Part shown: positions 1 to 51,450 of the stretch, in pieces
Numbering within the stretch: the first letter of the stretch is position 1
How the letters are laid out: each line of letters opens with the position of its first letter
DNA from: a virus
Lineage: Duplodnaviria > Heunggongvirae > Uroviricota > Caudoviricetes
DNA length: 51,450 bases
Reading direction: 5' to 3' (one strand)
IMG/VR virus record: IMGVR_UViG_2617271050_000002
Translations under genes and position numbers: made by a program
The notes under the pieces: generated by a model
The model's input: the letters and a program-made list of their open reading frames with translations, nothing else
Databases searched by the model: none
What the model was told of the DNA's origin: nothing

Positions 1-19
1 CTATTTGATAAATATTAAA

Positions 20-1300
20 TTAATTTTTCATTGCTTCGTTATGGGGCATGGTTGGGGCAAACTCGCTTAACTGTGTATTTAACAAAGCTACCTGTGCATT
101 ATTGTTTTCAGACATCCATTTTCCGTATACCTGAAATACCATTTGCGCATCTGCATGGCCCATCTGGTTTGCTATAAATGCCGGGTTAGCACCAGCTGTC
201 AGCGACCAGCAGGCATAAGTATGTCTCGACTGATATGATTTTCGATGGCGGAGTCCGGCACGTTTTATCGCTGCGTCCCACATCTGCCTTATTGAGTCAA
301 CGGTAAAATGGTCACCATAATTTTTTACTCTCGCTGACACTTCAGGTTGAAAAACAAAGGTGCATTTTTGTTTTTCTGTTCTGCCATACTCTCTGAGGTG
401 AACATCAATGATATGCTCTTTGCTCAGTCTCGTTAATGTCATCTGACTCCGGAGAGCGTCGATTGCTGGCTTAATAAGATGAATGACCCGATTGGTTCCC
501 GCCTGTGTTTTTGGTACCGTGAAACGGTCTTTTGCTAAATTTCTCCTGATCATCATTGTTCCATTTTTCAGATCTACGTCCTCCCATCCAAGTGCACACA
601 GCTCACCAGGGCGAACTCCAGTATAAACAGAAACACACCATAAATTTTTTGCTTGCTGATTTCTGCACGCATCGATAAGACGGATAAATTCTTCCCGCGA
701 AAGAGGATCCGGAATGGTTCTTGATTCCTTTAATGGCGAGATCCCCTTAAACGGATTATCTGCCAGGTAACCGTTATCAACACCAAACTGGAACACGGCG
801 TTAAGATTTGTCATGTAATTATTTACAGTTACAGCCGATCTCCCTGGTTGTGTAACAATATAGTTACTTTTGGGGATCTGGTATCCAGTCAGTAACTCTT
901 TACGAACCTCCAGTAATTTTTCTTTATTAATCGATGAGGCAAGATTTTTTTCACCGATTATGCTCAGGATATTTTTGATGACGGCACGGTATGTGTTGAG
1001 TGATGTTTTGGCGACTTCAGTTTCTTTCAGTGCCAGAAATTTTTCAGCCAGTTCTTTTATGGTTAAATCTTGTCGGGCCTCACCAAATTTTTCCAGATTG
1101 CGTGAGGAGGGAAACTGTTTTGCATAGTCGAAAACACCAGTTTTTATTGCGTAACAAACAGAGGAGCGTAGTTCACCTGCAACGCGCCTGTTTTTTGCTG
1201 TGTCAGGAACCCCCAGATTTTCCCTGACTCTTACGTCTTTATAAACAAACCAGATACGTAATTTCCCTCCATGGTTTTCCACGCCTGTCGGATATTTCAT
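20..1300 (-). CDS. int: Phage integrase, tyrosine recombinase
   Basis: Minus-strand ORF (track 20..1315, 431 aa). C-terminus carries the tyrosine-recombinase box II pattern (RHTYA ... MGH ... Y). The internal ATG at 1300 has a better purine-rich RBS than the ATG at 1315. Position at the prophage edge next to an Xis-like ORF. Confidence 0.85.
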   Translation of the reverse strand: MKYPTGVENHGGKLRIWFVYKDVRVRENLGVPDTAKNRRVAGELRSSVCYAIKTGVFDYAKQFPSSRNLEKFGEARQDLTIKELAEKFLALKETEVAKTSLNTYRAVIKNILSIIGEKNLASSINKEKLLEVRKELLTGYQIPKSNYIVTQPGRSAVTVNNYMTNLNAVFQFGVDNGYLADNPFKGISPLKESRTIPDPLSREEFIRLIDACRNQQAKNLWCVSVYTGVRPGELCALGWEDVDLKNGTMMIRRNLAKDRFTVPKTQAGTNRVIHLIKPAIDALRSQMTLTRLSKEHIIDVHLREYGRTEKQKCTFVFQPEVSARVKNYGDHFTVDSIRQMWDAAIKRAGLRHRKSYQSRHTYACWSLTAGANPAFIANQMGHADAQMVFQVYGKWMSENNNAQVALLNTQLSEFAPTMPHNEAMKN

Positions 1301-1334
1301 TTCAACTTCTCTCATTAGTTAGTGTGGCTTTTAG

Positions 1335-1586
1335 TCAAGTAAGATGACGTCTTGGTCTCGCTGATGCCTGGCGCTCAATCCAGCGATCAATTTCTTCCAG
1401 GTTGTAAAAGCATGGACTGTTATCCCATGGCATACCGTCATGAGCGACATGCTTATATTCCCTTCCTTCCATAAACGATTTTTCCCGGGCCTTTTTTAAC
1501 GTACCTTTTTTTATTCCTTTCAGCGCAATTAACTGCTCTTCGGATACCCATTTGCCGGGAGAGACAATCATGATTACTTCGCTCAT
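1335..1586 (-). CDS. xis: Excisionase-like small DNA-binding protein
   Basis: 83-aa basic ORF immediately upstream of int on the same strand; size and position typical of lambdoid Xis. Assigned by context, not by a recognised motif. Confidence 0.5.
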   Translation of the reverse strand: MSEVIMIVSPGKWVSEEQLIALKGIKKGTLKKAREKSFMEGREYKHVAHDGMPWDNSPCFYNLEEIDRWIERQASARPRRHLT

Positions 1587-1658
1587 CGATTTCTTTATCT
1601 CTTACATCAGACGAGCGCCGGTTGCAGAATACCAGTCACAACCGGCGACAGTTGAACA

Positions 1659-4130
1659 TTAAGAATCAGCCTGACTCGGGATCAGTTTTTGCCAGATAAC
1701 TGAAACGTATTTTGCCTGGTAACGGGCGTCATCAAGTGCATTATGGCGCTCACCTTCGAATGGAATAGCCGTTCTGGCATCGAAGTCTATGGCTTTCCCC
1801 AGCTCAACGATTGTGCGTACATCGCGATCGTTGTAGTAACGCCACGGGCAGGGGATCCCCTGCCGTTCGTATGAACGGCGCAAAATCGTGTTGTCGAAGT
1901 TGGCTCCATTTCCCCAAACCTGAACAAAAAATTCACCGGAGTTTTCGTCGATAAATTCTCGCAATTGTAACAGTGCATCATCTAACGGGATTTCATCGGT
2001 CATAATGGCAGATTGCGCTTCGCGTGATTGCTTAAGCCACCATTTAATGGTGTCCCGATCAATGACTCCGCCAGCAGTTTCCAGATCGATAGTCTTACTA
2101 AATTCCGGTCCCATATCTCCGGTTTGCGGATCGAAAAATATTGCACCTATTGAGATGATCGGGGCATCAGGATTTTTTCCCATGGTTTCAAGGTCGATCA
2201 TTAGATGGTCACACGTCCTGCTGGTGGATGTGATTTCGTGATGACCGTTCACCTTAATTGGGTGATCTGCCGTCTCGCCAGTTTCATTATCGCTATTGTG
2301 ATGCTGATTGCCGCCAGTGTTCTCCTTGTGTGGATGTTCAGCGCCTTCCATTTCCTCCGGATCATCTTCCTGAACTTCAACCTGATACTCTTCATCGAAT
2401 GTTTCTTGGTATGTTGCGTCGCCCATCACCGCGCCACAATCAGGGCAGTTGCCGCCGCCGGTCTGACCGCAGGCGGTGCAGACTTTTTCCACTTCCTGTT
2501 GCGCTACTGGTTCAGGCTGTTTCGTTTCTGGCTCGTTTTGTAACGCATTTGGACTGTTTTGTTCCGCTTTTTGGTAGTTCCGTTCCGATTCATGCTGGTT
2601 CTGGTTCACAGAATCGCGGGTCTGGAGCCCCTTAACCCATTTCGGATCATTCGGGTCACTAATCCCTTCAACAAATTCACCACGTGATGCAGCAAGCAAC
2701 TTATCGGCGTCAGGCTGGCTGATATTGGCTGCCTGCATAATTTTGTTTACTTCGTCAGCGGTAACTTTTATCGGCTCTGGTTGTTCTGAATCTTCAGCGG
2801 TATCTACATTTTGCGGTAAGCCCGTGTATGTGCCATTTTTTCGGGCAAAATATTCTTCTTTTGTGATTTCAGTGGCGCCAGCAGCCAGTGCCTTATCCAG
2901 ACCAGAGAGTTTGTTTGCGCGACCGTATTTTTCTCCGTCCTTATCTGCGAAGAGGAAATAGAACGGCCCCTCACGCTCTACAGATGGTTCAGCTTCCGGC
3001 GCGGTTTCATTTTTTGGGATATCAGATACCTCAGTTTCCACTGCATCAGTTTGTGTTTCTGATGACTGGAGAACATCAACAGTGCCCAGGTCTGTTTCTT
3101 CATTCTCAAACACGCCCTTTGTCGTCAGGTATTCGCAGATATATTTGTTCAGTGCTACGGGATCTTTGTGAATGTCGATCGGACGCTCACGGACAAGGCC
3201 AAAAATAGTTTGGCGGTCGTAGCGAAGGGCATCAGGCTGTTTGCGCATTGATGCCGAGATACGCTTCCAGTCTTCGCGGTCGTTGTCGATAACTTCTTTT
3301 TTTGCCCAGCGATGGATGCTGCCGTCAATGTTTCCGGCATCCACATCACTAGGCCAGAGAGCGTAGGCCAGTTCGTCATCCAGTGTTTTCCATGTCTGCT
3401 TGTATTCGCGATGAATGGCAGCAATGACCGGGCTGATTTTTCCTGTTGAATTTTCAGTGTACTGTTGATTGGCTCTGGCGCGGGCGAGATCAACAACAGA
3501 CGTGTATTTTCCGGTTTCCTTGCGTTCACCTTCGCGACGTTTTTTCCAGATGCGCATCTCTGCCTGAATTTCGGGCCATTTAGCACCAGGAATACATTTA
3601 TGCTTAACCCACCCAATGGCGTGCAACTTAAGCTCCGGATACATGGCGTTAACTTCTGGCATTTTCATCAACGCTTCAACGATATGTCCGTCGAATGTTG
3701 CCATGTCTTCCTGCAACAATTCCTGTGCGCTAATAACCATATCAACGGTGATGTTTTCACATGTGTCGAACTTAACCATGACAGCGTTCTGTACTTCAGG
3801 GGCCAGCTTGTCAAAAGTGACGTTCATCGGATCGGATTCAGTCTCAACCGGGACAAAAGAAGCAGACTCCTCATCCCAGCGGTTTTCCTGCATATATTCA
3901 GCATCCCATGAATCGAGGGCAGGGCGGGGTATGCCAGGTTTATCCTCGCAGACAATAAATTTATAAGCGCAGTCCTGAGCAGCCGGATAATGTTCCAGGA
4001 ATTGCCAGTGAAATTTTGCTCGAGCACGGCGTTCGTCGCCAGCTTCAATGGCTGTGGCTACAGCCACAGCGCCTTCTTCCCTTGTTGCCAGTTCGTCAGG
4101 AATAGCGGCGCAAATAAAGACTTTACTCAT
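1659..4130 (-). CDS. Large prophage exonuclease with C-terminal DnaQ-like (DEDDh) 3'-5' exonuclease domain (YdfE-like)
   Basis: Track ORF 1659..4166. C-terminal ~180 aa has Exo I (MIDLETMG) and Exo III (HNALDDARYQ) motifs. Central acidic linker and a CxxC...CxxC zinc-ribbon-like segment. The ATG at 4130 (MSKVF) has a GAGG RBS, so it is the preferred start. Confidence 0.75.
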   Translation of the reverse strand: MSKVFICAAIPDELATREEGAVAVATAIEAGDERRARAKFHWQFLEHYPAAQDCAYKFIVCEDKPGIPRPALDSWDAEYMQENRWDEESASFVPVETESDPMNVTFDKLAPEVQNAVMVKFDTCENITVDMVISAQELLQEDMATFDGHIVEALMKMPEVNAMYPELKLHAIGWVKHKCIPGAKWPEIQAEMRIWKKRREGERKETGKYTSVVDLARARANQQYTENSTGKISPVIAAIHREYKQTWKTLDDELAYALWPSDVDAGNIDGSIHRWAKKEVIDNDREDWKRISASMRKQPDALRYDRQTIFGLVRERPIDIHKDPVALNKYICEYLTTKGVFENEETDLGTVDVLQSSETQTDAVETEVSDIPKNETAPEAEPSVEREGPFYFLFADKDGEKYGRANKLSGLDKALAAGATEITKEEYFARKNGTYTGLPQNVDTAEDSEQPEPIKVTADEVNKIMQAANISQPDADKLLAASRGEFVEGISDPNDPKWVKGLQTRDSVNQNQHESERNYQKAEQNSPNALQNEPETKQPEPVAQQEVEKVCTACGQTGGGNCPDCGAVMGDATYQETFDEEYQVEVQEDDPEEMEGAEHPHKENTGGNQHHNSDNETGETADHPIKVNGHHEITSTSRTCDHLMIDLETMGKNPDAPIISIGAIFFDPQTGDMGPEFSKTIDLETAGGVIDRDTIKWWLKQSREAQSAIMTDEIPLDDALLQLREFIDENSGEFFVQVWGNGANFDNTILRRSYERQGIPCPWRYYNDRDVRTIVELGKAIDFDARTAIPFEGERHNALDDARYQAKYVSVIWQKLIPSQADS

Positions 4131-4222
4131 TTGTTTTAACCTCATGACAGATTTAAGGATGAACAAATCCCTGCCATTGCTGGCATATAAGAATGAAACC
4201 GGATATTTATTACGGAACTGTT

Positions 4223-4414
4223 TTAAAGACCTGCCGGGATTTCGATATTATCCTGGTGAATAACTTTATCGACCGGGTAACAGTTACCGGGAATTTTCTG
4301 TTCGGTTGCTGCAGTCATACACTCCTGCATTGTCCTGTGAACACTGACTGCAATATCAACTGGCTCTCCGGAAACAAGAAAAACTGTCAGAACAAGCACA
4401 AATGCTGAATTCAT
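4223..4414 (-). CDS. ydfD: YdfD-like small lysis/kil-type protein (63 aa) with N-terminal hydrophobic segment
   Basis: Internal start (MNSAFVLVLTVFLVSG...) of track ORF 4223..4468. Length and sequence match my recollection of K-12 Qin YdfD. Sits directly downstream of dicB. Confidence 0.6.
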   Translation of the reverse strand: MNSAFVLVLTVFLVSGEPVDIAVSVHRTMQECMTAATEQKIPGNCYPVDKVIHQDNIEIPAGL

Positions 4415-4599
4415 TGTGCACATCCTTTTGGCATCAGACGTAAACGAGCCAGCATTGAAACAATGCATATTTTATTTAATAGCTCCCGTTCTTGTTTTCT
4501 CTTGTTAATGGCATCTTCAGTAAATACTGGGTTACTGATAGTGACACCAATTTCAAAACAACCTTCAGACGTATTAACGTTTGGTAATAACGTTTTCAT
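4411..4599 (-). CDS. dicB: Cell-division inhibitor DicB (62 aa)
   Basis: Internal start (MKTLLPNVNTSEGCFEIGVTISNPVF...) of track ORF 4411..4704. Matches recalled DicB sequence and its position after DicF. Confidence 0.7.
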   Translation of the reverse strand: MKTLLPNVNTSEGCFEIGVTISNPVFTEDAINKRKQERELLNKICIVSMLARLRLMPKGCAQ

Positions 4600-4768
4600 T
4601 ATCGCGTCCTCAACAATGAATTTTGTGATGCAGTGCCTGGTGCCTCCAGGTGACGTTAACCAGTTAACAATTAACGCCGGATACAGAGAATCCACCCATA
4701 ACACTGTTTTGGGTTTTAACTGTTCCGCGTGCGCTCAGCCGCATTCACCACATCACAAAATTCACTTT

Positions 4769-4826
4769 AAAAAGGGCGGCAGAGCAGTCACGGAGTAAAA
4801 CTGATACCGCCAAACGTCACCAGAAA
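4769..4826 (-). ncRNA. dicF: DicF small RNA (ftsZ translational inhibitor) with intrinsic terminator
   Basis: Minus-strand sequence reads UUUCUGGUGACGUUUGGCGGUAUCAGUUUUACUCCGUGACUGCUCUGCCGCCCUUUUU, which matches DicF as I recall it. Lies between ydfC and dicB as in K-12. Ends in a GC stem plus U-tract. Confidence 0.7.
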
Positions 4827-5166
4827 ATTGATAACAGAGGGCGTTGCAGCGGGGTTGTCACTTAAGCGTATGGTCAACCTGACAACCCGGTGTCCTCAAC
4901 GGGGAAGGAATAACCCCGCCATACTTACCGCCGCGCCATTTCGCGGGTTGCCACAACCGGAAGCGCACGGTCGACGAAAATTTAACGACAGGCTATCTAT
5001 GAACCAGCTACCTCGCCGTGCGCTTTCGCGTTATGGTCTGACTTTTCAGGGAAATATCCTTTCAGTAAACTGTCAGTTCCGGATGCGCACCCGTGTCCGG
5101 CGCACGCACTCCACCTCACCCGTGGAGAACTCCTTAATTACTAACCTTAGCTTTGTTGATTAGCTA

Positions 5167-5385
5167 CTAACGCGGGTATGTAATCATTCTGGCAATGCTT
5201 AATGCCGCTGCTTTTTCCAGATTGGTGATATCCTGCTCCAGAGCGGACAGATTTTCAGCCTGCTTAGCCCTGGCTTCATTAGCCCATTTCAGATCCTGCG
5301 CTGCATTAATTTTCTGGCGCATCCACTCATAAAGTTCATCATCGGTATAGTCTGGCGCGATGATGACGGGTTCTCGTTTCTGCAT
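5167..5385 (-). CDS. ydfC: YdfC-like small protein (72 aa)
   Basis: Track ORF; position upstream of DicF in the dicB operon; length matches K-12 YdfC from memory. Confidence 0.55.
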   Translation of the reverse strand: MQKREPVIIAPDYTDDELYEWMRQKINAAQDLKWANEARAKQAENLSALEQDITNLEKAAALSIARMITYPR

Positions 5386-5414
5386 ACTGATTCCTCGCGG
5401 TGCTGTTTCGCTTA

Positions 5415-5542
5415 TCAGCCGTTAGATTTTGCCGAACTGGAAAGCGCCTGTTTAAACTCACTGAAGCTGAGAGCTTCTTCGCCTTCGGCAAGGCCTTCGA
5501 AGTATTCTTCGTAAGCCTTTTCCATGATTGTGTCGAAATCCA
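5415..5542 (-). CDS. ydfB: YdfB-like small protein (42 aa)
   Basis: Hand-translated from the minus strand (MDFDTIMEKAYEEYFEGLAEGEEALSFSEFKQALSSSAKSNG); below the 60-aa track threshold. Its start overlaps the stop of the upstream ORF (TGAtATG coupling). Confidence 0.5.
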
Positions 5543-5544
5543 TA

Positions 5545-5700
5545 TCACTCACCTGAGTTTCTTTCCAGCCAGCGACGGGCACCATTTTCGGTTTTAAACG
5601 TTTTGCTTTTGGTATACGTCATTGCGGTGAACGTGCCGTCCTGGTTTGGAAACACGCCGTACACCAGAGATTCGTTGTTGCCAAGATCGATAGTATCCAT
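5545..5700 (-). CDS. ydfA: YdfA-like small protein (51 aa)
   Basis: Internal start (MDTIDLGNNESLVYGVFPNQDG...) of track ORF 5545..5778, with an RBS-like GAGG upstream. First gene downstream of dicA on the same strand. Confidence 0.5.
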   Translation of the reverse strand: MDTIDLGNNESLVYGVFPNQDGTFTAMTYTKSKTFKTENGARRWLERNSGE

Positions 5701-5866
5701 GCTGACCTCATTTCCCCTTAACGCTGGGGTAGCGGAACTGTTTGCTGAGAACACCGTGCGGTGTGTTGATGCAAACAAGATTAGCCATGACTAACATATC
5801 GGTCAAGTGATTTTGTATGCTATAGCTAACATAATTGATGTGGTAAAAGATAACTCATTGATGATG

Positions 5867-6274
5867 TTATCTTTTATTTGTCCGCTGACGGGCTTTTAGT
5901 AATTCTTCAAAGAGTTTATTGAAGTTTTTTACTCGAGCTCGCATTTCGGCGAGCTGGGTATCCTGTTCTGATTCTGGCAGTGCATTAAACAGCTCAAGGA
6001 GCTCTAGTTCTTTGGGGGATAAGGCAACTGGCTTCTCAACAGGTGGTGTTGGTTGCTTGTCTTCATCGCCAAATAGAATCCATGTTGGTGAGCATTGCAA
6101 TACTTTGCTGAGGGCAAAAAGGTTCTTCCCTGTAGGTTCACTATCACCCCGTTCCCATTGTGATACAGACACATGGGAGATTTTCAGGGCTTTAGCAAGA
6201 GACCTTTGGGTGTGTTTGAGGTTTTTCCGACGATACCTGATGCGTTCGCCGATAGTTAAATTTTTTGTTTCCAT
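5867..6274 (-). CDS. dicA: Prophage repressor DicA (cI-like HTH_XRE, 135 aa, no peptidase S24 domain)
   Basis: N-terminal XRE helix-turn-helix (TQRSLAKALKISHVSVSQWERG); 135 aa; divergent from a Cro-like gene. Matches recalled DicA. Confidence 0.85.
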   Translation of the reverse strand: METKNLTIGERIRYRRKNLKHTQRSLAKALKISHVSVSQWERGDSEPTGKNLFALSKVLQCSPTWILFGDEDKQPTPPVEKPVALSPKELELLELFNALPESEQDTQLAEMRARVKNFNKLFEELLKARQRTNKR

Positions 6275-6357
6275 AGTTAGCTAATGCTAAATCGTATTGA
6301 CTATGTTTTTGTTAACATCTATCTTGTTAGTTATGACTAACAATAAAGGTGTTTTAA
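6275..6357. promoter_or_regulatory. Divergent dicA/dicC promoter-operator region
   Basis: 83-bp intergenic region between divergent repressor genes. Contains a palindromic TAGTTAGCTAA (6274-6284) and a near-palindromic TTGTTAGTTATGACTAACAA (6325-6344). Confidence 0.5.
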
Positions 6358-6588
6358 ATGCTTAAAACTGACGCTCTTTTGTATTTCGGTTCAAAAACAA
6401 AACTTGCACAAGCAGCAGGTATTCGTTTGGCTTCGCTTTATAGCTGGAAAGGGGATTTAGTTCCCGAAGGTCGCGCGATGCGTCTACAGGAGGCATCTGG
6501 CGGGGAGCTTCAGTATGATCCCAAAGTTTATGATGAATATCGTAAGACGAAGCGGGCGGGGCGGTTGAACAATGAAAATCACTCCTGA
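6358..6588 (+). CDS. dicC: Cro-like regulator DicC (76 aa)
   Basis: 76-aa ORF divergent from dicA; matches recalled DicC sequence. Confidence 0.8.
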   Translation: MLKTDALLYFGSKTKLAQAAGIRLASLYSWKGDLVPEGRAMRLQEASGGELQYDPKVYDEYRKTKRAGRLNNENHS

Positions 6589-7093
6589 ACAGGCTCGTGA
6601 GGCTCTGGATGCCTGGATATGTCGACCAGGAATGACACAGGAGCAGGCGACGATATTAATCACTGAAGCATTCTGGGCTTTGAAAGAGCGCCCGAACATC
6701 GATGTTCAGCGTGTCACATATGAAGGTGGCGCGATTGATCAGCGAGCGCTTGGCGTTAATCGAGTGAAGATATTTGAACGCTGGAAGGCTATCGACACCA
6801 GGGATAAGCGTGAAAAGTTCACGGCGCTAGTGCCTGCAATTATGGAGGCTATCCGGATTAATGATTTCAGGTTGTATCGTGAAATTACTGACGGAAAAAG
6901 CATCACGTGCATGATCGCCGGGTTAAACAAAGAATATGGCGATGTGGTGGAGTCCGGACTGCTTTTTGCTGATCCTGCCGTAGTGGATCGTGAAACTGAC
7001 GAACTTATAGAAAAAGCAATTGCTTTCAAACTTGCGTATCGACAGCAATACCAACAAAAAGCTGGATGGAATTATGAGCCTTCTTTTTGCTGA
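6572..7093 (+). CDS. Hypothetical protein in the cII-equivalent position
   Basis: 173-aa ORF overlapping the dicC stop by 17 nt and the replication gene start by 20 nt. No motif recognised. Confidence 0.5.
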   Translation: MKITPEQAREALDAWICRPGMTQEQATILITEAFWALKERPNIDVQRVTYEGGAIDQRALGVNRVKIFERWKAIDTRDKREKFTALVPAIMEAIRINDFRLYREITDGKSITCMIAGLNKEYGDVVESGLLFADPAVVDRETDELIEKAIAFKLAYRQQYQQKAGWNYEPSFC

Positions 7094-8039
7094 ACGCCCA
7101 CTGGTTATAAACACGCAGCTGGCAATGAAAATTGGCTTAAACGAAGCCATTGTTTTGCAACAACTGCACTACTGGTTGAGAGATACCAACTCCGGCATGG
7201 AATGTGATGGTGTTCGCTGGATTTATAACACAACGGAACAATGGCTGGAACAGTTCCCATTCTGGTCAGAGTCAACGTTAAAGCGCGCGTTTGCAAGTCT
7301 GAAAACGCTGGGGCTTTTGCGTTGTGAAAAGCTCAATAAATCAAAGCGCGATATGACCAATTTCTACACGATCAACTATGGGAGCGAGCTTTTAGATGGT
7401 GGCAAATTGAGCGAATCCATCGGTTCAAAATGCGCCGCTCCATCAGGTCAAAATGACACGATGGAAGAGGTCAAAATGAAACGCTCCATTGGTTCAAAAC
7501 GACCCAATGTCATCGGGTCAAAATGGCCTGATGATCTTACAGAGAATACAACAGAGATTACTACAGAGAATAAAAACACTTTTCGTCCGGAAGCTTCGCA
7601 ACCGGACCCGCAGACGACTGAACAGGATTTTTTAACCCGGAACTCCGACGCGGTTGTGTTTAGTGCGAAAAAACGCCAGTGGGGTAGCAGGGAGGATTTG
7701 GCGTGTGCGCAGTGGATCTGGGGGCGGATCGTGGGTCTCTACGAACAGGCAGCCAGTGATGATGGCGAGATCATGCGACCAAAAGAGCCTAACTGGACTG
7801 CCTGGGCCAATGACGTGCGCACAATGCGGATGCTGGATGGCAGAAGCCACAGACAAATTTGCGAAATGTTTGGTCGGGTTCAGCGAGATCCATTCTGGGT
7901 AAAAAACATCATGAGCCCGTCAAAGCTCCGCGAAAAATGGGACGAACTGGTCATCCGCCTGGGACGTTCACCTGTACAGCGTTGTGTTAATCATATTTCT
8001 GAACCGGATACAGAAATTCCGCCTGGTTTCAGAGGATAA
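7074..8039 (+). CDS. Replication initiation protein (lambda O-like replisome organiser)
   Basis: Track ORF 7020..8039; the internal ATG at 7074 (MSLLFAERPL...) is the likely start. Winged-helix-like N-terminus. The gene contains an iteron array whose translation gives the IGSK-type peptide repeats. Confidence 0.7.
   Translation: MSLLFAERPLVINTQLAMKIGLNEAIVLQQLHYWLRDTNSGMECDGVRWIYNTTEQWLEQFPFWSESTLKRAFASLKTLGLLRCEKLNKSKRDMTNFYTINYGSELLDGGKLSESIGSKCAAPSGQNDTMEEVKMKRSIGSKRPNVIGSKWPDDLTENTTEITTENKNTFRPEASQPDPQTTEQDFLTRNSDAVVFSAKKRQWGSREDLACAQWIWGRIVGLYEQAASDDGEIMRPKEPNWTAWANDVRTMRMLDGRSHRQICEMFGRVQRDPFWVKNIMSPSKLREKWDELVIRLGRSPVQRCVNHISEPDTEIPPGFRG
7415..7525 (+). repeat. Origin iterons: five direct repeats of GGT(C/T)AAAA(T/C)G at ~23-bp spacing
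   Basis: Repeat cores end at 7432, 7455, 7478, 7501 and 7525; followed by an A/T-rich stretch at ~7530-7590. Architecture is like lambda ori inside the O gene. Confidence 0.6.
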
Positions 8040-8079
8040 GTGTTGATTTCAGGTCATGAGGTAATTTTAAGGGGGACTT

Positions 8080-8502
8080 GTGGCAAAAGTTTTTACACAA
8101 GAAGAGCGGGAAAAAATTAAATGGCAGGTGGTGGAACTCGTGCGCCAGAGCGGCCGTGAGACGTTACGGCAACTGGAAGCTAAAACAGGTGCGACTAGAT
8201 ATCTGATGAGCGTTCTTGCCAGAGAGCTGGTAGCCAGTGGCGATGTATACAACTCCGGCTACGGGTTATTCCCCTCTGAACAGGCGCGTAAGGACTGGCA
8301 AAACGCCCGCAAAAAACTCTCGAGGGCAAAGGTGAAGAAACCTGCTGTGGTTGATCCGGACCTTATCTGGTCATCACCTGACGGAGAAATACGTCGCTAC
8401 GACAGTCGCCTAAACATAATCTGTCGCGAGTGCCGGAAGAGCGAAGTTATGCAGCGCATACTGGCTTTCTATCAGGGTAATTTTCAGGACGTGGCGCAGT
8501 GA
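8080..8502 (+). CDS. Hypothetical protein (GTG start)
   Basis: 140-aa ORF with an AAGGGGG RBS; its stop overlaps the start of the methyltransferase-like ORF (ATGA). Confidence 0.5.
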   Translation: MAKVFTQEEREKIKWQVVELVRQSGRETLRQLEAKTGATRYLMSVLARELVASGDVYNSGYGLFPSEQARKDWQNARKKLSRAKVKKPAVVDPDLIWSSPDGEIRRYDSRLNIICRECRKSEVMQRILAFYQGNFQDVAQ

Positions 8503-8855
8503 GTGCACCGGCAACCATTCTTGATATGTGCTGTGGCAGCCGCATGTTCTGGTTCGATAAGTCTGACGAACGGGCGATATTCAGCGATATCAGAAAAGAA
8601 GGATACACATTACGCAATGGGAGACGCTTGATTATCAGCCCTGACATTATCGCAGATTTTCGTGCATTATCATTTGCAGACGCATCTTTTTCGATGGTTG
8701 TATTAGACCCTCCGCATCTTGAGAGTGTTGGTGATAACGCCTGGATGGGAAAGAAATATGGACGGCTGAATAAAGATGCCTGGCGTGATGATTCGCGACA
8801 GAGATTTAAAGAAGCCTTTCGGGTGTTGAGGCCGCACGGCGTTCTGATTTTTTAA
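8499..8855 (+). CDS. SAM-dependent DNA methyltransferase-like protein, short (118 aa), possibly truncated
   Basis: Motif I-like ILDMCCGSRMF and a DPPH motif of the (D/N)PP(Y/F/W/H) type. Ends at an in-frame TAA after only ~50 aa beyond DPPH; 29 further sense codons follow in the same frame. Confidence 0.5.
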   Translation: MSAPATILDMCCGSRMFWFDKSDERAIFSDIRKEGYTLRNGRRLIISPDIIADFRALSFADASFSMVVLDPPHLESVGDNAWMGKKYGRLNKDAWRDDSRQRFKEAFRVLRPHGVLIF

Positions 8856-9206
8856 TGGAATGAAACGCAAATACCGGTAAGCCAGATTCTGGCACTGACA
8901 GACAGAAAACCTGTTATCTGTCAACGAACAGGGAAAAAACGATAAAACCCACTGGATTATTTTTATGAAAGAGGCATCCAGTGAGTAGATTCGTAAGGCT
9001 ACAGATACGTATATCTGAATAATTAAATTCAGTTCTGTAAATAAAATTTAATCCTTAACCGGATGGATTTCTGCACCCTCAGAACATCAGGAGGCCGCCC
9101 GAAAGGGCGGTAGTGAAATGCGAAAGTTCAAAATTATTATTGAAACGGGAATAGCTGGTGGAGATTTTGAGGATGTATTCGAAGTGGACGATGACGCAAC
9201 ACCTGA

Positions 9207-9214
9207 GGAAATTC
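9207..9214. repeat. Target-site duplication (GGAAATTC), left copy
   Basis: Identical 8-bp sequence directly flanks both IS66 ends. Confidence 0.8.
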
Positions 9215-9244
9215 GTAAGCGTCAACGGAGCACCGTATTGACGC

Positions 9245-10774
9245 TTATTTATTGGTGAGTACTACGTTCCATGGCAGGAGTTCGCCAACTCGGTTGGAAG
9301 GCCATTCCGGCAGTACGCTCAGAATATGGCGCAGATACGCTTCCGGATCGATACCGTTCAGACGGCAGGTGCCGATCAGCCCGTACAACAGTGCTCCACG
9401 CTCGCCGCCGTGATCGCTGCCAAAGAACATAAAGTTTTTCTTTCCGAGACAGACTGCACGAAGCGCTCTTTCCGCAGCATTATTATCCGCCTCCGCCAGA
9501 CCGTCATCACTGTAATAACAGAGGGCATCCCACTGATTCAGTACATAGCTGAACGCTTCGCCCAGTCTGGATTTTTTCGACAGCGTACCATTCTTCTCCA
9601 CCATCCATTCATGCAGCGACGTCAGTAACACTTTGCTTCGCTGCTGCCTGACGGCAAGACGCTCTGACTCCGGTAATCCCCGTATTTCATCCTCGATGGC
9701 GTACAGTTCACTGATTCGCTTCAGGGCTTCTTCTGCCGTCGCACTTTTGCTGCTGATGTATACATCGTGGATTTTTCGCCGGGCATGGGCCCAGCACGCA
9801 ACTTCTGTCAGTGCACCACCTTCACGTTCTGCACTGAACAACCTGTCGTAACCTGTGAACGCATCCGCCTGCAGGATACCCCGGAAGGGGCGGAGGTGTT
9901 GCTCCGGGTGTTTCCCCTGCCGGTTCGGCGAGTACGCGAACCAGACCGCTGGAGGAGATGACGAACCCACATTGCGATCATCCCGGACATACGTCCAGAT
10001 ACGCCCTGTTTTCGCCTTTTTCTGACCCGGTGCCAGTACCTTTACCGGTGTGTCATCAGTGTGAACCTTGCGGGTGTTCATTACATAACGGTACAGGGCA
10101 TCATTCACCGGTGTCATTAACTGGCAGCACGCGTCAACCCAGTTGGAGAGTAAGGCCCGGCTCAGTTCGACACCCTGGCGGGCAAAGATTTCACTCTGAC
10201 GATACAGTGGCAGATGTTCGCAGTATTTTCCCGTTAACACGCGGGCAAGTAATCCGGGGCCCGCGATACCACGCTCTACCGGGCGGGACGGCGCCGGTGC
10301 TTCAACAATACAGTCACATTTTGTACAGGCTTTTTTTACCCGTTCTGTGCGGATCANNNNNNNNNNTGGCTCCAGGCGGTGTATTTCACGGGGAAGGTGT
10401 GCCGGTAACGGACGACGATGGCGCGACTGTCGCAACTGGCGGGGAACCTGAGGATCGTCTTCCCGCCCACTGTAACGATCGCTGTCCTGTTCACGTTGTT
10501 TCAGCAGAGCCTCAGCCAGTTCAACTTCACGACGCAGTTTTTCAGAACGGGTACCGAACAGCATCCGGCGCAGTTTTTCTATCTGAGCCCGCAGATGTTC
10601 TATTTCCCGTTCATCTTCTTCGATCTTTTCTTCGACACGTGTCAGTGCAGAGCGCAGGAAGGCTTCCGTCTCTTCAACCAGACTCAGTTGCTGGTCTTTC
10701 TGACGGAGGGCTTCAGCCTGCTCAGAGAGCAACCTTTCCAGCTCTGCGATGCGAATGAGGTATTTCTGACTCAT
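9245..10774 (-). CDS. tnpC: IS66-family transposase TnpC
   Basis: 509-aa ORF with N-terminal coiled-coil/leucine-zipper region typical of IS66 TnpC; interrupted by a run of 10 N at 10357-10366. Confidence 0.85.
   Translation of the reverse strand: MSQKYLIRIAELERLLSEQAEALRQKDQQLSLVEETEAFLRSALTRVEEKIEEDEREIEHLRAQIEKLRRMLFGTRSEKLRREVELAEALLKQREQDSDRYSGREDDPQVPRQLRQSRHRRPLPAHLPREIHRLEPXXXXIRTERVKKACTKCDCIVEAPAPSRPVERGIAGPGLLARVLTGKYCEHLPLYRQSEIFARQGVELSRALLSNWVDACCQLMTPVNDALYRYVMNTRKVHTDDTPVKVLAPGQKKAKTGRIWTYVRDDRNVGSSSPPAVWFAYSPNRQGKHPEQHLRPFRGILQADAFTGYDRLFSAEREGGALTEVACWAHARRKIHDVYISSKSATAEEALKRISELYAIEDEIRGLPESERLAVRQQRSKVLLTSLHEWMVEKNGTLSKKSRLGEAFSYVLNQWDALCYYSDDGLAEADNNAAERALRAVCLGKKNFMFFGSDHGGERGALLYGLIGTCRLNGIDPEAYLRHILSVLPEWPSNRVGELLPWNVVLTNK
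10357..10366. other. Assembly gap (10 N)
   Basis: Literal N run in the sequence, inside the IS66 transposase gene. Confidence 0.95.
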
Positions 10775-10804
10775 GACCGTTTTTATAATGCGGTCAGGAG
10801 TTTT

Positions 10805-11155
10805 TTACAACATTGTCAGTGAGTTACGGCTGGATGTTTTTGGCTGACGCCAGTCCAGCTTATCGAGGAGCATTGCCAGTTGCGAGCGGGTAATGGATAC
10901 CTTGCCGTCACGTACCGCAGGCCAGATAAACTGGCCTTCCTCCAGGCGTTTGGTGAACAGGCACAGACCATCAGCATCAGCCCAAAGAATTTTAACGGTG
11001 TCACCCCGTCGGCCACGGAAGATAAACAGGTGGCCGGAGAAGGGATTATCATTCAGCACATGTTGTACCTGTTCTCCCAGTCCGTTGAAGGATTTACGCA
11101 TATCGGTAACGCCGGCAACGAGCCAGATACGGGTACCTGATGGGAGTGAGATCAT
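10805..11155 (-). CDS. tnpB: IS66-family accessory protein TnpB (orfB)
   Basis: 116-aa ORF between tnpA and tnpC, overlapping tnpA by 4 nt. Confidence 0.85.
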   Translation of the reverse strand: MISLPSGTRIWLVAGVTDMRKSFNGLGEQVQHVLNDNPFSGHLFIFRGRRGDTVKILWADADGLCLFTKRLEEGQFIWPAVRDGKVSITRSQLAMLLDKLDWRQPKTSSRNSLTML

Positions 11156-11577
11156 CTTCCCCTCCCGGTCAGTTCACGGATCAACACTGTGAGCAGCTCT
11201 GGCGATGGATTTTCCAGCGTCATGTTACCGTGACGGAACTCCACCTTGCAGGAACTGGCACTGACTCTGGTCTGAGTGGAAGTGGATAAAGACGGCGCAA
11301 TGGCCGCCACAGGTTTTTTCTGCTCATCCGGCGTTATTTCTACAGGTAATAATTCAACGCCAGTGTCAGAAGAGGTCGTTACCGGAAGACGCCGCGAAAC
11401 ACGCCCTTCGTTCTGCCAGAGCCTGAGCCATTTGAAAATAACATTATCATTGACGCCATTTTCACGTGCAATCTGTGCAACACAAGCTCCAGGTTGTGAT
11501 GCCAGTTCCACCATACGAAGTTTGAATTCATTCGAATAGTTTTTACGAGGTTCTTTTCGCCAGTCCTGTAATTCCAT
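11152..11577 (-). CDS. tnpA: IS66-family accessory protein TnpA (orfA)
   Basis: 141-aa ORF with N-terminal HTH; first gene of the IS66 operon. Confidence 0.85.
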   Translation of the reverse strand: MELQDWRKEPRKNYSNEFKLRMVELASQPGACVAQIARENGVNDNVIFKWLRLWQNEGRVSRRLPVTTSSDTGVELLPVEITPDEQKKPVAAIAPSLSTSTQTRVSASSCKVEFRHGNMTLENPSPELLTVLIRELTGRGR

Positions 11578-11662
11578 ACTTAGATGTCCGTCTATATCAG
11601 ATGGGCGTCTAAGTTACCAATTCTCGTCTGATGGCTACATACGGCGGTCAGTTTACGCTTAC

Positions 11663-11670
11663 GGAAATTC
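11663..11670. repeat. Target-site duplication (GGAAATTC), right copy
   Basis: Identical to 9207-9214. Confidence 0.8.
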
Positions 11671-11921
11671 ATGACGGAGCATAAGAAATTTTCTTTAACT
11701 ACTGCAATTACTCATACCACGAAATAAAAGACGATGAGGAAGAACAAAGTGGCTGATTTTTGTTCAGCTAAATATAACATCAGTTTTGAAGAGCGGGATG
11801 AACTATTAATGGACTATGGTGAGTTACGCGGTGGAAGTGCTGCTGATGTCGAATCCTAGCGTGATGACTATGAAGCGGGAAAAACTCCGGTCGAAGCATA
11901 TTGTGATGAGTGGGGCGATGA

Positions 11922-12209
11922 ATGAGCGAGATTAATTATCAGGAAGGGCATGAAACGGCGGGGCAAGCAAAACCAGTGGCATGGCGATATCGCTACGTGA
12001 AAAAAGGCGTTACGGACTTTCAGGGGAAGTAGTGGTCTGGTGACTGGAAATATGTACCGAAAAAAGAGGATTGTAACGACAGGCCGAACTATCAAATTCA
12101 GGCCTTATTCACTGCCTCACCAGTCCCAGTTACATCAGAAGAACTGGTTAAAGCTGTGCACTTTTATGAACAACTAAAACGCGAAAATCCACCAACATCC
12201 GGCAACTAG
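11922..12209 (+). pseudogene. ORF interrupted by an in-frame amber codon (36 codons, TAG at 12030-12032, then 58 codons)
   Basis: Hand translation: MSEINYQEGHETAGQAKPVAWRYRYVKKGVTDFQGK * WSGDWKYVPKKEDCNDRPNYQIQALFTASPVPVTSEELVKAVHFYEQLKRENPPTSGN, same frame throughout. No homolog recognised. Confidence 0.25.
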
Positions 12210-12463
12210 ATTAATGGATTAACTATGTCGGTTAAACGACCAGCCAACTGAAAAAGCGGAAACCTGATTACAGGTTGCCAGATAAGGCAATGAGCTACCT
12301 GGCGCGGAACGGACTGATAAGTATGGGGAATGTTTTACGATGAACCTTTAGACTAAAGAGTTTGTAACGCTATGTAAGTGATTTTTTCTGGTTTAGATAT
12401 TTATATGTCCGGCCAAATTGAGGTGTGTTTAAATGTAATTGCACATTGATTGTAGGAGGAATA

Positions 12464-12643
12464 ATGAAAAACGCATTGCAGTTTTTGTTTGTTGCGTTCT
12501 GGTTGTTCGCATCATGTATGCCCATCATCTTCACAGCAAGGTATATGGAAAAAGTTGATGTTTTGATATTAATATTTGGATATATAAATGCCCTTTTTTT
12601 AGGGGTGTTCATGGCGGTCATGTGCATTGAATACTGGCGGTAA
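12464..12643 (+). CDS. Small predicted two-helix membrane protein (59 aa)
   Basis: Strong RBS GTAGGAGG 6 nt before the ATG at 12464; two hydrophobic segments; lies in an A/T-rich islet. Confidence 0.4.
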   Translation: MKNALQFLFVAFWLFASCMPIIFTARYMEKVDVLILIFGYINALFLGVFMAVMCIEYWR

Positions 12644-12977
12644 ATACAGCGAACTCCATTGGTTTAGTTGGATATTTACTGTGCTGGACAAAAACGGTTT
12701 GCGGGGAAATCTTAGTTAAGTAGAATGACTGCGGGTGCTTGAGGCTATCTGCCTCGGGCATGGACACCAACGGCAGATAGAGAAAAGCCCCAGTTAACAT
12801 TACGCGTCCTGCAAGACGCTTAACATTAATCTGAGGCCAATTTCATGCTAGACACATGTAGGTTAGCCTCTTACGTGCCGAAAGGCACGGAGAAGCAGGC
12901 TATTGTTAACACCAAGCTGTAATGTCCCCTTTGAACCATTCTAAAATGTCCCCAGACAATTCTCTGGGGGATTTTTC

Positions 12978-14291
12978 ATGATCAAAGAGACTGTTACGAT
13001 GAGTCATAAGGAACTCCACCGACTTCAGATTATTCAGGAACAAGCTGCGGCACGCATTGGCATTTCTATTCGGCAGGTTAAACGTCTGGTGCAACGGTAT
13101 AGAAATGAAGGGCCTTCTGGTCTGGTTTCCCACCGACGTGGAAAGCGTCCTAATAATTCCTTTTCTACTGAATTCAGAGCAACAGTAATTTCACTCCTCA
13201 AAGGCCGTTACGCTGATTTTGGACCTACGTTTGCGTGCGAAAAATTGCGCGAGATACACGGTTTATCTTTATCCGTTGAAACCCTCAGAAAGTGGATGAT
13301 AGAAGAGGGGTTATGGCGTGAACGCCGTCGTAAAATTGCCCGTATATATCAACGCCGCATGCGACGACCATCTTACGGTGAACTGATCCAGATTGATGGC
13401 TCACCTCATGACTGGTTTGAAAATCGAGGCCCCAGATGTACACTGATCGTTTTCATTGATGATGCCACCAGTGCGTTGATGGCGTTGCGTTTTGTGCCTG
13501 CTGAAACAACCCGGGCTTACATGGAAACCCTCCGGGGTTACCTTAATGATCATGGCGTACCGCTCGCTCTCTACTCTGATAGACACAGTATATTCAGGGT
13601 AAATAACCCAGAGCGGGAAGGTGAGCTGACCCAGTTCACTCGTGCGATAAAGACACTGGGCATCGAGCCAATCCATGCCAACAGCCCGCAGGCAAAAGGG
13701 CGGGTAGAGCGCGCCAATCAGACACTACAGGACAGGCTGGTCAAAGAAATGCGGCTTCAGAATATCAGTGATATTGAAACAGCAAATGCATGGTTGCCGA
13801 CCTTTATTGAAGCCTATAACAACCGGTTCGCTACGTCGCCTCGTACTACTGATAATGCTCATCTTGATGTGCACCATTCTGAAGAGGAACTGGGTTATAT
13901 CTTCAGCCTACAGGCGAAGCGCGTTCTGTCTAAAAATCTCACTTTCCAGTACAAAAGCAGTGCGTTTCAGGTACGCAGTGAGGGCCGGGGATATCGACTT
14001 AGGCATTCGGTTGTTACTGTATGCGAGAACTTTGACGGTGAAATTAACGTTCTGTATGACGGGAAAGCGCTGGGCTGGGAAAAGTATGTTGATGGCCCGG
14101 AGCCTATACCACTGGATGATGAAAAGAGTGTCCATGAACGAGTGGATAATGCCCGTATTGATTTACGCTCAAAATACTATGTTAAACCTAAAGCTGACCA
14201 TCCCTGGCTTACGCGCCGAACGCAAAGTCATCAGCAAGTTAAGCCCCCGAAGTTACCTAAAAAGAAGCCTGATCCCGATAAAAAAGATTGA
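12978..14291 (+). CDS. DDE transposase with integrase-type (rve) catalytic core, IS481/ISNCY-like
   Basis: 437 aa with N-terminal HTH and a D...D...E core (IDGSPH, FIDDATS, YSDRHS, RVERANQ). Single-ORF organisation. Confidence 0.75.
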   Translation: MIKETVTMSHKELHRLQIIQEQAAARIGISIRQVKRLVQRYRNEGPSGLVSHRRGKRPNNSFSTEFRATVISLLKGRYADFGPTFACEKLREIHGLSLSVETLRKWMIEEGLWRERRRKIARIYQRRMRRPSYGELIQIDGSPHDWFENRGPRCTLIVFIDDATSALMALRFVPAETTRAYMETLRGYLNDHGVPLALYSDRHSIFRVNNPEREGELTQFTRAIKTLGIEPIHANSPQAKGRVERANQTLQDRLVKEMRLQNISDIETANAWLPTFIEAYNNRFATSPRTTDNAHLDVHHSEEELGYIFSLQAKRVLSKNLTFQYKSSAFQVRSEGRGYRLRHSVVTVCENFDGEINVLYDGKALGWEKYVDGPEPIPLDDEKSVHERVDNARIDLRSKYYVKPKADHPWLTRRTQSHQQVKPPKLPKKKPDPDKKD

Positions 14292-14727
14292 AACCAAGAT
14301 CGATTCGGTTGAGTGCATATCCATTCATAGGGTAGATTCTTAAGTCGCGTTTCTGGTGTTCATTTTCGGGTGGTTTGTTACTTGTTTTACCGGGGATATG
14401 CCAGAAACGCGCTGAGTCAGTCTGGGCGGTGCGCGTAATGAGGCGTTATGGTAAATAGCCTATGCTAATGTCCGCTAAGAGCAAGAAGCGGAAGTTGGCA
14501 GTTTTGTGGACTGTCCCCACAAAAGTGACTACAGAAATAGTTGCAATTCATAATTGATCATGGGTTGTCAGTTAAACTCGTGGCGATTTAAATAGACTAA
14601 TTGGGAGTGCGTCCATTACTTATATCTTGTAATGTTAACTATCAGAAATGATACAAAGATAATATGTCTTTAAAGAAAAGGCTGATGGCGAAAAGTGGCC
14701 CGATGAGGGCCACAATACGGCTGTCAC

Positions 14728-15060
14728 TTAGACGTAAATATCAATGGTGCCAGCGGTATTTGTATCGTCTTTTTTCTCTTCTTTTTTATCAGGCTGAACT
14801 GTCGCGTCTTCATTCTTTTTCTCTGCCTGCTGCCTTAACAACTGCTCCAGTTGAGCCCAGAGGCTTTCAATTTGCTTCTGTACCAATGCAGCCATTTCTT
14901 TTTTCTGCTGTGTCGTCATCCCCTCTTCCGATGAGATTTTCCCAAGCTTTTCAGTCAGCACCTGAATTTGTCTTGTGATTTTGGCTATTTCTGATGTTCC
15001 TTCCGGGGCGGAGTTGTTTGAAATAACGGTTGAGGTATTTCCCTGAATTGTGACAGACAT
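14728..15060 (-). CDS. flxA: FlxA (FliA-regulated prophage protein, 110 aa)
   Basis: Matches recalled K-12 Qin FlxA; a sigma28 promoter lies directly upstream. Confidence 0.8.
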   Translation of the reverse strand: MSVTIQGNTSTVISNNSAPEGTSEIAKITRQIQVLTEKLGKISSEEGMTTQQKKEMAALVQKQIESLWAQLEQLLRQQAEKKNEDATVQPDKKEEKKDDTNTAGTIDIYV

Positions 15061-15083
15061 AGATTTCTCCTTTTAAAAAAGCA

Positions 15084-15110
15084 CTATCGGCATGCACAAA
15101 AAAATCTTTA
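15084..15110 (-). promoter_or_regulatory. Sigma28 (FliA) promoter of flxA
   Basis: Minus strand reads TAAAGATT-N11-GCCGATAG, against the consensus TAAAGTTT-N11-GCCGATAA; about 25 nt upstream of the flxA ATG. Confidence 0.6.
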
Positions 15111-15262
15111 ATCGTATTTCTTGTGTCATTAATTGTTTGATGTTCAGATTGTTTTCCTCGCGGGCTGGCGCGCCTCAGAAAGTAAAGCTTGTTGACAGGG
15201 GTAAACGTTCGGCAATAATTTTCTGCCGCATGCGGGTGTTGCATAAAACGTGTTACGTTCCT

Positions 15263-15568
15263 TTATCGACAGGTCAGGTCACCGCTCACCCGCCGACGAG
15301 AAAGCAACACTGACATGCTAAAGCAAAAAATAGATGAATAAGTTGAGTTGTGCATATGTAGCCTGACCGTCACAAAGTATATGGTGTCTGTACCAGTAAG
15401 ATGATGGCCGGACTCTTTAAAAACGAGCTGACCTGCACAATACAGGATGGACTTAGCAATGGCTGCTCCTGGCACACAGCGGACAGTGATCACCGTTCTT
15501 ACGACTACTTTCTGACTTCCTTCGTGACTTGCCCTAAGCATGTTGTAGTGCGATACTTGTAATGACAT
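15263..15568 (-). CDS. Hypothetical protein (YdfV-like position, 101 aa)
   Basis: 101-aa ORF between flxA and relB, where K-12 has a 101-aa ydfV as I recall. Sequence composition is unconvincing. Confidence 0.25.
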   Translation of the reverse strand: MSLQVSHYNMLRASHEGSQKVVVRTVITVRCVPGAAIAKSILYCAGQLVFKESGHHLTGTDTIYFVTVRLHMHNSTYSSIFCFSMSVLLSRRRVSGDLTCR

Positions 15569-15581
15569 TTGTAATTACAAG
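15556..15581 (+). promoter_or_regulatory. relBE operator (TTGTAAT inverted repeats)
   Basis: CTTGTAATGACATTTGTAATTACAAG palindromic array immediately upstream of the relB ATG. Confidence 0.5.
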
Positions 15582-15592
15582 AGGTGTAAGAC

Positions 15593-15832
15593 ATGGGTAG
15601 CATTAACCTGCGTATTGACGATGAACTTAAAGCGCGTTCTTACGCCGCGCTTGAAAAAATGGGTGTAACTCCTTCTGAAGCGCTTCGTCTCATGCTCGAG
15701 TATATCGCTGACAATGAACGCTTGCCGTTCAAACAGACACTCCTGAGTGATGAAGATGCTGAACTTGTGGAGATAGTGAAAGAACGGCTTCGTAATCCTA
15801 AGCCAGTACGTGTGACGCTGGATGAACTCTGA
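15593..15832 (+). CDS. relB: Antitoxin RelB
   Basis: 79 aa; matches recalled RelB (MGSINLRIDDELKARSYA...). Confidence 0.9.
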   Translation: MGSINLRIDDELKARSYAALEKMGVTPSEALRLMLEYIADNERLPFKQTLLSDEDAELVEIVKERLRNPKPVRVTLDEL

Positions 15833-16119
15833 TGGCGTATTTTCTGGATTTTGACGAGCGGGCACTAAAGGAATGGCGAAAGCTGGGCTCGACGGTACGT
15901 GAACAGTTGAAAAAGAAGCTGGTTGAAGTACTTGAGTCACCCCGGATTGAAGCAAACAAGCTCCGTGGTATGCCTGATTGTTACAAGATTAAGCTCCGGT
16001 CTTCAGGCTATCGCCTTGTATACCAGGTTATAGACGAGAAAGTTGTCGTTTTCGTGATTTCTGTTGGGAAAAGAGAACGCTCGGAAGTATATAGCGAGGC
16101 GGTCAAACGCATTCTCTGA
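15832..16119 (+). CDS. relE: mRNA interferase toxin RelE
   Basis: 95 aa; start overlaps the relB stop (TGATGG); matches recalled RelE. Confidence 0.9.
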   Translation: MAYFLDFDERALKEWRKLGSTVREQLKKKLVEVLESPRIEANKLRGMPDCYKIKLRSSGYRLVYQVIDEKVVVFVISVGKRERSEVYSEAVKRIL

Positions 16120-16190
16120 ACCAAAGCATGACATCTCTGTTTCGCACCGAAGGTGACACTTCTGCTTTGCGTTGACAGGAGAAGCAGGCT

Positions 16191-16346
16191 ATGAAGCAGC
16201 AAAAGGCGATGTTAATCGCCCTGATCGTCATCTGTTTAACCGTCATAGTGACGGCACTGGTAACGAGGAAAGACCTCTGCGAGGTACGAATCCGAACCGG
16301 CCAGACGGAGGTCGCTGTCTTCACAGCTTACGAACCTGAGGAGTAA
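16191..16346 (+). CDS. hokD: Hok-family membrane toxin HokD (RelF), 51 aa
   Basis: Hand-translated MKQQKAMLIALIVICLTVIVTALVTRKDLCEVRIRTGQTEVAVFTAYEPEE; below the track threshold. Confidence 0.85.
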   Translation: MKQQKAMLIALIVICLTVIVTALVTRKDLCEVRIRTGQTEVAVFTAYEPEE

Positions 16347-16414
16347 GAGACCCGGCGGGGGAGAAATCCCTCGCCACCTCTGATGTGGCAGGCATCCTCA
16401 ACGCACCCGCACTT

Positions 16415-16442
16415 AACCCGCTTCGGCGGGTTTTTGTTTTTA
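16415..16442 (+). terminator. Rho-independent terminator after hokD
   Basis: ACCCGC-TTCG-GCGGGT stem-loop followed by TTTTTGTTTT. Confidence 0.6.
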
Positions 16443-16562
16443 TTTTCAACGCGTTTGAAGTTCTGGACGGTGCCGGAATAGAATCAAAAATACTTAAGTA
16501 GCGCGCAGGGATAAGAGGGATGGTCCCTTAAAGGGGAGAGCTAATTATCCGGAAGGATTCTG

Positions 16563-16814
16563 ATGATGAACATCGAAGAACTGCGTAAAATTTTTTGTGA
16601 AGATGGCCTCTATGCTGTGTGCGTTGAAAATGGAAATCTTGTTAGTCATTACCGCATTATGTGTTTGCGAAAGAATGGGGCTGCGTTAATTAATTTTGTG
16701 GATGCTCGGGTCACGGACGGATTTATCTTGCGCGAAGGTGAGTTTGTCACTTCATTACAGGCATTGAAAGAGATCGGAATAAAAGCTGGCTTTTCTGCTT
16801 TTTCAGGAGAATAA
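16563..16814 (+). CDS. rem: Rem-like protein (83 aa)
   Basis: 83-aa ORF downstream of hokD, the position and length of K-12 rem. Confidence 0.55.
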   Translation: MMNIEELRKIFCEDGLYAVCVENGNLVSHYRIMCLRKNGAALINFVDARVTDGFILREGEFVTSLQALKEIGIKAGFSAFSGE

Positions 16815-16880
16815 ACTCATCTACAATCTTGCGCGGGGCTGAACTCCCGCTGAGTAACACCGTGCCACCGGAGAAAACCG

Positions 16881-17159
16881 ATGGCACGCAACGCAAAATA
16901 TTACAATTCTGATAATTCGCCCGTTCTTGCCTGCACGCACGGGCGGTATTCTCACGCATTCAAGTCTGAATGGTTCCAGCACCCTCCATGCACTGCAGAA
17001 CAGGCCGAATGGCTGATTCATTCTTACCGCAGGCGCGGGTTCGAGGTTAAGAAAGCTCTCAGTCTCGACTATCGGCACTGGATAATCTCTGTCAGGCTGC
17101 CTTATTCCGAACGCCCACCACGTGCGTCCCGCACTTTCCAGCAACGGATCTGGAGGTAA
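16881..17159 (+). CDS. Hypothetical protein (92 aa)
   Basis: ORF ending 2 nt before the ydfU GTG start. Confidence 0.35.
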   Translation: MARNAKYYNSDNSPVLACTHGRYSHAFKSEWFQHPPCTAEQAEWLIHSYRRRGFEVKKALSLDYRHWIISVRLPYSERPPRASRTFQQRIWR

Positions 17160-17160
17160 C

Positions 17161-18210
17161 GTGCGGGTATTACTTAGACCTGTTCTGGTGCCTGAGCTTG
17201 GGCTGGTGGTCCTTAAGCCGGGCCGTGAATCCATACAGATATTTCATAATCCTCGAGTGCTGGTGGAACCGGAACCAAAAAGCATGCGTAATCTGCCATC
17301 CGGAGTCGTTCCTGCCGTTCGCCAGCCGCTGGCGGAAGACAAAACATTGCTGCCGTTTTTTAGTAACGAACGGGTGATTCGTGCTGCTGGCGGCGTTGGC
17401 GCATTGTCCGACTGGCTATTACGTCATGTTACATCCTGCCAGTGGCCTAATGGCGATTACCATCACACTGAAACAGTCATTCACCGTTATGGTACCGGCG
17501 CAATGGTGTTGTGCTGGCACTGCGACAACCAACTGCGTGACCAGACATCGGAATCACTGGAGCTGCTTGCTCAACAAAATCTGACAGCATGGGTGATTGA
17601 CGTCATCCGTCACGCAATAAGCGGTACGCAGGAGCGGGAATTATCTTTGGCTGAATTATCCTGGTGGGCGGTCTGCAATCAGGTGGTGGATGCACTACCT
17701 GAGGCTGTATCGCGTCGTTCGCTGGGATTACCAGCGGAAAAAATCTGCTCGGTGTACCGCGAAAGCGACATCGTACCGGGAGAGCAGACCGCCACCAGCA
17801 TATTGAAACAACGCACAAAAAATCTTGCACCGTTGCCTTACGCCCACCAGCAACAAAAATCACCACAGGAAAAGACGGTGGTAAGCATCACCGTTGATCC
17901 AGAGTCTCCGGAATCTTTCATGAAGCTGCCTAAACGTCGCCGCTGGGTTAAGGAGAAATACACACGTTGGGTTAAGACACAGCCGTGTGCTTGCTGCGGT
18001 ATGCCAGCCGACGATCCGCATCATCTGATTGGTCACGGGCAGGGCGGAATGGGAACAAAAGCACATGATCTCTTTGTGTTGCCTTTGTGCAGAAAGCATC
18101 ACAACGAGCTGCATACGGATACAGTGGCATTTGAAGATAAGTATGGCTCCCAACTGGAGCTGATATTTCGTTTTATCGATCGCGCGCTGGCAATTGGCGT
18201 ACTGGCGTAA
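17161..18210 (+). CDS. ydfU: YdfU-like DUF968 protein with C-terminal Cys/His cluster
   Basis: GTG start after a GGAGG RBS gives 349 aa (track ORF starts at an earlier ATG, 17122). C-terminal CACCG...HH...CRKHH motif. Confidence 0.65.
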   Translation: MRVLLRPVLVPELGLVVLKPGRESIQIFHNPRVLVEPEPKSMRNLPSGVVPAVRQPLAEDKTLLPFFSNERVIRAAGGVGALSDWLLRHVTSCQWPNGDYHHTETVIHRYGTGAMVLCWHCDNQLRDQTSESLELLAQQNLTAWVIDVIRHAISGTQERELSLAELSWWAVCNQVVDALPEAVSRRSLGLPAEKICSVYRESDIVPGEQTATSILKQRTKNLAPLPYAHQQQKSPQEKTVVSITVDPESPESFMKLPKRRRWVKEKYTRWVKTQPCACCGMPADDPHHLIGHGQGGMGTKAHDLFVLPLCRKHHNELHTDTVAFEDKYGSQLELIFRFIDRALAIGVLA

Positions 18211-18223
18211 GTGGAGAACGAGC

Positions 18224-18976
18224 ATGAACCTTGAAGCCTTACCAAAATATTACTCCCCAAAATCTCCAAAATTGAGCGATGACGCTCCAGCGACAGGCAC
18301 CGGTTGTTTAACAATTACGGATGTAATGGCAGCGCAGGGGATGGTGCAGTCGAAAGCACCACTTGGGTTGGCCTTATTTCTGGCAAAAGTTGGTGTTCAG
18401 GACCCTCAGTTTGCGATTGAAGGCCTGCTAAATTACGCGATGGCACTGGATAACCCGACATTGAACAAATTGAGTGAAGAAATCCGGTTACAGATTATTC
18501 CTTACCTCGTGAGTTTTGCCTTTGCTGATTACTCCAGGTCTGCGGCAAGTAAGGCTCGCGGTGAGCATTGTTCAGGTACGGGATTTTATAATGTATTGCG
18601 CGAAGTGGTGAAACACTACAGACGCGGGGAATCTGTAATCAAGGAAGAATGGGTGAAGGAACTATGTCAGCATTGCCATGGTAAGGGCGAAGCCAGCACA
18701 GCGTGCAGAGGGTGTAAGGGTAAAGGGATTGTTCTGGATGAAAAAAGAACCCGGTTTCATGGCGTACCGGTATATAAGATTTGTGGGCGTTGTAATGGAA
18801 ACCGGTTTAGTCGTTTACCGACCACGCTGGCACGACGTCATGTCCAGAAGCTGGTACCAGACCTGACCGATTATCAGTGGTATAAGGGGTATGCGGACGT
18901 CATTGGTAAACTGGTAACAAAGTGCTGGCAGGAAGAAGCATACGCGGAAGCGCAATTGAGGAAGGTGACGAGATAA
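18224..18976 (+). CDS. quuQ: Late-gene antitermination protein Q
   Basis: 250 aa from the ATG at 18224; Cys-rich zinc-binding region (CQHCHGKG...CRGCKGKG...CGRCNG); located upstream of a late promoter/terminator module. Confidence 0.8.
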   Translation: MNLEALPKYYSPKSPKLSDDAPATGTGCLTITDVMAAQGMVQSKAPLGLALFLAKVGVQDPQFAIEGLLNYAMALDNPTLNKLSEEIRLQIIPYLVSFAFADYSRSAASKARGEHCSGTGFYNVLREVVKHYRRGESVIKEEWVKELCQHCHGKGEASTACRGCKGKGIVLDEKRTRFHGVPVYKICGRCNGNRFSRLPTTLARRHVQKLVPDLTDYQWYKGYADVIGKLVTKCWQEEAYAEAQLRKVTR

Positions 18977-19008
18977 ATGATTTTTGCTGAAGATGGCGAC
19001 ATGATGTT

Positions 19009-19037
19009 TGCATTTTTCAAAAAATATGGATAAAATT
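19009..19037 (+). promoter_or_regulatory. PR'-like late promoter (TTGCAT-N17-TAAAAT)
   Basis: Near-consensus sigma70 hexamers with 17-bp spacing, 30 bp after the Q stop and ~45 bp before a terminator. Confidence 0.45.
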
Positions 19038-19082
19038 TTTTCAACGATGGGCTTTGTATACCCGACGTTAAGAAAAAGTAGA

Positions 19083-19110
19083 AAACCCGCTGATGAGCGG
19101 GTTTTGTGCT
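19083..19110 (+). terminator. tR'-like intrinsic terminator
   Basis: AAACCCGC-TGATGA-GCGGGTTT hairpin followed by a T-rich tract. Confidence 0.55.
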
Positions 19111-19397
19111 TTAAATGGGGCAATGGTAATGTTGAATCTCATCCCGGGACTCATGTCTGTTAACTTATTATTTAGCTGGTGACTTGGTTATTTGCCTGAT
19201 GTTTAAAATGTTTTCTTCCAGTACAATGTCCCTAAACACAATGAGTCTGCTTATTATATTATTAGCAGAGCTATTACGGCCAAAGTACAGCATAAGCTTT
19301 TAAAGCCAATCAACCAGTCATCAAGACAGACGGGGTTATTCATAAAAACTCTCCATGTGTGATCCGATGGGGCCTGAAATTAAAGCTTTAATATAGC

Positions 19398-19610
19398 TCA
19401 TGAAAGGTAAACATTGGCAGCTGAAGGGCCACGCAGACCATTTATCCGGCAAAATTCCACGCGTAATCCGGTGGTAATTTCTTCTGCATCGCGGAGATTG
19501 AGCGCTGAAACATGAAGCTGGACATCGATACGACCATCGGATGGGGTGATAAGACCCTTGCCGCTTTTGCCGTCAAAGGTTTTGACAATTCCTGTCATTT
19601 TACGGGACAA
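19398..19610 (-). CDS. cspF: Cold-shock protein CspF
   Basis: 70-aa CspA-family protein ([13 protein letters not shown]...). Confidence 0.85.
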
Positions 19611-19910
19611 AAAAATTCCTTAATACTGATAACTTGGCGCACTATACACACGTTCCTGAAGAAAGCTATAGTTTTTTGATGGGGTTGAAGATGGCTGGAT
19701 GTCTAAAATAAACATTGCTTCATATGTTCAACTATGCGTTAATGATTGCGTCGGTTTGAAGAACAGACGATATACGAAGTAGTTTACTAAAGCAGTTCTC
19801 ATTTCAGGTGTTATTCACTTATTCCTTCTTTGAGTCTCTCCAATTAAGTACGAAGTCGTTTCTGTTATGCAAACCATTTATGCCGAAAGGCTCAAGTTAA
19901 GGAATGTAGA

Positions 19911-20126
19911 ATGTCAAATAAAATGACTGGTTTAGTAAAATGGTTTAACGCTGATAAAGGTTTCGGCTTTATTTCTCCTGTTGATGGTAGTAAAGATGTG
20001 TTTGTGCATTTTTCTGCGATTCAGAATGATAATTATCGAACCTTATTTGAAGGTCAAAAGGTTACCTTCTCTATAGAGAGTGGTGCTAAAGGTCCTGCAG
20101 CAGCAAATGTCATCATTACTGATTAA
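19911..20126 (+). CDS. cspB: Cold-shock protein CspB
   Basis: 71-aa CspA-family protein with RNP motifs (KGFGFI, VFVHF). Confidence 0.9.
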
Positions 20127-20408
20127 AATTCATCGCTCGTCTGTATACGATAACGAAGAAGGCTGATGCCTGAGTAGAGATACGGACAGAGTAGTGAATA
20201 TTGGATCTCTTTAATAAAAAGTAAGGAGGTCCAATACATGAAACAATGGCTAGCATATTTGGCAAAATATTAATCAGGAAAAGTATGCTAACCATTGTGG
20301 TGAAGTGCAGGTTTGCTGCATGAATAGTTTTACAGCAGAAGCTAACTGCTGGCATGGCAAAACAAAGTGCGTAAGTGGATGACTCCCACAAAAAGCACCA
20401 CAATCTCA

Positions 20409-20433
20409 AACCCGCTCAGGCGGGTTTTTTATT
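20409..20433 (+). terminator. Intrinsic terminator downstream of cspB
   Basis: AACCCGC-TCAG-GCGGGTT hairpin followed by TTTTTT. Confidence 0.55.
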
Positions 20434-20489
20434 ATCTGCTTTAAATATATTATTAAAATATAAAAAATACTTGTTACTAATAAAATCAA

Positions 20490-20660
20490 TCAGGCTACAG
20501 CTTTAAGATTTGTCTGGAATACTTTGTTGCAATGAGGGCAGATCAAAAGGGCACCTTTTTGTACTCTTGAAAAACTGTGTTCTGACTCTTGGGTGCAGTT
20601 TGGGCAGGAACATTTAACGAGATAATTACGGCGTGATTTTGAGTTTTTACGTTCTGACAT
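20490..20660 (-). CDS. Small zinc-ribbon protein (CxCxxC...CxxC), YmcF/YnfQ-like, 56 aa
   Basis: Internal start MSERKNSK... of track ORF 20490..20711, with an AGGAAAAG RBS. Four cysteines in a zinc-ribbon arrangement. Confidence 0.45.
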   Translation of the reverse strand: MSERKNSKSRRNYLVKCSCPNCTQESEHSFSRVQKGALLICPHCNKVFQTNLKAVA

Positions 20661-20879
20661 AGGCTTTTCCTGTATAAATGGCCGTATACAGTACACTAAA
20701 TATGAAAACATTTCTCGTATTATTATTTTATATATGACTTTCTTTCAAAATAATTACCCACATTTTTAATGTGTATGTTTTTTTAGCGCCGTTGAGAACA
20801 ACGTGTGCTGTCAAAACTACCCCGTAGACTCCGATCTTTTCAAACATATTGCACCATCCGTGTACATCGGGGTGAGGAT

Positions 20880-21095
20880 ATGAAATCAATGGATAAGTTA
20901 ACAACAGGTGTTGCCTATGGCACATCGGCGGGTAATGCTGGTTTCTGGGCATTGCAGTTACTCGATAAAGTAACTCCGTCACAGTGGGCTGCAATCGGTG
21001 TGCTGGGTAGCCTGGTTTTTGGCCTGCTGACGTATCTGACAAATCTTTATTTCAAGATTAAAGAAGACAGGCGTAAGGCTGCGAGAGGAGAGTAA
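20880..21095 (+). CDS. essQ: Holin (lambdoid S-like, EssD/EssQ type, 71 aa)
   Basis: Begins [14 protein letters not shown]..., hydrophobic core and charged C-terminus; first gene of the lysis cassette. Confidence 0.85.
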
Positions 21096-21099
21096 TCCA

Positions 21100-21407
21100 A
21101 TGACTCAAGACTATGAACTGGTTGTGAAAGGAGTCCGTAATTTTGAGAATAAAGTTACGGTAACTGTAGCCTTACAGGACAAAGAACGCTTTGACGGTGA
21201 AATTTTTGACCTGGATGTCGCCATGGACCGTGTTGAAGGAGCTGCGCTGGAGTTTTATGAGGCAGCAGCCAGAAGGAGCGTCCGGCAAGTCTTCCTGGAA
21301 GTAGCAGAAAAATTGTCAGAAAAAGTTGAGTCTTATCTGCAGCATCAGTACTCCTTTAAGATTGAAAATCCTGCCAATAAGCACGAGCGTCCTCATCATA
21401 AATATCT

Positions 21408-21411
<4 letters not shown>
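21100..21411 (+). CDS. ydfR: YdfR-like protein (103 aa)
   Basis: 103-aa ORF between holin and endolysin, as in Qin. Confidence 0.6.
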
Positions 21412-22435
<1,024 letters not shown>

Positions 22436-22797
22436 GGTAATATTAAATCGGAACATTTACATCGCGGAATGTAAAATTTAAATAAAAAGGACTCTTCCAT
22501 GAGCCAAAATTCCTGAAATCTTAAGGGTAAGATAAAAGGTCTTAATCAGAATGACACGTTTTATTAATAAATAAAGCTATTCTTTCATTGCTGTGTTTTT
22601 CTTTACAAAAGTAATCCTTGCTATGGGTGGTTAATCATGCGTTAATGGTGTTCTGGTTTGTTACAAATTTATCTGAAGCAGTCATTGTTATAATTTTATT
22701 ATTTGTACCTCTTGAGATTTCCTTGTTGGTTTTTCTCTCTGATATTTTTTTTCGGACCATTCTGCCCAAGGGCTAATTTCTTCAAAAGGTAATAATT

Positions 22798-23010
22798 ATG
22801 TCTAACAAAATGACTGGTTTAGTGAAATGGTTTAACCCTGAAAAAGGTTTTGGTTTCATCACGCCGAAAGATGGCAGCAAAGATGTGTTTGTCCATTTCT
22901 CAGCAATTCAGAGCAACGATTTCAAAACATTAACTGAGAATCAGGAAGTTGAATTTGGTATTGAGAACGGACCTAAAGGTCCTGCCGCTGTTCATGTAGT
23001 GGCGCTTTGA
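22798..23010 (+). CDS. cspI: Cold-shock protein CspI
   Basis: 70-aa CspA-family protein. Confidence 0.9.
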
Positions 23011-23281
23011 GGTAGACAATATTACAAACCATATTCACTTTAGATGCCCGTGTTGTCATGGTTCCCAGTATAGAACATCATCTTTTGATGTTTCTGACAT
23101 GAATCCTTTCGGGGCAAAATGTATCTTTTGTAAATCAATGATGATTACATTTGATAATATTTCACAATACTTAAATGCCAGCCGTCTGTCGTTGGATTTA
23201 AAAAAGTGAAAATGAAGGCTCCTTCGGGAGCTTTTTTGCTTGGTGTCTATTCGATGGATACTCACATACTACGGTAACATC

Positions 23282-23512
23282 ATGAAAAAAATCATAGTTT
23301 TTTTTAACTCTGAACCAGCAGTGGTAGTGCCAGCGATGACTGGAGTTAACACCATCATGCGTGAATATCCAAATGGCGAAAAAACACACCTTACTGTAAT
23401 GGCCGCAGGGTTTCCATCTCTGACCGGAGATCATAAAGTCATTTATGTAGCCGCGGATCGACATGTTACTTCAGAAGAAATTCTGGAAGCAGCAATAAGG
23501 CTCTTGAGTTGA
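23282..23512 (+). CDS. Hypothetical small protein (76 aa)
   Basis: Internal start MKKIIVFFNSE... of track ORF 23240..23512. Confidence 0.35.
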   Translation: MKKIIVFFNSEPAVVVPAMTGVNTIMREYPNGEKTHLTVMAAGFPSLTGDHKVIYVAADRHVTSEEILEAAIRLLS

Positions 23513-23680
23513 TTTGATGCTATTGCATTGATAATTCAGGAAAATTCTCTTTGTCTGTTTGTGTAAAATTTAGACTATCGTATGTTGATTATTGCGATGT
23601 TTCATCTTATCTTTTACACGTTTGCACCATATAATCGACTTACTGTGTAACTGGAAAGTCATAACAGACTAAAAGAGGAA

Positions 23681-23857
23681 ATGATGAATATTGAAAACTT
23701 AAAAACAAAAGCAGAAGCAGATATTTCTGAATATATAACAAAAAAAATTATTGAACTTAAGAAAAAGACCGGGAAAGAAGTTACCAGTATTCAGTTTACC
23801 GCACGGGAAAAAATGACGGGTCTTGAAAGCTATGATGTCAAGATTAATTTAATCTGA
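23681..23857 (+). CDS. gnsB: GnsB-like protein (58 aa)
   Basis: Hand-translated MMNIENLKTKAEADISEYITKKIIELKKKTGKEVTSIQFTAREKMTGLESYDVKINLI, resembling recalled GnsA/GnsB; below the track threshold. Confidence 0.65.
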   Translation: MMNIENLKTKAEADISEYITKKIIELKKKTGKEVTSIQFTAREKMTGLESYDVKINLI

Positions 23858-24008
23858 TGTATTCAATAATAAAATTTATCCATAAACCTCGTTTTTACGG
23901 GGTTTTGTTATATTTGAATGGTTCCGAATATCTAAATCACAATTGTTGATGGTTTTTATTAAACCAATGCAGTCCGGCTCAGGAGTGAGAGAAGCCGGAC
24001 GTTATGGT

Positions 24009-24419
24009 TTAGCGTGGTAAGATCTGTGTAGTTTTCTGGATGCTTTCAGTAAATAGTAATGAATTATCAAAGGTATAGTAATATCTTTTTTGTTCGTGGA
24101 TATTTGTAACCCACCGAAAAACTCCTGCTTTAGCAAGGTTTCTTCTGTATTCCTGAAATGTGATCTCTCTGGATTTCAGCTTATTAGAGGTCGTTTCTAT
24201 AAGATGCCTATCCTTTGAAAATTTGACAGACACAATGTTTTTTAGGCCCTTTAATAACACTGTATTATCATTTTTTAATACAATATGAACATTCTCTGTG
24301 GCTAAATAGTAAATGTAATGTGAGACATTGTGACGTTTTAGCTCAGAATAAAACCATTGATAGTTTAAATCGTTTCGAACTTTATCAAATATTTGTTTAA
24401 AAATGACTACCTGATCCAT
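24009..24419 (-). CDS. ydfO: YdfO-like DUF1398 protein (136 aa)
   Basis: Internal start [12 protein letters not shown]... of track ORF 24009..24434; matches recalled YdfO. Confidence 0.6.
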
Positions 24420-24476
24420 AGATAAACCTTCCATGTGATATGAGGGGGCGTAGTCTGCACGATTATCTAAATTGCT

Positions 24477-24710
24477 TCAATCTGGTCTGACCTGTTTTCT
24501 GAGCAATTCAGTAATGTCACTCTTTTCTTTGTTTGCTTCAGAAGAAACTCTTTTTTCTGAGCACAGTCTCCGGCGGCAGGCTTCAATGACCCAGGCTGAG
24601 AAATTCCCGGACCCTTTTTGCTCAAGAGCGATGTTAATTTGTTCAATCATTTGGTTAGGAAAGCGGATGTTGCGGGTTGTTGTTCTGCGGGTTCTGTTCT
24701 TCGTTGACAT
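24477..24710 (-). CDS. Small basic protein, possible ribbon-helix-helix DNA binder (YnfO-like, 77 aa)
   Basis: Basic N-terminus followed by an IRFPNQMIEQINIAL strand-helix pattern; sits immediately upstream of ydfO. Confidence 0.45.
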   Translation of the reverse strand: MSTKNRTRRTTTRNIRFPNQMIEQINIALEQKGSGNFSAWVIEACRRRLCSEKRVSSEANKEKSDITELLRKQVRPD

Positions 24711-24879
24711 GAGGTTGCCCCGTATTCAGTGTCGCTGATTTGTATTGTCTGAAGTTGTTTTTACGTTAAGTTGATGCAGATCAATTAATACGATACCTGC
24801 GTCATAATTGATTATTTGACGTGGTTTGATGGCCTCCACGCACGTTGTGATATGTAGATGATAATCATTATCACTTTAC

Positions 24880-25095
24880 GGGTCCTTTCCGGTGATCCGA
24901 CAGGTTACGGGGCGGCGACCTCGCGGGTTTTCGCTATTTATGAAAATTTTCCGGTTTAAGGCATTTCCGTTCTTCTTCGTCGTAACTTAATGTTTTTATT
25001 TAAAATACCCCCTGAAAAGAAAGGAAACGACAGGTGCTGAAAACGAGCTTTTGGGCCTCTGTCGTTTCCTTTCTCTGTTTTTGGCCGTGGAATGA
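24880..25095 (+). other. cos site (cosQ-cosN-cosB) of lambda type
   Basis: cosN GGGCGGCGACCT at 24910-24921, followed by CGCGGGTTTTCGCTATTTATGAAAATTTTCCGGTTTAAGG... as I recall for the lambda left end; lies directly upstream of Nu1. Confidence 0.8.
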
Positions 25096-25098
25096 ACA

Positions 25099-25618
25099 AT
25101 GGAAGTCAACAAAAAGCAGCTGGCTGACATTTTCGGTGCGAGTATCCGTACCATTCAGAACTGGCAGGAACAGGGAATGCCCGTTCTGCGAGGCGGTGGC
25201 AAGGGTAATGAGGTGCTTTATGACTCTGCCGCCGTTATAAGATGGTATGCCGAAAGGGATGCTGAAATTGAGAACGAAAAGCTGCGCCGGGAAGTTGAAG
25301 AACTGCGGCAGGCCAGCGAGACAGATCTCCAGCCAGGGACTATTGAGTACGAACGCCATCGACTTACGCGTGCGCAGGCCGACGCACAGGAGCTGAAAAA
25401 TGCCAGAGACTCCGCTGAAGTGGTGGAAACCGCATTCTGTACTTTCGTGCTGTCGCGGATCGCAGGTGAAATTGCCAGTATTCTCGACGGGATCCCCCTG
25501 TCGGTGCAGCGGCGTTTTCCGGAACTGGAAAACCGACATGTTGATTTCCTGAAACGGGATATCATCAAAGCCATGAACAAAGCAGCCGCGCTGGATGAAC
25601 TGATACCGGGGTTGCTGA

Positions 25619-25644
<26 letters not shown>
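25099..25644 (+). CDS. nu1: Terminase small subunit Nu1
   Basis: 181 aa, near-identical to lambda Nu1 as recalled (MEVNKKQLADIFGASIRTIQNWQEQGMPV...). Confidence 0.95.
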
Positions 25645-29325
<3,681 letters not shown>

Positions 29326-29345
<20 letters not shown>

Positions 29346-30645
29346 TCTCCCGCATATTGCCAGCATGGCCTTTAATGAGCCGCTGATGCTTGAACCCGCC
29401 TATGCGCGGGTTTTCTTTTGTGCGCTTGCAGGCCAGCTAGGGATCAGCCGCCTGACGGATGCGGTGTCCGGCGACAGCCTGACTGCCCAGGAGGCACCCG
29501 CGACGCTGGCGTTAGCCGGTGATGGTGACGGACCACGACAGGCCCGCAGTTATCAGGTCATGAACGGCATCGCCGTGCTGCCGGTGTCCGGTACGCTGGT
29601 CAGCCGGACGCGGGCGCTGCAGCCTTATTCGGGGATGACCGGTTACAACGGCATTATCGCCCGTCTGCAACAGGCTGCCAGTGACCCGATGGTGGACGGC
29701 ATTCTGCTCGATATGGACACGCCCGGTGGAATGGTGGCAGGGGCATTTGACTGCGCTGACATCATCGCCCGTGTGCGTGACATAAAACCTGTATGGGCGC
29801 TGGCCAACGACATGAACTGCAGTGCAGGTCAGCTGCTTGCCAGCGCCGCCTCCCGGCGTCTGGTCACGCAGACCGCCCGGACAGGCTCCATCGGCGTCAT
29901 GATGGCTCACAGTAATTACGGTGCTGCGCTGGAGAAACAGGGCGTGGAAATCACGCTGATTTACAGCGGCAGCCATAAGGTGGATGGCAACCCCTACAGC
30001 CATCTTCCGGATGACGTCCGGGAGACACTGCAGTCCCGGATGGATGCAACCCGCCAGATGTTTGCGCAGAAGGTGTCGGCATATACCGGCCTGTCCGTGC
30101 AGGCTGTGCTGGATACCGAGGCTGCAGTGTACAGCGGTCAGGAGGCCATTGATGCCGGACTGGCTGATGAACTTGTTAACAGCACCGATGCGATCACCGT
30201 CATGCGTGATGCACTGGATGCACGTAAATCCCGTCTCTCAGGAGGGCGAATGACCAAAGAGACTCAATCAACAACTGTTTCAGCCACCGCTTCGCAGGCT
30301 GACGTTACTGACGTGGTGCAAGCGACGGAGGGCGAAAACGCCAGCGCGGCGCAGCCGGACGTGAACGCGCAGATCACCGCAGCGGTTGCGGCAGAAAACA
30401 GCCGCATTATGGGGATCCTCAACTGTGAGGAGGCTCACGGACGCGAAGAACAGGCGCGCGTTCTGGCAGAAACCCCCGGAATGACCGTGGAAACGGCCCG
30501 CCGCATTCTGGCCGCAGCACCACAGAGTGCACAGGCGCGCAGTGACACTGCGCTGGATCGTCTGATGCAGGGTGCACCGGCACCACTGGCTGCAGGTAAC
30601 CCGGCATCTGATGCCGTTAACGATTTGCTGAACACACCAGTGTAA
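29326..30645 (+). CDS. C: Head maturation protease / minor capsid protein C (ClpP-like)
   Basis: GTG start after an AGGAGG RBS gives 439 aa beginning MTAELRNLPHIASMAFNEPLM as in lambda gpC; the track ORF starts at an upstream ATG (29191) inside B. Confidence 0.9.
30040..30645 (+). CDS. nu3: Scaffolding protein Nu3 (in-frame internal start within C)
   Basis: An ATG at 30040 lies in the C frame 606 nt before the shared stop, matching the lambda Nu3 nested arrangement. Confidence 0.6.
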   Translation: MDATRQMFAQKVSAYTGLSVQAVLDTEAAVYSGQEAIDAGLADELVNSTDAITVMRDALDARKSRLSGGRMTKETQSTTVSATASQADVTDVVQATEGENASAAQPDVNAQITAAVAAENSRIMGILNCEEAHGREEQARVLAETPGMTVETARRILAAAPQSAQARSDTALDRLMQGAPAPLAAGNPASDAVNDLLNTPV

Positions 30646-30654
30646 GGGATGTTT

Positions 30655-30987
30655 ATGACGAGCAAAGAAACCTTTACCCATTACCAGCCGCTGGGCAACA
30701 GTGATCCGGCTCATACCGCAACCGCGCCCGGCGGATTGAGTGCGAAAGCGCCTGCAATGACTCCGCTGATGCCGGATACCGCCACCCGTAAGCTGGTTGC
30801 GTGGGATGGCACCACCGACGGTGCTGCCGTTGGCATTCTGGCTGTTGCAGCTGACCAGACCAGCACCACGCTGACGTTCTACAAGTCCGGCACGTTCCGT
30901 TATGAGGATGTGCTCTGGCCGGAGGCTGCCAGCGACGAGACGAAAAAACGGACCGCGTTTGCCGGAACGGCAATCAGCATCGTTTAA
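30655..30987 (+). CDS. D: Head decoration protein D
   Basis: 110 aa starting [12 protein letters not shown]...; lambda gpD-like. Confidence 0.9.
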
Positions 30988-31008
30988 CTTTCCCCTTCAT
31001 CACTAAAG

Positions 31009-31029
31009 GCCGCCTGTGCGGCTTTTTTT
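31009..31029 (+). terminator. Hairpin plus T-tract between D and E (partial terminator/attenuator)
   Basis: GCCGC-CTGT-GCGGC stem followed by TTTTTTT. Confidence 0.4.
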
Positions 31030-31043
31030 ACGGGATTTTTTTT

Positions 31044-32069
31044 ATGTCGATGTACACAACCGCCCAGCTGCTGGCGGCAAATGAGCAGAAATTTAAGTTT
31101 GATCCGCTGTTTCTGCGTCTCTTTTTCCGTGAGAGCTATCCCTTCACCACGGAGAAAGTCTATCTCTCACAAATTCCGGGACTGGTAAACATGGCGCTGT
31201 ACGTTTCGCCGATTGTTTCCGGTGAGGTTATCCGTTCCCGTGGCGGATCCACCTCTGAATTTACGCCGGGATATGTCAAACCCAAGCATGAGGTGAATCC
31301 GCAGATGACCCTGCGTCGCCTGCCGGATGAAGATCCGCAGAATCTGGCGGACCCGGCTTACCGCCGCCGTCGCATCATCATGCAGAACATGCGTGACGAA
31401 GAGCTGGCCATTGCTCAGGTCGAAGAGATGCAGGCCGTTTCTGCCGTGCTTAAGGGCAAATACACCATGACCGGTGAAGCCTTCGATCCGGTTGAGGTGG
31501 ATATGGGCCGCAGTGCGGCGAATAACATCACGCAGTCCGGCGGCACGGAGTGGAGCAAGCGTGACAAGTCCACGTATGACCCGACCGACGATATCGAAGC
31601 CTACGCGCTGAACGCCAGCGGTGTGGTGAATATCATCGTGTTTGATCCGAAAGGCTGGGCGCTGTTCCGTTCCTTCAAAGCCGTCAAGGAGAAGCTGGAT
31701 ACCCGTCGTGGCTCTAATTCCGAGCTGGAGACAGCGGTGAAAGACCTGGGTAAAGCGGTGTCCTATAAGGGGATGTATGGCGATGTTGCCATCGTCGTGT
31801 ATTCCGGACAGTACGTGGAAAACGGCGTCAAAAAGAACTTCCTGCCGGACAACACGATGGTGCTGGGGAACACTCAGGCACGCGGTCTGCGTACCTATGG
31901 CTGTATTCAGGATGCGGACGCACAGCGCGAAGGCATTAACGCCTCTGCCCGTTACCCGAAAAACTGGGTGACCACCGGCGATCCGGCGCGTGAGTTCACC
32001 ATGATTCAGTCAGCACCGCTGATGCTGCTGGCTGACCCTGATGAGTTCGTGTCCGTACAACTGGCGTAA
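31044..32069 (+). CDS. E: Major capsid protein E
   Basis: 341 aa; lambda gpE-like. Confidence 0.95.
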   Translation: MSMYTTAQLLAANEQKFKFDPLFLRLFFRESYPFTTEKVYLSQIPGLVNMALYVSPIVSGEVIRSRGGSTSEFTPGYVKPKHEVNPQMTLRRLPDEDPQNLADPAYRRRRIIMQNMRDEELAIAQVEEMQAVSAVLKGKYTMTGEAFDPVEVDMGRSAANNITQSGGTEWSKRDKSTYDPTDDIEAYALNASGVVNIIVFDPKGWALFRSFKAVKEKLDTRRGSNSELETAVKDLGKAVSYKGMYGDVAIVVYSGQYVENGVKKNFLPDNTMVLGNTQARGLRTYGCIQDADAQREGINASARYPKNWVTTGDPAREFTMIQSAPLMLLADPDEFVSVQLA

Positions 32070-32110
32070 TCGTGGCCCTTCGGGGCCATTTTCTCTCTGT
32101 GGAGGAGTCC

Positions 32111-32509
32111 ATGACGAAAGATGAACTGATTGCCCGTCTCCGCTCGCTGGGTGAACAACTGAACCGTGATGTCAGTCTGACGGGGACGAAAGAAGAACTG
32201 GCGCTCCGTGTGGCAGAGCTGGAAGAGGAGCTTGATGACACGGGCGACACTGCCGGTCAGGATACCCCTCTCAGCCCGGAAAATGTGCTGACCGGGCATG
32301 AACATGAGGTGGTATCAGCGCAGCCGGATACCGTGATTCAGGATACGGCTGAACTGGTCACGGTCGTGGCACTGGTGACGCTGCATACTGATGCACTTCA
32401 CGCCACGCGGGATGAACCTGTGGCATTTGTGCTGCCGGGAACGGCGTTCCGTGTCTCTGCCGGTGTGGCAGTTGAAATGACAGAGCGCGGCCTGGCCAGA
32501 ATGCAATAA
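32111..32509 (+). CDS. FI: DNA packaging protein FI
   Basis: 132 aa from the ATG at 32111 (MTKDELIARLRSLGEQL...); the track ORF starts upstream at 32072. Confidence 0.85.
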   Translation: MTKDELIARLRSLGEQLNRDVSLTGTKEELALRVAELEEELDDTGDTAGQDTPLSPENVLTGHEHEVVSAQPDTVIQDTAELVTVVALVTLHTDALHATRDEPVAFVLPGTAFRVSAGVAVEMTERGLARMQ

Positions 32510-32520
32510 CGGGAGGCGCT

Positions 32521-32874
32521 GTGGCTGATTTCGATAACCTGTTCGATGCTGCCATTGCCCGCGCCGATGAAACGATACGCGGGTACATGGGAACGTCAGC
32601 CACCATGACATCCGGTGAGCAGTCCGGCGCAGTAATACGTGGTGTTTTTGATGACCCTGAAAATATCAGCTATGCCGGACAGGGCGTGCGCGTTGAAGGC
32701 TCCAGCCCGTCCCTGTTTGTCCGGACTGATGATGTGCGGCAACTGCGGCGTGGAGACACGCTGACCATCGGTGAGGAAAACTTCTGGATAGATCGTGTTT
32801 CGCCGGATGATGGCGGAAGCTGTCATCTCTGGCTTGGACGGGGCGTACCGCCTGCCGTTAACCGTCGCCGCTGA
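32521..32874 (+). CDS. FII: Head-tail connector protein FII
   Basis: 117 aa, GTG start; MADFDNLFDAAIARADE... as in lambda FII. Confidence 0.85.
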   Translation: MADFDNLFDAAIARADETIRGYMGTSATMTSGEQSGAVIRGVFDDPENISYAGQGVRVEGSSPSLFVRTDDVRQLRRGDTLTIGEENFWIDRVSPDDGGSCHLWLGRGVPPAVNRRR

Positions 32875-32885
32875 AAGGGGGATGT

Positions 32886-33464
32886 ATGGCCATAAAAGGT
32901 CTTGAGCAGGCCGTTGAAAACCTCAGCCGTATCAGCAAAACGGCGGTGCCTGGTGCCGCCGCAATGGCCATTAACCGCGTTGCTTCATCCGCGATATCGC
33001 AGTCGGCGTCACAGGTTGCCCGTGAGACAAAGGTACGCCGGAAACTGGTAAAGGAAAGGGCCAGGCTGAAAAGGGCCACGGTTAAAAATCCGCAGGCCAG
33101 AATCAAGGTTAACCGGGGGGATTTGCCCGTAATAAAGCTGGGTAACGCGCGGATTGTCCTGTCCCGACGCAGGCGTCGTAAAAAGGGGCAGCGTTCAGCC
33201 CTGAAAGGTGGCGGCAGCGTGCTTGTGGTGGGAAACCGTCGTATTCCCGGCGCGTTTATTCAGCAACTGAAAAATGGCCGCTGGCATGTTATGCAGCGTG
33301 TGGCCGGGAAAAACCGTTACCCCATTGATGTGGTGAAAATCCCGATGGCGGTGCCACTGACCACGGCGTTTAAACAGAATATTGAACGGATACGGCGTGA
33401 GCGTCTTCCGAAAGAGCTGGGCTATGCGCTGCAGCATCAACTGAGAATGGTAATAAAGCGATGA
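32886..33464 (+). CDS. Z: Tail completion protein Z
   Basis: 192 aa; lambda gpZ-like. Confidence 0.9.
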   Translation: MAIKGLEQAVENLSRISKTAVPGAAAMAINRVASSAISQSASQVARETKVRRKLVKERARLKRATVKNPQARIKVNRGDLPVIKLGNARIVLSRRRRRKKGQRSALKGGGSVLVVGNRRIPGAFIQQLKNGRWHVMQRVAGKNRYPIDVVKIPMAVPLTTAFKQNIERIRRERLPKELGYALQHQLRMVIKR

Positions 33465-33856
33465 AACATACTGAACTCCGTGCAGCCGTACTGGATGCAC
33501 TGGAGAAGCATGACACCGGGGCGACGCTTTTTGATGGTCGCCCCGCTGTTTTTGATGAGGCGGATTTTCCGGCAATTGCCGTTTATCTCACCGGCGCTGA
33601 ATACACGGGCGAAGAGCTGGACAGCGATACCTGGCAGGCGGAGCTGCATATTGAAGTTTTCCTGCCTGCTCAGGTGCCGGATTCAGAGCTGGATTCGTGG
33701 ATGGAGTCCCGGATTTATCCGGTGATGAGCGATATTCCGGCACTGTCAGATTTGATCACCAGTATGGTGGCCAGTGGCTATGACTACCGACGCGACGATG
33801 ATGCGGGCCTGTGGAGTTCAGCCGATCTGACGTATGTCATTACCTATGAAATGTGA
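33461..33856 (+). CDS. U: Tail terminator protein U
   Basis: 131 aa; lambda gpU-like. Confidence 0.9.
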
Positions 33857-33863
33857 GGACGAT

Positions 33864-34604
33864 ATGCCTGTACCAAATCCTACAATGCCGGTGAAAGGGG
33901 CCGGGACCACACTGTGGGTTTATAAGGGGAACGGTGACCCTTATGCGAACCCGCTTTCAGACGTTGACTGGTCGCGTCTGGCAAAAGTTAAAGACCTGAC
34001 GCCCGGCGAACTGACCGCTGAGTCCTATGACGACAGTTATCTCGATGATGAGGATGCGGACTGGACTGCGACCGGGCAGGGGCAGAAATCAGCCGGAGAT
34101 ACCAGCTTCACGCTGGCGTGGATGCCCGGAGAGCAGGGGCAGCAGGCGCTGCTGGCGTGGTTTAATGAAGGTGATACCCGTGCCTATAAAATCCGCTTCC
34201 CGAACGGCACGGTCGATGTGTTCCGTGGCTGGGTCAGCAGTATCGGTAAAGCGGTGACGGCGAAGGAAGTGATCACCCGCACGGTGAAGGTCACCAATGT
34301 GGGACGCCCGTCGATGGCAGAAGATCGCAGCACGGTAACAGCGGCCACCGGCATGACGGTAACGCCAGCCAGTGCTTCCGTAGTGAAAGGGCAGAGCACG
34401 ACGCTGACCGTGGCATTCCAGCCGGAAGGCGCAACCGACAAGAGCTTCCGTGCGGTGTCAGCGGATAAAACAAAAGCCACCGTGTCGGTCAGTGGTATGA
34501 CCATCACCGTGAACGGCGTTGCTGCAGGCAAGGTCAACATTCCGGTTGTATCCGGTAATGGTGAGTTTGCTGCGGTTGCAGAAATCACCGTCACCGCCAG
34601 TTAA
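33864..34604 (+). CDS. V: Major tail protein V (with C-terminal Ig-like domain)
   Basis: 246 aa from the ATG at 33864 ([16 protein letters not shown]...). Confidence 0.9.
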
Positions 34605-34619
34605 TCCGGAGAGTCAGCG

Positions 34620-35042
34620 ATGTTCCTGAAAACAGAATCATTTGAACATAACGGCGTGACCGTCACGCTTTCTGAACTGTCAGCCCTGCAGCGTATTGAG
34701 CATCTCGCCCTGATGAAACGGCAGGCAGAACAGGCGGAGTCAGACAGCAACCGGAAGTTTACTGTGGAAGACGCCATCAGAACCGGTGCTTTTGTGGTGG
34801 CGATGTCCCTGTGGCATAACCATCCGCAGAAGACAAAGCTGCCTTCCATGAATGAAGCCGTTAAACAGATTGAGCAGGAAGTGCTTACCACCTGGCCTAC
34901 AGAGGCAATTTCTCATGCTGAAAACGTGGTGTACCGGCTGTCCGGTATGTATGAGTTTGTGGTGAATAATGCCCCTGAACAGGCAGATGACGCCGGGCCT
35001 GCAGAGCCTGTTTCTGCGGGAAAGTGTTCGACGGTGAGCTGA
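34620..35042 (+). CDS. G: Tail assembly chaperone G
   Basis: 140 aa; lambda gpG-like; contains the frameshift slippery site near its 3' end. Confidence 0.9.
   Translation: MFLKTESFEHNGVTVTLSELSALQRIEHLALMKRQAEQAESDSNRKFTVEDAIRTGAFVVAMSLWHNHPQKTKLPSMNEAVKQIEQEVLTTWPTEAISHAENVVYRLSGMYEFVVNNAPEQADDAGPAEPVSAGKCSTVS
35018..35024 (+). other. Programmed -1 ribosomal frameshift slippery heptamer GGGAAAG (G to G-T)
   Basis: Heptamer sits at the 3' end of G, in the G/T overlap, as in lambda. Confidence 0.7.
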
Positions 35043-35458
35043 GTTTTGCCCTGAAACTGGCGCGTGAGATGGGGCGACCCGACTGGCGCGCCATGCTTGC
35101 CGGGATGTCATCCACAGAGTATGCCGACTGGCACCGCTTTTACAGTACCCATTATTTTCATGATGTTCTGCTGGATATGCACTTTTCCGGGCTGACGTAC
35201 ACCGTGCTCAGCCTGTTTTTCAGCGATCCGGATATGCATCCGCTGGATTTCAGTCTGCTGAACCGGCGTGAGGCTGACGAAGAGCCTGAAGATGATGTGC
35301 TGATGCAGAAAGCGGCAGGGCTTGCCGGAGGCGTCCGCTTTGCCCCGGACGGAAATGAAGTTATCCCCGCTTCCCCGGATATGGCGGGCATGACGGAGGA
35401 TGACGTAATGCTGATGACAGTATCAGAAGGGATCGCAGGAGGAGTCCGGTATGGCTGA
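35024..35458 (+). CDS. T: Tail assembly protein T (made as G-T fusion by -1 frameshift)
   Basis: 144-aa ORF in the -1 frame overlapping the 3' end of G. Confidence 0.85.
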   Translation: MFDGELSFALKLAREMGRPDWRAMLAGMSSTEYADWHRFYSTHYFHDVLLDMHFSGLTYTVLSLFFSDPDMHPLDFSLLNRREADEEPEDDVLMQKAAGLAGGVRFAPDGNEVIPASPDMAGMTEDDVMLMTVSEGIAGGVRYG

Positions 35459-38012
35459 ACCGGTAGGCGATCTGGTCGTTGATTTAAGTCTGGATGCGGC
35501 CAGATTTGACGAGCAGATGGCCAGAGTCAGGCGTCATTTTTCCGGTACGGAAAGTGATGCGAAAAAAACAGCGGCAGTCGTTGAACAGTCGCTGAGCCGA
35601 CAGGCTCTGGCTGCACAGAAAGCGGGGATTTCCGTCGGGCAGTATAAAGCTGCCATGCGTATGCTGCCTGCGCAGTTCACTGACGTGGCCACGCAGCTTG
35701 CAGGCGGGCAAAGTCCGTGGCTGATCCTGCTGCAACAGGGTGGTCAGGTGAAGGACTCCTTCGGCGGGATGATCCCCATGTTCAGGGGGCTTGCCGGTGC
35801 GATCACCCTGCCGATGGTGGGGGCCACCTCGCTGGCGGTGGCGACCGGTGCGCTGGCGTATGCCTGGTATCAGGGCAACTCAACCCTGTCCGATTTCAAC
35901 AAAACGCTGGTCCTTTCCGGCAATCAGGCGGGACTGACGGCAGATCGTATTCTGGCCCTGTCCAGAGCCGGGCAGGCGGCAGGGCTGACGTTTAACCAGA
36001 CCAGCGAGTCACTCAGCGCACTGGTTAAGGCGGGGGTAAGCGGTGAGGCTCAGATTGCGTCCATCAGCCAGAGTGTGGCGCGTTTCTCCTCTGCATCCGG
36101 CGTGGAGGTGGACAAGGTCGCTGAAGCCTTCGGGAAGCTGACCACAGACCCGACGTCGGGGCTGACGGCGATGGCACGCCAGTTCCATAACGTGACGGCG
36201 GAGCAGATTGCGTATGTTGCTCAGTTGCAGCGTTCCGGCGATGAAGCCGGGGCATTGCAGGCGGCGAACGAGGCCGCAACGAAAGGGTTTGATGACCAGA
36301 CCCGCCGCCTGAAAGAGAACATGGGCACGCTGGAGACCTGGGCAGACAGGACAGCACGGGCATTCAAATCCATGTGGGATGCGGTGCTGGATATTGGTCG
36401 TCCTGATACCGCGCAGGAGATGCTGATTAAGGCAGAGGCTGCGTTTAAGAAAGCAGACGACATCTGGAATCTGCGCAAGGATGATTATTTTGTTAACGAT
36501 GAAGCGCGGGCGCGTTACTGGGATGATCGTGAAAAGGCCCGTCTTGCGCTTGAAGCCGCCCGAAAGAAGGCTGAGCAGCAGACTCAACAGGACAAAAATG
36601 CGCAGCAGCAGAGCGATACCGAAGCGTCACGGCTGAAATATACCGAAGAGGCGCAGAAGGCTTACGAACGGCTGCAGACGCCGCTGGAGAAATATACCGC
36701 CCGTCAGGAAGAACTGAACAAGGCACTGAAAGACGGGAAAATCCTGCAGGCGGATTACAACACGCTGATGGCGGCGGCGAAAAAGGATTATGAAGCGACG
36801 CTGAAAAAGCCGAAACAGTCCGGCGTGAAGGTGTCTGCGGGCGATCGTCAGGAAGACAGTGCTCATGCTGCCCTGCTGACGCTTCAGGCAGAACTCCGGA
36901 CGCTGGAGAAGCATGCCGGAGCAAATGAGAAAATCAGCCAGCAGCGCCGGGATTTGTGGAAGGCGGAGAGTCAGTTCGCGGTACTGGAGGAGGCGGCGCA
37001 ACGTCGCCAGCTGTCTGCACAGGAGAAATCCCTGCTGGCGCATAAAGATGAGACGCTGGAGTACAAACGCCAGCTGGCTGCACTTGGCGACAAGGTTACG
37101 TATCAGGAGCGCCTGAACGCGCTGGCGCAGCAGGCGGATAAATTCGCACAGCAGCAACGGGCAAAACGGGCCGCCATTGATGCGAAAAGCCGGGGGCTGA
37201 CTGACCGGCAGGCAGAACGGGAAGCCACGGAACAGCGCCTGAAGGAACAGTATGGCGATAATCCGCTGGCGCTGAATAACGTCATGTCAGAGCAGAAAAA
37301 GACCTGGGCGGCTGAAGACCAGCTTCGCGGGAACTGGATGGCAGGCCTGAAGTCCGGCTGGAGTGAGTGGGAAGAGAGCGCCACGGACAGTATGTCGCAG
37401 GTAAAAAGTGCAGCCACGCAGACCTTTGATGGTATTGCACAGAATATGGCGGCGATGCTGACCGGCAGTGAGCAGAACTGGCGCAGCTTCACCCGTTCCG
37501 TGCTGTCCATGATGACAGAAATTCTGCTTAAGCAGGCAATGGTGGGGATTGTCGGGAGTATCGGCAGCGCCATTGGCGGGGCTGTTGGTGGCGGCGCATC
37601 CGCGTCAGGCGGTACAGCCATTCAGGCCGCTGCGGCGAAATTCCATTTTGCAACCGGAGGATTTACGGGAACCGGCGGCAAATATGAGCCAGCGGGGATT
37701 GTTCACCGTGGTGAGTTTGTCTTCACGAAGGAGGCAACCAGCCGGATTGGCGTGGGGAATCTTTACCGGCTGATGCGCGGCTATGCCACCGGCGGTTATG
37801 TCGGTACACCGGGCAGCATGGCAGACAGCCGGTCGCAGGCGTCCGGGACGTTTGAGCAGAATAACCATGTGGTGATTAACAACGACGGCACGAACGGGCA
37901 GATAGGTCCGGCTGCTCTGAAGGCGGTGTATGACATGGCCCGCAAGGGTGCCCGTGATGAAATTCAGACACAGATGCGTGATGGTGGCCTGTTCTCCGGA
38001 GGTGGACGATGA
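35451..38012 (+). CDS. H: Tail tape measure protein H
   Basis: 853 aa, coiled-coil-rich; lambda gpH-like. Confidence 0.95.
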   Translation: MAEPVGDLVVDLSLDAARFDEQMARVRRHFSGTESDAKKTAAVVEQSLSRQALAAQKAGISVGQYKAAMRMLPAQFTDVATQLAGGQSPWLILLQQGGQVKDSFGGMIPMFRGLAGAITLPMVGATSLAVATGALAYAWYQGNSTLSDFNKTLVLSGNQAGLTADRILALSRAGQAAGLTFNQTSESLSALVKAGVSGEAQIASISQSVARFSSASGVEVDKVAEAFGKLTTDPTSGLTAMARQFHNVTAEQIAYVAQLQRSGDEAGALQAANEAATKGFDDQTRRLKENMGTLETWADRTARAFKSMWDAVLDIGRPDTAQEMLIKAEAAFKKADDIWNLRKDDYFVNDEARARYWDDREKARLALEAARKKAEQQTQQDKNAQQQSDTEASRLKYTEEAQKAYERLQTPLEKYTARQEELNKALKDGKILQADYNTLMAAAKKDYEATLKKPKQSGVKVSAGDRQEDSAHAALLTLQAELRTLEKHAGANEKISQQRRDLWKAESQFAVLEEAAQRRQLSAQEKSLLAHKDETLEYKRQLAALGDKVTYQERLNALAQQADKFAQQQRAKRAAIDAKSRGLTDRQAEREATEQRLKEQYGDNPLALNNVMSEQKKTWAAEDQLRGNWMAGLKSGWSEWEESATDSMSQVKSAATQTFDGIAQNMAAMLTGSEQNWRSFTRSVLSMMTEILLKQAMVGIVGSIGSAIGGAVGGGASASGGTAIQAAAAKFHFATGGFTGTGGKYEPAGIVHRGEFVFTKEATSRIGVGNLYRLMRGYATGGYVGTPGSMADSRSQASGTFEQNNHVVINNDGTNGQIGPAALKAVYDMARKGARDEIQTQMRDGGLFSGGGR

Positions 38013-38338
38013 AGACCTTCCGCTGGAAAGTGAAACCCGGTATGGATGTGGCTTCGATCCCTTCTGTAAGAAAGGTGCGCTTTGGTGATGGCTATTCTCA
38101 GCGAGCGCCTGCCGGGCTGAATGCCAACCTGAAAACGTACAGCGTGACGCTTTCTGTCCCCCGTGAGGAGGCCACGGTACTGGAGTCGTTTCTGGAAGAG
38201 CACGGGGGCTGGAAATCCTTTCTGTGGACGCCGCCTTATGAGTGGCGGCAGATAAAGGTGACCTGCGCAAAATGGTCGTCGCGGGTCAGTATGCTGCGTG
38301 TTGAGTTCAGCGCAGAGTTTGAACAGGTGGTGAACTGA
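38009..38338 (+). CDS. M: Minor tail protein M
   Basis: 109 aa; lambda gpM-like. Confidence 0.9.
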   Translation: MKTFRWKVKPGMDVASIPSVRKVRFGDGYSQRAPAGLNANLKTYSVTLSVPREEATVLESFLEEHGGWKSFLWTPPYEWRQIKVTCAKWSSRVSMLRVEFSAEFEQVVN

Positions 38339-39036
38339 TGCAGGATATCCGGCAGGAAACACTGAATGAATGCACCCGTGCGGAGCAGTCGGCCAGCGTG
38401 GTGCTCTGGGAAATCGACCTGACAGAGGTCGGTGGAGAACGTTATTTTTTCTGTAATGAGCAGAACGAAAAAGGTGAGCCGGTCACCTGGCAGGGGCGAC
38501 AGTATCAGCCGTATCCCATTCAGGGGAGCGGTTTTGAACTGAATGGCAAAGGCACCAGTACGCGCCCCACGCTGACGGTTTCTAACCTGTACGGTATGGT
38601 CACCGGGATGGCGGAAGATATGCAGAGTCTGGTCGGCGGAACGGTGGTCCGGCGTAAGGTTTACGCCCGTTTTCTGGATGCGGTGAACTTCGTCAACGGA
38701 AACAGTTACGCCGATCCGGAGCAGGAGGTGATCAGCCGCTGGCGCATTGAGCAGTGCAGCGAACTGAGCGCGGTGAGTGCCTCCTTTGTACTGTCCACGC
38801 CGACGGAAACGGATGGCGCTGTTTTTCCGGGACGTATCATGCTGGCCAACACCTGCACCTGGACCTATCGCGGTGACGAGTGCGGTTATAGCGGTCCGGC
38901 TGTCGCGGATGAATATGACCAGCCAACGTCCGATATCACGAAGGATAAATGCAGCAAATGCCTGAGCGGTTGTAAGTTCCGCAATAACGTCGGCAACTTT
39001 GGCGGCTTCCTTTCCATTAACAAACTTTCGCAGTAA
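38338..39036 (+). CDS. L: Minor tail protein L
   Basis: 232 aa; lambda gpL-like with C-terminal Cys cluster. Confidence 0.9.
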   Translation: MQDIRQETLNECTRAEQSASVVLWEIDLTEVGGERYFFCNEQNEKGEPVTWQGRQYQPYPIQGSGFELNGKGTSTRPTLTVSNLYGMVTGMAEDMQSLVGGTVVRRKVYARFLDAVNFVNGNSYADPEQEVISRWRIEQCSELSAVSASFVLSTPTETDGAVFPGRIMLANTCTWTYRGDECGYSGPAVADEYDQPTSDITKDKCSKCLSGCKFRNNVGNFGGFLSINKLSQ

Positions 39037-39041
39037 ATCCC

Positions 39042-39785
39042 ATGACACAGACAGAATCAGCGATTCTGGCGCACGCCCGGCGATGTGCGCCAGCGGAGTC
39101 GTGCGGCTTCGTGGTAAGCACGCCGGAGGGGGAAAGATATTTCCCCTGCGTGAATATCTCCGGTGAGCCGGAGGCGTATTTCCGTATGTCGCCGGAAGAC
39201 TGGCTGCAGGCAGAAATGCAGGGTGAGATTGTGGCGCTGGTCCACAGCCACCCCGGTGGTCTGCCCTGGCTGAGTGAGGCCGACCGGCGGCTGCAGGTGC
39301 AGAGTGATTTGCCGTGGTGGCTGGTCTGCCGGGGGACGATTCATAAGTTCCGCTGTGTGCCGCATCTCACCGGGCGGCGCTTTGAGCACGGTGTGACGGA
39401 CTGTTACACACTGTTCCGGGATGCTTATCATCTGGCGGGGATTGAGATGCCGGACTTTCATCGTGAGGATGACTGGTGGCGTAACGGCCAGAATCTCTAT
39501 CTGGATAATCTGGAGGCGACGGGGCTGTATCAGGTGCCGTTGTCAGCGGCACAGCCGGGCGATGTGCTGCTGTGCTGTTTTGGTTCATCGGTGCCGAATC
39601 ACGCCGCAATTTACTGCGGCGACGGCGAGCTGCTGCACCATATTCCTGAACAACTGAGCAAACGAGAGAGGTACACCGACAAATGGCAGCGACGCACACA
39701 CTCCCTCTGGCGTCACCGGGCATGGCGCGCATCTGCCTTTACGGGGATTTACAACGATTTGGTCGCCGCATCGACCTTCGTGTGA
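39042..39785 (+). CDS. K: Tail tip assembly protein K (JAB/MPN plus NlpC/P60-like)
   Basis: 247-aa ORF; contains HSHP (JAB-like) and Cys/His peptidase-like motifs. The classical 199-aa lambda K corresponds to the internal ATG at 39186. Confidence 0.85.
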   Translation: MTQTESAILAHARRCAPAESCGFVVSTPEGERYFPCVNISGEPEAYFRMSPEDWLQAEMQGEIVALVHSHPGGLPWLSEADRRLQVQSDLPWWLVCRGTIHKFRCVPHLTGRRFEHGVTDCYTLFRDAYHLAGIEMPDFHREDDWWRNGQNLYLDNLEATGLYQVPLSAAQPGDVLLCCFGSSVPNHAAIYCGDGELLHHIPEQLSKRERYTDKWQRRTHSLWRHRAWRASAFTGIYNDLVAASTFV

Positions 39786-40354
39786 AAACGGGGGCTGAAG
39801 CCATCCGGGCACTGGCCACACAGCTCCCGGCGTTTCGTCAGAAACTGAGCGACGGCTGGTATCAGGTACGGATTGCCGGGCGGGACGTCAGCACGTCCGG
39901 GTTAACGGCGCAGTTACATGAGACTCTGCCTGATGGCGCTGTGATTCATATTGTTCCCAGAGTCGCCGGGGCCAAGTCAGGTGGCGTAATCCAGATTGTC
40001 CTGGGGGCTGCCGCCATTGCCGGATCATTCTTTACCGCCGGAGCCACCCTTGCAGCATGGGGGGCAGCCATTGGGGCCGGTGGTATGACCGGCATCCTGT
40101 TTTCTCTCGGTGCCAGTATGGTGTTCGGTGGTGTGGCGCAGATGCTGGCACCGAAAGCCAGAACTCCCCGTACACAGACAACGGATAACGGTAAGCAGAA
40201 CACCTATTTCTCCTCACTGGATAACATGGTTGCCCAGGGCAATGTTCTGCCTGTTCTGTACGGGGAAATGCGCGTGGGGTCACGCGTGGTTTCTCAGGAG
40301 ATCAGCACGGCAGACGAAGGGGACGGTGGTCAGGTTGTGGTGATTGGTCGCTGA
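39683..40354 (+). CDS. I: Tail tip assembly protein I
   Basis: 223 aa (MAATHTLPLASPGMARICLYGDLQRF...); overlaps the K 3' end as in lambda. Confidence 0.9.
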   Translation: MAATHTLPLASPGMARICLYGDLQRFGRRIDLRVKTGAEAIRALATQLPAFRQKLSDGWYQVRIAGRDVSTSGLTAQLHETLPDGAVIHIVPRVAGAKSGGVIQIVLGAAAIAGSFFTAGATLAAWGAAIGAGGMTGILFSLGASMVFGGVAQMLAPKARTPRTQTTDNGKQNTYFSSLDNMVAQGNVLPVLYGEMRVGSRVVSQEISTADEGDGGQVVVIGR

Positions 40355-40411
40355 TGCAAAATGTTTTATGTGAAACCGCCTGCGGGCGGTTTTGTCATTT
40401 ATGGAGCGTGA

Positions 40412-43813
<3,402 letters not shown>

Positions 43814-43831
43814 ATTTTATAACCCAGAACG

Positions 43832-43856
43832 GGCGTCAGAAATGACGCCTTTTTTA
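43832..43856 (+). terminator. Intrinsic terminator after J
   Basis: GGCGTCA-GAAA-TGACGCC hairpin followed by TTTTTT. Confidence 0.5.
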
Positions 43857-43879
43857 TTGCAGAAAAGCGAGAGGTAATT

Positions 43880-44479
43880 ATGCGTAAACTTTATGCCGCC
43901 ATTTTGTCCGCAGCCATTTGTCTGGCCGTATCCGGTGCGCCTGCATGGGCGTCTGAACATCAGTCCACGCTGAGCGCGGGGTATCTTCATGCCTCGACAA
44001 ACGTTCCCGGCAGCGATGATCTGAACGGGATTAACGTGAAATACCGTTATGAGTTTACGGACACACTGGGGCTGGTGACGTCATTCAGCTATGCAGGAGA
44101 CAAGAATCGCCAGCTTACCCGTTACAGCGATACCCGCTGGCATGAAGATTCCGTGCGTAACCGCTGGTTCAGCGTGATGGCGGGGCCGTCTGTGCGCGTG
44201 AATGAATGGTTCAGCGCGTATGCGATGGCGGGTATGGCTTACAGCCGTGTGTCGACTTTCTCCGGGGATTATCTCCGCGTAACTGACAACAAGGGGAAAA
44301 CGCACGACGTGCTGACCGGAAGTGATGACGGTCGCCACAGCAACACGTCTCTGGCGTGGGGAGCTGGCGTGCAGTTTAACCCGACCGAATCCGTGGCCAT
44401 TGATGTCGCTTATGAAGGCTCCGGCAGTGGTGACTGGCGCACTGACGGGTTCATCGTGGGTGTTGGTTATAAATTCTGA
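43880..44479 (+). CDS. lom: Outer membrane protein Lom (Ail/Lom family)
   Basis: 199 aa with signal peptide and beta-barrel-type C-terminal F (…GVGYKF). Confidence 0.85.
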
Positions 44480-44505
44480 TTAGCCAGGTAACACAGTGTT
44501 ATGAC

Positions 44506-44534
44506 AGCCCGCCGGTTCAGGCGGGCTTTTTTGT
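44506..44534 (+). terminator. Intrinsic terminator after lom
   Basis: AGCCCGCC-GGTTCA-GGCGGGCT hairpin followed by TTTTTT. Confidence 0.55.
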
Positions 44535-44543
44535 GGGGTGAAT

Positions 44544-47500
44544 ATGGCAGTAAAAATTTCAGGTGTACTGAAAGACGGCACAGGAAAACCGGTACAGAAC
44601 TGCACAATCCAGCTGAAAGCAAAACGTAACAGTACCACGGTGGTGGTGAACACGCTGGCATCTGAAAATCCGGATGAAGCCGGGCGTTACAGTATGGACG
44701 TTGAGTACGGTCAGTACAGCGTTATTCTGTTGGTGGAAGGATTCCCGCCGTCACATGCCGGGACCATCACAGTGTATGAAGATTCCCGACCCGGTACGCT
44801 GAATGATTTTCTCGGTGCCATGACGGAGGATGATGCCCGTCCGGAGGCACTGCGCCGTTTTGAGCTGATGGTGGAAGAGGTGGCGCGTAACGCGTCCGTG
44901 GTGGCACAGAACACGGCAGCCGCGAAGAAGTCAGCCAGTGATGCCAGCACATCAGCCCGTGAGGCGGCAACCCATGCGACTGATGCTGCAGGCTCAGCAC
45001 GCGCAGCCAGCACGTCAGCCGGACAGGCCGCGTCGTCGGCTCAGTCAGCGACTTCCAGCGCAGGAACGGCATCAACAAAGGCCACTGAAGCATCAAAAAG
45101 TGCTGCCGCTGCAGAGTCCTCAAAAAGCGCGGCAGCTACCAGTGCCAGTGCCGCGAAAACGTCAGAAACGAATGCTGCAGCGTCACAACAATCAGCAGCC
45201 ACTTCTGCATCCACCGCGACTACGAAAGCGTCAGAAGCTGCCACCTCAGCCCGGGATGCGGCGGCTTCAAAAGAGGCGGCAAAATCATCAGAAACGAACG
45301 CATCCTCGAGCGCCAGTAGCGCAGCTTCCTCGGCAACAGCGGCAGGAAATTCCGCGAAGGCGGCAAAAACGTCAGAGACGAACGCCAGGTCTTCTGAAAC
45401 GGCAGCGGGACAGAGCGCCTCGGCTGCGGCAGGCTCAAAAACAGCGGCTGCGTCGTCTGCCAGTGCAGCGTCAACAAGTGCCGGGCAGGCCTCAGCCAGT
45501 GCCACCGCCGCCGGAAAATCGGCAGAAAGCGCCGCATCGTCTGCTTCAACAGCCACAACGAAGGCTGGCGAAGCCACTGAACAGGCCAGCGCAGCAGCGA
45601 GGTCTGCTTCCGCAGCGAAGACATCCGAAACGAACGCGAAAGCGTCGGAAACCAGCGCAGAATCCTCAAAAACGGCTGCCGCATCGTCAGCCAGTTCGGC
45701 GTCGTCATCGGCATCATCTGCGTCTGCTTCAAAAGATGAGGCGACCAGACAGGCGTCAGCAGCGAAGGGTAGCGCCACGACGGCATCCACGAAGGCGACA
45801 GAGGCAGCTGGCAGTGCGACGGCAGCAGCTCAGAGCAAAAGTACGGCGGAATCTGCAGCAACGCGCGCTGAGACAGCGGCAAAACGGGCAGAGGATATTG
45901 CATCCGCCGTGGTGCTTGAGGATGCGAGCACGACGAAAAAGGGGATAGTACAGCTCAGCAGTGCGACCAACAGCACTTCCGAGTCACTGGCGGCAACGCC
46001 AAAAGCCGTTAAGGCCGCGTATGACCTGGCTAACGGGAAATACACCGCACAGGATGCAACGACAGCACAGAAAGGGATAATCCAGCTAAGCAGCGCGACC
46101 AACAGCACGTCTGAAACGCTGGCGGCAACGCCAAAGGCAGTAAAAGCAGCCAATGACAATGCTGAGAAACGTCTGCAGAAAGATCAGAACGGTGCGGATA
46201 TCCCTGGCAAAGACACCTTTACGAAAAATATTGGTGCCTGCCGTGCCTTCGGTGGGTCAGTAAGCACAACAACAGGAAACTGGACGACTGCACAGTTTAT
46301 CGAGTGGCTGGATTCTCAGGGAGCATTTAACCATCCATACTGGATGTGCAAGGGTTCCTGGTCTTATGGCAATAATAAAATCATTACTGATACTGGCTGC
46401 GGTAATATTCATCTCGCCGGAGCTGTCATTGAAGTAATGGGGATAAAGTCAGCGATGACGATCCGCATTACCACACCGACCACCTCCACTGGTGGTGGAA
46501 CAACTAACGCCCAGTTTACCTATATTAATCACGGAACAGATTATTCACCTGGCTGGCGAAGGGACTATAACTCCAGAAATAAGCCAACGGCATCAGAGAT
46601 CGGGGCGTTAGCGTCAGGTGGAACAGCAGTATCATCAGTTAATCTGTCTTCAAAAGGTCGGGTAACCGCGCTGACAGACAATACGCAGGGGGCAACAGGT
46701 CTTGAGTTATACGAGGTGTATAACAACGGATATCCAACAGCGTATGGAAATATCATTCACCTGAAAGGGATGACAGCCGTTGGCGAAGGTGAGTTACTCA
46801 TCGGCTGGAGTGGTACAAGCGGTGCTCATGCTCCGGCATTTATTCGTTCACGACGGGATACGACCGACGCAAACTGGTCGCCGTGGGCGCAGCTTTACAC
46901 CTCGGCTCATCCTCCTGCAGAGTTTTATCCAGTCGGTGCACCAATCCCGTGGCCATCAGATACCGTTCCGTCTGGTTATGCCCTGATGCAGGGGCAGACT
47001 TTTGACAAATCTGCTTACCCGAAACTTGCAGCCGTTTATCCGTCAGGCGTGATCCCTGATATGCGTGGCTGGACGATTAAGGGCAAGCCCGCCAGTGATC
47101 GAGCCGTATTGTCTCAGGAACAGGACGGCATTAAATCACACACCCACAGCGCCAGCGTATCCAGTACGGATTTGGGGACGAAAACCACATCGTCGTTTGA
47201 TTACGGCACTAAATCCACGAATAACACTGGTGCGCATACCCATAGTGTTAGCGGTACGGCTGCTTCAGCCGGTGCACATACCCATTCGATGACATTTGTT
47301 TCAGGTGGTTCCAGTGGTGCTACGGGAAGTGGATCACCTGATTACTCTAAATACAGTGTTAACACTTCTTCTGCAGGCGCTCATACGCACTCTGTATCGG
47401 GTACTGCTGCAAGCGCAGGTGCACACGCACATACTGTCGGTATTGGTGCTCATACGCACTCCGTTGCGATTGGTTCACATGGACATACCATCACCGTTAA

Positions 47501-47567
47501 CGCTGCTGGTAACGCGGAAAACACCGTCAAAAACATCGCATTTAACTATATTGTGAGGCTTGCATAA
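44544..47567 (+). CDS. stf: Side tail fibre protein Stf with extended Ala/Ser/Thr-rich repeats and C-terminal HxH repeats
   Basis: ATG at 44544 ([26 protein letters not shown]...) as in lambda Stf; the track uses GTG 44538. C-terminus has GAHTHS/GAHAHT/GSHGHT repeats. Confidence 0.9.
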
Positions 47568-48142
47568 TGGCATTCAGAATGAGTGAACAACCACGGACCA
47601 TAAAAATTTATAATCTGCTGGCCGGAACTAATGAATTTATTGGTGAAGGTGACGCATATATTCCGCCTCATACAGGTCTGCCAGCAAACAGTATCGATAT
47701 TGCACCGCCAGATATTCCGGCAGGCTTCGTGGCTGTTTTCAACAGTGATGAGGCATCGTGGCATCTCGTTGAAGATCATCGGGGTAAAACGGTTTATGAC
47801 GTGGCTTCCGGCGACGCGTTATTTATTTCTGAACTCGGTCCGTTACCGGAAAATGTTACCTGGTTATCGCCGGGAGGGGAATATCAGAAGTGGAACGGCA
47901 CAGCCTGGGTGAAGGATACGGAAGCAGAAAAACTGTTCCGGATCCGGGAGGCGGAAGAAACAAAAAACAGCCTGATGCAGGTAGCCAGTGAGCATATTGC
48001 GCCGCTTCAGGATGCTGCAGATCTGGAAATTGCAACGGAGGAAGAAATCTCGTTGCTGGAAGCATGGAAAAAGTATCGGGTATTGCTGAACCGTGTTGAT
48101 ACGTCAACTGCACAGGATATTGAATGGCCAGCACTGCCGTAG
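47567..48142 (+). CDS. tfa: Tail fibre assembly protein Tfa
   Basis: 191 aa; start overlaps the stf stop (TAATG). Confidence 0.85.
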
Positions 48143-48239
48143 GGTAAAACATATAAATTCTATAATTAGATGTATCTTTCCATTTACGGCAAGGAAGGTG
48201 GCTTGGAAGACGTAAAGCATCTCACACCGAGATTATTTT

Positions 48240-48830
48240 TTATATGTCAGGTGTCTGAAGTTTTGCTTTGGCTCTTAAAATGGTTTGCCGCGAGGTTTTG
48301 AATTCCCGGGCAATGGCACTTATACTTACACCTGACTTAATTCGTTCGAATACCACCTGTTTCTGTTCTTCATTTAACACAGGTGGTCGACCAAAACGTT
48401 TCCCTGCGCCCCGGGCTCTTACTATCCCGGAATGAGTGCGTTCAAGTAAAAGGTCTCGTTCAAATTCAGCGACTGCTGAAATTACTTGCATCATCATTTT
48501 TCCTGTTGGACTGGTCAGGTCAATGCCCCCCAATGCTAAGCAATGCACTCTGATACCTGTTTCGGTCAGTTGTTCCACTGTTTTCCTGATATCCATTGCA
48601 TTACAACCAAGGCGATCCAGTTTTGTCACAATCAATTGATCACCACATTTCAGGCGAGCAAGCAACCGGTTAAAACCAGGACGCTCACTGGTTGCTGCTG
48701 AGCCGCTAATGTGTTCTTCGATTATTTGCTGAGGTTTGATTTTAAAACCTGCACTTTCGATTTCCCGGCGTTGATTTTCGGTGGTCTGATCCAGCGTTGA
48801 TATCCGACAGTAAGCAAAAATTCGAGACAT
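48240..48830 (-). CDS. pin: Serine-recombinase DNA invertase Pin
   Basis: 196 aa; N-terminal catalytic motif (YCRISTLDQ) and C-terminal HTH; convergent with tfa. Confidence 0.85.
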
Positions 48831-49146
48831 AGTGAGACTCTATACGAAATTGGTGTTCATATCATAATGCATCTCAGAAAATAATTTTGATTATTTTTGT
48901 GCATATTTGTATGTACACGTTCGAAAATAAACGAATGCGTATGCAACCCCGTAATTTTGGTGAGACCCAAAATCGATTTTGTGAAAAATGGCTTTAACTC
49001 GGTTTGTTTTTCGAGTTCCGGGCGGACTCAAGGAAGAAGAATAGTGTTGCGTGTTATTTTAACCAGATTTCAAGTTGTTTGGTCGTGGAAAAGTGGAGCA
49101 AAATGTTGTTAAAGTGGAAAAATGATAAAAAAGTAAGTTTATTATA

Positions 49147-49380
49147 TTACATTTTACCATTTAAATTTTGGTTGTCTTTAAGAACTGATATCGCTGTTTG
49201 TAATAATTCTTTGTTATCCAGCCATGATTTTTTCTTTATGTTTCCTTCAATGTAATCAAGCAATGTTCTGGTATTGATAGGTCTTCCCTGTTTTGCTACT
49301 TCCACTACAGCATCCCCTAGGATAATTCTTACTTCAGGAAGCTGCGCAGGGAACCACTTTAGGGTGTCTTTTGATTTCAT
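49147..49380 (-). CDS. ydfK: YdfK/YnaE-family cold-shock-associated protein (77 aa)
   Basis: Internal start MKSKDTLKWFPAQLPEVRIILGDAVV... of track ORF 49147..49413; matches recalled YdfK. Confidence 0.7.
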   Translation of the reverse strand: MKSKDTLKWFPAQLPEVRIILGDAVVEVAKQGRPINTRTLLDYIEGNIKKKSWLDNKELLQTAISVLKDNQNLNGKM

Positions 49381-50166
49381 GAAGATATTCCTTAAAATAT
49401 TATTGATTTTCATTGCGATATTGTATGTCTGATTCAGGATATGTTGACTTATACATCGGTTTTGTCTGGGTTATTGGATATGCCAATCCCTAATTTTATT
49501 AGGGCATGACTAAAAATGCTGAATATGATAAGGAGAGATGTGATTATCAGTATGCTGTTCATATAGCCTCGAATTAGTAATGTGTTATATATGATATAGT
49601 TGACAATTTTTATCTTGGGTGTTCTTAAAGTTCGTAGATAAACATTGTCGTTTCAGGTATACAGGAATGCTAACAGGTGGCAGCAAAAATCAGGCGGTTT
49701 ATGGCGCAAGCTGAAGCGGCAACTGCAAACTATCTTATGCAGAGACTCTACACGGATTGGGTTTAAAAGTATACATAGATAACAGTTTTTATCTGAAAAA
49801 TAAAAATATCAAGGTGATATAGCCTATATGCCTTTGATGCGGAGGAATGAATGTGATGGGAGTGATGTATCTGAATAGTTGAAAAACCGCAGACACGCCT
49901 TATGCAAGAACGTGCTGCGGTTGGCTGGTAAATTTTTCGATAGTGTGAGTATTGAATGATTTCCAGCCGTTCTTGATTTTACGCATAAATCCATGAAAAA
50001 ACTACTTATCTGTTGGGGAGTTTTTTTTGGGGCATATATGGGACATAAATAGGCCCCAGATAGACACTGAGATCGAACTTAGGATGCTTTTTAAAAAATG
50101 CAACTATCTGAAAAAACCTAGAAAACGCCAAGGAAACCACAGGATGGGAAAAAACACCTGTGAATT

Positions 50167-51450
50167 ATGGATTTCCAGTTATATTCGCTCGGCGCAGCGT
50201 TAGTGTTTCATGAAATATTTTTTCCTGAATCATCAACGGCAATGGCGTTAATTCTGGCAATGGGAACCTACGGTGCAGGTTATGTGGCGCGTATTGTCGG
50301 AGCATTTATTTTCGGCAAAATGGGCGACAGAATAGGGCGTAAAAAAGTGCTCTTTATTACCATCACCATGATGGGGATCTGTACCACCTTAATTGGTGTG
50401 TTACCGACCTATGCACAGATTGGTGTTTTTGCACCCATCTTGCTGGTGACGTTGCGTATTATTCAGGGGTTGGGTGCAGGTGCGGAAATTTCCGGTGCCG
50501 GTACGATGCTGGCGGAATATGCGCCAAAAGGTAAGCGCGGAATTATCTCCTCATTTGTGGCTATGGGAACTAACTGCGGAACCTTGAGCGCAACGGCAAT
50601 CTGGGCCTTTATGTTCTTCATTCTCAGTAAAGAGGAACTGCTGGCGTGGGGATGGCGTATACCGTTCCTGGCGAGCGTTGTCGTGATGGTCTTTGCTATC
50701 TGGTTGCGTATGAATCTGAAAGAAAGCCCGGTCTTTGAGAAGGTTAACGACAGTAACCAACCGACAGCAAAACCTGCACCTGCTGGTAGCATGTTCCAGA
50801 GCAAATCCTTCTGGCTGGCAACAGGGCTGCGTTTTGGTCAGGCGGGTAACTCCGGGTTAATTCAGACTTTCCTTGCAGGCTATTTAGTGCAGACGTTATT
50901 GTTTAACAAAGCAATTCCAACAGATGCATTGATGATCAGTTCGATTCTCGGCTTTATGACCATTCCGTTCCTTGGTTGGTTATCCGATAAAATTGGTCGC
51001 CGGATCCCGTATATTATTATGAATACCTCCGCGATTGTGCTGGCATGGCCAATGCTTTCTATCATTGTAGATAAAAGCTATGCCCCGAGCACCATTATGG
51101 TTGCACTGATTGTGATTCATAACTGTGCGGTGCTGGGATTATTTGCTCTGGAAAACATTACCATGGCAGAAATGTTCGGCTGTAAAAACCGCTTTACCCG
51201 GATGGCTATTTCTAAAGAAATTGGTGGTCTTATCGCTTCCGGTTTTGGTCCTATCCTGGCGGGTATTTTCTGCACCATGACGGAATCCTGGTATCCGATC
51301 GCCATTATGATCATGGCATATTCAGTGATTGGTTTAATCTCTGCGCTGAAAATACCAGAGGTGAAAGACCGTGATTTAAGTGCGCTGGAAGACGCTGCGG
51401 AAGATCAACCGCGTGTTGTAAGAGCTGCGCAACCTTCCAGAAGTCTGTAA
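50167..51450 (+). CDS. ydfJ: MFS transporter YdfJ (host gene, 5'-truncated at the prophage junction)
   Basis: 427 aa with the MFS loop motif GDRIGRKK only ~50 aa from the first Met, i.e. one helix precedes it instead of two. An in-frame TGA lies 6 nt upstream of the ATG. Confidence 0.8.
   Translation: MDFQLYSLGAALVFHEIFFPESSTAMALILAMGTYGAGYVARIVGAFIFGKMGDRIGRKKVLFITITMMGICTTLIGVLPTYAQIGVFAPILLVTLRIIQGLGAGAEISGAGTMLAEYAPKGKRGIISSFVAMGTNCGTLSATAIWAFMFFILSKEELLAWGWRIPFLASVVVMVFAIWLRMNLKESPVFEKVNDSNQPTAKPAPAGSMFQSKSFWLATGLRFGQAGNSGLIQTFLAGYLVQTLLFNKAIPTDALMISSILGFMTIPFLGWLSDKIGRRIPYIIMNTSAIVLAWPMLSIIVDKSYAPSTIMVALIVIHNCAVLGLFALENITMAEMFGCKNRFTRMAISKEIGGLIASGFGPILAGIFCTMTESWYPIAIMIMAYSVIGLISALKIPEVKDRDLSALEDAAEDQPRVVRAAQPSRSL

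What the first reader, a model, noticed from the sequence alone, without database searches (positions are those of the whole stretch)
7415..7590. Origin-like iteron array embedded in the replication gene
Five GGT(C/T)AAAA(T/C)G repeats with ends spaced 23, 23, 23 and 24 bp apart, followed by an A/T-rich segment, sit inside the O-like ORF. This is the lambda ori architecture in a gene that is not lambda O by sequence. The same repeats generate the IGSK peptide repeats in the protein.
Basis: seen in the sequence. Interest (0 to 1): 0.45.

Follow-up and report, generated by a model that had tools for sequence, protein, structure and literature searches.

The report
Phage replication origin inside initiator gene
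The repeats are real and are almost certainly the replication origin of a lambda-like E. coli prophage, sitting inside the gene for the protein that binds them. That layout is well known, but here it uses a large, unnamed family of DNA-binding domains.

Summary
Five abutting 23-bp repeats (7418-7533, core G[GT]TCAAAA[TC]G, spacing 23/23/23/24) are followed by three A/T-rich 12-bp repeats (7538-7575) and an inverted repeat (7585-7607). All lie in codons 115-178 of the replication gene 7074-8039 of a lambdoid prophage, 100% identical to Escherichia phage PhiR42_1 over window 6300-8600.

Four lines of evidence support an origin:
- The same three-part layout recurs at the same place in homologous genes from Enterobacteria to Staphylococcus, with different repeat sequences.
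- Synonymous-codon identity rises from about 0.45 to 0.77-0.96 over codons 107-179 only.
- The 23-bp period is out of frame.
- One residue of the N-terminal winged-helix domain (S67) co-varies with base 3 of the repeat half-site (Asp-G, small or aliphatic-T, Lys/Arg-A or C, His/Asn-C). This was found in one set of loci and replicated in a second.

The C-terminal half is homologous to lambda O (E 1e-26); only the N-domain is unrelated.

No P, DnaC or DnaB gene follows. The protein ends in a copy of the host DnaT tail. No replication or binding experiment exists for this family. Verdict: a lambda-type origin, a new member of a known kind, of moderate interest.

The parts
6297..6325 (+). pR-like promoter (TTGACT-17-TATCTT) between the cI-like and cro-like genes. 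It would drive transcription through cro, the cII/YdaT-like gene and the rep gene with its origin.
   Evidence: Consensus scan. It is the only promoter-like site in 5800-8600. Function is inferred by analogy with lambda.
7074..8039 (+). Replication initiator gene (321 aa, 'O-like'). It has an N-terminal winged-helix domain, an origin-encoding linker, a lambda-O-like C-domain and a DnaT-like tail.
   Evidence: The ATG at 7074 is the start annotated in PhiR42_1 and HannyBb. It matches phrog_391 'replication initiation O-like' at 1.3e-91. There is no Pfam or NCBIfam family hit.
7074..7394 (+). N-terminal domain (aa 1-107), a winged helix-turn-helix. It is the proposed iteron-binding module.
   Evidence: AlphaFold2 model: mean pLDDT 84, pTM 0.76, with H54-60, H66-78 and a beta-hairpin at 82-85/97-100. 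The best PDB fold matches are the staphylococcal plasmid RepA N-domain and its Rep-iteron complex (4pql, 4pt7, 5kbj), but they are weak (E 3e-3, TM about 0.5). The family has 10,269 50%-identity representatives at E<=1e-3.
7272..7274 (+). Codon of Ser67, the second residue of the predicted recognition helix. This position co-varies with base 3 of the iteron half-site across the family.
   Evidence: Mutual information is 1.29 bits, against 0.71 for the next best column. The result was replicated on independent IMG/VR loci.
7418..7440 (.). Iteron 1: CATCGGTTCAAAATGCGCCGCTC
7441..7463 (.). Iteron 2: CATCAGGTCAAAATGACACGATG. Outer arms CATC/GATG and core GGTCAAAATGACA.
7464..7486 (.). Iteron 3: GAAGAGGTCAAAATGAAACGCTC
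7487..7509 (.). Iteron 4: CATTGGTTCAAAACGACCCAATG, the best palindrome (9-nt arms, 89% complementary).
   Evidence: (pair I6).
7511..7533 (.). Iteron 5: CATCGGGTCAAAATGGCCTGATG
   Evidence: (pair I1).
7538..7575 (+). Three 12-bp repeats ([TA]ACAGAGAWTAC) that are A/T-rich and purine-rich on the top strand. This is the proposed DNA-unwinding element.
   Evidence: family D2. It holds the least stable 40-mer of the gene. Two or more CA[GA]AGA copies at 11-13-nt spacing occur in 176 of 218 unique homologous loci, against 4 of 215 upstream controls.
7585..7607 (.). Inverted repeat GTCCGGAAGC-TTC-GCAACCGGAC. It is the counterpart of the palindrome to the right of lambda's A/T-rich tract.
   Evidence: The hairpin is weak on its own (dG -7.1, z -1.4). 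Across the family it reads GTCnGG[TTGC/TTTC/TTCC]-NNN-[GCAA/GAAA/GGAA]CCnGAC, with compensatory inner pairs. In L010, L011 and L320 it has the lambda-like form.
7392..7610 (.). Block under synonymous (DNA-level) constraint, codons 107-179. This is the functional extent of the origin.
   Evidence: Synonymous-codon identity is 0.77-0.96 here, against 0.40-0.57 upstream and 0.35-0.59 downstream, in 13 homologous genes. The block is nearly identical to mEp460_4F5 although the gene overall is 78% identical.
7512..7955 (+). C-terminal domain homologous to that of lambda O (aa 147-294).
   Evidence: BLASTP against lambda O gives 34% identity over 148 aa, E 1e-26.
7977..8036 (+). C-terminal 20-residue tail QRCVNHISEPDTEIPPGFRG, which copies the flexible C-terminal tail of host DnaT.
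   Evidence: 15 of 20 residues are identical to E. coli DnaT 160-179 (PDB 2ru8, 9zbt_D; a weak NCBIfam hit). This tail type is never followed by a P- or DnaC-like gene in 24 loci.

Best explanation
Window 7392-7610 is the replication origin of this lambdoid prophage, embedded in the linker-coding part of its own initiator gene (7074-8039). It has three parts:
- five abutting 23-bp iterons (7418-7533), each an imperfect palindrome around GGTCA-AAA-TGnCC;
- three A/T-rich 12-bp repeats (7538-7575);
- a GTCCGG...CCGGAC inverted repeat (7585-7607).

Proposed mechanism:
1. The initiator is made from the rightward early transcript.
2. Its N-terminal winged-helix domain binds the iterons. Ser67, at the start of the recognition helix, reads the T at position 3 of each GGTCA half-site.
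3. The resulting multimeric complex, helped by transcription through the region, opens the adjacent 12-mer repeats.
4. The lambda-O-like C-domain, together with a tail copied from host DnaT, brings in the host helicase-loading machinery. The phage encodes no P, DnaC or DnaB equivalent.

What is shown: the repeat architecture, its conservation, the DNA-level constraint, the protein-DNA co-variation and the domain homologies. What is inferred: binding, unwinding, helicase recruitment and origin activity.
For: 1. The repeats are non-random and are the strongest periodic signal in the window.

2. They are conserved in homologous genes. In unbiased scans of whole 5-6 kb loci, roughly 55 of 76 usable GTDB loci have their top periodicity at period 22-24, located +305 to +430 nt from the gene start. 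The repeat sequences differ between lineages.

3. Lambda's annotated iterons start at +349 nt of O with spacing 20/24/23, and are followed by an A/T-rich tract and a palindrome. Here the array starts at +345.

4. Synonymous-codon identity is 0.77-0.96 over codons 107-179, against 0.40-0.57 and 0.35-0.59 in the flanks. Amino-acid identity is lower inside the block than in the N-domain.

5. The 23-bp period is not a multiple of 3, so the units are read in all three frames.

6. The residue at position 67 of the N-domain co-varies with half-site base 3.
- Discovery set: Asp-G 21/21, Ser/Ala/Met-T 19/19, Lys/Arg-A, His-C.
- Independent IMG/VR set: Asp-G 42/42; Ser/Ala/Met/Val/Ile/Pro-T 39/39; Asn-C 2/2; Arg and Lys mostly C or A.
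- Counted by 85%-identity cluster: 39/42, 13/13 and 3/3. Lys<->Asp switches occur between domains that are 94-95% identical.

7. The AlphaFold2 model places residue 67 at the start of the recognition helix of a winged HTH. The nearest solved folds include the plasmid RepA-iteron complexes.

8. The 12-mer block is the least stable DNA of the gene and recurs across the family.

9. The C-domain is homologous to that of lambda O. A pR-like promoter lies upstream.

10. The same module is present in isolated or induced phages (PhiR42_1, HannyBb, mEp460), so it belongs to working replicons.

Background: lambdoid origins lie in the middle of O and consist of palindromic iterons plus an A/T-rich tract (PMC7466680).
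Against: No experiment on this family was found, whether replication assay, footprint or marker-frequency analysis.

In this particular phage the right half-sites are degenerate (TGCGC, TGACA, TGAAA, CGACC, TGGCC), so dimer binding per iteron is uncertain.

The A/T-rich tract is only 70% A+T, which puts it in the top 1.5% of 40-mers in the window rather than at the extreme.

The inverted repeat is not significant on its own (z -1.4).

The mosaic junction between N- and C-modules lies just to the right of this block. Part of its high nucleotide conservation could therefore reflect recombinational spread rather than purifying selection.

The Lys/Arg class of the co-variation is not one-to-one (A, C and some T).

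The helicase-recruitment step rests only on the absence of a loader gene and on a 20-residue similarity to DnaT. The binding partner of that tail is not stated in the papers read.
Confidence: 0.85

Rival explanations
1. The repeats are initiator-binding sites, but their main role is regulatory rather than initiation. They could serve for autoregulation, copy-number control or handcuffing, titration or incompatibility, or as the target of an exclusion system. The true start site would lie elsewhere.
For: Iterons in plasmids serve both initiation and control (general knowledge; reviews listed). The co-variation shows binding specificity, not origin firing. No replication data exist.
Against: The array is always flanked on the same side by a low-stability 12-mer repeat block and an inverted repeat. 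This is the same arrangement as the experimentally defined lambda origin. No second iteron cluster exists in the window.
Confidence: 0.07
2. The conserved block is mainly a recombination linker. It would be a conserved boundary sequence that lets N-terminal and C-terminal modules of phage replication genes be shuffled, and its conservation would reflect frequent horizontal exchange rather than origin function.
For: The same N-domain and repeat block are joined to lambda-O-like or Phg_2220_C C-domains. tblastn matches of L014-L018 stop at residues 154-185, just after the block. The block is nearly identical between genes that are about 78% identical overall.
Against: This does not explain the 23-bp periodicity, the palindromes, or the change of repeat sequence in step with a single residue of the N-domain. 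It also does not explain the conservation of the layout from Proteobacteria to Firmicutes, where nucleotide sequences differ. It can be an additional consequence but not the sole explanation.
Confidence: 0.05
3. The repeats are selected at the protein level. On this view they encode a repetitive flexible linker (the IGSK-type peptide repeats) and have no DNA function.
For: The peptide motif SIGSK/VIGSK recurs three times and is conserved in close homologues.
Against: The 23-bp period is out of frame, so two of the five units encode unrelated peptides. Synonymous sites are the most conserved part of the gene exactly here, while amino-acid identity is lower than in the N-domain. The repeat sequence co-varies with the DNA-binding domain.
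Confidence: 0.03

Closest known systems
Phage lambda ori-lambda / O protein (and Stx-phage variants with 6 iterons)
   Same: The origin lies in the middle of the initiator gene. Palindromic iterons with a central A4 tract begin at +349 nt in lambda and +345 nt here; unit 4 here shares lambda's TCAAAACG. Lambda's spacing is 20/24/23 bp. An A/T-rich, purine-skewed tract follows, then an inverted repeat. The gene lies in the pR transcript. [quoted passage not shown]
   Different: The N-terminal DNA-binding domain is unrelated by sequence: no PF04492 hit and hhalign probability 0.1%. There are five directly abutting 23-bp units instead of four 18-bp ones with spacers. The A/T-rich tract is built of 12-bp repeats. 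No P gene follows. The C-terminus carries a DnaT-like tail in place of lambda O's own.
Bacillus phage SPP1 oriL / gp38 (replisome organiser)
   Same: Direct repeats plus an A/T-rich unwinding element lie inside the gene of the origin-binding protein that binds them (PMC6316719).
   Different: There is no detectable sequence homology of gp38 to this N-domain (hhalign probability 0.3%). The repeat sequences differ. SPP1 encodes its own loader gp39 and helicase gp40.
RepA_N-type plasmid initiators of Gram-positive bacteria (PDB 4pql, 4pt7, 5kbj)
   Same: These are the nearest solved folds to the predicted N-domain, a winged helix that binds iterons. From my own knowledge, not tested here, their origin also lies within the repA coding region.
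   Different: The structural similarity is weak (E 3e-3, TM about 0.5, 17-19% identity) and there is no sequence-level relationship. They are plasmid rather than phage replicons.
Iteron plasmids with repeated 13-mers in the unwinding element (for example RK2/TrfA) and oriC 13-mers
   Same: A cluster of initiator-binding iterons lies next to an A/T-rich element that is itself made of short repeats. This comparison rests on established knowledge; the review PMC4980987 was listed but not read in detail.
   Different: In those systems the origin lies outside the rep gene and DnaA boxes take part. Nothing here shows that the 12-mers are bound as single strands.
E. coli DnaT (primosomal protein I)
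   Same: The last 20 residues are 75% identical to DnaT's flexible C-terminal tail (the tail is described in PMC5778457).
   Different: Only the tail is shared. The NCBIfam DnaT model scores 16 bits against a cut-off of 201. The database annotation of relatives as 'Primosomal protein I' is therefore misleading.

Membership tests
Lambda-type origin embedded in the initiator gene | Cluster of three or more repeated initiator-binding sites (iterons) with dyad symmetry in the middle of the initiator gene | tested here: met
   Five 23-bp units lie at 7418-7533, in codons 115-153 of 321. Dyad symmetry is clear in units 2, 4 and 5 and weak in units 1 and 3. Across the family the core is the palindrome GGnCA-NNN-TGnCC.
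Lambda-type origin embedded in the initiator gene | A/T-rich, easily melted tract directly on the promoter-distal side of the iterons | tested here: met
   7537-7576 is the least stable 40-mer of the gene (70% A+T, dG -44.3 against a mean of -55.5). It recurs across the family.
Lambda-type origin embedded in the initiator gene | Inverted repeat to the right of the A/T-rich tract | tested here: met
   The repeat is GTCCGGAAGC-TTC-GCAACCGGAC at 7585-7607. It is weak alone but is conserved with compensatory changes in homologues. Some homologues carry the lambda-like GAATTC...GAATCC form.
Lambda-type origin embedded in the initiator gene | The initiator's N-terminal domain binds the iterons specifically | not testable with these tools
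   Binding cannot be measured here. Indirect support is strong: residue 67 co-varies with half-site base 3 in two independent sets of loci, and residue 67 sits on the predicted recognition helix.
Lambda-type origin embedded in the initiator gene | The segment supports initiator-dependent replication | not testable with these tools
   This needs a cloning or replication assay, or marker-frequency sequencing. No published test was found.
Lambda-type origin embedded in the initiator gene | Selection acts on the DNA itself, not only on the encoded peptide | tested here: met
   Synonymous-codon identity is 0.77-0.96 in codons 107-179, against about 0.45 elsewhere. The period is out of frame.
Lambda O protein family | N-terminal Phage_rep_O domain (Pfam PF04492) | tested here: not met
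   Lambda O hits PF04492 at 5.7e-36. The window protein has no hit even at E<=10. hhalign of the N-domain profile against lambda O residues 1-121 gives probability 0.1%.
Lambda O protein family | C-terminal domain homologous to that of lambda O | tested here: met
   BLASTP gives 34% identity over 148 aa, E 1e-26.
Lambda O protein family | Partner gene P (PF06992) immediately downstream | tested here: not met
   The next gene is DUF977/LygF (8080-8502), followed by a methyltransferase fragment. BLASTP of downstream ORFs finds no P or DnaC relative. Relatives L008, L015 and L038 do have a P homologue.
DnaT (primosomal protein I) | Full-length match to the DnaT family model | tested here: not met
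   NCBIfam NF002770 scores 16.2 bits against a cut-off of 201, and only residues 320-339 of the long ORF match. Only the 20-residue tail is shared.
SPP1 gp38-type replisome organiser | Sequence homology of the origin-binding domain | tested here: not met
   hhalign probability is 0.3%. There is no Pfam Phage_rep_org_N hit.

The most novel reading that the evidence does not exclude
This origin may represent a very large, unnamed class of phage and prophage initiators (over 10,000 50%-identity clusters, from Enterobacteria to Firmicutes) with three properties not described in the literature I could search.
- A near one-residue/one-base recognition code: position 67 of a winged helix (Asp, small or aliphatic, Lys/Arg, His/Asn) sets base 3 of the iteron half-site (G, T, A or C, C). 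Origin specificity could then be predicted and re-engineered from sequence.
- A 12-bp CAGAGA-type repeat in the unwinding element that stays constant while the iterons change. This suggests a conserved single-strand or host contact.
- Interchangeable C-terminal tails that select the helicase-loading route. In this phage the tail mimics host DnaT and replaces a phage-encoded loader, which would tie a phage origin to the host restart primosome.
Probability: 0.4. Interest if true: 0.6.

Novelty: new member of a known kind. Interest (0 to 1): 0.4.

Why it matters
The origin itself is what a phage biologist would expect in an O-like gene, so on its own it is ordinary.

Its value lies in three points.
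- It gives an unannotated feature (the ori) and a function (iteron-binding winged helix) to a protein family that most databases call 'hypothetical', 'DnaD-like' or, wrongly, 'primosomal protein I'. The family has no Pfam or NCBIfam model, although it is common in E. coli prophages and in Staphylococcus, Bacillus and Pseudomonas phages.
- The residue-67/base-3 co-variation offers a directly testable recognition rule. It could be used to predict replication compatibility and immunity between co-resident prophages, and to build orthogonal replicons.
- The link between C-terminal tail type and the presence or absence of a loader gene points to how 'initiator-only' phages capture the host helicase. 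It also suggests a role for the DnaT tail, whose binding partner is not given in the papers I read.

Tried and rejected
- **Family libraries.** Pfam (E<=10) and NCBIfam gave no family for the N-domain. Only PHROGs names it ('replication initiation O-like').
- **Remote homology.** hhalign of the N-domain profile found nothing against the lambda O N-domain or SPP1 gp38.
- **Literature.** A full-text search for the iteron and 12-mer sequences returned only unrelated papers. The Stx-phage 'Eru' replication-region paper contains no iteron or origin analysis and no matching module. A search for 'DnaT-like' phage proteins found nothing relevant. The 2017 review and the 2026 preprimosome structure paper do not say what the DnaT C-terminal tail binds, so the tail's partner remains open.
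- **Inverted repeat.** Folding the inverted repeat alone is not significant (z -1.4). I rely on its conservation across the family instead.
- **Failed or uninformative runs.** The first IMG/VR scan returned only near-identical E. coli contigs and was useless as a test set; I re-ran it with divergent first sequences. One Python scan timed out and was rewritten.
- **Downstream Pantoea proteins.** I considered that the 435-484-aa proteins downstream in Pantoea loci might be DnaB-type helicases. Pfam shows a ParB-HTH domain instead.
- **Other binding protein.** I considered that the repeats might bind the downstream small wHTH protein (DUF977). I rejected this because the repeats co-vary with the rep N-domain and occur with many different downstream genes.
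Full report
**Context**

The window is a lambdoid E. coli prophage. Positions 6300-8600 are 100% identical to Escherichia phage PhiR42_1 (from ECOR13). They are 97% identical to phages HannyBb and mEp460_ev081.

The gene order around the finding is as follows:
- a cI-like repressor (5867-6274, minus strand);
- a pR-like promoter (6297-6325);
- a Cro/DicC-like gene (6358-6588);
- a CII/YdaT-like gene (6572-7093);
- the replication gene (ATG 7074 to 8039, 321 aa);
- a DUF977/LygF gene (8080-8502);
- a truncated methyltransferase;
- an IS66-family element.

No P, DnaC or DnaB gene follows the replication gene.

**The observation**

The repeats exist as described. G[GT]TCAAAA[TC]G occurs five times in 51,450 bp, all in this array, with spacing 23, 23, 23 and 24. 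The expectation is 0.77, and 0 of 100 shuffles reach five. The repeat finder and TRF reproduce the period. The array is the strongest periodic signal in the whole window.

Read in 23-bp units (7418-7440, 7441-7463, 7464-7486, 7487-7509, 7511-7533), each is an imperfect palindrome. The clearest is unit 4, CATTGGTTC-AAAAC-GACCCAATG.

Directly to the right lie three 12-bp repeats (7538-7575), which form the least stable 40-mer of the gene. Next comes an inverted repeat, GTCCGGAAGC-TTC-GCAACCGGAC (7585-7607).

Because 23 is not a multiple of 3, units 1, 4 and 5 encode SIGSKC, SIGSKR and VIGSKW. Units 2 and 3 encode PSGQND and EEVKMK.

**Is it a DNA element or a peptide repeat?**

I compared 13 homologous genes codon by codon.
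- Synonymous-codon identity is 0.40-0.57 across the well-conserved N-domain (amino-acid identity 0.6-0.87).
- It jumps to 0.77-0.96 over codons 107-179, where amino-acid identity is only 0.5-0.77.
- It falls back to 0.35-0.59 afterwards.

This is the signature of a functional DNA element overlapping a coding region. It delimits the element to about 7392-7610.

**Conservation in relatives**

The test fails to refute.
- The protein has thousands of homologues.
- The N-domain alone matches 10,269 50%-identity cluster representatives at E<=1e-3.
- It is found in 139 phage records, including temperate Staphylococcus, Bacillus, Listeria, Pseudomonas, Erwinia and Klebsiella phages.

I ran unbiased scans of whole 5-6 kb loci from one genome per species. 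In roughly 55 of 76 usable loci the top periodicity is 22-24 bp, at +305 to +430 nt from the gene start.

The repeat sequence differs between lineages: GGTCAAAATGACC, GGACAATTTGTCC, GGGCAAATTGCCC, GTGCAAATTGCAC and GGATCAAAATGATCC. It keeps the form GGnCA-NNN-TGnCC.

The 12-bp CAGAGA-type repeats follow in 176 of 218 unique loci, against 4 of 215 upstream controls. A GTCnGG...CCnGAC inverted repeat, with compensatory inner pairs, follows those.

**Who binds the repeats?**

Across the first set of loci, one alignment column of the N-domain stands out. It is Ser67 of this protein, in the motif FPFWSE-S-TLKR. It carries 1.29 bits of mutual information with base 3 of the half-site, against 0.71 for the next best column.
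- Asp goes with G in 21 of 21 loci.
- Ser, Ala or Met go with T in 19 of 19.
- Lys or Arg go with A.
- His goes with C.

I then fetched 160 further loci from IMG/VR as a test set.
- Asp goes with G in 42 of 42.
- Ser, Ala, Met, Val, Ile or Pro go with T in 39 of 39.
- Asn goes with C in 2 of 2.
- Arg and Lys go mostly with C or A.

I also counted by 85%-identity cluster. Small or aliphatic residues with T give 39 of 42, Asp with G 13 of 13, and His or Asn with C 3 of 3. Domains that are 94-95% identical differ by Lys against Asp together with the matching iteron change.

The pairings are chemically sensible for direct read-out, which is my inference:
- Asp could contact the cytosine of a G:C pair.
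- Arg, Lys, His or Asn could contact the guanine of a C:G pair.
- Aliphatic side chains could contact the thymine methyl group.

An AlphaFold2 model (pLDDT 84, pTM 0.76) shows a winged helix-turn-helix, with residue 67 as the second residue of the recognition helix H66-78. The nearest solved folds, though weak, include the staphylococcal plasmid RepA N-domain and its complex with iteron DNA.

This is strong indirect evidence that the N-domain reads these repeats. Direct binding was not, and could not be, tested here.

**Relation to lambda**

Lambda's annotated iterons begin at +349 nt of O, with spacing 20/24/23. They have the core TCCCTCAAAACGAGGGA and are followed by an A/T-rich tract and the palindrome GTCAGAGAATTC...GAATCCTCTGAC. 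Here the array begins at +345. Unit 4 shares the central TCAAAACG.

Residues 147-294 are homologous to the lambda O C-domain (34% identity, E 1e-26). So the gene is not lambda O only in its N-terminal third: there is no PF04492 hit and hhalign probability is 0.1%.

The literature describes exactly this layout for lambdoid phages (PMC7466680) and for SPP1 oriL inside gene 38 (PMC6316719). SPP1 gp38 is not detectably homologous to this protein.

**Modularity and helicase recruitment (inference)**

The same N-domain and origin block are fused to either a lambda-O-like C-domain or a Phg_2220_C domain. The extreme C-terminal tail tracks the next gene.
- Tails ending ...HWNSPEAWENTL precede a lambda P homologue. 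This holds for L008 with an O-like C-domain and for L015 with Phg_2220_C.
- Tails ...GFSEQDYG..CNW or ...YDPSYWD precede a DnaC/IstB-like ATPase.
- The [IV]PxGFRG tail, present here and in about 23 other loci, is never followed by either (0 of 24).

The [IV]PxGFRG tail is 15 of 20 identical to the flexible C-terminal tail of host DnaT (PMC5778457).

The simplest reading is that this phage has an initiator-only module and uses a mimic of the DnaT tail to engage the host helicase-loading system. The tail's partner is not established in the papers I could read. This step is a hypothesis.

**Rivals**

- A purely peptide-level repeat is contradicted by the frame shifts and the synonymous constraint.
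- A recombination-linker role is plausible as a side effect, because the mosaic junction lies just to the right. It cannot explain the periodicity, the palindromes or the co-variation.
- A purely regulatory role for the iterons cannot be excluded without experiments. It is less likely, given the constant association with an unwinding element and an inverted repeat arranged as in lambda.

**Verdict**

It is a lambda-type origin embedded in its initiator gene. That makes it a new member of a known kind, belonging to a large unnamed initiator family. Interest is moderate. The origin itself is expected. The recognition rule, the conserved 12-mers and the DnaT-tail mimic are the parts worth following up.

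Noticed in passing
window 7977-8036 (last 20 codons of the rep gene); loci L002-L042: The initiator ends in QRCVNHISEPDTEIPPGFRG, which is 15/20 identical to the flexible C-terminal tail of host DnaT. In 24 related loci with this [IV]PxGFRG tail, no P- or DnaC-like gene follows. Other tail types go with a lambda P homologue or a DnaC-like ATPase, independently of the C-domain family.
   Followed up: partly
window 7538-7575; loci L004-L324, about +384 to +530 nt of each rep gene: The 12-bp CAGAGA-type repeats in the A/T-rich element stay nearly constant from E. coli to Staphylococcus and Clostridia, while the iterons change. This suggests a conserved contact, with the initiator on single strands or with a host factor, rather than mere A/T-richness.
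   Followed up: partly
Protein family of window 7074-7394 (P0244, P0247, P0248 and others): The N-domain family has no Pfam or NCBIfam model, yet it has 10,269 50%-identity representatives at E<=1e-3. Many 400-880-aa members match the N-domain in two separate stretches, which may mean two copies of the domain.
   Followed up: no
window 9245-10774 (minus strand) and 8499-8855: An IS66-family transposase ORF with a run of masked N inside lies just downstream of a truncated SAM-methyltransferase ORF. The element is also present in the PhiR42_1 record.
   Followed up: no
window about 2496; 26369-26410; 43339-43382: Other periodic signals were seen. One is a period-21 autocorrelation peak inside the exodeoxyribonuclease VIII gene. 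The other two are short tandem arrays (21 bp x 2 and 19 bp x 2.3).
   Followed up: no
window 6572-8039; protein P0001: Some database entries fuse the YdaT/CII-like ORF and the rep ORF into one 448-aa protein named 'toxin YdaT family protein'. The two ORFs overlap by 20 nt here (7074-7093).
   Followed up: no
records LR597641, LR595868 and LR597642 (relatives of the rep gene): Relatives of this initiator are annotated 'Primosomal protein I' in several phage records, apparently because of the 20-residue DnaT-like tail alone. The full DnaT model does not match (16 bits against a cut-off of 201).
   Followed up: yes
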